From a virus, in IMG/VR virus record IMGVR_UViG_3300021087_000009, positions 11,252-75,251 of that record: DNA of 64,000 nt. One strand, written 5' to 3'. Below, one piece after another: positions 1 through 64,000 of this stretch. How positions within the stretch are numbered: the first letter of the stretch is position 1; each line of letters starts with the position of its first letter. Under the pieces are notes generated by a model. It ran no database searches and was not told the DNA's origin. It saw only the letters and a program-made list of their open reading frames with translations. Position numbers and translations under genes: made by a program.

Positions 1-119
1 TAATGTTGGCGTTCACGTAGTTCTGTCATAAGACCATCTTTCTTTAGCTTATTCTTTAGAACACGTAATGCTTTTTCAACATTACCATTTCTTACGATTA
101 CTTCCATATTCCTCCTAGT

Positions 120-344
120 TTAATGTATTGTTTGAAATTTATCATTGTCTTCCCAATCGACTCCAAAAAACGCTTCGCATATATCTTGTATCGCAATTGG
201 GACTTCCTCTTCTTCTTTGCCTTTTGGAATATATAATCCTTTAAGGTCTCCACTTGCAGTAATAATAAGGCCCCAGTCGTCATCTTCAAGGGCAGTATCC
301 ATTGTAATATAGTCGGGTTCTTTCCACTTTGCATTTTCAGACAT
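120..344 (-). CDS. hypothetical acidic protein
   Basis: 74-aa ORF in operon orientation; no recognised motif. Confidence 0.5.
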   Translation of the reverse strand: MSENAKWKEPDYITMDTALEDDDWGLIITASGDLKGLYIPKGKEEEEVPIAIQDICEAFFGVDWEDNDKFQTIH

Positions 345-407
345 TTTTCAGCTCCTGTGCCAGTAGTCATTTTTCTTTGTATATCGTCGAACTTCATGTT
401 ATTACTT

Positions 408-1115
408 TTATTTATTATCAACTTTAAATCTTACATAATTTAATTGTGTTTCTGGTAATTTTGTAATAAAGTTATTACCGCATCTTTTAACTTTGCCTTG
501 AATTTTAAATGTTGTTCCTTCTTTTGGTACTACTTGCGTTTGATCAATATTTTTAAAAAAACTTACAAGGTTACTTTCTATATATCCGTTGAAAACATTA
601 CAACTGTATTTTTCGATAAATCTTGTTTCGTTAAGAGTAAACATACCTTGTATAGTTTCGCCTACTGTTCCAATATGTTTGCTTTCACCGAAACTAGTTT
701 TTAATTCTTTTTTAAGAGTTTTCTTTTTAGAGCCTTCAAAATATACTTTAGGAACTACAGCGACAACCCCGTAAGTATTAATGCCTACTTTCTCACTTGA
801 AATATAATGCATTACTGATTGCATAAAATCTGATAATGTATCTGCAATAACATTTAAAGCATTATCTTTTTGTAACCAGTCTATTGCCTCTTTTGCTGTT
901 TCTCTATCTGCCTTTGTAACTTTAAACAGTTTAAAGTCTTCTGGTAAAAATTGATCTGGATGTAATCTGTAATTCATTAATTCTTTATTAGCAAACTTAG
1001 TCAAGTTATCACTAAAACGTCTAGTTTCCCTGCAATAACTATCATTAATTCGATGTGCGGCAAATGATACCGCTAAAACATCAAGTATTGGTAGTTCTGT
1101 TGTAGTTGTTTTCAT
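408..1115 (-). CDS. hypothetical phage protein (possible C-terminal OB fold)
   Basis: 235 aa, GAGG RBS, upstream sigma70 promoter. Confidence 0.6.
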   Translation of the reverse strand: MKTTTTELPILDVLAVSFAAHRINDSYCRETRRFSDNLTKFANKELMNYRLHPDQFLPEDFKLFKVTKADRETAKEAIDWLQKDNALNVIADTLSDFMQSVMHYISSEKVGINTYGVVAVVPKVYFEGSKKKTLKKELKTSFGESKHIGTVGETIQGMFTLNETRFIEKYSCNVFNGYIESNLVSFFKNIDQTQVVPKEGTTFKIQGKVKRCGNNFITKLPETQLNYVRFKVDNK

Positions 1116-1145
1116 GTTTGCCTCACTATTGCCTAATTGTTATTA

Positions 1146-1180
1146 TAATAATAACATCGTTAATTCTAAATGTCAACCGA
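1146..1180 (-). promoter_or_regulatory. sigma70-type promoter TTGACA-N17-TATTAT
   Basis: Consensus hexamers, followed by the AACAATTAGGCAA leader also seen in the early region. Confidence 0.7.
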
Positions 1181-1184
1181 AAAC

Positions 1185-1751
1185 TTAAATAATTTGGTCA
1201 GCTATCTTAAGATCTATTAAGTTTTTGGCTGTAAAGTATTGATCACTTGGTGTATTCAATTTTTTACGTACTTCAGTTAATGGCATTCCTGTTGCTTCAC
1301 GTAACATATTTAAACACCTTAATTCACAGTTATTATTCTCTTTCATTTGAGCTTTCATATCATGCATTTTGGCATCAAGGGCATCTGAATGTTGATGGTT
1401 CATAATACCAGTATTCTTACCAATATATCTTTCTCCATGTTCGCCCATAGCAAATATTAAAAAGCCTGCACTCATTATAGCACCAATTCCAACAGTACCA
1501 ATTGGATGATAACTGTTACGCATAGTATCAATAAGAGCAAACGCTTCATACAAATCTCCACCAGTTGAGTTTATGTAAAGTTTTAATTTACGTTTTGGCT
1601 TCTTCTGTAAATTTGATGACAAAATCCATTTAATAGCTGGTGCCACAGTTTCTTCGTTAATTTCACCACATAAGTAATGAATATCATTATCGTATAGATT
1701 TGCGTCTATTCTATCCTGTACTGTATATTGTTCGTATTTTTTTGTAGCCAT
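1185..1751 (-). CDS. clpP: ClpP-like protease subunit
   Basis: LYINSTGG, IMSAG (Ser), MNHQ (His), DQYFTA (Asp) motifs; probable start MATKK at 1751. Confidence 0.85.
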   Translation of the reverse strand: MATKKYEQYTVQDRIDANLYDNDIHYLCGEINEETVAPAIKWILSSNLQKKPKRKLKLYINSTGGDLYEAFALIDTMRNSYHPIGTVGIGAIMSAGFLIFAMGEHGERYIGKNTGIMNHQHSDALDAKMHDMKAQMKENNNCELRCLNMLREATGMPLTEVRKKLNTPSDQYFTAKNLIDLKIADQII

Positions 1752-1771
1752 GTTACGTGTATTTAGTGGTT

Positions 1772-2248
1772 TTATTGATCCCATGTCCAGCGACGCTTTC
1801 CTAGTTTATTTTCCTCGGCCCAGCGTATAAAAAGTCCTAATTCTCGACCATGAGCTTCAATTTCCCACGGTTGATCATAGTAATCCATGCTATTTCGGTG
1901 ATAATCAGCACCTAACCAAGAAACTTTCTCAGCTATCATTAGATCCCGCATTTCACCTCTAGCAAATTGCTTGACATGTACCATTTCATGGGCTACACTT
2001 TCTAAAATTCTACGTAATCTTACACTAGTATCAATTTCTATAGTAAAATCACGAGGCTTGTAACTATCATCTTCCCATATAACAGTACCTAAATTATTTT
2101 GTTCTGTATGTAAGGTATTTCGAAGAATAATCTTTACACTAATGTTGTCTGCTAGATTTTTGTGCATTAATTTTCCAGCACAAAAATAAGCCAGTGATTT
2201 ACTGTATTTTTTTTGGTTTTTGGTGCCGCCGCTAACAGTAACTTTCAT
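1772..2248 (-). CDS. Zn metallopeptidase-like phage protein
   Basis: AHEMVH (HExxH) and PWEIEA motifs. Confidence 0.7.
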   Translation of the reverse strand: MKVTVSGGTKNQKKYSKSLAYFCAGKLMHKNLADNISVKIILRNTLHTEQNNLGTVIWEDDSYKPRDFTIEIDTSVRLRRILESVAHEMVHVKQFARGEMRDLMIAEKVSWLGADYHRNSMDYYDQPWEIEAHGRELGLFIRWAEENKLGKRRWTWDQ

Positions 2249-2380
2249 AATTAGACCTCGTATATGTTATTGTATTATTATAACATCTTTAAGTCACATG
2301 TCAATGGCTTTTAGTTTCAAATAAATCTAATAAAATCAACAGTTTAATAGTGCGGTTTACCAAAAACAGATAAGTACAGT

Positions 2381-2794
2381 ATGAGGGACGTTTACCAAGC
2401 GGCATTTTACCGTGTAATAAAAGAAACTCAGGAGTATAATGGTGTATGCTTACCAGAAGAAATTGAAGCATATATTGTTATGCTTTTGGCACATCATGTT
2501 GACCATGTCGATTTTTTACCTAAAAAATCCTTTGCCGAATCTTACCTCACAATAAAATCTAGTCGCACCGCTAAAGAACTAGGTGATACGTGCCTTTTTG
2601 TTACAGGGGTATTTCCCGAATTTGGTAATACTGAATATTATATAGAAATTGGTAGATCTAGTTATAGTCAAATGACAACGGGCTTGAATAATGAATTGTT
2701 TGGTTCGTTAAGCACTCATTTTGTATTTTTAAAAGACTTTATTGGATTATCAACAACAAAGCCTGAACTTCCTAAAAGTCATCTTTTTTCGTAG
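2381..2794 (+). CDS. conserved hypothetical protein
   Basis: 137 aa, GDTCLFVTGVFPE motif; TAAGTA element just upstream. Confidence 0.6.
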   Translation: MRDVYQAAFYRVIKETQEYNGVCLPEEIEAYIVMLLAHHVDHVDFLPKKSFAESYLTIKSSRTAKELGDTCLFVTGVFPEFGNTEYYIEIGRSSYSQMTTGLNNELFGSLSTHFVFLKDFIGLSTTKPELPKSHLFS

Positions 2795-2970
2795 GGTTGT
2801 TTATCCTCAGCAACTTGTCTACACATTGACTGAATGTCTGCAATTAAAATATCAATTTCCTGATCCCTTTCAGGCGTCTTTGGGTTATCATATTTTAACT
2901 TGCGGCATTGCTCACTTTTCTTATGTATTACGTTGATTAGATCACATACTTCACTAATTTTATGTAACAT
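2779..2970 (-). CDS. hypothetical protein
   Basis: AGGAG RBS, upstream TTGACA promoter. Confidence 0.55.
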   Translation of the reverse strand: MLHKISEVCDLINVIHKKSEQCRKLKYDNPKTPERDQEIDILIADIQSMCRQVAEDKQPYEKR

Positions 2971-3075
2971 ACTTACTCCTAGATAAATTTATCTATTTTT
3001 TAACAATAGTTTACTATCATACTTAGTATATGTCAAGAACTTTATTCGGTTAAATAGAGTGACGGAGAACATAAG

Positions 3076-3432
3076 TTGGAAATATTTCTTTTATTAATGA
3101 TTAAACATGCCATAGTTGATTTGGGTATGCAACCTTTTGGTATAGGAAATATCAAACTTCGTTATTTTGGATGGAAAGCACACCAACAACATTATATACC
3201 GCATGGTGTTTTAACTATGCTTATACTTGCGTTATATGGGCCCTTAGAGCTCGCTGTAGCACTTGGCTTTCTTGATTACATACTACATTGGCATACAGAT
3301 TATTCTAAGAGCCATATACGAGAATATTTTGGTTGGGTAGCTAGTGACCGTAAGTATTGGTTATTAAATATGGTTGACCAAATGTTTCATTATTTAGGAT
3401 ATTATATTATTGTTATTCTTGCAGGTATTTAA
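3076..3432 (+). CDS. DUF3307-like membrane protein
   Basis: KH..D, HWHTDYSK and DQMFH motifs; hydrophobic helices; GGAG RBS. Confidence 0.65.
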   Translation: MEIFLLLMIKHAIVDLGMQPFGIGNIKLRYFGWKAHQQHYIPHGVLTMLILALYGPLELAVALGFLDYILHWHTDYSKSHIREYFGWVASDRKYWLLNMVDQMFHYLGYYIIVILAGI

Positions 3433-4514
3433 TGATTGATTATAAATTTTTTGAAATTAATAAATCTGGATTTGAAAATGTATTTGGATATGTAAATTGC
3501 AACCTTCTCTCAGGAATACTCCCACAAGAAAAATTTCTTAAGACTACTAAAGAAGCAAAGAAATATAACGGCACCCTTTTTATAATAGATTGTAATATAG
3601 AAAATTCTATTTTACCAGAAAGAGTTATAAATTATAGAAAAAATAAAAAACTTGCAACAAAGGTTATTGTAGACATATCATATGAAAATGGTATAGAAGA
3701 AAAGAAATATTTTAAAAAAGTAGCTGACATAAAACAACATGGTATAAAGTCTGAAGATATTTTAACTGTGATGAATAAAAGCGGAATGCGAGATTTTGAA
3801 AGTATAATTTTTATTGATTTCTTTGCAATTTCGGCAGTAATAAGACATCTTACATTCCTTACCCCTGTAAGTAACAAACTATTATCAGAAAGAACTAATA
3901 GATGCAATCTTCTTTTAGGAAAAGTTAATAAGCCTTCAAGACGTAAAATAGTAGAAGCGTTCTTTAAGAGTAAGTTAAAAGATACGACATTGTATAGTTT
4001 TCTTGGAACATTTGAAACTGATAATCCGCAGTTAAGAAAGTTTGTTAAAAAGAATCAAGGTCCTATAGACAATGTAAAAACATTTGATTTAAAATCAGGA
4101 ATATCAAGTCAAGGTTGGAGTAACTCTACTAAGGCATATGACGAGTCGACTGTAAGTTTTATTTGTGAAACACACGAAACTGATAACTCTGTATTCTTTA
4201 CAGAAAAAATATACAGACCAATTCTAAATAAATCACCATTTGTTATAAGAGCATCTTTTCCTGCATTAGCACATCTTCGTGCAAACGGCTTTAAAACGTT
4301 TGATGACTTTATAGATGAAGGGTACGATTCAAATTGGGATATTACAGATGAATATTCAAATATGCTTGTATCAACAGCAGAAAAGTTATTAAGTAAAGTG
4401 CCAAAGCATTATAATAAAATGCAAGAGATAGTTGATTATAATTATGAAGTACTTGTTAAGTTTGCTTTTAGTGAATTAAAACGATTAGAGAAACGTTTAG
4501 AAAAGTTAGTTTAA
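3432..4514 (+). CDS. glycosyltransferase-like phage protein
   Basis: ET...FFTEKIYRPI...PFVI...GFKTF motif common in large marine phage GT-like ORFs. Confidence 0.5.
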   Translation: MIDYKFFEINKSGFENVFGYVNCNLLSGILPQEKFLKTTKEAKKYNGTLFIIDCNIENSILPERVINYRKNKKLATKVIVDISYENGIEEKKYFKKVADIKQHGIKSEDILTVMNKSGMRDFESIIFIDFFAISAVIRHLTFLTPVSNKLLSERTNRCNLLLGKVNKPSRRKIVEAFFKSKLKDTTLYSFLGTFETDNPQLRKFVKKNQGPIDNVKTFDLKSGISSQGWSNSTKAYDESTVSFICETHETDNSVFFTEKIYRPILNKSPFVIRASFPALAHLRANGFKTFDDFIDEGYDSNWDITDEYSNMLVSTAEKLLSKVPKHYNKMQEIVDYNYEVLVKFAFSELKRLEKRLEKLV

Positions 4515-4521
4515 ATATTTG

Positions 4522-5709
4522 CTAGGCAACGCCAATTTGTGGAGATTTAGTTGATTGTTTATCTTTAAAGTCAATACCGCCTGATATAACTAATCCGTTT
4601 TTTTGAGCTGTTTTTATATCTTCGGGATTGTTCATTACAAGGAATGTGCCAGTTAGTGGATTAATAACTAAGATACAATCTAACATCTCTGCTTTGTAAA
4701 GTAAAAATAATAGTTTAGTATATGCATGTTGAAATGCTTCGAATAAGAAATGCCCTTTTTTACTAACAGCACTTGCCATACCTACTTTAATTTCTTTTAC
4801 GTATTCTTTATTGCTCATATAGTTTTCCATCGGAAGATTAACAGCATCAATTAGAAACTGAATAGCTTTTGTTCTATTCCATTTTGATGTTTCTTTTTTG
4901 CCTTTGGCTTCTACCTTTGGCTCTATTAACTGATCGACAAAACTATTAAGAATACCAAACCCTTTAGTAGTAAAATTAATCTGACCTTCCGGCATTTGGT
5001 GTTGTACCTTTGGCCCGAAGTACTTTCTCAACACTTCTGTATAAGCGTTAGTCATATCGCCTTTTTTTGCCAGTTCAATATTTAATCTTGCACCACTGTT
5101 TGCTTTTTTACTAGCTTTAACTTCTACCTGTTTTTTTGCTCCTGTTTCAATGTCGCCTTTTTTACCTTTTTTAACAGGATCGGCTAACATAAGTAATCCT
5201 AATTCTCCAGGACCCCATGCACCAGCGCCTGACTTATCAATTGTTTTAACTAGCAGGTTATCAAATTTTTCATAAATGTCTATGTATTGTTTTCCCTTTT
5301 CTGATGAAGTAAACTCTGCCGTAACAGTACCTTTTGGTTTGCTAATCATATTATCAAAGTTAATAAATGGATCTGTTATACATAGACTTAAGAATTCATC
5401 AATACGCTTTAATTCTTTTTCTGCGTCTTTAACCTGTATTTCACGTCCTGCTTTTTCCATAAGTCCATTAACCATATCAGCTATAGAGTCTCTAACTAAC
5501 ACACCTGTCTTAGATAATATAGCTCGTTTTTTTGCCATTTCATTATAATAATCCATTGCTTCTGTATCGTCGTTGTCAGGTTTAGGAACTATAGGAGCAA
5601 ATCCAGGTCCGCCTTTGGTAATCTTATTTGCTAAAGCCGTATATTTTCCTTCGATTCCTAATTTAATTTTATTAAGTTCTTCATGTGTTATTTGTCCACC
5701 ATCCCCCAT
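4522..5709 (-). CDS. hypothetical protein with PD-(D/E)xK-like motif
   Basis: GPGE...GDI...VEVKAS. Confidence 0.5.
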   Translation of the reverse strand: MGDGGQITHEELNKIKLGIEGKYTALANKITKGGPGFAPIVPKPDNDDTEAMDYYNEMAKKRAILSKTGVLVRDSIADMVNGLMEKAGREIQVKDAEKELKRIDEFLSLCITDPFINFDNMISKPKGTVTAEFTSSEKGKQYIDIYEKFDNLLVKTIDKSGAGAWGPGELGLLMLADPVKKGKKGDIETGAKKQVEVKASKKANSGARLNIELAKKGDMTNAYTEVLRKYFGPKVQHQMPEGQINFTTKGFGILNSFVDQLIEPKVEAKGKKETSKWNRTKAIQFLIDAVNLPMENYMSNKEYVKEIKVGMASAVSKKGHFLFEAFQHAYTKLLFLLYKAEMLDCILVINPLTGTFLVMNNPEDIKTAQKNGLVISGGIDFKDKQSTKSPQIGVA

Positions 5710-6074
5710 ATAAAGGCCACCATTTTACTGAATGCCTTCAATACTTTTGGGTCTTTTGAAAGATCAAAACCGGCTTCTTTTGCTGTGGCTAATAGGTACT
5801 CAACATTCTGTGCTTTTTCATTAATAGCACTTTCTATCCCTTCCTGTGTCGCTAGATCTACAGGGCGGTCAGTTATTTTTTCTATTTTTCGTTTAAGCCA
5901 TTCTGCAACTGTATCAAGTCCGTTTGCAATGGCTTGTTGAGTTTTAAGCGGAGCCTTGCTGGCTTTGTCTTGAATAATATCTATGTATTCTTCAGCATTT
6001 TGAGGTGCTGGCGTTGGAGACGTTGGCTCCGATATTTCAGTAGTTAAAGTCTGTTTAAATTCATAAAATCGCAT
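5688..6074 (-). CDS. putative head-associated protein (MRFYEFK N-terminus)
   Basis: Late-type TAAATA upstream; shared N-terminal motif. Confidence 0.5.
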   Translation of the reverse strand: MRFYEFKQTLTTEISEPTSPTPAPQNAEEYIDIIQDKASKAPLKTQQAIANGLDTVAEWLKRKIEKITDRPVDLATQEGIESAINEKAQNVEYLLATAKEAGFDLSKDPKVLKAFSKMVAFIWGMVDK

Positions 6075-6085
6075 AGTACTATTAT

Positions 6086-6781
6086 TTATACTATTTTAGG
6101 GAACAGCATATCTGTACAAAACTTTTGTACGTCAGCTTCGTTAAGTCCTAAACTAGTCATTACCCGTGGTGTATGTGGATTTTGTTGCTGATTATGACAA
6201 TAATAATTTTGTGATGCTATTGTAAGCTCACGATCGCCTTGACCTGTATATTCACCTATACTTTCAAAGTAAACTTTTAGGTTATTTACTGCTAGATCTA
6301 TTATAGCTGTAGCTTCTTCATCTGTTTTAACATTACCGGCGGCAATAAAACTATCTGTAAAAATGTTTGTTGCCCATTCAGGTAATTCACGTTTTTTGCT
6401 TGGAATAAAGTCTTTAACTTCGTGTCCGAACCATTCAACTAGCGGATGAGTTTCTCCACCAGATGAAGCTGAAAAATCATGAAAAGCACCAGTCATTTTG
6501 TTCTGACCTGATATAACATCAAATCCGTATATAGGACCATCGTTTTGTAACATAGGAAAACAACATACATGCATCATCCAAAGACCTTTTGACTCACGTG
6601 CATCTACTACATCAATATGGGCTCTACGTACATTATCATTAGCCCAGACTCTATTAATCCAACCTCCATCAGGTTGATTAAAATGATCCATGCCTGGCTC
6701 ATATACTTCTTTGCACTCGCTGTCAAAAATATTAATAATATCTTCTTGGCTTTGTATTAACTTTTCCCACAATACACTCAT
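6086..6781 (-). CDS. pcyX: ferredoxin-dependent bilin reductase, PcyX type
   Basis: RRAHIDVVD, GLWMMH, PIYGFD, GAFHDFS, RELPEWA and QQQNPHTPRVM motifs typical of PcyX/PcyA. Confidence 0.88.
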   Translation of the reverse strand: MSVLWEKLIQSQEDIINIFDSECKEVYEPGMDHFNQPDGGWINRVWANDNVRRAHIDVVDARESKGLWMMHVCCFPMLQNDGPIYGFDVISGQNKMTGAFHDFSASSGGETHPLVEWFGHEVKDFIPSKKRELPEWATNIFTDSFIAAGNVKTDEEATAIIDLAVNNLKVYFESIGEYTGQGDRELTIASQNYYCHNQQQNPHTPRVMTSLGLNEADVQKFCTDMLFPKIV

Positions 6782-6888
6782 GTTATAAAATATCCTCTTA
6801 TTACTTCATCCATATAAAAATATAGATGTGTTGTTATACTAACCATTATTAGTAAAATTACTATTGTTAAAACGTGCCACTTCTTCAT
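6778..6888 (-). CDS. 36-aa membrane peptide MKKWHVLTIVILLIMVSITTHLYFYMDEVIRGYFIT
   Basis: AAGGAG RBS; ATGA overlap with pcyX; absent from the ORF track. Confidence 0.6.
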   Translation of the reverse strand: MKKWHVLTIVILLIMVSITTHLYFYMDEVIRGYFIT

Positions 6889-6897
6889 ATCTGCTCC

Positions 6898-8397
6898 TTA
6901 TCTATTACTCCATTCACGATTAGTTAGTCCAGGCGACGATGCTTTGAACTCATCGTTTTTTATGTCACGGATACATTCTTTAGCTTTAGCCGAGTCTAAT
7001 GTTACCGTTGCCGGCATTATTCCACTACCATAAGTCCATAACTTCCAATTGTATTCATGATACATACCACCATCTCTAGGATAGTATTGTTCAAAGTGTG
7101 TATGGGTAGGCATATTTTTAAATCCAGAAACTGCTTGAAATAACGTGTCTGTACAATCAAATTCGTTTTTAACCTTATCCCAGAATGGACCAGACCGTTG
7201 GTTATTAAAATAATGTAAGCCTATAAAATCAAAAGTATTCTCATATAAGAAACTAAGACGTTTATTAAATGAATCTCTGTCTTCTTTAGTATAAAAGCCT
7301 TGAGATATCTGATCAATACATTCTATACTTGCAGTCATTAAAGCTAATCCAGATGACTCTAACGGTTCAACAAACCCACTTGATAGTCCAACACTAACAC
7401 AATTACCTCTCCAGTTGTTAGCATTGTACTCAGGGTCGTAATTTATATGATTAAATTCACCTGTTCTTAATCTATCTTCTCCCCAATAGTCTATAAAGAA
7501 TTTTTCTGCTTCTTCTTTTGTTGTAACATTCCTATTATAACACAATCCACTGCCTATTCTTTCTTTAATAGGAGTTTTCCATATCCAGCCTAAGTCACAA
7601 GCTTCAGCATCTACGTATGGATGTTGTGGTTCGTCGTCTGACTTATAATTAATTTGACTTGCAACCGCGGCATTTGTAAATACTTGCGTATCGTAATTTT
7701 TCCAATCACTTCCTTCTAATGTATTTGATAGTACTTTTCTAAATCCAGTACAATCAATAAAAAAATCAGCTTTAATAAGACTGCCATCATCTAATACTAA
7801 ATGATTAATATTTCCGTCTTTAGTTTCAACATCAGTAATGTTTTGTTTAATATGCTTTAATTTAGGGTATGTTTTATTACAATATTTACTTAGGAAGTTT
7901 GCTAATTTTACTGCATCTAAGTTATAACCTACACCAAGGTCTTTACCAGATGCTGTAGTTGTACTAGGTATTTTTTGTTGATCAATACACATTTCGTACC
8001 AAGTAGAACATTCACGATAAAACTCTGTGACAGGAACTCCACCTTCAATAGCAAGATCAATTAAATCATAATGATGTTCGTTGGGTTTTGTCAGAGGGAC
8101 TAAAAAAGGTGACCAAATATCAAGACTGTTTCCGTACCAGTTAGTAAATTTTGTACCTAATTTAACTGTAGCATCACATTCTTTAGACCATGTGTCTACA
8201 GGTATATTACATGCATTGTTTAAGAAGAGATCAAATCCTAATAGTGTTGCTTCGCCTACACCAATAATTGGAACATTAGGACTTTCAACTACTGTAATAT
8301 CGAAGTCTGGACATGCGAATAGAGTTCTTGCGGCAGTTAACCATCCTGATGATCCTCCACCTGCAATACATATTGATTTAACTTTTTGTTCTAACAT
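6898..8397 (-). CDS. tryptophan halogenase-family flavoprotein
   Basis: GGGSSG FAD motif, IGVGEAT, FIDCTGF, GWIWKTP (WxWxIP-like), FVEPLESSG; probable start MLEQ at 8397. Confidence 0.85.
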   Translation of the reverse strand: MLEQKVKSICIAGGGSSGWLTAARTLFACPDFDITVVESPNVPIIGVGEATLLGFDLFLNNACNIPVDTWSKECDATVKLGTKFTNWYGNSLDIWSPFLVPLTKPNEHHYDLIDLAIEGGVPVTEFYRECSTWYEMCIDQQKIPSTTTASGKDLGVGYNLDAVKLANFLSKYCNKTYPKLKHIKQNITDVETKDGNINHLVLDDGSLIKADFFIDCTGFRKVLSNTLEGSDWKNYDTQVFTNAAVASQINYKSDDEPQHPYVDAEACDLGWIWKTPIKERIGSGLCYNRNVTTKEEAEKFFIDYWGEDRLRTGEFNHINYDPEYNANNWRGNCVSVGLSSGFVEPLESSGLALMTASIECIDQISQGFYTKEDRDSFNKRLSFLYENTFDFIGLHYFNNQRSGPFWDKVKNEFDCTDTLFQAVSGFKNMPTHTHFEQYYPRDGGMYHEYNWKLWTYGSGIMPATVTLDSAKAKECIRDIKNDEFKASSPGLTNREWSNR

Positions 8398-8923
8398 ATG
8401 AGAGCATTTCTTTAAAAGTTTGAGCGGCAAATCCAAAACAAATTTTCGATTCTTCGGCCATATCATCTGTTAGCCGTTCACGTATTTTTGCTTTTAATGT
8501 ATCAGGATCTTTAAATTTATATAATCTACCTTCTCCAGGTATAAATCCTGATATCATCCGCCCTCCACTTAAATCACCCATATGACGTGTATAGATATGT
8601 GCAAACAATTTTGTTTCATCGTCGGCAATGTTTGTAATATGATCTGTATACCGTTTAGTGACATCTAATAATGGTGCCGCTTCTTGATGTGTCCAAAGCT
8701 CTTTAAAATCTTCGTGGATTGCATGAGCTCTTCGAATGTCTGGTAAATCGTTTAATAAGCCCTTGGCCATTGCAAATGATTCAAGAACATTATACATAGG
8801 ATGTTGATTAGCTAAAAATATCGCATACGTATCATCATGAATTTTACCCGACATTAAAACTTCTACAAATTCTTGCCGTTCTGCATTTTGGTGTACTTCT
8901 TTCGTTAAATCACGTAAACTCAT
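8378..8923 (-). CDS. hemO: heme oxygenase (HemO/Ho1)
   Basis: LTKEVHQNAE (proximal His) and AHIYTRHMGDLSGG signature. Confidence 0.9.
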   Translation of the reverse strand: MSLRDLTKEVHQNAERQEFVEVLMSGKIHDDTYAIFLANQHPMYNVLESFAMAKGLLNDLPDIRRAHAIHEDFKELWTHQEAAPLLDVTKRYTDHITNIADDETKLFAHIYTRHMGDLSGGRMISGFIPGEGRLYKFKDPDTLKAKIRERLTDDMAEESKICFGFAAQTFKEMLSYVRTKS

Positions 8924-9231
8924 TCCTTCTCCACTTTAATTTGTAAGGGGAAGCCGTGCGAGCGACTCAAATTAGTTGCTTCAACACCTTTTTGTTCTGC
9001 AATCTCGAATGTGTATAATCCAACTACTGCCGAACCTTCCTCATGTATTTTTACAGTTATATCTCTGGCCGTAGTATCTGAATGTTTAAAAATTGTTACG
9101 AGTACATCTATAACAAATTCCATAGGTGTGGCATTATCGTTAAGGAAAATTACTTTATAGAGTGTAGGCTCATCAATTTTCTGTGTAATTTTTTCATCAA
9201 TTGCTACGTCGTCCATAACATTACTTATCAT
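8920..9231 (-). CDS. clpS: Clp protease adaptor ClpS
   Basis: YKVIFLNDNATPMEFV, IHEEGSA, EIAEQK, FPL. Confidence 0.92.
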   Translation of the reverse strand: MISNVMDDVAIDEKITQKIDEPTLYKVIFLNDNATPMEFVIDVLVTIFKHSDTTARDITVKIHEEGSAVVGLYTFEIAEQKGVEATNLSRSHGFPLQIKVEKE

Positions 9232-9264
9232 CGGTAATCTCCTTAAGGTGTTTTAGTGACGGTC

Positions 9265-11154
9265 TTATGGTTTATCTACTTCTTCAAATTCTGCATCAAC
9301 GATATCTTCTTTTTTATCTTCTGATTTAGAATCTTCAGATTTAGTTTCTTCCTGTTGACTCTTATATATAGCTTCTCCAAGTTTCATAGATGCTTCACTT
9401 AGACTTTGGGTTTTTGCTTTAATCACTTCAGCATCAGTACCTTTAAGTGCTTCTTTTAAATCATTAATTGCTGTTCCGATAGCAGTTTTATCTTCATCTG
9501 ATATCTTATCGCTATGTTCTTCTAATGATTTTTCGGTAGCAAAAACAAGTCCGTCAGCACTATTTCTAGCATCAACTTCTTCACGTTTCTTTGTATCTGC
9601 TTCTTTATTGGCTTCTGCATCTTTTACCATGCTTTCAATTTCGGAATCGCTTAGTCCGCCTGATGCTTGGATTTGGATTGATTGTTCCTTACCTGTTCCT
9701 TTGTCTTTTGCAGAAACATTTACTATTCCATTTGCATCAATATCAAATGTTACTTCGATTTGAGGTACACCTCTTGGTGCTGGTGGAATATCGTTCAAGT
9801 CAAAATTTCCTAATAGCTTATTATCTGCGGCCATTTGTCGTTCACCTTGTGTAACTTTAATAGTAACAGATGGTTGATTATTTTCAGCAGTTGAAAACGT
9901 TTGACTTTTCTTTGTAGGAATTGTTGTATTCTTTTCTATAAGTGGTGTAGTTACACCGCCTAGTGTTTCAATACCTAGTGATAACGGTGTTACATCTAAT
10001 AGTAGAACATCTGTTACATCGCCTTGAAGTACTCCGCCTTGAATAGCGGCTCCTATAGCAACTACTTCGTCTGGATTAACACTTTTATTTGGTGCTTTGC
10101 CAAAAAACTTTTCAACAACTTCAAGTACTTTAGGCATTCTTGTCATTCCACCAACCATAACTACTTCATTAATTTGATTAGCTTTGTATCCAGAATCTTT
10201 AAGAGCTGTTCTACATGGTTCAAGTGTACGTTGAATTAGTTTTTCAACCATTGCTTCGTAATTAGCTCGTGTAATTTTTACGTTTAAGTGCTTAGGCCCA
10301 CTAGCATCAGCAGTAATAAACGGTAAATTAACTTCTGTAGCTACAGTTGACGAAAGTTCAATTTTAGCTTTCTCTGCCGCTTCTTTTAGGCGTTGCATTA
10401 CTAGTTTATCTTGTAGTAGTTCAATACCTGATTCTTTTTTAAATTCACTCGCAATATAATCAATTAATGCTTTATCAAAGTCTTCACCACCTAAGGCAGT
10501 ATCGCCATTAGTTGCTTTAACTTCAAATACTCCATCTCCAATTTCTAGGATTGATACATCAAATGTACCGCCACCTAAATCATATACTGCAATTACGCCT
10601 GATTCTTTTTTATCTAATCCATAAGCAAGTGCGGCCGCTGTTGGCTCGTTAACAATACGTTCAACTTCAAGCCCTGCAATTTTACCTGCATCTTTAGTTG
10701 CTTGTCTTTGTGAATCATTAAAATATGCTGGAACTGTAATTACTGCTTTTGTAACTGGTGATCCTGTATATTTTTCTGCTGTTTCTTTCATTTTTTGCAA
10801 TGTAAAAGCAGAAATCTGTGATGGTGAATATTCTTTATCTTTTAACTTAACCCATGCATCGCCATTCTTAGCTTTAACAATTTTATATGGTGAATTTTTA
10901 ATATCTTCTTTAAGACTTGGATCATTAAATTTTCTACCCATTAAACGTTTAATTGCAAAAACAGTATTTTCTGGATTTGATACTGCTTGTCTTTTTGCGG
11001 CTGAACCAACAAGTTGTCCTTCGTCAGTTACTCCTACAATTGAAGGTGTTGTTCTTGTACCTTCTTCGTTCTCTACGACTTTACCTTCACTACCTTGCAT
11101 AAGTGCTATACATGAATTGGTCGTGCCTAAGTCGATTCCAATAATTTTACTCAT
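9265..11154 (-). CDS. dnaK: Hsp70 chaperone DnaK
   Basis: [33 protein letters not shown]-terminus. Confidence 0.98.
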
Positions 11155-11177
11155 AGTTCTTTTCTCCCGTTATTAAA

Positions 11178-11212
11178 ACTGGGTGCGAACTAAATTCTAA
11201 TCCGCACCCAAT
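11178..11212 (-). terminator. hairpin/terminator between hsp20 and dnaK
   Basis: TGGGTGCGG...TCGCACCCA stem followed by TTTT on the minus strand. Confidence 0.6.
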
Positions 11213-11215
11213 ATT

Positions 11216-11677
11216 TTATTTTATTGTAATTGTTCTTGGTTTTTTGTTTTCTGGAATTATACGTTCTAATGTTACACGTAAAAGTCCATCCTTTAATTCA
11301 GCGCCTTTAATTTCTACATCATCAGCAATCGTAAAGGACTTTGAAAAGAACCTTTTAGAAATACCTTTGTGTAGAACACCGCCATTAATATCTTCTTGAT
11401 CAGTCTTAGCTTGAGCATTAGTATTAGATTTAACTGTTAGCATACCATCTTCGTATGCAACATCAATATCCTTTTTACTAAAGCCAGCCAAAGCTAATTC
11501 AAGATCGTAGGTGTAATCACCTGTCTTTACAATATTGTATGGTGGATAGTTGGCGTTACCATTAAAGAAATGATCGTCTCCCATCATTTTTTCAAAATGA
11601 TCGAATACGTTATCAAAACCAATTGTAACGGGTCTTAGTTGATTAAAGAGTGATAGGGGTGTTAATTGTCTAGTCAT
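11216..11677 (-). CDS. small heat-shock protein Hsp20/IbpA
   Basis: NYPPYNI, ALAGF, LHKGIS.R.F, GLLRV; start MTRQ after AAGGAG. Confidence 0.93.
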   Translation of the reverse strand: MTRQLTPLSLFNQLRPVTIGFDNVFDHFEKMMGDDHFFNGNANYPPYNIVKTGDYTYDLELALAGFSKKDIDVAYEDGMLTVKSNTNAQAKTDQEDINGGVLHKGISKRFFSKSFTIADDVEIKGAELKDGLLRVTLERIIPENKKPRTITIK

Positions 11678-11810
11678 AGCTTTTTCTCCTTTTATTAAGC
11701 AAGTTAAATGTAAAAGTCCCTCTATCGGCAACTCTTACAACGTATGTATTTATCATCTTAGTATATAATATAAGCACTTTTAGGCTAAAATGCAAGTATA
11801 AATCTAACCA

Positions 11811-12860
11811 TTATACATTAAATGGCGTAAAAACATTGTTTACTTGTTGATTTACTCTTACAAACGTAGTACATTTACACATATCTTTAATACGTCTTGC
11901 TCCAATATATGTACAAGTACTACGAACTCCGCCTAGTATTTCTATTAGGGTATCGTTAACAGGACCTTTATGGGGAATACTTACAACTTTGCCTTCAGCA
12001 CCACGATATCCATCTTTTCTTGATCCATGAATTCGCATAGCCGCATCTGAACTCATTCCGTAAAATTCTACTTTGCCGTCTACAATTTCACCTTCTGATT
12101 CATCATGACCTGCTAACATTCCACCTAACATTACAAAGTGTGCTCCAGCACCAAATGCCTTAGATACGTCACCTGGGTGTACGCATCCACCATCAGCAAT
12201 TACGTGTCCACCAATACCATTGGCCGCATCAGCACATTCAATAATTCCAGATAACTGTGGAACACCAACACCTGTTTGTAATCGTGTAGTGCATACTGAT
12301 CCTGGACCAATTCCACACTTAATAACATCTGCACCACGTAATAGTAATTCTTCTGTCATTTCACCAGTAATAACATTACCAGCAATTATAGTTTTGTCAG
12401 GATATTCGTCACGTAGTCTTGCAACAAAGTCTCCGTAATTTTCATGATATCCATTTGCAACATCTACACAAATAAAAGGTATATCAGGATACTTAGATAA
12501 TACTGTTTTCATTGTTAGATAGTCAGGTGCTTCTGGATCCCATATAACACCTGTACCGGTACAAACACTTAGGTATTTCATTTTTACACCGTTACCGATT
12601 GCTTTTTCCCAGTCATCAATATTATAATGTTTACGAAGTACTGTAATCATTTGGTGCTCTTGTAGTACTTTTGCCATTTCAAATGTACCTACACCATCCA
12701 TGTTTGACGACATAATAGGAATACCAGACCATTCTTTACCGCTGTTTAAAAATTTAAACGATCTTTGTAACTCCACGTCTCTTCGACTTGTTAGTGTACT
12801 TCTTTTTGGTTTAAATAAAACATCACTATAGTCTAGTTTAATGTCCTGATCAATTCTCAT
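11811..12860 (-). CDS. guaC: GMP reductase
   Basis: LDYSDVL.PKRSTL.SR, DVANGY, GIGPGSVCTTR, FYGMSS. Confidence 0.93.
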   Translation of the reverse strand: MRIDQDIKLDYSDVLFKPKRSTLTSRRDVELQRSFKFLNSGKEWSGIPIMSSNMDGVGTFEMAKVLQEHQMITVLRKHYNIDDWEKAIGNGVKMKYLSVCTGTGVIWDPEAPDYLTMKTVLSKYPDIPFICVDVANGYHENYGDFVARLRDEYPDKTIIAGNVITGEMTEELLLRGADVIKCGIGPGSVCTTRLQTGVGVPQLSGIIECADAANGIGGHVIADGGCVHPGDVSKAFGAGAHFVMLGGMLAGHDESEGEIVDGKVEFYGMSSDAAMRIHGSRKDGYRGAEGKVVSIPHKGPVNDTLIEILGGVRSTCTYIGARRIKDMCKCTTFVRVNQQVNNVFTPFNV

Positions 12861-13435
12861 TGTTTAACTCCGTAATTAAATGATACTACAAGACGATTTT
12901 TATCGCTATTGTTCATTGTTGTTGCATGTTTAATCCAGCTTGGAAAGATTAGCATTAATCCTGCTTGAGGTTTATATGTTGCTAATTTTGTTGTAATATT
13001 ATTGTATAGATCTAATGTAGGCAAGTAGTAACTTGATTCATCATCTCTAAAAAACTGTACGTCACCCATATTATCTTCTGGTATATTAACAAAAAATAGT
13101 CCACTTAATAGTGAGCCAGGATTATTATGTTGCGTATTATATGTTCCTGGTCCGCCATCATGAAGACGAAATTCTTTTAACGCAACTGCTGGGAATCCTA
13201 TACTTTTGCATACATGATCTACAGCTTTATCAAGTTCTGATTGGAAAGCTCCCATCATTAGTTTTTTGTCAAGCTCTAAGTCGTCAAAATTAGACATAGC
13301 TTCACTGCACCATTCATTAGAGTTATCATCTCCTTTTAAATTAGACGCAGTTACTTTTAAGAAGTCTAAATTTATATCTTCATTTATTCCTGCAAAGATT
13401 ATACTAGGAAACCATAGATCAGCTTTTAGTTCCAT
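12857..13435 (-). CDS. TIGR02466-like 2OG-Fe(II) oxygenase
   Basis: LSGLFFV, LIFPSWIKH, RLVVSFN. Confidence 0.75.
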   Translation of the reverse strand: MELKADLWFPSIIFAGINEDINLDFLKVTASNLKGDDNSNEWCSEAMSNFDDLELDKKLMMGAFQSELDKAVDHVCKSIGFPAVALKEFRLHDGGPGTYNTQHNNPGSLLSGLFFVNIPEDNMGDVQFFRDDESSYYLPTLDLYNNITTKLATYKPQAGLMLIFPSWIKHATTMNNSDKNRLVVSFNYGVKQ

Positions 13436-13678
13436 TTACCAGCCTACCTTTTCTTGACGAGCTTTTATCATTTTTTCATATCTTGCTTTGCCGACCGCTT
13501 TAGCTTTTGCACGTTTTTCACTAGGCTTAGTATAAAATTGTCTTTCTTTTAATTCATTCATTAAGCCATCTTCTATAATTTTCTTTTTGAGTTTCCTAAG
13601 AGCACCTTCTACGTTTCCGTTTTTAACAAAGACTTCTAAACCTTTGCCTTGTGGATAGCTATTGTTGTTCTTTCGCAA
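13436..13678 (-). CDS. rpsU: ribosomal protein bS21
   Basis: V.V.NGNVEGALRKLKKK...ELKERQFYTKPSEKR. Confidence 0.9.
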   Translation of the reverse strand: MRKNNNSYPQGKGLEVFVKNGNVEGALRKLKKKIIEDGLMNELKERQFYTKPSEKRAKAKAVGKARYEKMIKARQEKVGW

Positions 13679-14072
13679 AATAATTTACTCCTTCAGCAAT
13701 TTGCTTAATGTCAAACACTCTATTACTGTTTAATATATTATAAGCTCTAAGTGGGTGTGATGTCAAGTAGTATGTTTTATCAAAAGATAAAATATGTCCT
13801 ACTAACCATTCTAGATTTTTAATATTATCAATATCGAGAATAACATAATCTACTATGTGTACAATGTCGAGCAACCAATCTACATCTGTATCGCCATATC
13901 CTGATTCAGGATATTCTTCGTAAAGGTATAAGTTTACTGGCCGCTTAACTTTCTTTATTACTTCATTAAATTGTTCTTTAGTAATAACGCTAGGGTTAAT
14001 TAAAAGAAAACTTAATTCGGATGAATGTACTTTATCTGGTGATGTAATTAGCTTAATAGTTGGGTTTGCCAT
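13659..14072 (-). CDS. hypothetical phage protein
   Basis: 137-aa ORF, TAAGTA upstream. Confidence 0.6.
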   Translation of the reverse strand: MANPTIKLITSPDKVHSSELSFLLINPSVITKEQFNEVIKKVKRPVNLYLYEEYPESGYGDTDVDWLLDIVHIVDYVILDIDNIKNLEWLVGHILSFDKTYYLTSHPLRAYNILNSNRVFDIKQIAEGVNYFAKEQQ

Positions 14073-14159
14073 ATCGTAATTACTTATTAGAATTTATTTT
14101 GTTCCAAACAGAATCTTGGTTCTGTTCAGAATTTTGAATGTATTGTTGATTTGGTTCAA

Positions 14160-16142
14160 TTACTTCTGTGTATCTTCCGGTAATTCCCGTGTCGTCTGCT
14201 TTGTTTGTTTGTTGCTCACCTTTGTGTAGTAGTTTGTGCTTTCGAACTTTTTTTTTTGATCTTCTTCTTCCGCCGCCTTGTTTGCATTGTCAATAAAGTC
14301 GTTCCATTTATCTACACTATCAACTTCTTCCATTGCTTCGTCTAATTCAGTAGTAATTGGTTCTAACTCGTCTTGCATTGTTTCTGATTCTGTTTTTACT
14401 TGCTTCATACTTTGGTAATCTCCTTCCCAAGGAAAGTCTTCAATCTTACCATTAAGATATGCAATCTTTTGTGTTTTAATTGTATCTTTGGGATGGTCTT
14501 CTTTCCATCGTGCTTTAGCTTTCTTCCAATCTTCATCATTAGCATCTAGTTTTCTGATCTCTGATTTTGATAGCTTAGGTTGAAATACTGGCTCAGGTTC
14601 AGTTAATGGTAATTCTAGTTGTGTTTCTTCTTCATTAATTTTTTCTAGTGCTTCTTCGACTTCTTCTTTAGAAATGTTATGCTCATCAGTTTCTTCAGTT
14701 GTTGGTTCCATATCATATGCTACTTCATCTTCGTCAAATGAGTCTTGTTTTTCAGAAAAATCAAATTCCATTTGTCTAGGATCTACATAATTTTCTTCTT
14801 CTGGTTCGTCCAATGGTAATTCTAGTTGTTCAGGTTCATGACTTAAATTTTTAGGAAGCTCAAGGTATTCTTTCTCTTCTTTATCATCAGTTATTGGTGT
14901 ATCGTACATCCAATCCTGGTCTGAGATCTGTGGAAAGGAATTAGAATCGTCCTTTGGGTCGTCATCTGGATCTGGACCTTCATCATCGGGTCCTTCGTCA
15001 TTAGGATCGTCATCCTTAGGATCTGGACTTAGAAGAAGTTTTTCTTTTCTAAATTGGAATGTATATTGACTTGCTATTAGTAATAGTACTGCTAATGGAT
15101 CGAATACAAATATTATAACAATAATAACCCAACGAACAGCTCTTTCTAATAAATCTGCATCAGATTCTTGTCCGTAAATAAATTCAGCAATATATTTAAT
15201 AGGTCCTACGTCTGCTTCTAATTGTCTAAATTGTTTTTCAAAAACTGCTTTTTCTTCTCTAGCATTATCTACTTTAACTTGCTCTTTGTCTATAAATGCT
15301 TCTAAGTCTGTTATACGTCCGTCAATGTCTTCTGTTTTTGCGTTAGCTTGACTACGAAGTTTTTGGATACGATCATTAATAGATTTAATCTCTTCTGCAT
15401 AACGAGAATCAATCGCTATTAATGTTTCATTTAATCTTTTATTAATATTTCGAATTTCACGTTGGGCTGAACTGGCAACAGATAATTCATTTGCTTTAGC
15501 TTCTTCTACTGCTTTATCATACTGATCGCCGCCACCAAATGTTGAATCTTCTAGTCTATCTTTTGCGGCCTTAATATCTTGGAATTTACGTAATTGAGCT
15601 TGTTTTAGTCTTTCATTTTGGAGTTCAATTTCTGTTGCTGTAACTTTTTTAGCTGAGTCCTTTTCTTCATTAATTCTTTTATATAGTTTATCTAATTCTG
15701 CTTGTTCTTTTTCAATTAACGTATCTACCCGAATATCTTCGCCTTTCATTAAGCGATCAATTTCGTCAGTCCAGCGAGTTACTTTTGCTTGTGAACGTAT
15801 TAGTTTATCGTTGATTGTTTCAATTTGAGCTGTTTGCTCTATGCTCATGCTTGTTTGTTCAATATGGGCTTTGGATAGATAACCAAAGATACCCATTGAA
15901 GTAATGAACATTAAAATAACTACGGCAATAGCAAGATAAGTTTTTAACCACCAAACTGCTTGATCCCAATAACGATGAAGCCAAACAGCAGTAACTAGTT
16001 TACCAACTTCTAATGATACACCCATGATAATAATGGGTACGACAGCCGCCGCAAAAATTGCCGCCAATCCGGCGACACTATAGTAAATTGCTACTGCACT
16101 AATCGTTAATGCAGACAAGAATGTTAGAATTGCTAAAAACAT
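14160..16142 (-). CDS. membrane-anchored coiled-coil protein with acidic tail
   Basis: N-terminal TM helices, long coiled coil, IFVFDPLAVLLL TM segment, D/E-rich C-terminus. Confidence 0.75.
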   Translation of the reverse strand: MFLAILTFLSALTISAVAIYYSVAGLAAIFAAAVVPIIIMGVSLEVGKLVTAVWLHRYWDQAVWWLKTYLAIAVVILMFITSMGIFGYLSKAHIEQTSMSIEQTAQIETINDKLIRSQAKVTRWTDEIDRLMKGEDIRVDTLIEKEQAELDKLYKRINEEKDSAKKVTATEIELQNERLKQAQLRKFQDIKAAKDRLEDSTFGGGDQYDKAVEEAKANELSVASSAQREIRNINKRLNETLIAIDSRYAEEIKSINDRIQKLRSQANAKTEDIDGRITDLEAFIDKEQVKVDNAREEKAVFEKQFRQLEADVGPIKYIAEFIYGQESDADLLERAVRWVIIVIIFVFDPLAVLLLIASQYTFQFRKEKLLLSPDPKDDDPNDEGPDDEGPDPDDDPKDDSNSFPQISDQDWMYDTPITDDKEEKEYLELPKNLSHEPEQLELPLDEPEEENYVDPRQMEFDFSEKQDSFDEDEVAYDMEPTTEETDEHNISKEEVEEALEKINEEETQLELPLTEPEPVFQPKLSKSEIRKLDANDEDWKKAKARWKEDHPKDTIKTQKIAYLNGKIEDFPWEGDYQSMKQVKTESETMQDELEPITTELDEAMEEVDSVDKWNDFIDNANKAAEEEDQKKKFESTNYYTKVSNKQTKQTTRELPEDTQK

Positions 16143-16224
16143 TTGTTCTCCCTATACTACTAGGGAGACCACTCTCCCCAATACTATATTTATCTGTGGG
16201 ATTAAACGTAATAATATGGTTAGA

Positions 16225-16674
16225 TTACTGTTTAATAAACCGCCAGCCTCTATGTCCTGTTTCTTTACACGCTGTTTCCTTAAAATCACGCATTTTACCC
16301 TTGTATTGTAGTCTAGATAGTACAGTTCTACAATATCCACTCCCCATTGGAAATGTTGACATAACTGTTATTGTACCAGTTGTTCCTGTGTTGTTATTAT
16401 ACCAATTAGATGATTCACCGTTGTCAATATTATCTAAGGCAAAGTAGATAGCTTGTTCTTGTTGCTGTCTATCTTCATCAGGTAGTCTGTACCATTGCCA
16501 TTTAGTAAAATTGGCTATAAGACCTACATAGCTATCAGCTGGTTGATATGTTGATTGTACACTAGAAACTGTACTTGTACTAGTATCGTACGTTCTTTTA
16601 GAACCACCGCTTGTACAAGCAGTCAAACTAGTTATGATAAGGAGACTGCACAATATACCATCGCGAAGTTTCAT
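16225..16674 (-). CDS. lipoprotein, 17-kDa surface-antigen-like
   Basis: LTAC lipobox; WYN..TG.G, YCR, AC...W motifs. Confidence 0.7.
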   Translation of the reverse strand: MKLRDGILCSLLIITSLTACTSGGSKRTYDTSTSTVSSVQSTYQPADSYVGLIANFTKWQWYRLPDEDRQQQEQAIYFALDNIDNGESSNWYNNNTGTTGTITVMSTFPMGSGYCRTVLSRLQYKGKMRDFKETACKETGHRGWRFIKQ

Positions 16675-16999
16675 AGTCTTTTCCTTTCATTAAACAGGCG
16701 TATCCTATCCGATCAACACTTCGTCCACCCAATTGTGAAGTATATATAAACGATCGACATTGTTTTCCTACACCCATTTTAGGTGGTAGAAGTTTTTTAA
16801 CTGCATTATCAGTACATTTAGTTACTTGCACTGAATCCAACTTGCCGTTCTTTTCAACTATAACTTTATCGTTTTCACAATATTGGTGACCAGCTTCTTC
16901 TAGTGTAAGTTTTTTAGTAGAGCTACACGCATTTACTAAAATACATACCGTACTGATGAGTAGTAATTTATAAAATGGGTTGTCCATTATAAACTCCAA
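16628..16999 (-). CDS. putative lipoprotein
   Basis: VNAC lipobox, paired cysteines. Confidence 0.6.
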   Translation of the reverse strand: MEFIMDNPFYKLLLISTVCILVNACSSTKKLTLEEAGHQYCENDKVIVEKNGKLDSVQVTKCTDNAVKKLLPPKMGVGKQCRSFIYTSQLGGRSVDRIGYACLMKGKDYETSRWYIVQSPYHN

Positions 17000-17041
17000 T
17001 TAAAGTTAGAATTATATTATGAAATAGATAAGAGTCTAACA

Positions 17042-17611
17042 TTAGTCTATGCTTTTAGCTGACTTGTTAATACTATTAGTATCTATTTTGGTACTCTTAG
17101 CCTTAGCTTCAGTTACCAACGAATCAATAATACTCTTCTCAACTTTAACCATTACAAAATAATGATATACACCATTTCTTTTATATAAGTAGCCGTCGTT
17201 TTGAGAGTAGTGTCTTACTGCGGTATCGGTAATTTTGTTAACGATAAGCATCTGACTTTGAGTTGAACTTGTTAGTGATTCCTCACTACCAGCATCGTTA
17301 TACTCAATAGTAGTTCGCTTGTTAACTTCACCGTTAATTCGATCAGCAATTTTGGTTTTTGCTATTTGTGTAGCTTTATCATAAGCCGCTTCTTTAAAGC
17401 CACTTACTGATCCACCACAAGCATAGTAGTAATCTTTACTCCACCAAAAATAACCTTCTGATCCGGTGTCTTTACAGTTCATGTACCAATTTGGTACAAC
17501 ATCGTTTTCACGTTCTACAACGTGTGTTACTGTACTACAGGCAGAAATGGTTAATGCTAATGCACCACACATTAATGCTGTTTTTAGATTGCCTTTCATT
17601 TTAGCCTCCAT
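17042..17611 (-). CDS. LPP20-like lipoprotein
   Basis: ISAC lipobox, VPNWY, AKTKIADRING. Confidence 0.65.
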   Translation of the reverse strand: MEAKMKGNLKTALMCGALALTISACSTVTHVVERENDVVPNWYMNCKDTGSEGYFWWSKDYYYACGGSVSGFKEAAYDKATQIAKTKIADRINGEVNKRTTIEYNDAGSEESLTSSTQSQMLIVNKITDTAVRHYSQNDGYLYKRNGVYHYFVMVKVEKSIIDSLVTEAKAKSTKIDTNSINKSAKSID

Positions 17612-17748
17612 AAGGTAGTTTTCATTATGTAAACATTATAACAAACATTTTTCCAAAGGTCAAGCATAAAATAAAAAAAGGTTTACCAAAATATTGGATA
17701 TTGGTATGGTTGTCATAACTTTCATCATGTAAGTATAATACACTATAC

Positions 17749-18558
17749 TTAGATAGAAGTCAACCTTCGTTTCGCCAATTTCAAACAACTAAATTTTTCA
17801 AGTATTTTAATAACAATAAAGGTAGGATCAATTTCAAATGCTTTAACTCTGTTATTAGCACGTTTTGGATCTGCATGATGATTATTATGCCAACCTTCGC
17901 CATAACTTAATATTGCACTCCACCAACAGTTTGTAGATCTATCAAAATCTAATTTAAAGTTTTTATATCCAAATATATGACAAGCACTATTAACAAACCA
18001 AGTAGAATGGTAAACTAATACTAAGCGAACAAATATTCCCCATACTACCCAAGATACTCCACCAAGTAGATAAAAAAGAATTGCCAATCCGATTTGTAAT
18101 GATATAAATTGTTTTTCTAAAAATTGATAATAACGGTTACCACTTATGTCTCTAGCAAATTTAGTTATTCTCGCAGGATGATCAAATTTATGTTGAGTAT
18201 AGCACATCCACCCTATGTGTGACCACCAAAAGCCTTCACTAGCATTATGTGGATCCATTAAAGTATCTGATCCTCCATGATGCATTCTATGATGAGCTAC
18301 CCACTTAATTGGACCATTTTGACAAGCCAATGTTCCAATAGTTATAATAATATAATCTAACCATTTTGGAAGTATTACTGCTCGGTGTGTTAAGTATCGA
18401 TGAAATCCTAAACATATTCCAACTGAAGCTGTGAGCCAATGCATAAAGATCATTAAGGCTACTGCACTCCAACAGAAAGTACTAGGAATAAAGGCTAAAA
18501 GTGCGCCTAGGTGAATGAATATAAAAAATGCTATTACAGTCTTATTTGATCTTCGCAT
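17749..18558 (-). CDS. delta-9 fatty acid desaturase
   Basis: His boxes HRYLTH, HRMHH, HNNHH; GEGWHNNHH. Confidence 0.92.
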   Translation of the reverse strand: MRRSNKTVIAFFIFIHLGALLAFIPSTFCWSAVALMIFMHWLTASVGICLGFHRYLTHRAVILPKWLDYIIITIGTLACQNGPIKWVAHHRMHHGGSDTLMDPHNASEGFWWSHIGWMCYTQHKFDHPARITKFARDISGNRYYQFLEKQFISLQIGLAILFYLLGGVSWVVWGIFVRLVLVYHSTWFVNSACHIFGYKNFKLDFDRSTNCWWSAILSYGEGWHNNHHADPKRANNRVKAFEIDPTFIVIKILEKFSCLKLAKRRLTSI

Positions 18559-18561
18559 ATA

Positions 18562-19119
18562 TTAATTTTGGCGATAGAAAAGATGCAATCCTATTCGGCC
18601 TTTTTTCTCAAAACGTTTATTCCATTCAGGATGAACGTATGGTGCGTGATAATGTGTTGCATTATCGCTTATACCTCGTAGATAACCTTTGGTAAAGATT
18701 TTGTATGCAAGTTCTTGAATGTTACGCCAGTCTTTACCATCCTTGTTAAGAATGATATCTGGTTTGCCATCACACCACCAACTGAACTGGCACATATTAC
18801 GAACAGGATTATATACCCGTTCTTCGTCCGAAACTTCTTTACCTTTAGTCCTCCAACTTTCTTGTGTTAGACCTTGTCTAACAACTTCACAGATTGTATT
18901 GGGAAACCTAGTATCAGCTACTCTATTAAGTACCACGTCGGCAACTGCCGCTCTACCGGCAAGGTTATCCGGGTGTGACTCCCAATAAATGTTTTCTGCT
19001 AAACAATATAGTTCTGGCTCTTGTTCTTGTGTATATAACTCTGCGGCATACACGTTGCTAACTAACAATGTAGCAATAAACAAAAAACCTACGCATAGTT
19101 TTTTAAGACATAGTTTCAT
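18562..19119 (-). CDS. SleB-like cell wall hydrolase
   Basis: CLAENIYWE, VVLNRV..FPNTICEVV, CQFSW, ATHYHA, IGLHLFY. Confidence 0.9.
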   Translation of the reverse strand: MKLCLKKLCVGFLFIATLLVSNVYAAELYTQEQEPELYCLAENIYWESHPDNLAGRAAVADVVLNRVADTRFPNTICEVVRQGLTQESWRTKGKEVSDEERVYNPVRNMCQFSWWCDGKPDIILNKDGKDWRNIQELAYKIFTKGYLRGISDNATHYHAPYVHPEWNKRFEKKGRIGLHLFYRQN

Positions 19120-19195
19120 GTTAATGTCCTTTATTCTATCTAGACGATTGTATTTAATTGGTTTTTTAGTAAAATTTATATGCTAATATAAAGCA

Positions 19196-19519
19196 CTAAC
19201 TGTCAAAATCGGTATACAAGCTATATTTTGCTGTTAATTCCTGAAGTAACCCAGGTTGTGCCTTTATTGGCTTAATGGTTACAAGATATCTAACAGGCAG
19301 TTGATGCCAATATCCTTTAAGTGTTTTACAGTTAGGAGCTTCAGAGTGATTATAAAATGCCCCTAATGCTGTTCTAATATAACCATGCGGGAAATTTTTA
19401 TTAGCAATGTGTACAATACCGAGAACTGTATTTGCCTCAAAGTCTTTTGTTGCGAATAAGCCTAAGCCTTGTACATCTGAAGAACTAATTGTTAAGCCAT
19501 CCGGCAACGGTCTATACAT
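19196..19519 (-). CDS. SET-domain protein
   Basis: GLGLFA, FYNHS..PNC, ELT..Y. Confidence 0.85.
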   Translation of the reverse strand: MYRPLPDGLTISSSDVQGLGLFATKDFEANTVLGIVHIANKNFPHGYIRTALGAFYNHSEAPNCKTLKGYWHQLPVRYLVTIKPIKAQPGLLQELTAKYSLYTDFDS

Positions 19520-19521
19520 AT

Positions 19522-19971
19522 TTACAATACTACTTTTTTTTCTTTTATTAATCGTTCTCTATTATTTAAATGTTCTTGTTCAACGTCATCTTTATTCTGG
19601 CCATGATATGCAACTGCATAGCCTTCTAAAATCATAATTTCGGACGCTTTAGTTTGCCTATCTTCCGGCGTATAATGGACTATAAAATCTCCTAAAATAC
19701 GGCCAAACTTTCCTTTAGCATCTTCGCCATCTCTTGCTATTTGGGTTTTTAATATCTGTGCTGATCCAACTGGAAGCATATCTTTTAATCGCTTCTTAGA
19801 TGCTAATCCAAATTTCTTTTCAACTTTGTCACGTGTTCGTGATTCAGGTGTGTCAATGCCCATCATTCGAACTCGTTCTTTATGCATCCATATTCCAAAT
19901 CCTAAATCAATATCAACGTCGACAGTATCACCGTCGATGATTCTTAATATTTTACACTTATATTCGTACAT
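19522..19971 (-). CDS. thermonuclease (SNase) family
   Basis: IDGDTVD, RMMGIDTPE, GKFGRILG. Confidence 0.88.
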   Translation of the reverse strand: MYEYKCKILRIIDGDTVDVDIDLGFGIWMHKERVRMMGIDTPESRTRDKVEKKFGLASKKRLKDMLPVGSAQILKTQIARDGEDAKGKFGRILGDFIVHYTPEDRQTKASEIMILEGYAVAYHGQNKDDVEQEHLNNRERLIKEKKVVL

Positions 19972-20022
19972 GCTAAGTTAACCTTTCGTTTTATAAACTA
20001 CTCAGTTATTTATAGCTATATG

Positions 20023-20475
20023 TCACCATTTTCGTTTTGCATCATTATCCTGTGTAAAGAAGATATTACGAATGTTATGTTGTGCTATAGCTTTCATACA
20101 ACCTTTACAGGGTTTAGCTAGGCCTCTAACCCACTTATTCTTTTTGTCTCGCTTTACTCTCAGAATATATAAGTCGCACTTTGCAAGTTGTTCTTTTGAT
20201 AGTAATTTTAATGCTTTATTAAATGCATCTATCTCAGCATGGAGGAATATCGATTCTTTATTGTTACCATATTCCTCCATAATAGGGTGTGTCTTATAAC
20301 TGTTTGTTCCAACAGTAATAATAGTTTTCTTATAAACAATAGCACAAGCTAATTTAAAACGCCCCTTAAGGCCAGGACTATCGATAGCATGTTGTTCTAG
20401 AATATCAAATATTCGTTGTGTAGGATTACGACGACCTTGTTCTGTAATCACACCAATCGGTAAATTGTGTAGCAT
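20023..20475 (-). CDS. cytidine/dCMP deaminase-like Zn enzyme
   Basis: HAE and PCxxC motifs. Confidence 0.8.
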   Translation of the reverse strand: MLHNLPIGVITEQGRRNPTQRIFDILEQHAIDSPGLKGRFKLACAIVYKKTIITVGTNSYKTHPIMEEYGNNKESIFLHAEIDAFNKALKLLSKEQLAKCDLYILRVKRDKKNKWVRGLAKPCKGCMKAIAQHNIRNIFFTQDNDAKRKW

Positions 20476-20494
20476 GAAGTTCCTTTATGTTACT

Positions 20495-20564
20495 TGGTGG
20501 AGCATGATGGAATCGAACCACCTAATCAAACGTGCGACACTCGATCACTCCCAGATGATGCCCC
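20495..20564 (-). ncRNA. 70-nt alanine-type tRNA-like RNA (tmRNA-TLD mimic or atypical tRNA-Ala(CGC))
   Basis: GGGGCAT/ATGCTCC acceptor stem with G3:U70, ACCA end, GGTGG-TTCGATT-CCATC T-arm, shortened D region. Confidence 0.75.
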
Positions 20565-21157
20565 TATACAAGTTCCCCATCGAAAAGTTCTTGAAACTTG
20601 GCTGATTTTGATAGTAAGTATTTCACTTTTGGATTTTTCTTTTCCATTTTCTTATCTGTCATAGTTGCTAGTTCTTTAAAGCTATCACATCTAAAATTTT
20701 CAAAACTGCAATAGTCATCACGTCCTATATTATATCTTGAACGCATACGTTCTTGTAATCTATCTTTTGTTAGGTATCCTTTTTCAAGTCGATTCTCTCT
20801 ACCAACTTTAGTAACATAAAAATAATCTAGTCTATCAGTTATCTCATTGTAGACTACAATTCTTAAACTTCCAATCTTGTGTTCTATTTTATTAAGAGTA
20901 AATTGTGCATCATGTTTACGTAGTGTACAAGTTTTAGCATCTGACTTATCCTTATCATCAAAGTCATATCCAATTGCATCAACCCATTTATATCCACCTA
21001 CATTTGCCATTGCAAGTTCTACTAAGTGTTCTACATTATATGCATTAGGATAGGCTAAGGCATTTTTTTTATTAGCCTTAGTTGGAAAAAAATCTGGTAG
21101 ATATTGGAATAGTATTTCGTTTAAGATTCTATACTGCTTACCTTTGTTAGTATCCAT
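20564..21157 (-). CDS. hypothetical protein
   Basis: 197 aa, GAGG RBS, own TTGACA-N17-TATAAT promoter (~21198-21226). Confidence 0.65.
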   Translation of the reverse strand: MDTNKGKQYRILNEILFQYLPDFFPTKANKKNALAYPNAYNVEHLVELAMANVGGYKWVDAIGYDFDDKDKSDAKTCTLRKHDAQFTLNKIEHKIGSLRIVVYNEITDRLDYFYVTKVGRENRLEKGYLTKDRLQERMRSRYNIGRDDYCSFENFRCDSFKELATMTDKKMEKKNPKVKYLLSKSAKFQELFDGELV

Positions 21158-21242
21158 TATATCCTCGCCTGATATTATTAAAGTACGTTAGAATACAATT
21201 ATACAACAACAAAGAAGTTGTGTCAAGCATTTTTTTTAAAAA

Positions 21243-21598
<356 letters not shown>

Positions 21599-21602
21599 TG
21601 TT

Positions 21603-21632
21603 ATTTATAACACATATTAATAGTAAGGTCAA
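21603..21632 (-). promoter_or_regulatory. ssrA promoter TTGACC-N17-TATAAATA
   Basis: Sigma70 -35 with a -10 that also matches the T4-like late motif. Confidence 0.7.
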
Positions 21633-21732
21633 TAACCGGTATATTCAAAGAGTTTTGTTAAGATGTTAAATATTATTAGTACATTTAATTTGTACTAGCA
21701 CATTATATTAACAATCAATTTTGGAGATAGCG

Positions 21733-21810
21733 ATGAAATGGAATAAACCACAAATCGCAGAAGTATCAGTTGGCTTAGAAATCAACTGCTATGCTTGTGC
21801 AGAAATATAA
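21733..21810 (+). CDS. pqqA: PQQ precursor peptide MKWNKPQIAEVSVGLEINCYACAEI
   Basis: W.KP...E...G.E-x3-Y PqqA pattern; GGAG RBS; terminator directly downstream. Confidence 0.85.
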   Translation: MKWNKPQIAEVSVGLEINCYACAEI

Positions 21811-21822
21811 ATTAATAAGATT

Positions 21823-21848
21823 GGGTCAAACTTTGTTTGGCCCTTTTT
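21823..21848 (+). terminator. intrinsic terminator
   Basis: GGGTCAAAC-TTT-GTTTGGCCC followed by TTTTT. Confidence 0.8.
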
Positions 21849-22008
21849 AGTTTAAAATTGGTACGCCGTAGATTGCAAGATATATAATTCCTGCCAGAAG
21901 AGTAATATCAGCTATTATACTCCAAAGTATATAAGCCTTAAACATCCAGGGAACTAAAGGTTTCACTTTGTTCAATTTTCCTTTACACCATACTCGCAGG
22001 CTCTTCAT
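21847..22008 (-). CDS. 53-aa membrane protein
   Basis: GGAGG RBS; MKSLRVW...LLAGIIYLAIYGVPILN; absent from the ORF track. Confidence 0.55.
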   Translation of the reverse strand: MKSLRVWCKGKLNKVKPLVPWMFKAYILWSIIADITLLAGIIYLAIYGVPILN

Positions 22009-22144
22009 TTTGAGCCTCCTGTTGGCTTGAGATTGTTACTATATCCATAATATTCTCCAAGTTGTACATCTATTTCCTCCACTATTTATGCCAATGTGGA
22101 TAACTACATGATTAGAAAGGTCATTATGACTATATTTAGGATTT

Positions 22145-22555
22145 ATGGAGAATAATCTATTAATCCACAAACATTTAATTATTCGAGCAGAAGTTAATAA
22201 CCCTCCGACTGACATAACTGTCCTTACACAATGGATGAAGGACTTTATAGTATCTATTAATATGCGAATTATGATGGGTCCGTATGTTGCATATTGTAAT
22301 GAACCTGGTAACAGAGGAATAACAGGAATTGCTGTTATAGAAACCTCACATATTGCTATGCATGTATGGGACGAACCGGCACCAGCTTTAATGCAACTAG
22401 ACGTATATTCGTGTGCTGATTTTGATCCTTACAAAATAGCAGAGAAGATTAAACAAGATTTTAATGTAGTAAAAATTGATTATAAATTTCTAAACAGAGA
22501 AACAGGACTTAAACCGATTAGGTTAAAGAAGGACAATATATCATTAATAAAATAA
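22145..22555 (+). CDS. speD: S-adenosylmethionine decarboxylase proenzyme
   Basis: HLII, GITG.AVIETSHIAMHVW, LDVYSC. Confidence 0.85.
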   Translation: MENNLLIHKHLIIRAEVNNPPTDITVLTQWMKDFIVSINMRIMMGPYVAYCNEPGNRGITGIAVIETSHIAMHVWDEPAPALMQLDVYSCADFDPYKIAEKIKQDFNVVKIDYKFLNRETGLKPIRLKKDNISLIK

Positions 22556-22565
22556 ACGAGGAACA

Positions 22566-22778
22566 ATGGCAGGGTATAAAAGTACAAGAGGTACTAAATC
22601 AGTTAACAATAAAAAATATTATAATGTTACAGACGCAGAAGGTAATGTAACTCCATATGAAGTTAAACCTACAATGTTTGTAAGTTCTAATGGTAAGAAG
22701 AAACTTTGTGGAACAGCTAACGGTGAATTGATAGTCGATTCAGAAGGCACTCCTATACCATTTAGAAGCATTGGTTAA
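22566..22778 (+). CDS. hypothetical protein
   Basis: GAGG RBS, 70 aa. Confidence 0.55.
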   Translation: MAGYKSTRGTKSVNNKKYYNVTDAEGNVTPYEVKPTMFVSSNGKKKLCGTANGELIVDSEGTPIPFRSIG

Positions 22779-22786
22779 TTTAATTA

Positions 22787-23011
22787 TTATCTATTAAAAC
22801 TATCAGGTTGTGATACATTCCCAGCAATCTCACGTCCACGATTATCAACTAGTTCGTATTCTAGCATCATCTTATCGCGGATATTTGTAATGTGAGCTTG
22901 TTCGAATGCAGAGATGTGAATGAAAACGTCCTTGCCGCCATCATCTGGCGTAATAAAACCGTACCCCTTCTTAGCATCAAACCATTTTAGGGTTCCTGTG
23001 ATTCTACTCAT
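22787..23011 (-). CDS. cold-shock protein
   Basis: GTLKWF, KGYGFI, DVFIHIS. Confidence 0.9.
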   Translation of the reverse strand: MSRITGTLKWFDAKKGYGFITPDDGGKDVFIHISAFEQAHITNIRDKMMLEYELVDNRGREIAGNVSQPDSFNR

Positions 23012-23103
23012 ATTTTTTATAATTCCTCGTGTCACGAGGAACTTTCCCTCGTCAGTAATAATTACTGATAATATTTATCAGTTTCTAGTAATTTTTAGAT
23101 GAT

Positions 23104-23313
23104 TTAATTAGACTGTAAATTAACTGCCGCTGGGCCTTTTGCGCCTTCTTGTATGTCAAACGTTAATGCTTGACCTTCAACTAAATTGTTCATACCTGCA
23201 TCTCTTACTGCCGATGTGTGTACGAAAATATCTTTACTTCCATCTTCCGGTGTAATGAATCCGTAACCTTTTACGTCATTAAACCATTTTACTTTTCCGT
23301 TCATTGTACTCAT
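23104..23313 (-). CDS. cold-shock protein
   Basis: GKVKWFN, KGYGFI, DIFVH, KGPAA. Confidence 0.95.
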
Positions 23314-23409
23314 ATTGTTTCTTTGTTTCCTTTATTGTTTATTGTTACTATACAAACATAGTACAATTCAATACTGTACTATGCTTGTGTATAGTTATTA
23401 TTTATTAGT

Positions 23410-23586
23410 CTATAGTGAATTCTTTCTTTCTTGAATTTCTGCTCTTCGACCCTTAGCTAATTTGCCAAGATTACCTAATGCCTTGCGGGCTCTTGCCGCC
23501 GAGGCTTTTACATTCTTTTCTTCGAATGATGCGTGTTCTTTTAAATACGCTTCGTATTGCTCTACGATTTCTTCATGCTTTGACAT
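23410..23586 (-). CDS. histone H1-like (Hc1 family) protein, 58 aa
   Basis: KASAARARKALGNLGKLAKGRRAEIQ; AAGGAG RBS; absent from the ORF track. Confidence 0.7.
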   Translation of the reverse strand: MSKHEEIVEQYEAYLKEHASFEEKNVKASAARARKALGNLGKLAKGRRAEIQERKNSL

Positions 23587-23687
23587 ATATCCGTCTCCTT
23601 AGTTAAAAATTTATATCGATATGTACTATTATGTATGTTTAAATGCAGGTTCTATTATAAAATGTGGCTTTAAAGTAGTTAAAATGG

Positions 23688-24938
23688 CTAAGATATCTTT
23701 TTTGGACGAAATATTCTAAGCATCATAGTATTATGTGGCGTACCTTTACTATAGTTATATGCACCTTTACCACCTTCCTTCCCTTTAGGGTTATAAGGAC
23801 TTGGTGACGTTCCTGCCCAATTATGGCTAACTGTTCCGCCTGCTGGATTATTTTCTACCAATGTAGTAAGAGCATTAGCATTTTGATTCCCTCCAACAAA
23901 GGACATAAGTTGGGCATCTGAGTCATTACTATAAACAAAATTTACGTGTGAAGATGACCAGTAACACATGTCTCCACATTTTGCCTCTCTAAAATCAGTA
24001 ATTTCTGTTGACTCATATTTTGCTTGTTTTGTTATTAAATGTTTTGCAGTAGCACTTTGTAAATATCGATAGCCTGCCTTCTTTAAAACAAAATTAAGGA
24101 AGCCCATACACCAAGCAGTTTGATCAGTATACCAGTTATTTGCATTTACATATCCAATGTCTTTCCATATTCCTAAAATCTTTTGATTTTGAAATTCGCC
24201 TTCCATGTCAGCAGTTCCATCAGGTTTCTGATAGCGATGCTTATTACTAACAGCACCAAAGTATGGAAGTTTTCTAAGACCAGTTTTATTTTTACTTGTT
24301 TTTGGAGCATCATATACTATACCTTTTTCTAACCATAAGCCTGCTTTAGCTTCTATTAGAAATTGATCTAAAATCCCGTCGAAGGGATGACATAAGTCTT
24401 CATGTGTTTGAGCTGGTTCATTTTCTATTGCAATAGGCTCTACTTCATTTATATCAGGTGTAGGAACATGTTTGACTGTTAGTTCTTCAGCACTAACTGG
24501 ATCTGGAACTTCATGTATAACTTCTGCTGGTTCTAATGGTACTGGTGGTGGATAATGTGCTGGATTAAATGGTTCTCGTATTATAAGTGCCGCCCGTGCT
24601 TCGATTTTTACTATTACAGGTGGCGGAAGAACTACTACAGGATCACTAGTTGGATCACCTGTGCATACGTCTGGAGATCCCCCGTCTGTATCTGGGCCAC
24701 AATGTGGTGGAACAGGACAAAGAGAATCTGCATTTGCTGTATCTGGTGTATGATTTACTGTAAGAATGTTATCAGCATATACTTCATTTGAATGAGCTAT
24801 CAAGGCACCGTCGCCATGTGAATTAGGATCGGCGTCAACTGATACTAGCAAATTATTAGCATAGACATCAGTATTGCCAGCTACAGTTGTTGTCGCCCCA
24901 CAAACACGAGGATCTGTATCTCTGTGTATATCTGCCAT
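23688..24938 (-). CDS. PAAR-like spike protein fused to CHAP/NlpC-like amidase domain
   Basis: N-terminal PAAR-type repeats (CG, H, GSPDV.GD), Pro-rich linker, C-terminal TAWCMGF...HVNF...GGNQ. Confidence 0.7.
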   Translation of the reverse strand: MADIHRDTDPRVCGATTTVAGNTDVYANNLLVSVDADPNSHGDGALIAHSNEVYADNILTVNHTPDTANADSLCPVPPHCGPDTDGGSPDVCTGDPTSDPVVVLPPPVIVKIEARAALIIREPFNPAHYPPPVPLEPAEVIHEVPDPVSAEELTVKHVPTPDINEVEPIAIENEPAQTHEDLCHPFDGILDQFLIEAKAGLWLEKGIVYDAPKTSKNKTGLRKLPYFGAVSNKHRYQKPDGTADMEGEFQNQKILGIWKDIGYVNANNWYTDQTAWCMGFLNFVLKKAGYRYLQSATAKHLITKQAKYESTEITDFREAKCGDMCYWSSSHVNFVYSNDSDAQLMSFVGGNQNANALTTLVENNPAGGTVSHNWAGTSPSPYNPKGKEGGKGAYNYSKGTPHNTMMLRIFRPKKIS

Positions 24939-24950
24939 ACTAGTATTTAT

Positions 24951-25262
24951 TTAAACGATAAGTGACGGCTTTTCTGGTACTACTAATGATGATGTTTGTT
25001 GACGGTATGCATCGGCAAAATCTTCTCTTGTAATTGTAATTAATGTAATTGAGTCGTGTCTAATAGTATAGGATTTACCAACTTCAGCAGTAAACAAGAA
25101 TTGTTGTAATCCAATACCTTTTTCAGTAGCAACTATTGTTAAAGGTGTACTAACTTTAACCATGCTTTCGTTTTCTTCTTCTAACTTACCAACTAGTTCT
25201 TCGCCGGATTTTAGTTTTATAGTAACTACATCATTTACTTTATAATTTGTTTCAATTAGCAC
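24951..25262 (-). CDS. Sm-like fold hypothetical protein
   Basis: TIKLKSGEELVG motif. Confidence 0.6.
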   Translation of the reverse strand: MLIETNYKVNDVVTIKLKSGEELVGKLEEENESMVKVSTPLTIVATEKGIGLQQFLFTAEVGKSYTIRHDSITLITITREDFADAYRQQTSSLVVPEKPSLIV

Positions 25263-25277
25263 ATTTAACCCCTATTG

Positions 25278-25553
25278 TTAGTTATCACGCCACATGTCGT
25301 GATCTTGATAATATTGTTCAAGTTCTTGATACCCGCCTACATACTTACCGTGTAAAATAATTTGTGGTGCAGATTTTGGCCTAGGCATACCATTTAAATC
25401 AAACTCTTCAAATAGTCGTTCAACAGTTATGTCTTTACCGATTATTATTTCAATATAAGGAATCCTAGAATTACTTAGTAAATCTTTAGCTTTAGTACAG
25501 TAAGGACAGTTAGGCTTACTATATATTACATTTGGCAACTTCTCTTGTGACAT
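25278..25553 (-). CDS. glutaredoxin
   Basis: CPYC, APQI, YVGGY. Confidence 0.9.
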   Translation of the reverse strand: MSQEKLPNVIYSKPNCPYCTKAKDLLSNSRIPYIEIIIGKDITVERLFEEFDLNGMPRPKSAPQIILHGKYVGGYQELEQYYQDHDMWRDN

Positions 25554-25752
25554 GATCGTTCTTCTCCGTATATTTGTCCCAAACATTCTTCCATATATGT
25601 TGACAACGGCAACAATTAAATGTTTGTATTACTTTATTATTAACTTCCTCTAAACTAAATCCGCAATTTTTAGAAATATGATTCTCTTCATACTCTTTAC
25701 ATTTTGGACATTCTTGAAACGGTATAATATGGTAATTCCCGTTAAACGCCAT
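25519..25752 (-). CDS. zinc-ribbon protein
   Basis: CPKC and CCRC..W. Confidence 0.55.
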   Translation of the reverse strand: MAFNGNYHIIPFQECPKCKEYEENHISKNCGFSLEEVNNKVIQTFNCCRCQHIWKNVWDKYTEKNDHVTREVAKCNI

Positions 25753-25786
25753 TATCTTCCTTTATGACTAGAGTGTTATTAGATCT

Positions 25787-26161
25787 TTATTCTTTTGGTA
25801 TACTCCATCTTGTACGTATGTCTTTAAAGCTAAGAATGACAATTGCAGAAGCAATAAGAACTATTGAGAATGATTCATAAACTAATGCAGTTGGATCCAT
25901 TTCTTTTCCTTGTAATATTATTTGGCGGGCTAATGCAGTTATGGCAATCAAAAGTGGTAAATGTATGCTTATAGATTGTTCTTGCCAAAAGACTCGAACC
26001 ATAGCTACTACTTCTAAATATAAAAACATTAATAGCAAATCAGCCAAGGATACTGTTTGATGTACAACTATTGATTTTAACTCAATGCCTACAGCTATTA
26101 TAGTACTCGTTAAAATAATACTTAACAAACCTAATTGTAGATACTTTGTAATCTTTTCCAT
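25787..26161 (-). CDS. PsiE-family membrane protein
   Basis: LADLLLMFLYLEV, PLLIAITALARQII. Confidence 0.85.
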   Translation of the reverse strand: MEKITKYLQLGLLSIILTSTIIAVGIELKSIVVHQTVSLADLLLMFLYLEVVAMVRVFWQEQSISIHLPLLIAITALARQIILQGKEMDPTALVYESFSIVLIASAIVILSFKDIRTRWSIPKE

Positions 26162-26167
26162 ATTGTA

Positions 26168-27283
26168 TTATAGTTTAAATCCCTTTAATTTATCTTGTGT
26201 TGCTTCATCTACGTCGTGTTTTATACCACCGATGATATAGCTTTCTATCTCCGTTTCCTGCGGGGCCACTTGTAGTCCCGAACTACTCAACCAATGTTGT
26301 GTCCAGGGTAATGGGTTTGTATTCAGTGGGCGGTCATAAAGCGTTTTATAACCTAACGCTTTTAATCTTCTATTAGCAATATATTCAACGTAAGCATGTA
26401 ATAAGTTTTCATTTAATCCAATAATAGATCCTTGTTGAAATAGATAGTTAGTCCATGCTTTTTCTTCGTCTACACAAGCCTTCCACATTTCATATACTTC
26501 TTCTTCACACTCAGCAACGATACTTTGCATTTCTTTATCGTCTTCACCTTTCATCCAATGTTTAAGTACATGGCTTGTAAGGTTTAAGTGTGTTGCTTCA
26601 TCTCTAGCAATTAAGGAAATAATCTTAGCTGAGCCTTCCATCATTTTTAATTCACCAAATGCAAACGTACATGCAAACGATACATAAAAACGTAGTCCTT
26701 CTAAGATATTAACATTCATCATTGCAAGAAATAGTTTCTTTTTAACTTCACGCATTGTACCTTTTTTATGATGCATAAAATTATCAACAGCAAGTGTAAA
26801 CTCGTCATAGTTTTTTGTAACACTTTCTGCTCTTTTAATAATTTCTTTATCGTCTAAGATCGTATCTAGTATTTCTGTAGGATTAGCATATACATTCTTC
26901 ATAATATGTGTGTATGCTCTACTGTGAATAGATTCAAAAAAGTCCCAAGTAATAATGCACCCTTCTAATTCTGGCAGTGAAACATAAGGCAAGAAAGCTA
27001 ATGCTGGTCCTCTACCTTGTACACTATCTAATAGAGTTTGATACTTTAAGTTACTAGTGAAGATATGTTTTTGTTCTGGTCTAAAGTTTTGAAAGTCTGA
27101 ACGATCTTTTTGTAGACTTACTTCTTCTGGCCTCCAAAAGTATCCAAGCATAGTTTGATTAAGTTTATCAAACTCAGGAAATTTAAATACATCGTACCGT
27201 TGTACATTTTGTGCTTCACCAAAGAACATTGGCTGTTTAGTGAAATCGATTTTTTCTTTATTGAATACAGTTTTAGAAGTCAT
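26168..27283 (-). CDS. nrdB: ribonucleotide reductase class Ia beta subunit
   Basis: FWRPEEV, ESIHSRAY, LEGLRFYVSF, RDEATH, VAPQETE. Confidence 0.97.
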   Translation of the reverse strand: MTSKTVFNKEKIDFTKQPMFFGEAQNVQRYDVFKFPEFDKLNQTMLGYFWRPEEVSLQKDRSDFQNFRPEQKHIFTSNLKYQTLLDSVQGRGPALAFLPYVSLPELEGCIITWDFFESIHSRAYTHIMKNVYANPTEILDTILDDKEIIKRAESVTKNYDEFTLAVDNFMHHKKGTMREVKKKLFLAMMNVNILEGLRFYVSFACTFAFGELKMMEGSAKIISLIARDEATHLNLTSHVLKHWMKGEDDKEMQSIVAECEEEVYEMWKACVDEEKAWTNYLFQQGSIIGLNENLLHAYVEYIANRRLKALGYKTLYDRPLNTNPLPWTQHWLSSSGLQVAPQETEIESYIIGGIKHDVDEATQDKLKGFKL

Positions 27284-27300
27284 TTTATAATCCAGTTAAT

Positions 27301-29628
27301 TTATATTACGCAACTCTCACAGTCTTCTTCGGATTGCTTTGTAATGTCGAGTTGAGGTTGAAATGAATTAGGTGTGCTTTCGGAAGCGACTTCTATCGGA
27401 GTTTCAGTTGCATCAACTTTGAAGTCGTATGTGTTTTGATAATAAGATGTTTTCCAACCTAGCTTGTATGTCATTAGCATATCTTGAATCATAGTACTCA
27501 TTGGTACTTCGTTGTTTTCAAAGTGTGTAGGATTGTAACTCCAGTTACCACTAATAGCTTGGTCGAAGAATTTTTGCATTACAGCAACAATATTAATATA
27601 GCCTTCGTTATCAGGCATATCCCATAGTAGGGTATAGTAATTTTTTAAAGTTTGATATTGTGGAACAATTTGCTTAAGAGGCCCTTTTTTTGATTTCTTA
27701 ACAGACAAGTATCCTCTAGGCGGTTCGATTCCGTTTGTGGCATTTGACACAATGCTACTGCTCTCTGATGGCATTTGTGCAGACAACGTTGAGTGCCGTA
27801 GGCCATGTTTTCTAATATCTTTGCGTAAAGTATCCCAATCATATTTTAATGTTATATTGCATACTGCGTCTAAATCCTTCTTATAATGATCAATGGGCAA
27901 TAGTCCTTGTGAATATTTAGTACGATTGAAGTACTCACATTTTCCTTTTTCAACAGCAAGGTTGTTAGAAGCTACTAATAGATAGTATTGAAATGCTTCT
28001 GTTAGTTCGTGTACTTTTGTTAATGCTTTTTTGTCATTATACTTAACTTGATTCTTTGCTAGATAGTGTGCTAAACCAATATATCCAATACCTAAAGATC
28101 TACGTGCTTTTGTGCTTATTTCAGCCGCTTTTACAGGATACCGTTGGTAATCTATAATTTCATCTAATGATCTAACTGCTAGTTCACATAGGTTTTCTAA
28201 TTCTTCTAGTTGATTAATTTTACCAACATTAATAGCAGAAAGAATACATAATGCAATCTCACCCTCTTCGTCGTCAATGTGTTGTAACGGTTTAGTTGGT
28301 AGTGTAATTTCTTGACATAAGTTACTCATATAAACAGTATCAGTAAAAGAACTATGCGTATTACAATGGTCAACATTCATTATATAAATGCGACCAGTTT
28401 CTGCTCTTTCTTTGATTACAGATGAAAAAAGATCCATTGCAGGAATTTTCTTTTTTCTAAGTGAAGTTTTACGTTCATACTTTTCATAAAGTTCTTGGAA
28501 TAAATCTTGGTCAGTAAAAAATGCTTCATATAAATCTGGCACATCATGTGGTGAGAATAGAGTAATATCTTCATTTTTTAATAATCGTTCGTACATCAAT
28601 TTATTCATTTGAATTGAATAATCTAATTTACGGACACGATTATCTTCAGTACCCTTGTTATTTTTTAATACAAGAATATCTTCAATTTCTAAATGCCATA
28701 AAGGGAAGTGCGTTGTTGCACTACCACCACGTACTCCGTTTTGAGTACAGCATCTTACAGTTGCTTCGAACTTCTTAAGAAACGGAATCACACCTGTGTG
28801 AGCAACTTCACCACCTCTAATTTTAGAATTAATAGCTCTTACTCTACCCGCATTGATTCCGATGCCGGCCCTTTGGGCAGTATATCTACCAATCGACATA
28901 TCACTAGCAAAAATACTATCAAGGGTATCGTCACTATCGACAAGAACGCAAGAAGCAAACTGTCTAACAGGGGTACGGACACCAGCCATGACTGGCGTCG
29001 GGATATTGATTTTAAAAAGTGAGGTCGCATCGTAATATCTCCTTACATAATTTAAACGATCCTTTTCTGGATACTCAGCGAACAATGTTGCCGCTATCAT
29101 CATATACATAAATTGTGGAGACTCAAAAATTTCTCCAGTGCTTCGATCTTGACAAAGGTATTTGTCTACAATTTGTCTTAGACCTGCATAGGTAAAATTT
29201 TCGTCTCTCTGATGTTTAATAAATTTGTCAAGAGTTTTAATCTCGTCAGAAGAATACTTTTCTAAAATAGCTTTATCATATACTCCACGTTTAATATTTT
29301 TATCAATCATTTCTTGTAAAGTAATTGGTTTGAAATGACCAAACGCTTCTTTGTATATTGGATAAAGTAATAATCTTGCCGCGGCAAATTGATAATTAGG
29401 AATATCTAAAGTAATTAAATCATTTGCTGACCTAATTAAAATTTCTTGTATTTCGTTTGTTGACATTCCATCATAAAATTGAATATTTGCATTCATTTCA
29501 ATTTGTGATGCACTTACATTTGCTAGTCCTTCACATGCCTCTTCGACTACGAAGTGTATTTTATTTACATTAAGTGGTACTAATTTTCCATCTCGTTTTT
29601 GAATCTTTATTCCTACGCCGTTTGACAT
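27301..29628 (-). CDS. nrdA: ribonucleotide reductase class Ia alpha subunit
   Basis: ATP cone, QFASCVL, SNLCQEI, TNGIEP, C-terminal CESC. Confidence 0.97.
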   Translation of the reverse strand: MSNGVGIKIQKRDGKLVPLNVNKIHFVVEEACEGLANVSASQIEMNANIQFYDGMSTNEIQEILIRSANDLITLDIPNYQFAAARLLLYPIYKEAFGHFKPITLQEMIDKNIKRGVYDKAILEKYSSDEIKTLDKFIKHQRDENFTYAGLRQIVDKYLCQDRSTGEIFESPQFMYMMIAATLFAEYPEKDRLNYVRRYYDATSLFKINIPTPVMAGVRTPVRQFASCVLVDSDDTLDSIFASDMSIGRYTAQRAGIGINAGRVRAINSKIRGGEVAHTGVIPFLKKFEATVRCCTQNGVRGGSATTHFPLWHLEIEDILVLKNNKGTEDNRVRKLDYSIQMNKLMYERLLKNEDITLFSPHDVPDLYEAFFTDQDLFQELYEKYERKTSLRKKKIPAMDLFSSVIKERAETGRIYIMNVDHCNTHSSFTDTVYMSNLCQEITLPTKPLQHIDDEEGEIALCILSAINVGKINQLEELENLCELAVRSLDEIIDYQRYPVKAAEISTKARRSLGIGYIGLAHYLAKNQVKYNDKKALTKVHELTEAFQYYLLVASNNLAVEKGKCEYFNRTKYSQGLLPIDHYKKDLDAVCNITLKYDWDTLRKDIRKHGLRHSTLSAQMPSESSSIVSNATNGIEPPRGYLSVKKSKKGPLKQIVPQYQTLKNYYTLLWDMPDNEGYINIVAVMQKFFDQAISGNWSYNPTHFENNEVPMSTMIQDMLMTYKLGWKTSYYQNTYDFKVDATETPIEVASESTPNSFQPQLDITKQSEEDCESCVI

Positions 29629-29684
29629 GTGCTTTAATTTTCCTTTGCTTTAGTTCTTGTTAATTTAGTAAATGATAATTGTAT

Positions 29685-30110
29685 TTATTGTAACCGTGGC
29701 ATCTTGTAAATTCGTTGTGGTATAATTGTTGTGGGCAATTCATTTTTTTGAATAACTCCATCATAATTATAGCACAAAACTTTAGACTCAATGTGCAAAG
29801 GGTATAATAATTCTTCATTTACCTTGTCTATACTGATATGTATCTCAAACTTGGAATCTTTAAACCTATCGGTTAACTGTAGAGTGTAACAGGTTCCTAA
29901 GGTTAACATAAAATCACAATACTTATCATGATCTAATAACTCCCATGGAGTAGGCCAAATAGCTTGATTCCATGGATCCGTACTTAATTTACACCGCTTT
30001 TTGGTATTATAATAATCAATAACGTCTTCGAAGGGTTTAATACTCTTTTCTAGTTTAGAACGAAAATCGTTCCAACGCTTTAATTTAATCTCGAATAATT
30101 CGTCTAGCAT
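29685..30110 (-). CDS. hypothetical phage protein
   Basis: 141 aa, WPTPWELL motif. Confidence 0.6.
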   Translation of the reverse strand: MLDELFEIKLKRWNDFRSKLEKSIKPFEDVIDYYNTKKRCKLSTDPWNQAIWPTPWELLDHDKYCDFMLTLGTCYTLQLTDRFKDSKFEIHISIDKVNEELLYPLHIESKVLCYNYDGVIQKNELPTTIIPQRIYKMPRLQ

Positions 30111-30113
30111 TAA

Positions 30114-31742
30114 CTATGACTTATACTTTACCTTAAATATTATGTTACCTGTATCAGCTGTAGTAGAGTTTAACATCTCTACTATGGTTGTGTCAACTAT
30201 TGTGTCGCCATTTTCATCAGTAAGACTTGCTCTAAATTTTATGTTAGTTTCAAAAGTTGAACCACCCAAGTAACTATGATCATCTGTTAGTGTTGCTGTT
30301 CCAGTTGAACGGTTAATTAAAATTTCCAAAGTGCCTTGTCTTACAGCATTTACGGCTGAAGATCTATATATGTAATCAATATAGATTGTTCGATCAGCTT
30401 CGGCTGGTGCCCTTAATACTCTAGTGTATGAGTTATATTGAACAACTGGAATATTATATGAGTATTCCATATCGTAAATAGCAGGCCCTTCAACTTCTGG
30501 TACATAAGGAAATCCAGAAATTAATGATTGGTCATATGTTAAACGTCTAGTTCTGTCAAAGTAATCATTTGTTGAAATATTAGTATATGCTGTACCAAAG
30601 GAATATTTAATAATTGAATGTGAAGCATTTCCTTCTGTACCGCCATTATTTCCCACACCAATAAAAGTGTTATGTGTGCTTGTATTATTATTACCTATAT
30701 GAATCCAAATACCTTGTTTATCAATGTCTTGGAATTTACAATTACTAATATTGTTATTAATTGGACCTGTTAACATACCTGCGGCATTAATAACAGTACC
30801 GTCACCAAACACAATACCATATCCTAATGTTTCAAAAACACATTTGTCCCATAAGTTATTTTCAATATCATATTTAGATTCAATACCTCTAGCAAAGCCT
30901 TTGATAGAGATATTTTTAAAAGTATTCCTAATTGAATTAACAGAAGTACTTAATGCTCCCATGTAAATACCAACTTGATTAACAAGATGTCCTGCTCCAC
31001 TAGTCCAAGGACCATTAATAATAATATCTTCAAACGTACTTTCTCTACAACTTTGTATTTTTAAGCCAACATTATTACTTGTAGTCTTTATAGTCATACC
31101 CTTAATTGTAATGTGTCTTGCTTGATTTAATGTTGTACTTGTAGCATCTAATGCCGGTGATCCCGGAGTACTGCCACTATTTACAGTTTCGAATATAGGT
31201 TGATCTACTGTTTGTGTAATAATAACTTTATCGCTACCAGCACCTACTATAGTTGCATGTGGAGGTACTTTTAGTGAAGCTGAAATTGTGTAATCACCTG
31301 CTGGAATTGTTAACGCAACTCTACTTGCTGTACTACCTTTAGTAGCAGTATTAATATATAATTGATCAATTGCCTGTTGTAATTTTACTGTTTGATCTGT
31401 TGCGTCACCTAACGCACCAAAACTCTTAACACTAACAGCTTCATCTAATCTGTCTTGTAATGTTCTAGTAACAGGAAGTGTTGGTGTTTCTCCTGTCTGC
31501 ATAGTTGCAATTGGTTTTTGATACTGATACTGATCAGCAAATGTAAAAAGATTGTCATGTTGTGTTAATATTTTACTATTACCAACTGACGGAGATCCTT
31601 CAGATACTGAGCCATTACCTATGTAAAGTTCACGAGTATCTACGGCCCAACCTAGTTCTCCACCTGCTAATTGCGGAATCCCAGAGCCTACGTTCTTTTG
31701 ACCTCTTCTAATTTGTATACGACTGATCTGGACTATTGCCAC
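30114..31742 (-). CDS. tail/baseplate-associated beta-helix protein
   Basis: RIQIRRG...LAGGELG N-terminal anchor; VSVKSFGALGD pectate-lyase-3-like start; late promoter. Confidence 0.7.
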   Translation of the reverse strand: MAIVQISRIQIRRGQKNVGSGIPQLAGGELGWAVDTRELYIGNGSVSEGSPSVGNSKILTQHDNLFTFADQYQYQKPIATMQTGETPTLPVTRTLQDRLDEAVSVKSFGALGDATDQTVKLQQAIDQLYINTATKGSTASRVALTIPAGDYTISASLKVPPHATIVGAGSDKVIITQTVDQPIFETVNSGSTPGSPALDATSTTLNQARHITIKGMTIKTTSNNVGLKIQSCRESTFEDIIINGPWTSGAGHLVNQVGIYMGALSTSVNSIRNTFKNISIKGFARGIESKYDIENNLWDKCVFETLGYGIVFGDGTVINAAGMLTGPINNNISNCKFQDIDKQGIWIHIGNNNTSTHNTFIGVGNNGGTEGNASHSIIKYSFGTAYTNISTNDYFDRTRRLTYDQSLISGFPYVPEVEGPAIYDMEYSYNIPVVQYNSYTRVLRAPAEADRTIYIDYIYRSSAVNAVRQGTLEILINRSTGTATLTDDHSYLGGSTFETNIKFRASLTDENGDTIVDTTIVEMLNSTTADTGNIIFKVKYKS

Positions 31743-31766
31743 GTTTCAACTCCTTGTTTTATATAT

Positions 31767-32441
31767 TTATGCGAAACGGTCATAGTACTGGTACACCCTA
31801 TCCCACCATTTATTCTCCCATGACTTAAAGGTGTCAGGAAAAATGTCAAATTGCTGGTATGTAAGGTCTCTACAGCATACAAAAACGTGGCCTTCGCTAA
31901 TATTAGTACCGTAAATTTCATTATGTGCTAGAGCATAGGCTACTAACTGCATTTTATAGTCATCAACCCATTCTTCTTTTTTAGGCTTATTTGATTGCTT
32001 GAAGTCCATGATGCATTCTTGACCTTTAAAGACGCCTACAAGGTCTGTAGTTCCTGCATATATCTTAGGGTGGTATAACTGTACTTCACTACCCCATATT
32101 TCGTCTACGTTTGAAAGAGCTTGTTCTTTAATCACGCTAGCCATCTTATTTGCTTGTAGGCTATACGGATTAGAGCCGGCCTTAGGCCATTCATCTGTTT
32201 CAACATAGTCCTCTAAAAACTTATGCATACGAGTACCTACACTAGCGGCTTCAGTAACAATTTCTTGAGCTTTAACTTCTCCTACCCGTTTACGCCAAGC
32301 AATAAGTTGGGTTTTATCTTTAGTCTTATCTAAAATTGTTGTAACACTTGCTACAGAATTACCATCTGGACAATCATATAATCGTTTACCGTCTACAGAT
32401 TTTTTATCAATAGTAGTATAGTTAAATTTGTTTGATATCAA
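31767..32441 (-). CDS. PD-(D/E)xK exonuclease
   Basis: SVTTIL, GTRMH, YAGTTD, IMDFKQS, QLVAY. Confidence 0.85.
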   Translation of the reverse strand: MISNKFNYTTIDKKSVDGKRLYDCPDGNSVASVTTILDKTKDKTQLIAWRKRVGEVKAQEIVTEAASVGTRMHKFLEDYVETDEWPKAGSNPYSLQANKMASVIKEQALSNVDEIWGSEVQLYHPKIYAGTTDLVGVFKGQECIMDFKQSNKPKKEEWVDDYKMQLVAYALAHNEIYGTNISEGHVFVCCRDLTYQQFDIFPDTFKSWENKWWDRVYQYYDRFA

Positions 32442-33000
32442 ATGTTTTCTCCGTTGGTTTTAAATAATCAAAGGCAAAGTTAATTACAAAACATCTTCGT
32501 GGTTGTTTGCCGGGATAAACTCCATGGTATACTCTACCATCCATAATAACAGTTTTGCCTGGATAAGAATGAAACTGTGATACAATCTGTGTGCCGTCAG
32601 GATGTGGAAGTAGTGTAAACAGAGCTCCATCAGTTGGTTGTACTTTATCTCGTGGACTATCAAAATACATTACCATACTAAGCAATTGAGGTTTCTGTGT
32701 ATGATTGTGTACACTTTGATATCCACCATCACCATATTCAATAGCCCAGGTTTGATCTACTTTAAGATTAGTAATAGGCATATATGTTTTAACTTTGTCT
32801 TGTACCCACCTAGTTAAATTGTCTGATACTTCTTCTATATTAATAGTATATTGTGTGCGGTCAGGGTATGGTGATCTTTGTGCAAAACGAGTTGTAAAAA
32901 TATCTTTATAGTCTTCCCACAACGGATAATCGGTCTCAATAACAAATTGATTGTTAGCACTATAAAAGTTATCACCCCACAATGGGGACCCGGTCACCAT
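32422..33000 (-). CDS. putative 2OG-Fe(II) oxygenase
   Basis: YQSVHNH...HGVYP...RR. Confidence 0.65.
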   Translation of the reverse strand: MVTGSPLWGDNFYSANNQFVIETDYPLWEDYKDIFTTRFAQRSPYPDRTQYTINIEEVSDNLTRWVQDKVKTYMPITNLKVDQTWAIEYGDGGYQSVHNHTQKPQLLSMVMYFDSPRDKVQPTDGALFTLLPHPDGTQIVSQFHSYPGKTVIMDGRVYHGVYPGKQPRRCFVINFAFDYLKPTEKTFDIKQI

Positions 33001-33653
33001 ATTTTTTCATCCGGATCTAACCATGCATAATCAAAGTCAATAACAACTGTTCGTCTTGATCCTTTTACAGGATAAACTCCATGGAATACTTTGCCGTCCA
33101 ATATAATACATTGACCACGTTTCGATATATAATTTCTAACAATTTGAGATCCGTTAGGTTCAGGCATAATTGTATAAAGCATACCATAACTTGCTTTATC
33201 TTTTTCTTTTCCATCAAGATCGGGTTGATCATCAAGGTGAAATACAACTGAGATTGCCTGATCACCATGACTATGTAAGCCTTGGTACCCGCCTTCATTA
33301 TAATCAATACACCAAGACATATTAATTTTTAAGTTTTTAATAGGAATCATTTGCCCACGACATTTAGCTTCAACCCACTTAGTAAGCCCTATTACTTTAT
33401 CTGATACGTCCCATTGAGTTCCCCATTTGCGAGATTGTTCTGTTATTTCAGCTGTTACATCAAATTGATAGCCGTTAATAGTAAATTTGCCTTCGCTGTC
33501 ATCAGGCCCTTTGTTATTAAATAACACTTCAAATTCTTCGATAAAAGGACAATGTGTTTCAATTATAAACTCATTCATACCTCCCTTAACAACTTTATCG
33601 CTAAGGGGAGAGTTTCCTATTAACTTTTTAATGTCTTTTGGCGAGCTACTCAT
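32994..33653 (-). CDS. putative 2OG-Fe(II) oxygenase (paralogue of neighbour)
   Basis: YQGLHSH...HGVYP...RR. Confidence 0.65.
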   Translation of the reverse strand: MSSSPKDIKKLIGNSPLSDKVVKGGMNEFIIETHCPFIEEFEVLFNNKGPDDSEGKFTINGYQFDVTAEITEQSRKWGTQWDVSDKVIGLTKWVEAKCRGQMIPIKNLKINMSWCIDYNEGGYQGLHSHGDQAISVVFHLDDQPDLDGKEKDKASYGMLYTIMPEPNGSQIVRNYISKRGQCIILDGKVFHGVYPVKGSRRTVVIDFDYAWLDPDEKIW

Positions 33654-33735
33654 TATTATTTTTCTCTAAGAGATGAGGGTTGTTTATTTCATTCATAGTA
33701 GTAGTATATACTACTTTTTTAACGAAGTCAAGTAA

Positions 33736-34020
33736 TTACTGAGCGTTAGCAGTGGCACGTTTTGCCATATCGCCTACTACATCAGCATTGGAGTCAGCTT
33801 GGGGAATTTGAGCATCGGAAGGTGCTTCAACTTTAGTGTTTAATGTAATACCTTTATCATCAAAGTTTTTGACATAGTTTTGTATTTCTGGATTGGCATC
33901 GTAAACAGCTTTGAATCCATTATAATCAAAATGTGTTTGATCAAGGTTAGTCATAATTTTATTGATAGCGTCGAAAGAAAGATAGGCAGGCTGATCTTTA
34001 TTATCAGCACCGCCTATCAT
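33736..34020 (-). CDS. hypothetical protein, possibly the -1 frameshift extension of the upstream gene
   Basis: Reading frame is open back to the slippery site at 34068-34077. Confidence 0.6.
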   Translation of the reverse strand: MIGGADNKDQPAYLSFDAINKIMTNLDQTHFDYNGFKAVYDANPEIQNYVKNFDDKGITLNTKVEAPSDAQIPQADSNADVVGDMAKRATANAQ

Positions 34021-34061
34021 ATTCCTAAAAACTGAGATTAATTGTGTTTTAAAATTTGTCT

Positions 34062-34970
34062 CTAAGACTTTTTTTTTGAAGCGTCTCCGCTTAAAATGTT
34101 GCCTAGTCTACGTGATCGTTCAACTGATTCGCGTTTTGCTCTATCAGCCGTTTCTTCTCCGCCTGTAGCAGGAGCACTTGCACCAAATTCATCGTCTACT
34201 GGAGCTTCAGCATCTATGTCACCTTCAGCGCCTGGTTCTGCATCAACTGGTTCCATTTCTGGATCTTCTGCAGGAGCTTCTTCATCGCCGCCCGGCATTA
34301 CTTCTGGTCCACCTTCGCCTGTTATAATGGCTACGCCACCTGTGAGTGCTTCACGTGTAGTTTCAAATACTGTATATAAATTCTCAAGTGCTGGTTTTAC
34401 AGTTTGAATGAATTGTTCGCTCATTTCACTGCCTAGTTCGTCACGAATAGAATCGCCTAGTTCTAGCATTGATTCAGTTTGCATTTCTGCTGTGTCTTCC
34501 ATCCAGCCTGTAACTCTATCAACCATGTCCTTTGCGGCCATAACTAATTGAGCTGATTCTTCAGCGCCTTCTTTAACTGTTTCTTTCTTAGAAGCCTGGA
34601 AATCTTTTGACATTTTAGTATACTCGTCGCCTTTAAGCTCACGTACTGTCTTACCGTGGTTATCTTTTAGCCATTTAGTAAACCCTGTTTTAGGATCTTC
34701 GCCTTCTGATACCCATTCAGCTCTTTCTTCAATTTCTTTGTTAATAGTGTCTAGGAATAGTTTACCTTTTTGGTACGCATCGCTCTTATGAACAGTTTCA
34801 AAACTTTCGTTAGTTTCAACATCTGCTAATTGGGTACGCAATTTATTCCTTGCATTCTCAAGTTGCTCTAGTGTAAAAGAGGTTAATCTTAGCTTTGTAC
34901 CGAATGACTTAGCAAGATTCTCATTCAACGCTTTCGCTGTTAATGGTTTTGATAGTTCATTAATTTTCAT
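34062..34970 (-). CDS. putative head scaffold/core protein
   Basis: MKINEL start, helical body, acidic Gly/Pro-rich tail, late promoter. Confidence 0.55.
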   Translation of the reverse strand: MKINELSKPLTAKALNENLAKSFGTKLRLTSFTLEQLENARNKLRTQLADVETNESFETVHKSDAYQKGKLFLDTINKEIEERAEWVSEGEDPKTGFTKWLKDNHGKTVRELKGDEYTKMSKDFQASKKETVKEGAEESAQLVMAAKDMVDRVTGWMEDTAEMQTESMLELGDSIRDELGSEMSEQFIQTVKPALENLYTVFETTREALTGGVAIITGEGGPEVMPGGDEEAPAEDPEMEPVDAEPGAEGDIDAEAPVDDEFGASAPATGGEETADRAKRESVERSRRLGNILSGDASKKKS

Positions 34971-35004
34971 AGTGTATTCCTATCCTAAGTGTTATAGTTA
35001 TTTA

Positions 35005-35439
35005 TCATCTCTTATCAAAGATATGCCCGTTCAACTGGCTAGTATAATGCCAAGTGTGATCTTTTGCAATATCAAATCTTACTAATGCTGACTCTATTCT
35101 AAATTCATCATTAGTAGATTCTATGGTATTTTTAGCAAAAATGCTATCCATATAGTGTTTTCCTAGCTTTTGGTCCAATTCTAGTATTTCGTCCAGTGAA
35201 TTATCACGGTTTTTAGCTATTGCAGTTGCATACGCAATAGCACCTCTTTTACTAACAGTTTCGGCTATCCGCTTACTTCTTTTTACGTCAAATACTAAAA
35301 AGCCTCTTTTAGTTTCCCTAATAACAACATTTTTAATTCTTACACTTTTGCCTTTAGCATAAGGAAAATATATATCTTGAAGACCATGCTCCATAATATC
35401 GTTAAGTTCTTGTTCAAGTTTATTTGAGTTCATTAGCAA
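35005..35439 (-). CDS. hypothetical protein
   Basis: 144-aa ORF in operon. Confidence 0.55.
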   Translation of the reverse strand: MLMNSNKLEQELNDIMEHGLQDIYFPYAKGKSVRIKNVVIRETKRGFLVFDVKRSKRIAETVSKRGAIAYATAIAKNRDNSLDEILELDQKLGKHYMDSIFAKNTIESTNDEFRIESALVRFDIAKDHTWHYTSQLNGHIFDKR

Positions 35440-35626
35440 CTACCAACACCATATTCTTATTGCGTACTCTACTTACTAATGCTTTGCGTATAAGTGACTC
35501 AATAATGAATTGTTCTCGTTCGTGGAAACTATGTAAGGGCAATGGATAATCAAGTTTATTTAAAAGTTCTTTTTCTTCATTGCTCACTGCGATAGTGAAT
35601 TTGCTTATTAATTCGTTTATCTTCAT
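35420..35626 (-). CDS. hypothetical protein (MKINEL N-terminus)
   Basis: Translationally coupled to upstream gene. Confidence 0.6.
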   Translation of the reverse strand: MKINELISKFTIAVSNEEKELLNKLDYPLPLHSFHEREQFIIESLIRKALVSRVRNKNMVLVVANELK

Positions 35627-36102
35627 TACGAAGCCTTCATACTTGGATCATCAGGTACAGAACCTTTACCAGCTACTGCATCTGCTTTTGCTTTTATAAT
35701 TGGATCTAATTCTTTTTTAGTGTATATGAATGCTGTTGGCTCACCAGGTTTAGGCTTTGGATTAGCTACTGTAACTTGGTCACCTTTAACGTCTTGAATA
35801 CTAAATTCTTGTTCTTTTCCACCCATCGAGGGCATTGATAGTGAAGCACCTTTTTTAAGGACTGCTCCAGCTACTTTTTGTTGTGCTTTGTTTATTATAT
35901 TAGCAGTACCTTTGGCAATTTTTTGTCCTATGCCTTTTCCTGCTTTAGCTCCTAAATTTGCGGCTTGACCTGCCACTTTTGCGGCACCTTTTGCTACAGC
36001 AGACCCCATCTTTGCTCCTACACGGCCCAGGGCCGCTATGGCAGGAACAATTTCTACTATTTGTTCCTCGTCAACCTTATTTTTAAATTCATAAAAACGC
36101 AT
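35626..36102 (-). CDS. Ala/Gly/Lys-rich putative virion protein
   Basis: Probable start MRFYEFK at 36102, which avoids overlap with the upstream gene. Confidence 0.6.
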   Translation of the reverse strand: MRFYEFKNKVDEEQIVEIVPAIAALGRVGAKMGSAVAKGAAKVAGQAANLGAKAGKGIGQKIAKGTANIINKAQQKVAGAVLKKGASLSMPSMGGKEQEFSIQDVKGDQVTVANPKPKPGEPTAFIYTKKELDPIIKAKADAVAGKGSVPDDPSMKAS

Positions 36103-36106
36103 AACT

Positions 36107-36529
36107 CTATTTAATCCTTTTTGACTTAACTTTTTTAGGTTTGAATGCCTTAGTTGCTGTCTTAGATACATTTCGCTTAGGTATTTTTCTACTTGTCGTT
36201 GATTTTTTTCTTCTAGTAACAGCTTTATCGTATCTTTTTTGTGATAATGGTTTATTAGCTTTTGCAATACGTTTTGAAGTTGCACCTGCTCTTTTACGTC
36301 TATTAATTGATTGTTGGGTAGTTGCTCCTTTTGAACGTCTTACTTTCTTTAGTGTGTTCATGCTTTTTACATTTTTAGCCGCATTACATGTATCAGCTTT
36401 AGCAACAATACGTCCTTTTCTAGTACCTGCCGTACATCTAAATTTCCTAACAACTTTACCTTTATTTCGTCCCCAGATTGCTACAACGCCTTCTGTTAAT
36501 ACTTCTGGAACTATGTCAACTATACGCAT
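36107..36529 (-). CDS. highly basic putative internal/DNA-binding protein
   Basis: WGR..GKVVRKFRCT.G.RKGRIVAK; paralogue of neighbour. Confidence 0.65.
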   Translation of the reverse strand: MRIVDIVPEVLTEGVVAIWGRNKGKVVRKFRCTAGTRKGRIVAKADTCNAAKNVKSMNTLKKVRRSKGATTQQSINRRKRAGATSKRIAKANKPLSQKRYDKAVTRRKKSTTSRKIPKRNVSKTATKAFKPKKVKSKRIK

Positions 36530-36531
36530 GG

Positions 36532-36885
36532 TTACTTCTTCCTCGTTGACTTAACACGTTTAGGCTTGAATGGCTTCATACCTCTTTTTGGTGATTTAGT
36601 AGTAGACCTAGAAGCTTTGTTCAGTACTTGTACTCTAATTGAAGCTGGGTTTGTACGCATTGTCTTATTTCTCTTACGCATCATCTTTGCTCCGAGTTTA
36701 GCTCTAGTACGTTTCATCCGTATTCTTGCTTTAACATTAGGAGCGGCAAAACATTGTGCTATTTTAGCCACAATCCTACCTTTGCGTTTACCTACAGTAC
36801 AGCGGAACTTTCGAACCACATCTTTACCTCGGCGTCCCCAGATTTGCTTCTCGTCAAGCGGTTGAGTTATTTCACGTAGCAACAT
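36532..36885 (-). CDS. highly basic putative internal/DNA-binding protein
   Basis: WGRRGKDVVRKFRCTVGKRKGRIVAK. Confidence 0.65.
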   Translation of the reverse strand: MLLREITQPLDEKQIWGRRGKDVVRKFRCTVGKRKGRIVAKIAQCFAAPNVKARIRMKRTRAKLGAKMMRKRNKTMRTNPASIRVQVLNKASRSTTKSPKRGMKPFKPKRVKSTRKK

Positions 36886-36913
36886 ACGTGTATTTATGTG
36901 TTTAGTAAAAGGA

Positions 36914-37162
36914 TTAGTTAAAATTCATAAGGATGACAACGAGCGTGGAAAGTAAGCCTGCAATTATAGTACCTGTGGCACCAACTATTACTTTCATCAT
37001 CGACTTGTTACCATGTAATATATCGGTATGGATATGTTCGACTTTAGTTTCAATTATTGTTAATCGACGTTCTAAGGTTTCATAGCGTTCGTGACATAGT
37101 GCCACGTGGGCTTCTAAATTATCTGCTTCAATGTCTTGTTGAGTGCGTTTCTGTTGCACCAT
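36914..37162 (-). CDS. coiled-coil plus C-terminal TM protein
   Basis: LEAHVALCHERY, hydrophobic C-terminus. Confidence 0.6.
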   Translation of the reverse strand: MVQQKRTQQDIEADNLEAHVALCHERYETLERRLTIIETKVEHIHTDILHGNKSMMKVIVGATGTIIAGLLSTLVVILMNFN

Positions 37163-37279
37163 TATATCTCTCCATTCCGTTAATTATCGTGGAAGGGGCC
37201 TATTTTTAATCGCCTTATATTATAATGTATGCCTGGTGAAACGCAAAGAATCTAACAACTTAACTTTTCACAATAGTAT

Positions 37280-37702
37280 TTATACTTGTGGTCCATCAGT
37301 ATTATCTACTAACTTAAATACTATATTTTGTGCCTGTACATCTGTTGTTCTAAATGCGTCATTATTATTTAGTATAGTTTCTGATAATCCTTTAATAACT
37401 GGGACTAAATCAAAGTCAACCTTTAAGGTGTCTTCACTTAGTGCATAATCACGTTCAATACTTAAACGAAATGTCCAAACATTATGCTGACCTTTATGCT
37501 TAGTACCAAACCCTAAATTATCAACCTTACATTTCTCTGCTGTTGGCCAAGTTTCAAACTCTGGATTAACTCGCATACTTAATACTTGGAAAAATGTATT
37601 CCAATTTGCTTGTTGATTAATCAGCATCCGATCCTTACTTTTAAATTTAGTTTGACCAGTTTGTGTTATATCAATTAATGTTTTGATTTCAAATGATTGC
37701 AT
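37280..37702 (-). CDS. hypothetical phage protein
   Basis: TLIDITQTG...QQANWNT motif. Confidence 0.6.
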   Translation of the reverse strand: MQSFEIKTLIDITQTGQTKFKSKDRMLINQQANWNTFFQVLSMRVNPEFETWPTAEKCKVDNLGFGTKHKGQHNVWTFRLSIERDYALSEDTLKVDFDLVPVIKGLSETILNNNDAFRTTDVQAQNIVFKLVDNTDGPQV

Positions 37703-37724
37703 GACTTGTATACTTATCGGTCAT

Positions 37725-37760
37725 AAAAAAAGGGTCCAGTAAAAACTGAACCCTTTCTTA
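37725..37760. terminator. bidirectional intrinsic terminator
   Basis: AAAGGGTCCAGT-AAAA-ACTGAACCCTTT flanked by A/T tracts. Confidence 0.7.
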
Positions 37761-37788
37761 TTAGTATAACTCTAAAATATAAGCTAAA

Positions 37789-38178
37789 TTACGCCCACTT
37801 AAGAGTTGTTTTACGTGTAACTGCAACTGTACCTGAACCAAAGTTCACACCGTCAACTGTACCTAAGTTGATTAAATCTTCAACTAAAGCCGCTTCGAAT
37901 GTTCCTGATACTGTACCATCTTCTGATACATATCCTGTTGCATTTGTGAAGTCACCTTCAAGCATAAAATCTTGCTGAGTGCCAGTATCATATACTGCGC
38001 CAGCCGCCAAGATAGTTGCTCTAGCCATAATCGTGTTGTGGATTGCTTCCATAGCCGCTCTTGATGCGTCTGCGTCAACGTCCCAATTTACGTTTAAAAG
38101 GTGCGTGTCTTTTCCGATGTTTCGGATTTCTCCAGTGTAGGTTGCTACTAAAGGATTTACTTTTGTTACTCCAGCCAT
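37789..38178 (-). CDS. probable abundant structural protein
   Basis: AGGAG RBS, late promoter, own terminator, Gly/Ala/Thr-rich. Confidence 0.55.
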   Translation of the reverse strand: MAGVTKVNPLVATYTGEIRNIGKDTHLLNVNWDVDADASRAAMEAIHNTIMARATILAAGAVYDTGTQQDFMLEGDFTNATGYVSEDGTVSGTFEAALVEDLINLGTVDGVNFGSGTVAVTRKTTLKWA

Positions 38179-38265
38179 TTTATTTCTCCTATGTTCTCTA
38201 ATGACCCTGACATACTTTCTCGTGTATGTTAGTTAATAGTATTTAGTCGATTGGGGGAATTTTGG

Positions 38266-39144
38266 TTACTTTTTGCTCTGTAATGCTCGTTTTTGGAGTG
38301 CTTTAAGCATTGTGATGTATCCTGGGCCAGCTTTTACAATATCATCCAGTAATTTAATAGCCGGAAAGTAAGAAGCAATAAAAGGAGACGGAACACTTTT
38401 GCCTGCCTTTGCCATGTCTAAAAACTTTTTAGTACCTACTAAGTTACGTGGACCTACAATGTATCTATAAAACATTAAGTCTTTATTTGATGTAGGTGTT
38501 TGGTCAGGAATACTAATTGTAGGTTCGTGATCCTTAACCATCGAAGTTTCTAAGTCTCTGTTAGTTGATAGTTCTTCTAAGTATGAAATTAAATCACTAT
38601 TTCTTAATTTTGCTCTAGCGGCAAATAATAGTTTTGTTGTTACTGACTTTTTGTCACGTATACTAGCAGTACCGTAATTAACAAGGTATCGTCTAATACT
38701 TTTATATTCGGAGTTTATGCGTAACATATTTTCTATACGCATAAACAATTCTGAATTAGTACCAACAGTACCACCGGAAGCTATTTTATGAAGGTATCCA
38801 TTTAATGCTAAGAGTGGAAATGATATACGTTTTCTCAAAGCCAATGCGGCCGCTGGATCTTTTAATTTATTAACTGCTTCTTCTGGTCCAGCTACAAAAT
38901 ATATTAAGTTATATAAATCAGTTCCATGCATACGAAAGTGCTTATAGTTTTGATTGTCTACAGTCTTTTTCGCATACCCATTAGCAATACCTTTAGAAGA
39001 ACCTGGGTATTGCCTTAGTAACTCAAGAATCAATAGCGATAAGTATAGCCTTTCACCACAGTCAGTATATGATAACTTCTTTTGGTCAGTACTATTGCGA
39101 GTCATTCTCGCTTCATATATTTCGTCTAAGAATTTGAGTTCCAT
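38266..39144 (-). CDS. hypothetical phage protein
   Basis: 292-aa ORF. Confidence 0.65.
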   Translation of the reverse strand: MELKFLDEIYEARMTRNSTDQKKLSYTDCGERLYLSLLILELLRQYPGSSKGIANGYAKKTVDNQNYKHFRMHGTDLYNLIYFVAGPEEAVNKLKDPAAALALRKRISFPLLALNGYLHKIASGGTVGTNSELFMRIENMLRINSEYKSIRRYLVNYGTASIRDKKSVTTKLLFAARAKLRNSDLISYLEELSTNRDLETSMVKDHEPTISIPDQTPTSNKDLMFYRYIVGPRNLVGTKKFLDMAKAGKSVPSPFIASYFPAIKLLDDIVKAGPGYITMLKALQKRALQSKK

Positions 39145-39149
39145 ATCGC

Positions 39150-40652
39150 CTACTTCATATACTTGTCAGCAAAGATATTAATCATCTCTTTTGGATCTTT
39201 AACTGCAAGAAATTGTTCTAATCCAGCTGATTTTTGAATGTCTTTAGTAAACTCAAAACGTATAGCTGGCTTAACTCTATCAGTAGTTGCCATCATACGT
39301 AATGTTTTAGCTTGTGCTACATCAACTTTCATTTCTTTACCATCGTCAGTTGTAACGGTATTCCTCGGCTTTGGATTAGATTGTGAATCTAATATTTTGC
39401 CTAATTGGTTAAACATCATATCTTGTTTAAATCCTGGATCGTCGTTATCGTCAACGTCTGCTGGATCAACACCTCTACGCATAAAGTCGGTATCTGTAAA
39501 GTCACTTGCTCTCATATTAGTCCCCTCTCGTTTTACTGCTCTGTTAGCCGCACTAAAGCCTGCACGATTAACTAGTTTTATATCTCCTTTTGGATTAGCT
39601 AATACATAACCTTCTCCTCCAGGCTTACCACCTATTGATGCTTTAACATCAGCAGGTTGATTTTCTAATTGATTAATGATATCATCTTTAACTCTCATGA
39701 TACCGTTTACTGTTTGCCATAATGCATTAAAAGCCTTAATATTTGTTTTTACATATTCAATAATTTTTGCTTGTTTATTTTTACTTACTTTGCTACCTGA
39801 TAGCCATTGTACAAAGTCTTTACCTAGTTTATCTAATCCTGTATCAACTTTACTATTAGTATATGTATAAAGTATTTGAGAGAAGTCACTAACCTTCATT
39901 GCGGCTAATGTTTCTTTGTTTAATAAACTGTCAATCTCGTTAGCATTGTTACTTACAATTCCACTTACTTCTTTAATGCTACTCATGTCTACGTTTGGAG
40001 CATCAACTACAGTCACTGGTGGTAATACTAATACTTCTTTACCTTCAAATGGAGGTGTTTGACCTAAAGGACCTTCGTTACCGTTTTGATCTACAACTCT
40101 ATGAATAACTACTCCAGTTTTACTTCTTGCTATTTGTTTACCTATGTCACTATCTTTTTGTACTGTATATGTTACTGTATTAGGTTTAAAGGACAGCGTT
40201 TCACCTATTGTATCAGGAGTATTAAAGTATAACATGTCTCCTTTGAAATAGCCTTTGTGTTTTTTAGGTACAGCTTTTTCAAATTCATCAAATACATCTT
40301 TCATATTGCCTGCAAATGCTTTATAACTGTCTGACTTCTCGCCACCTTTACCTCTACCAAGTAACATGGCCTGTAAGTCATCGCCACTTTGTGACTTACC
40401 ATCATATCCTTTTGCACTAAAGCCTGACTTGTCTGTAAAGACAAACTTGCCATCTGCATCACGACCAAATATTACAGCAGGTGATCCATCCCATTTGATT
40501 GTTACATCTTTGTGTCCACCTTTGGCCATGTTAGCTAAAGATTGCAAAGCACGTTTGGCTCCAGCACTTCCTTCCCAGAAGATGATATCTTCTGCATGTT
40601 GGATACGTGCTTCCATTTCTTTTACAATTTGTTTAAATTCAAAAAATCTCAT
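39150..40652 (-). CDS. DUF6267-like protein with ligase-like KxDG motif
   Basis: H.ED, TIKWDGSPA, GDMLY, GEGYV, IKLVNR. Confidence 0.65.
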   Translation of the reverse strand: MRFFEFKQIVKEMEARIQHAEDIIFWEGSAGAKRALQSLANMAKGGHKDVTIKWDGSPAVIFGRDADGKFVFTDKSGFSAKGYDGKSQSGDDLQAMLLGRGKGGEKSDSYKAFAGNMKDVFDEFEKAVPKKHKGYFKGDMLYFNTPDTIGETLSFKPNTVTYTVQKDSDIGKQIARSKTGVVIHRVVDQNGNEGPLGQTPPFEGKEVLVLPPVTVVDAPNVDMSSIKEVSGIVSNNANEIDSLLNKETLAAMKVSDFSQILYTYTNSKVDTGLDKLGKDFVQWLSGSKVSKNKQAKIIEYVKTNIKAFNALWQTVNGIMRVKDDIINQLENQPADVKASIGGKPGGEGYVLANPKGDIKLVNRAGFSAANRAVKREGTNMRASDFTDTDFMRRGVDPADVDDNDDPGFKQDMMFNQLGKILDSQSNPKPRNTVTTDDGKEMKVDVAQAKTLRMMATTDRVKPAIRFEFTKDIQKSAGLEQFLAVKDPKEMINIFADKYMK

Positions 40653-41374
40653 TATGGTAGCTCTAGTCCATCTTTTTCAAACCAGTCTTTAGCATCTTTA
40701 ACTAAGTTTTCGTAATTAGGGTCTGCTTTAATTTTAGCATTAATTGATTCTACACTTTGTAAGTCTTGCGGAGTTGCAGTTGGACCCATTAAAGTCTTTG
40801 CAATAAACTTTGGATCCTTTGCACCTTTCAAAGGTTCGTTGCTTATTCTATCAACTAATCCGTTTGAGGGGCTCCACTTATATCCTAGTGCTTTTGCTAA
40901 CGAGGCAATCATAATCATACGGTGTTGGCCTTTAAAGTTACTTTTTGCGTCCATGCCACCTAAAGCAAATTTCATAAACTTCTGATCACCAAACATTAAA
41001 TCTGTTTGTACAAATCCGTTTTTCTCATTACCTCTAATAGGTGTTTTAAAATGTACTGAAATACCAGACTTTCGAATCCATTGTTTAGGCTCTTCATCAG
41101 GATGATTTTTAACTACCCATGCTTGTAATTTTCCTACTAGATCGTCTTTACTAACTTTATCTTTCTCAATAGCAACATCTAAATCACCACTAGTGTCTTT
41201 AACACCAGTACTGCCAAGCATATGGCCTTTATGATCTAATCCAGTGATCTTTTCAAGCCAACCTAATGTAGGCTTTACATCTGCTTTATTAATACGGATT
41301 GTAGCTGGTTCGCCCTCAGCATTTTTGAATATGTTACCGCCTTCATTGAGAATCATTTGTTTTCCTTGCTTCAA
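40652..41374 (-). CDS. Pol-beta-superfamily nucleotidyltransferase-like protein
   Basis: LGSTG...SGDLDVA and VQTDLM motifs. Confidence 0.65.
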   Translation of the reverse strand: MKQGKQMILNEGGNIFKNAEGEPATIRINKADVKPTLGWLEKITGLDHKGHMLGSTGVKDTSGDLDVAIEKDKVSKDDLVGKLQAWVVKNHPDEEPKQWIRKSGISVHFKTPIRGNEKNGFVQTDLMFGDQKFMKFALGGMDAKSNFKGQHRMIMIASLAKALGYKWSPSNGLVDRISNEPLKGAKDPKFIAKTLMGPTATPQDLQSVESINAKIKADPNYENLVKDAKDWFEKDGLELP

Positions 41375-41609
41375 CTATTTTATCAACGCCACGTTTAAAT
41401 TTACGAGGATCACCACTTCTAATACTGTTTATAAAACGTCTTTCTAATTCTGCGGCTGTATCTGCGTCATAACTATCAGTTATTCTGTTTAATAAATTAA
41501 TCGAACTTTCAATTAAGTTATTCCCTGTTGACTGTATTAATGCTTCGTTATCAGTCGTACGGTGAATACTGTTTAGTTCTTCGAGTATAGATCTAGTGGT
41601 TCTTTTCAT
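41343..41609 (-). CDS. hypothetical phage protein
   Basis: 88 aa, late promoter upstream. Confidence 0.6.
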   Translation of the reverse strand: MKRTTRSILEELNSIHRTTDNEALIQSTGNNLIESSINLLNRITDSYDADTAAELERRFINSIRSGDPRKFKRGVDKIVEARKTNDSQ

Positions 41610-41756
41610 GGTTTCGTTTCCTATACTGTATTTAGTTGCCTGTGTGTAAATACTTCGACGATAAGGTGTTGACTTCTTACTAAGGTCGTAGTATACTATA
41701 AAACAAATACAAAGTCAACCCGCTCCAACTATTTACTTTAAGGAAATTAAATTATT

Positions 41757-42749
41757 ATGATTGACCCAACAACGCAGGGGATTCTTACTCAGATTGACGG
41801 AAAAATGGGCTTAACTAGTAACTCTTTTCATAGATGTATTGGAGAACGAGGTTATTTTGCTACAGTTGTTGAATTAACTGAAAAAATCCGTATTGCTACA
41901 TCAACTGATGGAGTTGGTAGTAAAATAGACCATTTGATTAGACACATGATGTATGATGTTATCGGTAAAGACTGTGTAGCAATGAATATTAATGATTTAT
42001 TGTGTGTAGGTGCAAATCCTGTTGGGTTTCAGAACCATATTACAACGCAACCAGATCAAGCTAACATTATTCCTGATGTAGTGTCAGGAATTGCAGATTA
42101 TTGTGTTGACAGCTTCACATTACTTACAGGTGGAGAAACGGAAATACTGCAAGAAACGAAATTTCATATATCAGGATCTGCTTTTGGACACATTGTTGAT
42201 TTAATAAATGGTACTAGGGTAGAGCCTGGTGATGTTATAATTGGCTTAGAATCTAACGGACTTCATGCTAACGGATGGACAGCAGTATCTATTGGTGCTC
42301 CTAGTTTGATTAAAAGAGAGAATCTTACTGCAACAAAATTATATACTAGCGATATACATCCACTTAGATCTAGAGTCGAGCCTACAGCTATTGTTAATAT
42401 TACAGGTGGCGGATTTAGGAATCTTGAAAGAATACCAAAGAATGTACAATATAATATAAATTATAAAATTACGCAAGACGTGTTTCAAACGTTAGAAGAT
42501 CGTTATTCACATGCAGAATGCTTCACCCATTTTAATATGGGTATAGGAATGATAGTTATTGTACGACTAGAAGATGTTGATATAGCTCTTGAGCAGATGA
42601 AGGATACAGTAATTTTAGGCGAAGTATCAAAAGCAGATAATCCTAAAGTAATAGTAAATGGAATAGAAATATATTCAGGAACTGTTAAGCCATATAAAAC
42701 AGTAACTAAAGTTGAAGAGGAGTCTCCGATAAACCTTACTGATAACTAG
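41757..42749 (+). CDS. purM: phosphoribosylaminoimidazole (AIR) synthetase
   Basis: STDGVGSK, DCVAMNINDL, GGET, SNGLHANG, ITGGG, FNMGIG. Confidence 0.9.
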   Translation: MIDPTTQGILTQIDGKMGLTSNSFHRCIGERGYFATVVELTEKIRIATSTDGVGSKIDHLIRHMMYDVIGKDCVAMNINDLLCVGANPVGFQNHITTQPDQANIIPDVVSGIADYCVDSFTLLTGGETEILQETKFHISGSAFGHIVDLINGTRVEPGDVIIGLESNGLHANGWTAVSIGAPSLIKRENLTATKLYTSDIHPLRSRVEPTAIVNITGGGFRNLERIPKNVQYNINYKITQDVFQTLEDRYSHAECFTHFNMGIGMIVIVRLEDVDIALEQMKDTVILGEVSKADNPKVIVNGIEIYSGTVKPYKTVTKVEEESPINLTDN

Positions 42750-42784
42750 ATTGAAATAAATAGAGTATCATATAGCAGACGGAG

Positions 42785-43216
42785 GTGACTATGAACTCTA
42801 ACACATTTCATTTAGCGATTGAAGTGGGTGACCTTACTAATGCGATTGACTTCTATACAAACATCTTAGGATGTGAGTCATGTAACTCAGAACTTCCACA
42901 CTGGATAGATATTGATTTCTGGGGCAACGAACTTACTTTACATTCCAGTAATCCTAAAGAGGATTGCACTAATAATACTAAACAAGAACATGCAGTTGAT
43001 ATGGGGATGGTAGTTGTCCCCCATTTTGGTGTGCATTTAGATCCTGATATCTTTGAAGATATTAAAGACCGTATTAAAAAACATAATATAAGCTATGTAC
43101 AAGAACCTTATATACGTTTTAAGGATACTGACCTAGAGCAAGAAACATGCTTCATTAAAGATCCGCATGGTAATATACTTGAACTCAAAAGCCTGTCTAC
43201 TGGCGCATGGAGATAA
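42785..43216 (+). CDS. VOC/glyoxalase-family protein
   Basis: FHLAI, WIDIDFWG, PHFG, DPHGNILELK. Confidence 0.85.
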   Translation: MTMNSNTFHLAIEVGDLTNAIDFYTNILGCESCNSELPHWIDIDFWGNELTLHSSNPKEDCTNNTKQEHAVDMGMVVVPHFGVHLDPDIFEDIKDRIKKHNISYVQEPYIRFKDTDLEQETCFIKDPHGNILELKSLSTGAWR

Positions 43217-43266
43217 ATACCTATATTATTACTATACCATAAACTAATAAAAATAAAGGAATATTA

Positions 43267-44112
43267 ATGTTCAGTAAAAAATTAACGAAACCAATAGCTA
43301 ATTTATCATTTGAACACCGTGCATTACTTTTTGCTGAACTAAGTGCTATTGCTTATTATGAAGGGAAAGATGCAACTCGAGAAGCAAAAAAACTAGGCTT
43401 CACTACAGTAGAGTTTTATAATATTAAAGGTGCAGAAGCATATCGTTTTATGAATAAGCATGATTTTGTAATTGCTTGTCGTGGAACACAACCTAAACAA
43501 TGGAACGATATTAAAGCTGATGCAGAAGCATGGCCTGTTGTTTCAGAAACAGTCGGACGAGTTCATAAAGGATTTAAACATGAAGTTGATAAGTTGTGGC
43601 CTCAAATAGAAGAAGACTTAGAAAGAGAACAAGCAGAACGTAACGTTTGGTTTACTGGACATTCGTTAGGTGCAGGCATGGCAACTATATGTGCAAGTCG
43701 TTGTAAAGGCGAAAATAAATGTACGAATCCTAAAGAGTTACATACTTATGGAACTCCAAGGGTTGGTTGGCCTAGTTACATTAATCATATTCCGTTCAAA
43801 CATTACCGTTGGAGAAACAATAATGATATTGTTACTCGTGTACCAATGCGTTGGATGGGTTATAAACATCACGGCACTTGTCATTACTTTAACCATTTTG
43901 GTAACCTTAGAAACTATACACCTTGGCAAATAGCTAAGGATCGTTGGCGTGGATTTTTTGTTAGTATATTAAAAGGTAAGTTTGATCCTATTTCTGATCA
44001 TAATATTAATGAATATATTAAACACTTAAACAATTTAGCAAATGGTAGCAAAGAAGCTCCGCAACCATCTGCTATGAAAAGTTTAGATCCAATTACATTA
44101 ATGAAGAATTAG
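43267..44112 (+). CDS. class 3 lipase
   Basis: RGT, VHKGF, GHSLG, PRVG, DIVTRVP, DH. Confidence 0.9.
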   Translation: MFSKKLTKPIANLSFEHRALLFAELSAIAYYEGKDATREAKKLGFTTVEFYNIKGAEAYRFMNKHDFVIACRGTQPKQWNDIKADAEAWPVVSETVGRVHKGFKHEVDKLWPQIEEDLEREQAERNVWFTGHSLGAGMATICASRCKGENKCTNPKELHTYGTPRVGWPSYINHIPFKHYRWRNNNDIVTRVPMRWMGYKHHGTCHYFNHFGNLRNYTPWQIAKDRWRGFFVSILKGKFDPISDHNINEYIKHLNNLANGSKEAPQPSAMKSLDPITLMKN

Positions 44113-44396
44113 AACTTTAGTTTATCTAAAATAGTTCCTTCTACTTTTGACATAAGTCTAACACCTGAATAGCCACAAACAAATGCTATAGCAAGTGCTA
44201 CCTCAGTTCCAAAGCCAAAATGGGCCATTAGTGCTGGAATAAAAAATTCCGCCGCAACCCATCCTACTAATACTGATATCAATATATCTTTAATTGGTGT
44301 TTTTCTACGTACTACTGCATTACAGATTCCGCCAGTACCAGCCGCGCCAATACAACACGCCTTTGCACCGAACATTGTTACTAGTTCTGCTATCAT
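44109..44396 (-). CDS. holin-like membrane protein
   Basis: Two to three TM helices, basic C-terminus. Confidence 0.5.
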   Translation of the reverse strand: MIAELVTMFGAKACCIGAAGTGGICNAVVRRKTPIKDILISVLVGWVAAEFFIPALMAHFGFGTEVALAIAFVCGYSGVRLMSKVEGTILDKLKF

Positions 44397-44471
44397 AAGA
44401 GCCCTCCAAGTTTGTCTTTCTGACCTTATATTTAAATAAGTTGGAGGTGGTATTAAGCGATTATTTAATGA

Positions 44472-45458
44472 TTAGTGTAACCCGTTAGGTATAATAACAT
44501 AGTGTATTGCTAACACAATTCCTACTGATACAATTAGTCCTAACATCATTTTTAAGAAGTCTCGTCCTATTATAGGAAACACATACTTAAACTTATAGTT
44601 TTCCATAAGTGTTGATATTGCAAGTTCTCTTCCACATAACAATCCAACAAAGACCCAAGTAGTACTCATAGGAATATCATTATACTCTCTAAAGAACATT
44701 AATATAAATGCATATACTACATTAATTAATGTTGCTGAACGTACATACCTAGTGCCAGTCTTTTCTAAAACAACATGTTGAATCTTTCCTCCACGTTCAT
44801 AAAACGTGTATCCTAAGAATACTATAAACACAACAGATACAAAAAGCATCCATTCAACGGATAATACTCTAGGAAGGAATACAGCAATATTGGCCATGTC
44901 GTGTGATAACCAAGTGTACCATAAGAATGCTGTAGTGATCCAACTACCAACACGCCAATAAACTTTATGTGTTTCAGGTACCTTATCTGCTTTCTCATCT
45001 ATAACACGTTCAACTACCATCCAAATAGCATAAGCAACTATTGCCGCTAAGGCATATCCTATAATAGATTTAACTAACATCTTTTCTAATACAAATGTAC
45101 TAGCAAATGCAGACAGGACTAAGAAACTTGTTGATACAGGTACGCCAATTCGTGTTAGTAATAGAAGTACAAGTGGAGCAGTTGCATGGTACCATTGTAC
45201 TTCTTGGAAAGGTATTTTGTTTAGTCTACCAAATGATATGTCGCCCCCGTTAATATACCACCCATACCATAATGTAAATATTAAAACTGCTGATGCTGAT
45301 AGCCAAAGTGTTTGCCAATTAAATGATGGCTCTGTGTTACCTGGATGATCTGAGTTAGATGCTATCCAAGGACCTAATGTTTGTACACTATCATTAGCAA
45401 CAACTGAGTATGCCGCAAGAATAAATCCTACGACCATGTAGAGCAAAGTTAAATCCAT
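44472..45458 (-). CDS. multi-pass membrane protein, PiT phosphate-transporter-like
   Basis: ANDS..TLG, PVSTS, HDMAN, PMSTT repeats. Confidence 0.65.
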   Translation of the reverse strand: MDLTLLYMVVGFILAAYSVVANDSVQTLGPWIASNSDHPGNTEPSFNWQTLWLSASAVLIFTLWYGWYINGGDISFGRLNKIPFQEVQWYHATAPLVLLLLTRIGVPVSTSFLVLSAFASTFVLEKMLVKSIIGYALAAIVAYAIWMVVERVIDEKADKVPETHKVYWRVGSWITTAFLWYTWLSHDMANIAVFLPRVLSVEWMLFVSVVFIVFLGYTFYERGGKIQHVVLEKTGTRYVRSATLINVVYAFILMFFREYNDIPMSTTWVFVGLLCGRELAISTLMENYKFKYVFPIIGRDFLKMMLGLIVSVGIVLAIHYVIIPNGLH

Positions 45459-45467
45459 ATTTGATCC

Positions 45468-46067
45468 TTATTCTAATTTATGTTTTGTAATAATGTTATA
45501 TATTTCTTGCCAGTTCTGCACTCGTACAACTTCTGGATTGTCGTACTCCTCATTAAAATCGTGTGTCATAAGAATTGGACGCAGTCCTGCCCGCAGTCCA
45601 GCTTCACAATTTTCTGGTTTATCTTCAACCCACCAAAGACCCTCTGGATACTCTTTAAGAATATCATCTTTTGGTGCTTGAGTTTCTAAACAGCGAACAC
45701 GCCGAATAGTTGCAGGGAACCAACGTTCTAAGTTTTGTTGTCTAAGCTCGGCGGCCCAGCGGTCTGTGTGTGATGATGTGATTGCTTCAAAGTGATAGTT
45801 TAGTACTTTAAATTTAGCAAGTACATCAACAGAATCTCTGAAGGGTTTAATAAAGCCTATCCATGCACTAGAATTAAAACGTTCTATAAGAGCATTGACT
45901 TGTGGTCTATTAATTCCATACCGTTGTGATAGGTCGTATATGTTTTCGTCTGTAGTATCTTCAACATATATATTTTGAGTTTCTTTAAGCCAAGCCTCAA
46001 ATGATGTTGTCCAATCTAACAATACTCCATCTACGTCTACTAAAATTTTGTGTTGCGAATAATCCAA
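45468..46067 (-). CDS. HAD 5'(3')-deoxyribonucleotidase-like
   Basis: DVDGVL, ITS, WVEDKPEN. Confidence 0.8.
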   Translation of the reverse strand: MDYSQHKILVDVDGVLLDWTTSFEAWLKETQNIYVEDTTDENIYDLSQRYGINRPQVNALIERFNSSAWIGFIKPFRDSVDVLAKFKVLNYHFEAITSSHTDRWAAELRQQNLERWFPATIRRVRCLETQAPKDDILKEYPEGLWWVEDKPENCEAGLRAGLRPILMTHDFNEEYDNPEVVRVQNWQEIYNIITKHKLE

Positions 46068-46236
46068 TATATCCCCCTGTATGATTTAATAGCTGTATTA
46101 TATTATATTTTTTCTGTTATGTCAACCTTTTTGACACTTTATATAAATACCCATATAATCAATACAGACACTGGAAAAGACTAGGGTATTGCTATTCCTT
46201 AAGCATATTTTTTAACAATTTATACTTAAGGTAAAA

Positions 46237-46371
46237 ATGGCATACAAAGTAAAACGACTAATTTGCAGAATGCGAATGTGGTATGCTGAAGTTCGAGGAC
46301 ATAAAGGTAAAAGATGGAATTACGAACCTTCAGAACACTACATGGGCAGATCCAGATCCAAAAAACACTAA
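46237..46371 (+). CDS. 44-aa basic peptide MAYKVKRLICRMRMWYAEVRGHKGKRWNYEPSEHYMGRSRSKKH
   Basis: TATAAATA promoter, AAGG RBS; absent from the ORF track. Confidence 0.6.
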   Translation: MAYKVKRLICRMRMWYAEVRGHKGKRWNYEPSEHYMGRSRSKKH

Positions 46372-46668
46372 TTTAAACCACTTTTAGTATGGTTTTCGCT
46401 TGACCTACATAATTACTTGTGTTACTATAATCATAGTAAGCATATTGCATTTTATTAGCGGAAGACAAACATGAAAAACTAATTATGATCGTACTAGAGA
46501 TACTTCCATTTATTTTGTTATCAATAATGATGATGTATAAAAAATAATAGTAGTCTAGTGCCTAACAACAATCGCGGCGTAGCCCGAATAAACGTATTGA
46601 GATAGCGAGCCCCTTGTAGAGAATCAATAGTACCTACAGGGGGTTAATCTTTTCTGCTATATAATAGT

Positions 46669-46890
46669 ATGTTTAGAAAAATTTTAAATTGGTTTAGCAA
46701 ATTTGGTGATTGGATGGCGCAAAGTGATAGAGAAATGCGTGAAGCTGGTTACATTGTTAGTTGGCCGCCTATAGGATGCTCTTTTGGTGCTCCGCACGTT
46801 CATTATATAGGTCCACCTAAAAAACCCCACATAAATACACAGACTAATGATAGACCTAACACCATTTCAGGAGAAGATCCAAGAACTTAA
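46669..46890 (+). CDS. hypothetical protein
   Basis: 73 aa, overlaps the hemA start. Confidence 0.45.
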
Positions 46891-48052
46891 AGATAACGGC
46901 AATTACCGTGTCTTTAACGATATTCTTCGTACCAGAGGACAATATCCTAACGCCATATGGTATGGCAAATATAATATTAAGGATATTGTAAATTGGTGTT
47001 CAAATGATTACTTAGGTATGGGACAACATCCAGTTGTTTTAGATGCTATGAAAACTGCCCTTAACCAGACAGGTGCGGGTGCAGGTGGCACACGAAATAT
47101 TGCTGGAACATCTCATTATCATGTTGCATTAGAGCATGAGTTAGCTTCTCTGCATAGCAAAGAATCCGCTCTGCTTTATACTTCAGCTTATGTTGCCAAC
47201 GAATGGACATTGATTGCTCTTAAACGAATCATTCCCGACATTGAATTTGTAAGTGATAGTAAAAATCACGCTTCATTAATTGAAGGAATCAGAAACAGTG
47301 GTGCTAAGAAACATATTTTTAAGCACAATGATCTAGAGCAGTTAGAAAGTATACTGAAAGACGTCAAAGGAACACCTTGTGTTGTTTTTGAGTCTGTGTA
47401 TAGCATGGATGGATATGTCAGTAAATTAGATGACATTCTCAACTTAGCTGAAAAATATAATGCCGTTACATATCTTGATGAAGTCCACGCCGTTGGCCTG
47501 TATGGTGAAACAGGTGCTGGTTGGTCAGCAAAGCAAGGATCACAGGACAGAGTTGATATATTAAACGGTACGTTAGGTAAAGCCTTTGGTGTACAGGGTG
47601 GATATATAGCAGGGAAGGCAGTTGTCTTAGACGCTATCCGTTCGGTCGCCTCAGGTTTTATTTTTACTACTTCTTTATCACCAGTCACTTGTGCTGGTGC
47701 TTTAGCAAGTGTAAAATATTTGCGGGACAACAATCAACTACGAGTACAACATCAGGAACGTGCTGGTCATTTAAAGACACTATTAAGAACAAATGGCTTA
47801 CAAATTTTTGAAAACGAAACACATATAGTACCGGTCTTCGTAGGAGACGCAAAACGCTGTAAAGCAATGAGCGATGCCTTAATCAATGATTTTGGAATTT
47901 ATTGTCAGGCTATTAACTATCCTACAGTAGAGGTAGGTACTGAACGTTTACGGTTTGCTCCAACTCCGCATCATACAGATGCTATGATGGACAATTTAGT
48001 AGATGCTTTAGTTAAAGTAGAGACAAAGTCACATAGAAAGGCTTTTCTCTAA
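46847..48052 (+). CDS. hemA: 5-aminolevulinate synthase
   Basis: [48 protein letters not shown] (PLP Lys), FIFTT, YPTV..GTERLR. Confidence 0.93.
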
Positions 48053-48062
48053 AAGGAGTTGT

Positions 48063-48485
48063 ATGAAGATTAATATAAAAAAGGCATTGTGGTTTAGTTT
48101 AGGTTGTGTCCTATTAGTAATTGCAATTATTGGTGTATATCTACCAGGGTTACCTTGGTCAACACCGGCAGTAGGAGCGGCTTTTTGTTTTGCACGAAGT
48201 TCGGATCGTATGCATAACTGGATTATGAACCACAAACTATTTGGACCCTTTTTAACTAACTGGGCTTCTAAAAGAGTATTTCCTACAAAAGCAAAGTATT
48301 TGATGTTGGTAACAATGGCATCAAGTTTATGTTTAATGTGGTTTACGACAGGAAACATAAAAGCAATTATGTGGACAGGTGGTGCAATGTTATGTTGTGC
48401 TATATGGGGATGGAGATATCCAGGTTCCATAGAAGAACATAGTAGAAGAAAAGACGCAGGCGAAAAGATTGCTTGGTTAAAGTAA
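48063..48485 (+). CDS. YbaN/DUF454 membrane protein
   Basis: LPGLPWST, CFARSS, HKLFGPFL..W. Confidence 0.85.
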   Translation: MKINIKKALWFSLGCVLLVIAIIGVYLPGLPWSTPAVGAAFCFARSSDRMHNWIMNHKLFGPFLTNWASKRVFPTKAKYLMLVTMASSLCLMWFTTGNIKAIMWTGGAMLCCAIWGWRYPGSIEEHSRRKDAGEKIAWLK

Positions 48486-48622
48486 TCACATCTTAATTAT
48501 TAAGGCGATAAATACACTATACTATATATTGTGGATAGTATCGCCTTAATCACGAACAGCTACATTGGTGTAGCTTAATTCAAAATCTAAAAAATTTAGC
48601 GGTATAACCACAGGAGTTTACA

Positions 48623-49114
48623 ATGACAATTAAACGTCATGTAATGGCAGGACTTCTTATATTATTTTCAATCTTTTTAACATCATGGCTAGTAACGAAA
48701 GCTACAGCTCATGAAGGCATTCATGAAGGCATGGCCGAACATGAACTAATGGACGTTCCTAAAAAAGGAACGACTAATCAATTCTGGGGTGAATGGTTTG
48801 GTGAGAATCCTTTTATTAAAGAGCCTGCGTTAGAGTATGTTTTAGACTGGAAAGTCAACGAAGTTCCTAGAAGTATTACAATCTATTATGATGTTAATAA
48901 TGACGGATTTCCCGATGTAGTTTTTGCTCACCCAATTGTAGCTGAAAATCAAGCACCAGCATGTGGAACACACAGAGATGAAGAATCTAGACACTTAATG
49001 TTTACAACATGCAAAATTGGAGCTGGACCTCACACTGACTATTTTGTCACTCACGAACATAGTATGTTTAGAATTCTAGACCAACATACTTGTTCAGGTT
49101 GCCCATTAAAATAA
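48623..49114 (+). CDS. secreted hypothetical protein
   Basis: Signal peptide; DVNNDG Ca-binding-like loop. Confidence 0.55.
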   Translation: MTIKRHVMAGLLILFSIFLTSWLVTKATAHEGIHEGMAEHELMDVPKKGTTNQFWGEWFGENPFIKEPALEYVLDWKVNEVPRSITIYYDVNNDGFPDVVFAHPIVAENQAPACGTHRDEESRHLMFTTCKIGAGPHTDYFVTHEHSMFRILDQHTCSGCPLK

Positions 49115-49254
49115 TTAATTATAGTAGCAGTTAATTGTATCTTGCAATGGATATCTACTGAGATCTGGGGCTGTCTGCTAAATACTATTATATAAAATAA
49201 TAAGTTTAATCGGGCACAACTCTACCAGGTTGGGAAATGCAGGAGCAAGAGGGC

Positions 49255-49809
49255 ATGAAGAAGTTTTCAACACTTATTGTTACTGTCATGGTAACAATTT
49301 TTTTAATGAGTGCAACGGCGCACGCCGAGAATACAGTAACATCCACGGTTACTGGAACTACTACTGTAGATAGAACTCCTCCAACGGCTTCGGCTCCAAA
49401 CGTAATGATTAACAATCAAGATGTATGTTCTACAGGCACAAGCGCCGCTATACAAACCCAAATTTTTGGTATAGCTGGCGGTACAACCATTAGAGATTTA
49501 AACTGTGAAAGACTCAAGTTATCTAGATCATTGTATGGTATGGGCATGAAGGTTGCGGCAGTAAGTCTTTTATGCCAAGATGCAAGAGTATTTGAAGCTA
49601 TGGAAATGGCAGGAACTCCTTGTCCTTATAAAGGCAAAATTGGAGTTGATGCGGCGAAGGCATGGGCAGAGAATCCAGAGAAGCGTCCCGATTATGAGAA
49701 ATGGTTGAAGGAACATGAACTTGAAAACGTTGAAAAAGAATGGAACAACAATAAGAAGACTTGGGGCGTTGGCCTTGGTAGTCTTGCTATGTTGCTCTTC
49801 CTCTTATAG
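49255..49809 (+). CDS. exported Cys-containing protein with C-terminal anchor
   Basis: Signal peptide; PPTASAP, NCERLKL, MAGTPCP. Confidence 0.65.
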   Translation: MKKFSTLIVTVMVTIFLMSATAHAENTVTSTVTGTTTVDRTPPTASAPNVMINNQDVCSTGTSAAIQTQIFGIAGGTTIRDLNCERLKLSRSLYGMGMKVAAVSLLCQDARVFEAMEMAGTPCPYKGKIGVDAAKAWAENPEKRPDYEKWLKEHELENVEKEWNNNKKTWGVGLGSLAMLLFLL

Positions 49810-51565
49810 TCTAGCATACGATCAACAATATACAGTTGGGGGTACAGGCCCGCAAGGTGGCGTTGTGACTTCTGTATCTGTTGCTAGTGAAGTTACAGGA
49901 ACTGCTACTTCACAAGTTGGTGATAACTTAGAAACCATTACTACAACAAAATTTACAGAATCAGTTGTCGAAAATGTAACTACAACTAACCAAGTAACAC
50001 AAACAACTATTACTGTAACTGAAGAAGATAAGTCTACAGGTGATATTATTACAGGTACTAACCTTAATAGATCTGGAATAAACAGTCCAGCTGATGCTAA
50101 AGTAAAATGTGTATATGGTGCTGGAAGTGGATTTTATAGAGATGGTTTAGGTTGTGGACGACACACGGACCGTTGGGATGATCTTCATATTAAAACAGAA
50201 GGACAACACGAATATACAACTGATATGGACAATTGGATGACCCAACAGGAAATGAATTATGGATTTAGTGCTACTGCTACTGCACAAGGTAAAGATTCTA
50301 GCCCAAGTAATACACAATTTACAATTACAGTAAAACTTTATGATCCAGACACAGGTGCTAACACACAAGAAAGTAATACTTGGACATTAACTAGTTCATA
50401 TCAAACGTTTAGTACAACTTTAGATGTTGGAACTAATACATATGGTGCAGATTCACAGCTAATAGCAACGTTCCTTGGAGTAGATCCAAACTGGGATGGC
50501 TCTGGTTATGACACAGATATACAAAATTTTAACATGACCTTAACTTATGATGTACTAGAATCAGTAGTAGAAACAATTAATCAGACTATTGTAAATAGTG
50601 TAAATTCTGCTTTAGAAACGATAGAAAATCAAACTACTTTAGTTTATAATCCAATTATACAACCAGGCACAGATACTACAACTACAATTGCTCCACCAAC
50701 TGCGCCTACACAAGATTCTTTTACTGTAAATGTAGCTGGTAACAACGGCGGAGGAGTTAATTTACAATTTAATGTTGAAGTAGACGAAACAGCTGGTGCG
50801 GCTACAGTTGAAATGGCGGCTACAAATTTAGAAACAGGAGTAGTTACTATTGATGAAGTTGCAAATATAAGTTTAGATTTTAGTTCAGACTCGGGTGGAA
50901 CAACAGAAGTAGTTAATGTTGCTGAAGTTGAAACGCAAGTAGGTGGAGCAATTGAAAGTGCAGTTGCAGAAGCAACAACTGAAATGCAGGTTGCAGAAGC
51001 AACACCACAAACTACTGAAAGTTCAGCATCAACAACAGAGGCGACAACAGAAACGGAAACAGAGTCGGAAACAGCGAGTAGTGAAGGAGAAAGCAATGAG
51101 ACAGAAACAGTACAAGAGTCCAGTAGTGATGTGGAAGAGCAAGTGGCAGACAGTGGAGAGACGACATCATCTGACAAACCAGATGGAGATTCGAAAAGTA
51201 CTGATAAGTCTGGATCAAAGTCCAAGTCCAAAACTAAAGTCGCTAAGAAGATGACGAAAGAAGAAAAGATAAAAGAACAAGTTGATAAGGCTAAACAGAA
51301 GATAGCTAGAAAGATTTTAATGGCTATGGCTGATACTTATAATGCTATTAACGAAGCAACTAAGATAGCACTTATGGCTAGTTTGACAGATACAGAATCA
51401 TTTAAAGCATATCAAAAGAAAAACAATGAAGACTTAGCTAATTGGTATAGTGATTTACAAGTATATAAAGATATGCCACAGTTAATAGATCCTGCGGCAC
51501 AACTATATGAGTTAGCTTCAGATAAAATAATGAACGAAATGATAGACGAACAATATAAGAAATAA
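49715..51565 (+). CDS. large Thr/Ser/Glu-rich exported protein
   Basis: Signal-like N-terminus, low-complexity acidic linker; start uncertain. Confidence 0.65.
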   Translation: MNLKTLKKNGTTIRRLGALALVVLLCCSSSYSLAYDQQYTVGGTGPQGGVVTSVSVASEVTGTATSQVGDNLETITTTKFTESVVENVTTTNQVTQTTITVTEEDKSTGDIITGTNLNRSGINSPADAKVKCVYGAGSGFYRDGLGCGRHTDRWDDLHIKTEGQHEYTTDMDNWMTQQEMNYGFSATATAQGKDSSPSNTQFTITVKLYDPDTGANTQESNTWTLTSSYQTFSTTLDVGTNTYGADSQLIATFLGVDPNWDGSGYDTDIQNFNMTLTYDVLESVVETINQTIVNSVNSALETIENQTTLVYNPIIQPGTDTTTTIAPPTAPTQDSFTVNVAGNNGGGVNLQFNVEVDETAGAATVEMAATNLETGVVTIDEVANISLDFSSDSGGTTEVVNVAEVETQVGGAIESAVAEATTEMQVAEATPQTTESSASTTEATTETETESETASSEGESNETETVQESSSDVEEQVADSGETTSSDKPDGDSKSTDKSGSKSKSKTKVAKKMTKEEKIKEQVDKAKQKIARKILMAMADTYNAINEATKIALMASLTDTESFKAYQKKNNEDLANWYSDLQVYKDMPQLIDPAAQLYELASDKIMNEMIDEQYKK

Positions 51566-51576
51566 AGGAGGGCAAA

Positions 51577-52080
51577 ATGGCAGAGATAGAGTATAAAGGA
51601 ATTAAAGTAGGGGGCAGTAAGCTCTTAATAGTTATACCATTGATTGGTACTATTATGGGTGGCCTATGGGGAGGCTTCGAACTCTTTAATAGATATCAAA
51701 TGATGGAAGCAAAGATTAACAAATATGTTGCTCCAGATCTTTCAGACTTTGATAAACGCATAGCATTAATTGAAGGAAAGCTAGTAGAAATACAAGAGTC
51801 AGTTATAACTGCTAGAGATTATACACGTGATATTAAAATAGATCTTAAAAAGGATCTAGATTATGTAACAGACCTAACTGAAGATTCAAACAAAGAAACA
51901 AAGTTATTAGATAGAGAGTTACGTGCTGATATTAATGCAAGTGTTAAAGATATTAAAGCTCAAATGAAAACAGTTCAAACAGAGATAGAAGAATCACTTG
52001 AGAAGACAGAAGAAAATATTAATAAGAAGATTGAGAAAGCATTAGAAAATCCATTAGCTGGTATGGCTACTTCAAAATAG
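51577..52080 (+). CDS. TM plus coiled-coil protein
   Basis: GGAGG RBS; ends ALENPLA. Confidence 0.65.
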   Translation: MAEIEYKGIKVGGSKLLIVIPLIGTIMGGLWGGFELFNRYQMMEAKINKYVAPDLSDFDKRIALIEGKLVEIQESVITARDYTRDIKIDLKKDLDYVTDLTEDSNKETKLLDRELRADINASVKDIKAQMKTVQTEIEESLEKTEENINKKIEKALENPLAGMATSK

Positions 52081-52723
52081 TTTGCCCTGTACTTGCCCAG
52101 TCTGCCATAAAGCTATCTAATCCTTTTTTAGTTAATGTGTGTTCATACATCTTATAGACAACGTCTGGCGGTATAGTTACTACTTGAGCGCCTAGTACAG
52201 CCGCTAGTTCGACATGTTTTACACTTCTAACACTTGCTACTAACACTTCAGTTTTAAATCCTTGTACACAATACATTTTAACAATATCAGCAATAAGATT
52301 CATACCATCTTCCCCAATATCATCTAAGCGTCCGACAAAGGGTGAGATATAAGTTGCTCCAGCCTTTGCGGCTAACAAGGCTTGGGCTACACTAAAACAT
52401 AATGTAACGTTTACTTCAATATCTAAATGTCTTAACGTCTTACAAGCAATTAAGCCATCAACTGTTAATGGAACTTTAACAACAACATTGTCTGCCAAAC
52501 TTGCTAGATATTGTCCTTCTTCAACCATATGAGCATGATCTATTGCTGTTACTTCAGCACTAACAGGCCCATTCTGTATATTACAAATGCCCTTAATAGT
52601 TTTATCCATATCATCGCCATTCTTATATATAAGCGAAGGATTAGTAGTTACCCCATCTACCATACCGGTAGGAATTAGTTCTAAAATTTTGTCTATATTA
52701 GCTGTATCAATAAAAAATTTCAC
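52067..52723 (-). CDS. talC: transaldolase TalC/FSA family
   Basis: FFIDTA, GVTTNPSL, VVKVP, NVTLCFS, YISPFVGRLDD. Confidence 0.93.
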   Translation of the reverse strand: MKFFIDTANIDKILELIPTGMVDGVTTNPSLIYKNGDDMDKTIKGICNIQNGPVSAEVTAIDHAHMVEEGQYLASLADNVVVKVPLTVDGLIACKTLRHLDIEVNVTLCFSVAQALLAAKAGATYISPFVGRLDDIGEDGMNLIADIVKMYCVQGFKTEVLVASVRSVKHVELAAVLGAQVVTIPPDVVYKMYEHTLTKKGLDSFMADWASTGQTILK

Positions 52724-52849
52724 TCATTACTCCTTAAAAAGCCCTCAGTACTTATTGCCCTAACTTGGCCAACACTCCCATAAGGTATATCATAAAGACG
52801 ATTAAAGCAAGTCCTCCTATTGCTCCTTTTGCCTTTTCCCAGTCACTCA

Positions 52850-53107
52850 TCAAGAAAATTCAGTTCTAATAGACCGAAAGCCCTCAGGTCTTAAGTCACG
52901 CCATTTATTCTTACCTAAATCCCACAGTATCATTCTGCCGTCTTGAGGTTGTGGTCTATGATACTTTTTTGCTTCTATATCAATATCGTGATGTTGTAAT
53001 GGGTGGGTTTTAAGCATATATGTACGTTCGGCGCCACATTGCTTTTCATATACGCACTTGCCAGTGTAAAAGGCTAACTGCGATCTAACTTCAGACTCGG
53101 TAAACAT
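52850..53107 (-). CDS. WYL-like SH3 protein
   Basis: YEK..G.ER, WDL.K..WR. Confidence 0.55.
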   Translation of the reverse strand: MFTESEVRSQLAFYTGKCVYEKQCGAERTYMLKTHPLQHHDIDIEAKKYHRPQPQDGRMILWDLGKNKWRDLRPEGFRSIRTEFS

Positions 53108-53154
53108 ACTACTCCTTTATTGTGAAGGTTAAAGAGTAACCTTCATTATGAAGG

Positions 53155-53736
53155 TTACCGTAAAACTAAAAAATCTAGATTATCATTCTGAATTAAATTA
53201 ATCTTAAGGTCAAGTTTATCTGAAAATTTGTAAGTTCCTGGTTTAAATGGTTTATTCTGTTGTTTCTGCGTCGGTTTAGCTGATCCTCTAGCTGGTTGTA
53301 AGCCGTCTCCTGATGTCATTATACAACTGTATGCATTTTCGAAATGCGATACTAAACTAAACGTCGTCGTTTCTTTATTAAAGTATACTAGTACTGGCGC
53401 TCTTAATATTTGACCATTTGGAATTTGTATAACCCCCATGCCAACTATCATAGGTTGCTCACCATACTTACCTGTTACAATTGCCAATACTTGATCTGTC
53501 TTACCACAATCATATAGTGCTGGCCATTTTGCCATCTGACTTACTAACGGCTCTAACTCGTCTGGTGTTGGAGCCTTTGGTGCTGTATCTGGAACAGTTT
53601 TGTTTTGCTCTGCTTCTAATCCTGGATCAACTGTTTGTCCTTCGGCTAATGTTTGTGTACATCCTATCGCTATGAACATACAAAACGCAAATGCTAATGC
53701 TCTGCGGTAATCATAATCTAACATAGATTTAAACAT
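53155..53736 (-). CDS. secreted hypothetical protein
   Basis: Signal peptide, GGAGG RBS. Confidence 0.6.
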   Translation of the reverse strand: MFKSMLDYDYRRALAFAFCMFIAIGCTQTLAEGQTVDPGLEAEQNKTVPDTAPKAPTPDELEPLVSQMAKWPALYDCGKTDQVLAIVTGKYGEQPMIVGMGVIQIPNGQILRAPVLVYFNKETTTFSLVSHFENAYSCIMTSGDGLQPARGSAKPTQKQQNKPFKPGTYKFSDKLDLKINLIQNDNLDFLVLR

Positions 53737-53801
53737 AATAATGCCTCCTAATATAGCATTATTATTTAGTATATAATTATGTTTAGAATGTAATTAAATG
53801 A

Positions 53802-54387
53802 CTAGTCGATGTAGTTAGAAAGCATTTGTTGTGAACATAGCTCTAAGCCTTTCAGCCATTGTTCTTCCTCATTAAAATCAAAGACACTAGTGTCAGTAGG
53901 ATCGCATATCAGCCATGCATTTTGATCATTGACTTCAACATTTAGTTGTTCTTTAGTCCAGACACTCATGCCTGCGAACATTCTCCAGCCTTTAGGCTCA
54001 TTACCTGATGCTAATTTCTCTATCATAAGTAAGTCGCTAGTAATTGCTAATTTGTTATTTGCATTTAATGTATTAGCACTTACCCATTCATTAGTATGTA
54101 ATAAAACAATAGATGTATCACTAACCGGCCCACCTTTATGTACAAAAGTCATTTCAAGTGTCGGGTCGAACGGTATATCTTTTAACGAACCTAAGCTACT
54201 AATCTTAAACTGACTAGGCTTATTTAAAATAACACCACATACTTGCCCTGTCGTGGGATTTTCATCATATATGTAGACAACACTTTGTTGAAAAACAACG
54301 TTATTGTTTAGTACAGGTGTTGCTACAAGGAGTTTTCCTTTGTAACGTGTATCCATATCAACTCCAGTCAGGGAGGGGTCCGCCATA
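53802..54387 (-). CDS. YqgE/AlgH (DUF179) family
   Basis: GKLLVATP, F.QSVV, GVILNKP, GGPV, W...QL..EV...W. Confidence 0.85.
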
Positions 54388-54597
54388 TTTTTTTCCTTTA
54401 ATTTTTTTGCCACCAACTGTGACCCTATGTTTGCCTACCTTATGACTCTTCCTACCACTTCTAGTTCTTAATCCTTGAGCTTTGCAACTTGATAAAGCAC
54501 TTGCACCAAGTGATGAATCTGGTCTAGAAGATCTACATAGTTTTGCTGTAGCTTGAGCTTCGTCAATTAAGGTCTCGTCGATGTCTTTAATTTTCAT
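54358..54597 (-). CDS. small basic protein (MKIKDI N-terminus)
   Basis: Late motif 5 nt upstream of the ATG. Confidence 0.6.
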   Translation of the reverse strand: MKIKDIDETLIDEAQATAKLCRSSRPDSSLGASALSSCKAQGLRTRSGRKSHKVGKHRVTVGGKKIKGKKYGGPLPDWS

Positions 54598-54605
54598 AAT
54601 AATAT

Positions 54606-54815
54606 TTATCTATATCTATCCGCCTTGTTGGCAAATTCTTCTTCGCACAATTTAAACGATAACGCTTTTCGGGGTCCTCTCGTTGTGTTGATTCTTACCT
54701 CACCTGATTTTTGGTGATATTCAATCTTTGTTATCTTAGCTAAATCGTCATTTTTACCTACTGCTATAACCTGTCCTATTTCTAGGCCGATGTTTAATTT
54801 TCGCATTTGTGTCAT
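54606..54815 (-). CDS. hypothetical protein
   Basis: Probable start MTQMRK after AAGGGG. Confidence 0.5.
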   Translation of the reverse strand: MTQMRKLNIGLEIGQVIAVGKNDDLAKITKIEYHQKSGEVRINTTRGPRKALSFKLCEEEFANKADRYR

Positions 54816-54979
54816 TGGATTACCCCTTTCGAGTCTGCTGTAGAACACAGCATTTGAACTATCTACACAAGTATTTATTGTAGGCCCCGCTGTAGCTTCT
54901 TCAAATATACCAAAATTCACGTTTCGCATTGTTTCTATTATAACACCTCACCTAATATAAGTCAACTAAATATTTTAGA

Positions 54980-55588
54980 ATGCAAATATATACGCAAATT
55001 AACCAACCTAGCAGTATGCCTGAAGGTTCTAAATGGCTACCGTGTTTAAAGACTTCTACAGTACCGCATCGTAAGGCTTGGAAACAGTCTTTGTTGCTTA
55101 CCCATTATGATCCTATGAAACATTATGAACATAATATTGTAGAACTATTAAATGAAAAGGTTTATTGCATAGGTAGTAGAACATATGATAGATTAGTTAA
55201 CTTAGGCTTTACCAAAGTAGAAATGCATGGCTCATATGCAGACGATATTAAAATACAATCTAAACCCTTAACTCCTTGTACTTGGTTGCATGGTGATAAG
55301 TTTTCTCGAGATTTTAGTAAGTACGCAGGTGTTACTGCTATCCAAACTTGTAAATCCTCATTGAACGAATCCTCACTGCGAGAAATTCTCTCACTGAACG
55401 AATCCTCACTGCGAGAAATTCTCTCACTGTATGTTTACAGCTCTAGAGTATTAGAAGCTTTGGAGGTCACTACCTTTCCACATACTAAACTTTTCCACAC
55501 AGAATCTTGCAAGCCAACTTCAGAAAAATGGTTAGAAATCCAAAGTTTTTATCCAGGAGATGAATTTAACCAAAAGGCCCCGCTGTAA
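54980..55588 (+). CDS. uroporphyrinogen-III synthase (HemD)-like protein
   Basis: P.L, LLLT, KVYCIGSRT..L..LGF, WLHG, LYVYSSR in HemD motif order; divergent. Confidence 0.6.
   Translation: MQIYTQINQPSSMPEGSKWLPCLKTSTVPHRKAWKQSLLLTHYDPMKHYEHNIVELLNEKVYCIGSRTYDRLVNLGFTKVEMHGSYADDIKIQSKPLTPCTWLHGDKFSRDFSKYAGVTAIQTCKSSLNESSLREILSLNESSLREILSLYVYSSRVLEALEVTTFPHTKLFHTESCKPTSEKWLEIQSFYPGDEFNQKAPL
55362..55429 (+). repeat. perfect 33-bp tandem duplication
   Basis: TGAACGAATCCTCACTGCGAGAAATTCTCTCAC x2 (SLNESSLREIL x2). Confidence 0.95.
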
Positions 55589-55753
55589 GGATCTGCACCA
55601 AACGGACAGAAAAGCCAATAAAGACAAAGACTTAACGAAATGGTTGTGGTTTTTGGTCTGAGACACCACAAGAGTTTGTGTCATCCAGCTCTCTCGATTT
55701 AATTTTACCAATAGGGGTTGACATCTGCTCCTGTTGACCTTATTATATAATGT

Positions 55754-55987
55754 ATGATAAACACAATAACAAAATATTTGATTTTGATGTTGATTACTTT
55801 ATTAATGTTTCTACCAAAGGCGAGTGCTAATCCAGTTAATGATTTTGGACTTAAACTTAAGACTTGGTGGGCTAATGAAAAGGCTGAAACAATTTACTTC
55901 CAAAAAGGCAAAAGAGAAGAAGCAAGAGCTCAATGGAGTAATACGGTAATAAAGTTCAAGTCACTATTTAATAAAGAAGCAGAATAA
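55754..55987 (+). CDS. exported hypothetical protein
   Basis: Signal peptide. Confidence 0.55.
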   Translation: MINTITKYLILMLITLLMFLPKASANPVNDFGLKLKTWWANEKAETIYFQKGKREEARAQWSNTVIKFKSLFNKEAE

Positions 55988-56016
55988 AAACCTATAACTA
56001 ACCAGGAGTAGAAACC

Positions 56017-56280
56017 ATGAAGATTTTACTTAAGATCACCTTCATTGCTTTAATAGGATTAACCTTCACTGGCTGTGGAACTATCAGCTCACTGAACAAT
56101 AGTCCATCAAATGAATGGCTCAACGGAGGTGCGAAAGTTGATAAGGGCGATACTCCTGGTGACCCATGTATCCGATGCGGACAGAATTTTATCTTTATTC
56201 CAAACGAAGACCAATCAGCTTTGAAAGAAGCAGAGAGACAAGGATTTCATTGGGGTAAAGATCAAGGTATCGCATATTAA
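56017..56280 (+). CDS. putative lipoprotein
   Basis: FTGC lipobox, CxxC. Confidence 0.6.
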   Translation: MKILLKITFIALIGLTFTGCGTISSLNNSPSNEWLNGGAKVDKGDTPGDPCIRCGQNFIFIPNEDQSALKEAERQGFHWGKDQGIAY

Positions 56281-56401
56281 GATCTGAGGCCACTCATTTT
56301 TATTAGGTAAAAAAAGATGATATTTTGGCAAAATAATGGTTGACCTTCTGACCGATTGAGTGTATTATATACATAACAATAAGGAAACAGAGGGCAATTA
56401 T

Positions 56402-56947
56402 ATGTTAGATCTTATCAAAGAAATCAAATCCAGAAACATTAAAACAGAGGCTTGGATCGCTGAAGATCCAAAAAACCGTTGGTCAGGACTATATCCCGAA
56501 GACGAGGCTTATTGGGTTGAAAGAGGTATCACTACCTTAGATGCCCTAGAGAGGGATGAGTTGGCCACTTATATATACGAAGGCCATAAGGACGCTTTCG
56601 GAACAAAAGGCCGTCATTACGATTTTAATAGCATGAGCCTTCAAGAGCTGAAGGACGAGGCTGACTATATTAGTAAGGCCGTTTCTGAGTCAATGGAACA
56701 AGAAGCTCAGATCGAACAAGAGCGAGAAGCAGAGTTTAAGGCTCTTATTCAAAATACTATTGAGCTTGGTGCTGGTGATGAAGAGACAGCTCTAAGGTGG
56801 TTGACTCAAGATGAAGAATTTTATCATAGTCAAGATGTCGAATCTTGGGTATGGAATAAAGGATTACTTTTTACCAAATATGGTAAGGAGTTGGTTAAGA
56901 AACTCGAAACCATTATTACATTTAAAGAGTGGCAAGAGGCATCTTAG
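56402..56947 (+). CDS. early hypothetical protein
   Basis: Start MLDL after GAGGG; YEGHKDAFG..R and GAGDEETALRW motifs. Confidence 0.65.
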   Translation: MLDLIKEIKSRNIKTEAWIAEDPKNRWSGLYPEDEAYWVERGITTLDALERDELATYIYEGHKDAFGTKGRHYDFNSMSLQELKDEADYISKAVSESMEQEAQIEQEREAEFKALIQNTIELGAGDEETALRWLTQDEEFYHSQDVESWVWNKGLLFTKYGKELVKKLETIITFKEWQEAS

Positions 56948-57011
56948 GGGTTGACCTTTAGTATAAAAGATCATATAATGTATATAACAATTAGGCAATA
57001 AGGAGGGCAAA

Positions 57012-58081
57012 ATGGCATATCTAGTTTATAACACAGACAATTCAGCAATCACAGACGGACCTTTCAAAACCAAATCGGCGGCGAAAGCATCAGTCACAAG
57101 GGCATCCAAAAAACATTTTCTTAAAAACGGTTCCAAGCTCAAAAATATCGCGGTAGCAGAGTCTACTTATTATTATGAGAGTATCGAGAAGATGGTTGAG
57201 CGAACTAATATGATGACTGGTAAGAAATACAAGGAGAGCATCAATACTCCAATTTCTTGTTCACCAGCGTCAGAAACTTATTGGAGTATGTAAAAATGGA
57301 AAATGTTATGTCAAACGAAGATCAAAAGTTTTTTGAAGAAATGGATTACCATTCAACATATGGTAAGACGTTTGGTGCAGAAACAGTCTGGTCAATCTAT
57401 AACGGTTATGGGTATGGTGAAATTAAATTTGGTAATCCACACCCATTCGGCGACAAGGCTGTCATTAGACATAAATGCGATGTCTTTGGACCGTACAATG
57501 AATTGGTAGAGGTCGAAGGTAAGAACTGGGGCGATCTTTGGATTGCGGCCAATAAAGCAATCCTTCAGTCAGAAGACTTGCACCATATCTATATTGAAGG
57601 TTTCAAAAAGAACGATGCCGGTGAACTAGAACTTGTGACAGGGAGCTAATATGTATAATAAAGAAGCGGTCGACAAACAGATCAAAAAAGATCCAAGAAT
57701 CAAATCAAGTGAAGCCAAATTGATTCACAGGTTGTTAAAGGGCAGAGTGACAAATCCAGACATAATTAAAGATCCATCTAAACCAGCTTTTATAGTGAGG
57801 ACAAAATAATGGGATTTGAAAGAAAATGTATTGCTCATATCAAGAAGATGGTTCACAAGCGACATGATCAGCATATTGAACCTTGGTTCCAGTCTGGAAC
57901 TTTATGGTGCGATAATATTTGTGAAGATGTGGCAGATACCATTCAGCATTCAATTGTGAATTTTGTTCAAGCTCACAAGGTTATAGAAGGTTTTAATTTT
58001 AGAGATTATTCAGTATCAAAATCAGTTCTAAGGGCGACAGAAACAGAACCCTGGGACCAATGGTGCTTTGATATTGGTTAA
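57012..58081 (+). other. cluster of small early ORFs (57012-57293, ~57296-57649, 57651-57809, 57809-58081)
   Basis: Coupled ORFs with RBSs after an early promoter; TP.SCSPASETYWSM motif in the first. Confidence 0.6.
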
Positions 58082-58155
58082 TCTTAGGGGTTGACCTTTT
58101 ATCCTAAAGGTCATATAATATACTTAATAATAAGGCAAACAGAGAGGCAAACTAA

Positions 58156-58593
58156 ATGGCATATATCAAAACAGAAGAAGTTTCCGCAATAAGAAACGAA
58201 CTTAAGAAACGATTCGGACATACCGGATTAAAGTTTGGCGTCAAGAAACAACACCATTCAAGTGTTCACGTCACAATCAAAGCAGGGCCAATAGATTTTT
58301 CAGACATTTATAGAGACCATTATGGTTCGGGCGATCATTATGCCCAAGTAAATGTTTATCACCTAAGCAATTACGGTCAACACCAACCATTCTTTGAAGA
58401 AGTTCTTAAAATAATTAAAACGGCTCCAGCATTGGCTGAAGGTGGCCGTGAATGGTTTGACAAGAGCGATATAATGACGGACTATTTTCATACCGCATTT
58501 TATATCAATCTTAATGTAGGCGAGTATGACAAACCATATGTCTACAATGGCAAGAAAATTTCCAAGAAAGAATTACTGAAGGAGGTTGCATAA
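58156..58593 (+). CDS. large polyvalent protein-associated (LPD29-like) domain protein
   Basis: IR.ELKK.F..KF.V...HSS..V.I and D..TDYF motifs. Confidence 0.55.
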   Translation: MAYIKTEEVSAIRNELKKRFGHTGLKFGVKKQHHSSVHVTIKAGPIDFSDIYRDHYGSGDHYAQVNVYHLSNYGQHQPFFEEVLKIIKTAPALAEGGREWFDKSDIMTDYFHTAFYINLNVGEYDKPYVYNGKKISKKELLKEVA

Positions 58594-59724
58594 TGGTAAA
58601 AAATAAAAGAGCTCTTCCATTTGAATGTGAAGTATTAGATCATCCTGAAGAAATCACAAATCCATTCAGTGGAGTGAAAGTCACTCTACCACCTGATGCG
58701 GTTGCGGTATATGATTGCATCAAGGGAGCAGAAATGCTAGGTAAATTTGATAAGGTGCAAAAAGGGATTGATTGGTTTATTAATAACGAGCCTAAGGCTT
58801 ATATGACCCTTTTAGATTAGGAAAGAATGGCAAAAAATAAAAGAAACAGATTTGAAAGAAAACTAGATGAATATAATCATACAATGGAATTGATCAGAAC
58901 AATAATTCCGATTGCTATATTGATTCTTCAGGTAGTTATATTGTTAAGGCTTATATGACACCATTCGGATTGCTAGGTTTACTTTTAACAATATTTGGCT
59001 TAGGTATGGTGACCTATATGCTGATACAATGGAACAATGAAACACCAAGAAGGAAAAATGACAATAATAAAAAAGATAGTTAGGAATATTTTTGATACTT
59101 TAATGCTAGGATCAATAACGGTAGGCGGTACAATTATATTTCTAATGTTAGTAGGAGTGGTGACAATATGATGATTGACTTAATACTTTTAATCAAGGTA
59201 ATGGCTTTAGGAGGTCTTTTAGTAGGCTGTGGTTATTATCTTGGAATAGGTGCAGGCCGAAAACAAGGGTCTGGTGATACAGTCGATATGCTTTGCCACC
59301 GAGGATATCTCAAGTTTCGTAGGGTTGGAAAGAACAGAAGAGAGATAGAACTTATAAAATTAAATGGAGAGGTAGAAGAATCATGATAAGAGAATTTGTT
59401 TTAATTATTTCGATGTCGATGAATAATAGTGGGCATCTTCCATCACAAAATTCTTATAATGAATTGGCTATACCTATGAAGAATGTCTTCGCTTGTGAGC
59501 TAGAGAAAAAGCAGATACCAGACAAAGATTGGTCTATAAATGGGTATCAGTTTAGTATCGAAGCCACTTGTCTTCCTAGAGAAGATTTTATTGAGCCCGA
59601 TCAAGAATATTATATGGAATGCTGGGATAAACCACAATATGATTTACCAGAGCATTGTAGAGATTTAGAATTCCACGATTCGGATTTTCCGAACGACTCG
59701 GTAGGTTCGAAAGAAAAGGGATAA
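58593..59724 (+). other. cluster of small early ORFs, many single-TM peptides
   Basis: Chained short ORFs including 58593-58820, 59168-59386, 59383-59724. Confidence 0.55.
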
Positions 59725-59728
59725 TGAA

Positions 59729-59942
59729 TTCTATGCTAGGAACTAGGACATCCGAAGCATAGAGGTTTTCAGCCGTTGCGGCTTGTTTCTCCAGAGCATA
59801 GCTCAAATAAACAAAATCGCAAGACGGAAGCCTGAGAAGGATTCATGACAAAGGTTGTCTTCCTAGAGTCAGCTGGGGGATTGAATTCGAGCCGATACTA
59901 GAGCTAGTAGATCGGGGAGTCTTTAAAACCAAGATCAGGCCC
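59729..59942 (+). ncRNA. candidate structured RNA
   Basis: GC-richer gap without a convincing ORF, containing multiple nested stems; strand assumed from neighbours. Confidence 0.45.
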
Positions 59943-60041
59943 ATTTTTTATGTATTTTGGACAATCTTAGGGGTTGACCTTTTGAGCCTTTGACCGTATA
60001 ATGTATATAACAATAAGGCAATAAAACGAGAGGCAAAAAAC

Positions 60042-61332
60042 ATGGCAAATAATTTTACCAACAACGAAATGAAGCTAGAAACTCTAGCCCAACTAGAGTG
60101 CTTAACGAACAGTCTAAAGGCTAAGGTGAATGTCCTTGATGCTTTGGACAGAGATGAAGCGTCAGGATCTTTTGATCTTCACGATCAGCTATCGACGTTC
60201 CATCAACTAACTGAGTCTTTGGCACAGGTAGTTTCAAGATCTGAATCAATAGTTCCTAAAGGAGGGCAATAATATGAACAATCTAGTCACAAAGGCAAGC
60301 GAATTAATCTACCAAATGGACAACGGTCAACTCAACGAAGTGATCGAAGCTGTCAAACTGAAACGTCAGCATCTTTCACGTCAGGCTACTAGAACTATTA
60401 TGGTAGGCGATATTGTTGGATTTGAAGGTCGAAGAGGCCAACAGGTAAGCGGTAAGGTTGTTAAGGTAAACCAAAAAACCTTAGTAGTCTTAGATTCAAA
60501 AACCCAAACAAGATGGAAAGTTTCAGGAACTTTGGTTCATAAACTAGCCATTGGAGAAGAGGCGTAAATGGGTCCTTATTCCGAACAGAAACAGATCGAA
60601 CGAGCAGAGACCGTTAAGGCGGTCCTGGCTCGTCCTAATTTAAGCGATTGGGCTAAGAATTTTTGGGCAAAGGTCGTAAGGGATCTTTGCTTTGATGAAG
60701 AAAGTTATAATCGCAGAGTCAGGGAAACTTATCAAAATTTAAGACCCTGTGAGCTTTTAATTAAAAGGAAATAATGGGGCATTGGAAATTCAAAGATCCG
60801 AACAGAAAGTCAAACCGACATAAGTTTGAGCGGATAGTCAAAAGACGTGAATTACCAAAAGCCAGACATGAAGCCTTTCAAAAATTCAAAAGACAGGGCG
60901 ATAATGACCATGTTGCTTTGGTAAAGTCTTTGAATTCAATTGGTATCAAAGAGCAGAATAAAGGTTGACTTATTTGATATAAGACCGTATAATAAACTTA
61001 ACAATTAGGCAAAGAGAAAGGCAAGATTATGGCAGATAAATTAGTTGAAGAAATAGCTAGAATGGACTTGACCCAGCGAGACGATTTTGTTAAGACTCTC
61101 GTTAGGAAATGGCCACATATGGCTCTGAGCTTATCTAATATGATAGGTTTGGAAATAACAATTAACGACATGGAGGAGGCTAATGATTAAGGCTATATTT
61201 TTTATGGCGATCGGTGCATTAGGTTTCTATCTTTACCAAGACCCATCACAATTAAATCCGTTGGTGGACTCGGCTAAAGATTTAGTGAACCAAGGTGCAG
61301 AGTTTATCCAAGATAAAACAAAGGCAGAATAA
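60042..61332 (+). other. cluster of small early ORFs (60042-60272, 60274-60567, 60568-60774, 60774-60968 and shorter ones)
   Basis: RBSs and translational coupling after early promoters. Confidence 0.6.
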
Positions 61333-61347
61333 TTGGAGGGAAGGGCT

Positions 61348-61782
61348 ATGGACATCATTTTCGACGTAGATGGAACTTTGATGGACATTTCACATAGAAA
61401 GAAGTTCGTTGAGCAACGACCTAAAGACTGGGATAGTTTTAGGGACGAGACTCCGAACGACACCCCAATTAAAGAAGTATTTCAAATCGCTATTGCTCTA
61501 CAGAAAGCTGGTCATAGCATTATTATAGCCAGCGGGCGAAACAAGAGCCAAAGAGCAATCACCCTGAAACAATTAATGGCTGAAGGATTAGTCTTTATTG
61601 ATTTGTTCATGAGAAGCGACAAAGATTTTAGATCTGATGTGGTTCTTAAGAAAGAGATGCTAGGAGCCATGAGACGAAAAGGCTATAATCCTAAAATGGT
61701 GTTTGACGACAGAAGTTCGGTCGTTCAAATGTGGAGAGATGAAGGCTTACGAGTGGCACAGGTTGCCCCGGGAGACTTTTGA
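61348..61782 (+). CDS. HAD phosphatase, T4 PNK 3'-phosphatase-like
   Basis: FDVDGTL, SGR, LFMR..D.R.D...K, VFDDR..VV.MWR. Confidence 0.88.
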   Translation: MDIIFDVDGTLMDISHRKKFVEQRPKDWDSFRDETPNDTPIKEVFQIAIALQKAGHSIIIASGRNKSQRAITLKQLMAEGLVFIDLFMRSDKDFRSDVVLKKEMLGAMRRKGYNPKMVFDDRSSVVQMWRDEGLRVAQVAPGDF

Positions 61783-61787
61783 ACAGG

Positions 61788-61837
61788 CCTGGCGATAATT
61801 GTGCTCGTCCAGTGCCAGGTAATACCCTGGACGGGCA
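61788..61837 (+). other. H-type RNA pseudoknot
   Basis: S1 CCTGGCG/TGCCAGG, S2 TGCTCGTCCAG/CTGGACGGGCA. Confidence 0.7.
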
Positions 61838-61867
61838 ATATATTAACCAACAACCAACGGAGGCTAT

Positions 61868-62059
61868 ATGATTAAGGCAAACAACGAAAAAAATGAAATC
61901 GATAATCGATCAGAAAATGAAATTGAGCATGATCGAATGATGAAAGAATTCTTTGACAAAGGCGGAGTGATCCAAAAAATACCATCAGGGATTACAGGGT
62001 CTGAATATTATGGAACTCCAGCAGTCGTAAATAAATGGGCAAAAAAGAAGAAAAAATAA
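61868..62059 (+). CDS. SutA-like RNAP-binding small protein
   Basis: MKEFFDKGGVIQKIP motif; GGAGG RBS. Confidence 0.5.
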   Translation: MIKANNEKNEIDNRSENEIEHDRMMKEFFDKGGVIQKIPSGITGSEYYGTPAVVNKWAKKKKK

Positions 62060-62122
62060 GGTTGACCTGCTAAATTTTAGGTGCTATAATGTATATAACA
62101 ATTAGGAACACTTAAACGAGGA

Positions 62123-63528
62123 GTGATGCATATGACATCCAAGATCGTAATCAGGGACGCAACGAATACTCATTGGTCTTCAAAAACCAAAGAGGCAGGA
62201 AAATGTTTCAAAGTTATTAAGCTCACCAATTACAAGAACTTCAAAATTTTGGGCCAACTCTTTACTCAACTAGAGTTGAAGAAGTTTTTAGAAACCCTAC
62301 CATCCAGAGTCAACTACGAAATCTTAGGAGAACAATAAAATGGGATATTATACTCTACCTCCGATCGATCGTAAACGGTACACCGACATAAAAGGACTTG
62401 AAGGACCGTTCGTAATGAATAGTGGTAAGGTTTTGTATTATGATCCTAAGGAAGGCAAGTATTATGATCGTGATACAGATTTCTATGTATCGAACGAAGA
62501 TATGCTTCATCATAATCAATTGAGTTCTGAACTTTACACCGAGGAGGGCAATCATGATAATGTATAATGTTGATGATGTTTTAACAGCCAGACGTTCAGA
62601 TCCAAAGAAAACGAACAATCAATTTTTCACAGAATCAGTTGGTGGAATGACAAGAGAATGCGAACTGATTAATGCTCTGCTTGATATTAGAGATTCAAGC
62701 GAAAGCGGGTCATATGAAATGGCCACAGTAGATCAAACTTTAGGAAAAATGGGATATACCCCATGGACGAAAGGATAAAGAATGTTGAGAACTTTTATAT
62801 TCCAAACGGCAACAGATTCAATCGAGATTGTGGCCACAGGATTTAGGGATGCCTGCGATACTTTGGCAGAGGCATTCCCGGCAATCAAGATCACAGATAT
62901 CTTAGCCATGGAGGAGCATTTTTGTCCTGATATTAATGATACAATTCATTAGGAGATTAAAGTTATGTCAGTTCTAGTTGGTATTATGAGTATAGTATTT
63001 GGAGGTTATGTGGCACAACCACAATGGTTTAATGATGGACCATATGAGTTTCTTGAGGCACATCAATCTCAAGAAGAATGTCAGATTGTAGGAGCAGGAA
63101 CGAGTGATATTTGTTCTGAAGGGAATCGATATGCTCTTTCAGATAAGAAAGCCCCTAAAGTGTCTGAGACAGCAAAATTTCAATTTGTCGATTGTGATTA
63201 TTGGGCAGGTTGTTATGCAATGAAAGAGGAGAAGTAAATGTTAAAAATAGACGAAGTGGTACCTGGTAAGGCATTTGCCTGTAAATTTAAGGTCTTGACA
63301 ATGTTAGATACATTTGGTAGACCAAATGGGCTATCTGATGTACCGTTAGCAGGTCCAGGCGACTATGAAGGCTTTGGTCTTATTAAAGTTCGGGACATGG
63401 AGTCTAAGCAGGTTAGAGTTGTAGATCAAGCGAGCGGAAAAGAATTCATCGTTTCTTTTGATAATATTTGGGATATCGATGAAGCGGTTTACGAACCCGA
63501 AGCCACTAAGGAAGAAAAGGATGGATAG
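62123..63528 (+). other. cluster of small early ORFs (62123-62338, 62340-62567, 62554-62778, 62965-63237, 63238-63528)
   Basis: Coupled ORFs; GLEGPF...YYDPKEGKYYD motif in 62340-62567. Confidence 0.6.
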
Positions 63529-63700
63529 TTGAAACTTTTATTATTCATCACGAGCGTCATCGTAGGAATCACTTTAATATTCTACGGAGCTCATCTTCAA
63601 GATCCATTTGATCTTGATCTAAATTATTGGCAATATGCTGGATTGTGTTTTGTAGGGTTTTCTTTTATACTTTGGGTAGATAGAGATTAATCAGTTTGAG

Positions 63701-63777
<77 letters not shown>

Positions 63778-64000
63778 ACTGAGATTATTCATTTTTGGTA
63801 AAAATGTACCAAATCAAAAAGCCTACAATTCCATACAGAACCCATTCCATGCTGATATTTATTGACAATCTTAGGGGTTGTAATCTACTTCTAAAGATCG
63901 TATAATGTATATAACAATTAACACAAAGGGGGCAACATGGCAATCCAAAACATAATCTCAAGAATTAGTCCAGATGAACTTATCAATCAGATCGCAGATA

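What the first reader, a model, noticed from the sequence alone, without database searches (positions are those of the whole stretch)
20495..20564. 70-nt alanine-type tRNA-like RNA resembling a tmRNA tRNA-like domain with no message, next to the phage's own tmRNA
Seen (minus strand): GGGGCAU-CAUCUGGGAGUGA-UCGAGUG-UCG-CACGUUUGA-UUA-GGUGG-UUCGAUU-CCAUC-AUGCUCC-ACCA. It has a 7-bp acceptor stem with the G3:U70 AlaRS determinant, discriminator A, encoded CCA and a normal T-arm, but only 35 nt between acceptor and T stem (about 41 in a normal tRNA). The layout matches the tRNA-like domain of the tmRNA 0.7-1 kb away: a nearly stemless D-loop sharing CUGGGA, then a helix, a 3-nt connector and the T-arm. 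Both stems differ from the tmRNA by compensatory changes, which argues against a decayed copy. An alternative fold gives a U-CGC-A (Ala) anticodon loop on a wobble-rich stem with a truncated D-arm. Inference: this could be a tag-less ribosome-rescue RNA, an SmpB/EF-Tu decoy, or a decoy for host tRNA/tmRNA nucleases, paired with a full tmRNA. Message-less tmRNAs are known from some mitochondria; I do not know of a phage example.
Basis: partly seen in the sequence, partly recalled or inferred. Interest (0 to 1): 0.85.

Follow-up and report, generated by a model that had tools for sequence, protein, structure and literature searches.

The report
Phage alanine tRNA without a D-arm
The 70-base RNA gene is real and conserved in several marine phages, but it reads best as an alanine tRNA that has lost almost all of its D-arm, a shape not known for tRNAs used in bacterial cells, and not as a message-less tmRNA.

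Summary
Window 20495-20564 (-) encodes a 70-nt RNA with a 7-bp acceptor stem, G3:U70, A73, CCA, a canonical T-arm and only 35 nt in between.

It is not chance or decay. Seven sequence variants occur in at least six unrelated flanks in marine viral and metagenome contigs. All 21 base pairs hold in every variant (147/147 cells), and four pairs show double compensatory changes.

The conserved features point to a tRNA, not a tmRNA tRNA-like domain (TLD):
- The hairpin is capped by a 7-nt loop, N-U-(C/U)GC-A-C. That gives U33, an alanine anticodon (CGC here, UGC in five variants) and A37. Only positions 32 and 34 vary.
- Two variants lie inside tRNA arrays, 2-5 nt after tRNA-Thr.
- Rfam's tRNA model gives 17.7 bits (cut-off 29) and its tmRNA model gives nothing. 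Genuine TLD-only RNAs score 43 bits (phage DS6A) and 57-65 bits (viral contig L014).

ARAGORN's D-stem is contradicted by the variants. At most an invariant 3-bp mini-stem remains, next to a 7-9 bp anticodon helix.

Best reading: a D-arm-less (or vestigial-D) tRNA-Ala of marine myoviruses. Adjacency to the tmRNA is specific to one lineage. A TLD-only phage RNA is already published (DS6A).

The parts
20495..20564 (-). Whole 70-nt tRNA-Ala-like gene. Element position i corresponds to window coordinate 20565-i.
   Evidence: Sequence. R1 model gives 97.6 bits and a single copy. RF00005 gives 17.7 bits end to end.
20558..20564 (-). Acceptor 5' strand GGGGCAU (positions 1-7). G3 pairs with U64, the canonical G3:U70.
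   Evidence: Seven pairs, invariant in all 7 variants.
20548..20557 (-). 10-nt linker CAUCUGGGAG (positions 8-17) that replaces the D-arm. It is invariant, and its GGG may contact the T-loop (inference).
   Evidence: Invariant columns. ARAGORN's D-stem is only 57% paired. A possible 3-bp mini-stem 8-19/9-18/10-17 is invariant and broken in V4.
20539..20547 (-). 5' strand of the anticodon helix (positions 18-26).
   Evidence: Pairs 20-26/34-40 are kept with covariation: 21-39 occurs as U-A, C-G and U-G. Pairs 18-42 and 19-41 are compatible in all variants.
20532..20538 (-). 7-nt anticodon loop G-U-CGC-A-C (positions 27-33). The anticodon CGC lies at 20534-20536.
   Evidence: In the 7 variants only loop positions 1 (G/A/U) and 3 (C/U) vary; U, G, C, A and C are invariant. 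ARAGORN calls Ala(cgc) at -ps80 and in -mt mode.
20523..20531 (-). 3' strand of the anticodon helix (positions 34-42). It abuts the T stem with 0-2 nt of variable region.
20506..20522 (-). T-arm: GGUGG, loop UUCGAUU, CCAUC (positions 43-59).
   Evidence: Three of the five pairs change on both sides, to ACAGG/CCUGU, in V4 and V7.
20495..20505 (-). Acceptor 3' strand AUGCUCC plus discriminator A and encoded CCA (positions 60-70).
   Evidence: Invariant. The phage's other tRNAs also encode CCA.
20564..21157 (-). Upstream 197-aa ORF of unknown function. Its TAG stop shares its G with G1 of the RNA.
   Evidence: No Pfam or PHROG match. The protein atlas gives only a weak lead to restriction-endonuclease-like clusters.
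21198..21226 (-). Perfect sigma-70-type promoter (TTGACA-17-TATAAT) that would drive ORF197, the RNA and the deaminase gene as one unit.
   Evidence: 12 of 12 matches. This is a consensus match only.
21202..21652 (-). Neighbouring permuted two-piece tmRNA. It is context, not part of the element.
20023..20475 (-). Downstream cytidine/dCMP-deaminase-like gene. Its ATG lies 19 nt after the CCA.

Best explanation
This is a phage-encoded alanine tRNA with a lost or vestigial D-arm. Its layout is a 7-bp acceptor stem, an invariant 10-nt single-stranded linker, a 7-9 bp anticodon helix with a normal 7-nt anticodon loop (CGC here, UGC in most relatives), almost no variable loop, a normal T-arm, and encoded CCA. 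In this phage it would be transcribed from the promoter at 21226-21198 as part of the ORF197-RNA-deaminase transcript and cut out by RNase P and 3' trimming (inferred). Host AlaRS would charge it through G3:U70, A73 and G2:C71; this follows from the established identity rules for tRNA-Ala and was not tested. EF-Tu would carry it through the normal acceptor/T-arm limb (inferred). It would read GCG, or GCA/GCG in the UGC variants (inferred from conservation of the anticodon loop). The helix made of positions 18-21 with 39-42 takes the place of the D-stem, as in D-arm-lacking mitochondrial tRNAs. That also gives it the same topology as a tmRNA tRNA-like domain. Its place beside the tmRNA reflects the usual clustering of phage tRNA and tmRNA genes, not a tag-less rescue RNA.
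For: - Spread: seven variants lie in at least 6 unrelated flanks. 100% of pair cells are kept, and 4 pairs change on both sides.
- Anticodon loop: N-U-(C/U)GC-A-C, with only tRNA positions 32 and 34 varying. V5's loop is UUUGCAC, as in other phage tRNA-Ala genes found.
- Context: V4 and V7 sit in tRNA arrays 2-5 nt after tRNA-Thr, on the same strand.
- Repertoire: no other tRNA-Ala is called in the 75-kb record or in those arrays.
- Gene finders: RF00005 aligns it end to end at 17.7 bits, making it the 4th best tRNA-like site in the record. ARAGORN's mitochondrial mode calls it 'D-loop mtRNA-Ala(cgc)' at the default threshold.
- Nearest relative outside the family: L092 (55 bits), a compact tRNA-Ala(UGC) with a 3-bp D-stem inside a tRNA array.
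- Feasibility: E. coli EF-Tu and ribosomes accept a D-arm-less tRNA without adaptation (PMC11551756).
- Expression: RNA-library contigs from 3 studies cover the locus. This is weak evidence, because they are contigs only.
Against: - Scores: the tRNA model score is below Rfam's cut-off, and default ARAGORN misses the element.
- Depth: the family is shallow (>=90% identity, 7 variants), so conservation of five loop bases is suggestive, not proof.
- Loop oddity: position 32 is G in 5 of 7 variants, unusual for elongator tRNAs by my own knowledge, and it could pair with C38.
- Stem strength: the anticodon stem is rich in G-U pairs.
- Codon demand: GCG is the rarest alanine codon in this phage (7%), so the need for a CGC tRNA is not obvious.
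- Missing data: nothing shows a mature 70-nt RNA, charging or decoding.
- Shared topology: the fold is equally that of a TLD, and in two lineages the gene sits 0.64 kb from a tmRNA.
Confidence: 0.6

Rival explanations
1. Tag-less tmRNA-like RNA (TLD mimic). It would be charged with alanine, would bind SmpB and/or enter stalled ribosomes, or would titrate SmpB, as proposed for the TLD-only RNA of mycobacteriophage DS6A.
For: It has the same topology as a TLD: an unpaired D region, a long helix and a T-arm. It lies 0.64 kb downstream of a permuted tmRNA in the V1 and V3 lineages. The 5' 17 nt are invariant. TLD-only RNAs do exist in phages: DS6A (PMC4131195) and L014.
Against: RF00023 gives no hit at E<=10, and other tmRNA models match only the T-arm/3' acceptor part at 9-12 bits. 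DS6A and L014 are recognised end to end by the same model. A conserved alanine anticodon loop is unexplained by this role. Four of six contexts have no tmRNA nearby, and two are tRNA arrays. The 3' half is about 63% identical to the neighbouring tmRNA by my own hand count, mostly at universal tRNA positions, so it is not a recent copy (sequences). No SmpB gene lies in the 75-kb record, but the record is only 21% complete.
Confidence: 0.15
2. Alanine donor or decoy outside translation. It would be an Ala-charged RNA dedicated to a non-ribosomal aminoacyl transfer, or a shape-altered tRNA-Ala that escapes or soaks up a host tRNA-targeting nuclease.
For: Only the alanine tRNA is reduced; the record's other tRNAs score 55.6-70.9 bits on the tRNA model, and the one I read through, tRNA-Arg(UCU), has a full D-arm. 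AlaRS needs only the acceptor stem (established knowledge). Phage tRNAs are known to evade host tRNases (PMC10264068, abstract seen).
Against: No aminoacyl-transferase (Fem/GNAT-like) gene is recognised next to it in any context. No alanine-specific anticodon nuclease is known to me. Anticodon conservation fits decoding more simply.
Confidence: 0.12
3. Non-functional remnant, or a mere RNase P processing signal that separates ORF197 from the downstream genes.
For: It sits with no gap after ORF197 and 19 nt before the next ATG, and has no strong promoter of its own. In the close V1-V3 comparison it is no more conserved (94.3%) than the flanking ORFs (94-96%).
Against: It is kept at >=90% identity in unrelated flanks where nothing else is shared. 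Every substitution in a stem preserves pairing. The anticodon loop is conserved, which a processing signal does not need.
Confidence: 0.08

Closest known systems
D-arm-lacking mitochondrial tRNAs (metazoan mt-tRNA-Ser(AGY), nematode tRNA-Ser)
   Same: The D-arm is replaced by a short connector. The anticodon helix is extended. The T-arm and acceptor stem are normal. ARAGORN's metazoan-mitochondrial mode calls the element a D-replacement-loop tRNA.
   Different: The element is encoded by bacteriophages and would act in bacterial cells. Its amino acid is alanine. It keeps a canonical T-loop and a GGG in the connector, so an elbow contact may survive. There is no common descent with the mitochondrial tRNAs.
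tmRNA tRNA-like domain, and TLD-only RNAs (mycobacteriophage DS6A; jakobid mitochondria; viral contig L014 found here)
   Same: G3:U70, A73 and CCA are shared. So are the unpaired D region, the helix leaving where the anticodon stem would be, and the T-arm.
   Different: The element has a conserved 7-nt alanine anticodon loop. It is not recognised by RF00023, whereas DS6A scores 43 bits and L014 57-65 bits. It also occurs in tRNA arrays.
Compact phage tRNA-Ala(UGC) genes of 71-73 nt (for example L092, L183, L099)
   Same: The acceptor stem, anticodon loop and encoded CCA are the same or similar. The D region is short and contains UGGGA. They lie in tRNA arrays. Default ARAGORN missed the three whose loci were scanned (L065, L092, L099); all are listed.
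   Different: These still have a Watson-Crick D-stem of 3-4 bp. In the window family that stem is absent, or reduced to an untestable 3-bp mini-stem with one G-U.
Engineered D-arm-less 'mini HisT' (Edelmann et al. 2024, PMC11551756)
   Same: It is a tRNA without a D-arm that E. coli EF-Tu and ribosomes accept.
   Different: It is artificial and a histidine suppressor. That paper states that all known bacterial tRNAs are cloverleaf. The element here is natural and conserved.

Membership tests
Canonical cloverleaf tRNA (Rfam RF00005) | 7-bp acceptor stem, discriminator base and 3' CCA | tested here: met
   7 of 7 pairs, invariant; ACCA is encoded.
Canonical cloverleaf tRNA (Rfam RF00005) | T-arm with a 5-bp stem and a 7-nt UUCRANY loop | tested here: met
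   5 pairs, 3 with double compensatory changes; the loop is UUCGAUU.
Canonical cloverleaf tRNA (Rfam RF00005) | Anticodon arm with a 7-nt loop, U33 and a purine at 37 | tested here: met
   the loop is N-U-(C/U)GC-A-C in 7 variants. The stem pairs are kept.
Canonical cloverleaf tRNA (Rfam RF00005) | D-arm with a 3-4 bp stem and a 7-11 nt loop | tested here: not met
   ARAGORN's D-stem is only 57% paired across variants. The alternative 3-bp mini-stem is invariant, broken in V4 and energetically second to the no-D fold in 6 of 7 variants. A vestigial stem cannot be excluded.
Canonical cloverleaf tRNA (Rfam RF00005) | Covariance-model score at or above the gathering cut-off (29 bits) | tested here: not met
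   17.7 bits, E 0.02, full-length alignment. The three canonical tRNAs of the record score 55.6-70.9 bits.
tRNA-Ala identity set | G3:U70, A73 and G2:C71 | tested here: met
   Read directly from the sequence and invariant in the family. That these elements suffice for AlaRS is established knowledge and was not tested here.
tRNA-Ala identity set | NGC anticodon | tested here: met
   CGC in V1 and V3; UGC in V2 and V4-V7.
tRNA-Ala identity set | Alanylation by AlaRS and decoding of GCN codons | not testable with these tools
   This needs biochemistry.
tmRNA TLD / TLD-only tmRNA (DS6A type) | End-to-end match to the tmRNA covariance model (both TLD halves) | tested here: not met
   RF00023 gives no hit on the element at E<=10. 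Only T-arm/3' acceptor partial hits of 9-12 bits appear with other tmRNA models. Positive controls: DS6A 43.2 bits and L014 57-65 bits.
tmRNA TLD / TLD-only tmRNA (DS6A type) | No anticodon; the helix continues into P2 or a free cap | tested here: not met
   The cap is a conserved 7-nt alanine anticodon loop.
tmRNA TLD / TLD-only tmRNA (DS6A type) | SmpB binding | not testable with these tools
   No SmpB gene in the 75-kb fragment. Binding was not assessed.
D-arm-lacking tRNA (mitochondrial type, as an architecture) | A connector in place of the D-arm plus an extended anticodon helix, with a retained T-arm | tested here: met
   ARAGORN -mt calls 'D-loop mtRNA-Ala(cgc)'. The 9-bp helix is 100% paired with covariation. 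This is an architectural class, not a claim of descent.

The most novel reading that the evidence does not exclude
The RNA truly lacks a D-stem (acceptor stem, 10-nt linker, 9-bp anticodon helix, T-arm) and still works as an elongator tRNA-Ala on bacterial ribosomes. That would make it the first natural non-cloverleaf tRNA used in bacterial translation. It would also be a living example of a tRNA-Ala with tmRNA-TLD topology, the kind of intermediate from which a tmRNA tRNA-like domain could arise.
Probability: 0.35. Interest if true: 0.8.

Novelty: new variant of a known kind. Interest (0 to 1): 0.62.

Why it matters
Default ARAGORN and Rfam's curated thresholds miss this gene, so phage tRNA repertoires in marine viromes may be under-counted; tRNAscan-SE was not available to test. 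[quoted passage not shown] A natural, conserved example from phages would show that evolution already uses that tolerance. It would also offer a ready-made small alanine tRNA scaffold. Because the fold is topologically that of a tmRNA tRNA-like domain yet carries an anticodon, it bears on how tmRNA could have evolved from tRNA-Ala.

Tried and rejected
- **attP or 3' tRNA fragment from an integration site.** Rejected: both acceptor strands are present and the whole RNA covaries.
- **Recent duplicate of the neighbouring tmRNA's TLD.** Rejected: similarity is limited to universal tRNA positions (sequences).
- **ARAGORN's relaxed cloverleaf D-stem (9-21, 10-20, 11-19, 12-18).** Rejected: only 57% of cells pair.
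- **Searches that found no family member.** GenBank phages by blastn. One genome for each of 185,579 GTDB species by pattern, which returned only an unrelated Dehalococcoidia hit and the L138 contig binned as Patescibacteria. IMG/VR patterns added only chance matches (L104, L107-L127).
- **RNA-library runs.** These are contigs only, so they cannot show the mature ends, the strand or the level. Uncovered parts mean nothing. One oligo-dT contig ends at 20498, the discriminator base, but a contig end is not an RNA end.
- **SmpB gene.** None in the 75-kb record, but the record is only 21% complete, so this says little.
- **tmRNA in L071's record.** None, but that record is a 15%-complete fragment. 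The metagenome records of L131, L136, L142 and L143 could not be searched whole.
- **ORF197.** No Pfam or PHROG match. The protein atlas gave only a weak lead to restriction-endonuclease-like clusters. It was not followed with a fold.
- **MFE z-score of the single sequence.** It is -0.08. Thermodynamics alone does not single the element out; the evidence is comparative.
- **Not run.** Complex prediction, structure prediction and the large protein searches were not used because the question concerns an RNA.

Full report
**1. The observation**

- It has a 7-bp acceptor stem with G3:U70, discriminator A and encoded CCA.
- It has a 5-bp T stem with loop UUCGAUU.
- Only 35 nt lie between the acceptor stem and the T stem.
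- Its first G is the G of the TAG stop of a 197-aa ORF (20564-21157). The next ORF, a cytidine/dCMP-deaminase-like gene, starts 19 nt after the CCA.
- A permuted two-piece tmRNA lies at 21202-21652 on the same strand.
- Between the tmRNA's terminator-like hairpin and ORF197 there is a perfect TTGACA-17-TATAAT site. The RNA is therefore probably made as part of the ORF197 transcript.
- The window belongs to a 75-kb IMG/VR virus record rated 21% complete, with 35% G+C.

**2. How the gene finders score it**

- Default ARAGORN and Rfam at gathering thresholds miss it.
- ARAGORN at an 80% threshold draws a tRNA-Ala(cgc) with a 4-pair D-stem containing one mismatch.
- ARAGORN's metazoan-mitochondrial mode calls a 'D-loop mtRNA-Ala(cgc)' at the default threshold, and its tmRNA mode finds nothing.
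- Infernal with RF00005 aligns the element end to end at 17.7 bits (cut-off 29). The record's three ordinary tRNAs score 55.6-70.9 bits.
- RF00023 (tmRNA) gives no hit on the element at E<=10. Permuted and beta tmRNA models match only the T-arm and 3' acceptor strand, at 9-12 bits.

**3. Relatives**

Pattern scans of IMG/VR and of JGI/ENA metagenome contigs recovered seven distinct 70-nt variants.

| Variant | Loci | Anticodon | Context |
|---|---|---|---|
| V1 | window, L015, L128, L137 | CGC | tmRNA - ORF197 - RNA |
| V2 | L061, L071, L130, L131 | UGC | just upstream of T4-like baseplate-wedge genes |
| V3 | L129, L133, L134 | CGC | tmRNA - ORF197 - RNA |
| V4 | L135, L141, L143 | UGC | tRNA array, 5 nt after tRNA-Thr(UGU) |
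| V5 | L136 | UGC | alone between ORFs |
| V6 | L139 | UGC | alone between ORFs |
| V7 | L142 | UGC | tRNA array, 2 nt after tRNA-Thr(UGU) |

- The V4 and V7 arrays run Gly-Thr-[RNA], continuing in L142 with Trp-Pro-Ser, and are followed in L141 and L142 by a glutamine riboswitch.
- L071 and L061 share nothing with the window except the 70 nt.
- No member was found in GenBank phages or in one genome for each of 185,579 prokaryote species.
- Holders of the locus are marine metagenomes from many studies.

**4. What is conserved**

Fifty-one of 70 columns are invariant. These include positions 1-18, the T-loop and the 3' acceptor strand with ACCA.

*The fold without a D-stem.* Acceptor stem, a 9-bp helix (18-26 with 34-42) and the T-stem pair in 147 of 147 cells.
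- Four pairs change on both sides: 21-39 occurs as U-A, C-G and U-G, and three T-stem pairs switch from GGUGG/CCAUC to ACAGG/CCUGU.
- Sliding the partners by 1-3 columns gives only 37-46% pairing.

*ARAGORN's D-stem.* It pairs in only 57% of cells.

*A third fold.* A 3-bp mini D-stem (8-19, 9-18, 10-17) plus a 7-bp helix is 99.4% paired.
- Its three D pairs never covary, and one is broken in V4.
- It lies 0.4-3.7 kcal/mol above the no-D fold in 6 of 7 variants.

The safe statement is this: the anticodon helix is 7-9 bp, and the D-arm is absent or reduced to a 3-bp vestige.

**5. The loop**

The cap of the helix is always 7 nt: N-U-(C/U)-G-C-A-C.
- Only the first base (G, A or U; tRNA position 32) and the wobble base (C or U) vary.
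- U33, G35, C36, A37 and C38 are fixed, while half of the stem positions around them vary.
- That is the pattern expected of alanine isoacceptors, not of a free hairpin cap.
- V5's loop, UUUGCAC, matches loops of other phage tRNA-Ala genes recovered.

**6. Comparison with real TLD-only RNAs**

The literature already records a phage TLD-only tmRNA, in mycobacteriophage DS6A. A similar TLD-only RNA expressed in E. coli inhibited tmRNA, perhaps by titrating SmpB (PMC4131195; PMC11915505, citing Mao et al. 2009).
- RF00023 finds the DS6A RNA end to end at 43.2 bits.
- It also finds a 73-nt TLD-only gene in viral contig L014 at 57-65 bits.
- The window RNA gets nothing from the same model.

By the only membership test available here, it is not a TLD. 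It is, however, topologically like one.

**7. Mechanism**

*Shown:* the sequence, its conservation, its pairing, the conserved alanine anticodon loop, its placement in tRNA arrays, and its presence in RNA-library contigs from three studies.

*Inferred from established tRNA-Ala identity rules:* charging by AlaRS through G3:U70, A73 and G2:C71.

*Inferred:*
- RNase P and 3' trimming release it from the operon transcript.
- EF-Tu carries it, since the acceptor/T limb is normal.
- It decodes GCG (GCA/GCG for the UGC variants).

Feasibility is supported by Edelmann et al. 2024 (PMC11551756). They showed that E. coli EF-Tu and ribosomes accept a D-arm-less tRNA without adaptation, with stability against PNPase as the limiting factor. 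They also state that all known bacterial tRNAs are cloverleaf.

Positions 18-21 pair with 39-42, nucleotides that in a normal tRNA would be the 3' D-strand and the variable loop. This builds a helix about as long as the normal D-stem/anticodon-stem stack. The invariant GGG in the linker could still contact the T-loop. Both points are inference.

**8. Weak points**

- The family is shallow (at least 90% identity).
- Position 32 is G in five of seven variants, which is unusual for elongator tRNAs and could pair with C38 (my own knowledge).
- The anticodon stem is rich in G-U pairs.
- GCG makes up only 7% of alanine codons in the record's ORFs.
- No data show a mature, charged RNA.
- In the close V1-V3 comparison the RNA (94.3% identity) is no better conserved than the flanking ORFs (94-96%). 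The case for selection therefore rests on the cross-context copies.

**9. The link to the tmRNA**

- The adjacency holds only in V1 and V3, the two CGC variants.
- Phage tmRNA genes often sit near tRNA genes. L065 has a tmRNA immediately after tRNA-Met, and L099 has one 6 kb from its array.
- The tag reading frame of the window's tmRNA uses GCG for 2 of its 6 alanine codons.
- The GCG in the final Ala-Leu-Ala-Ala is kept in V3. By my own binomial estimate from the 7% genome-wide frequency, the chance is about 0.06, and the lineages are not independent.
- At most this hints that the CGC tRNA serves the tag.
- RNase P cleavage at G1 would remove the last base of ORF197's stop codon and leave a non-stop mRNA, a natural tmRNA substrate. 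This is an idea, not a finding.

**10. Context and verdict**

Two-piece tmRNAs, a glutamine riboswitch, bS21 genes and tRNA-Arg(UCU) are described for marine pelagimyophage-like phages such as Melnitz (PMC9004378). The window's phage looks similar, so streamlined marine heterotrophs are plausible hosts (inference).

Verdict:
- The TLD-only reading is not supported.
- The best explanation is a conserved, D-arm-less or vestigial-D tRNA-Ala.
- This is a new structural variant of a known kind of gene, of real interest to tRNA specialists but unproven in function.

Noticed in passing
L014:1418-1490 (+) (IMGVR_UViG_3300034684_000299, 185-kb contig): A 73-nt TLD-only mini-tmRNA. RF00023 aligns both TLD halves end to end at 57-65 bits, with only 10 nt in place of the 310-nt body. 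This is a second phage example besides DS6A.
   Followed up: partly
L132:1784-1854 (-), L138:119-189 (+), L140:6468-6538 (-), L145:119-189 (+): A separate 71-nt alanine-acceptor RNA (G3:U70, CCA) from groundwater contigs, one of them binned as a Patescibacteria MAG. It has a 7-bp helix capped by GUCGAGA, so the triplet in the anticodon position is CGA (serine codon UCG), not alanine. It is either a recoding tRNA or a non-decoding mimic.
   Followed up: no
L057:6452-6525 (-), L006:12966-13039 (+), L099:8407-8478 (+), L092:1938-2009 (-), L065:169-241 (+), L096:5687-5753 (-): Short (67-74 nt) alanine-type genes, five of them inside or beside phage tRNA arrays (L096 has no called tRNA nearby), all missed by default ARAGORN. 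No tRNA-Ala is called in any of these loci. Compact tRNA-Ala genes of 71-73 nt with 3-4 bp D-stems are common in IMG/VR.
   Followed up: partly
window 20564-20566 (-): The TAG stop of ORF197 overlaps G1 of the RNA, and this is conserved in V3. RNase P cleavage would leave ORF197 mRNA without a complete stop codon, a potential substrate for the adjacent tmRNA.
   Followed up: no
window 21198-21226 (-): A perfect sigma-70 consensus promoter (12 of 12) directly after the tmRNA's terminator-like hairpin (21246-21263).
   Followed up: no
window 21293-21380 (-); L133, L129: The tmRNA tag frame uses the rare GCG for 2 of its 6 alanine codons, and the GCG in the terminal ALAA is conserved in V3. Between V1 and V3 the tmRNA gene is far more diverged (77.8% identity, with indels) than the flanking ORFs (94-96%).
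   Followed up: partly
L006, L008, L099 (tRNA arrays): ARAGORN calls tRNAs with a CUA anticodon (labelled Pyl) in these arrays. They are probably amber suppressors of TAG-recoded phages.
   Followed up: no
L141:3204-3254 (+), L142:4059-4109 (+): A glutamine riboswitch (RF01739, 51 bits) directly downstream of the tRNA arrays that carry the V4 and V7 copies.
   Followed up: no
G000:C1:6635-6711 (-) (outside the window): ARAGORN calls a tRNA-Arg with anticodon GCG, which is unusual. The record also carries tRNA-Thr(UGU) and tRNA-Arg(UCU), but no canonical tRNA-Ala.
   Followed up: no
window 20540: An RNA-library contig (run X16) carries C>T on the plus strand, which is G25>A in the RNA. This is the same pair-preserving change (G-U to A-U) seen in variants V2 and V4-V7.
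   Followed up: no
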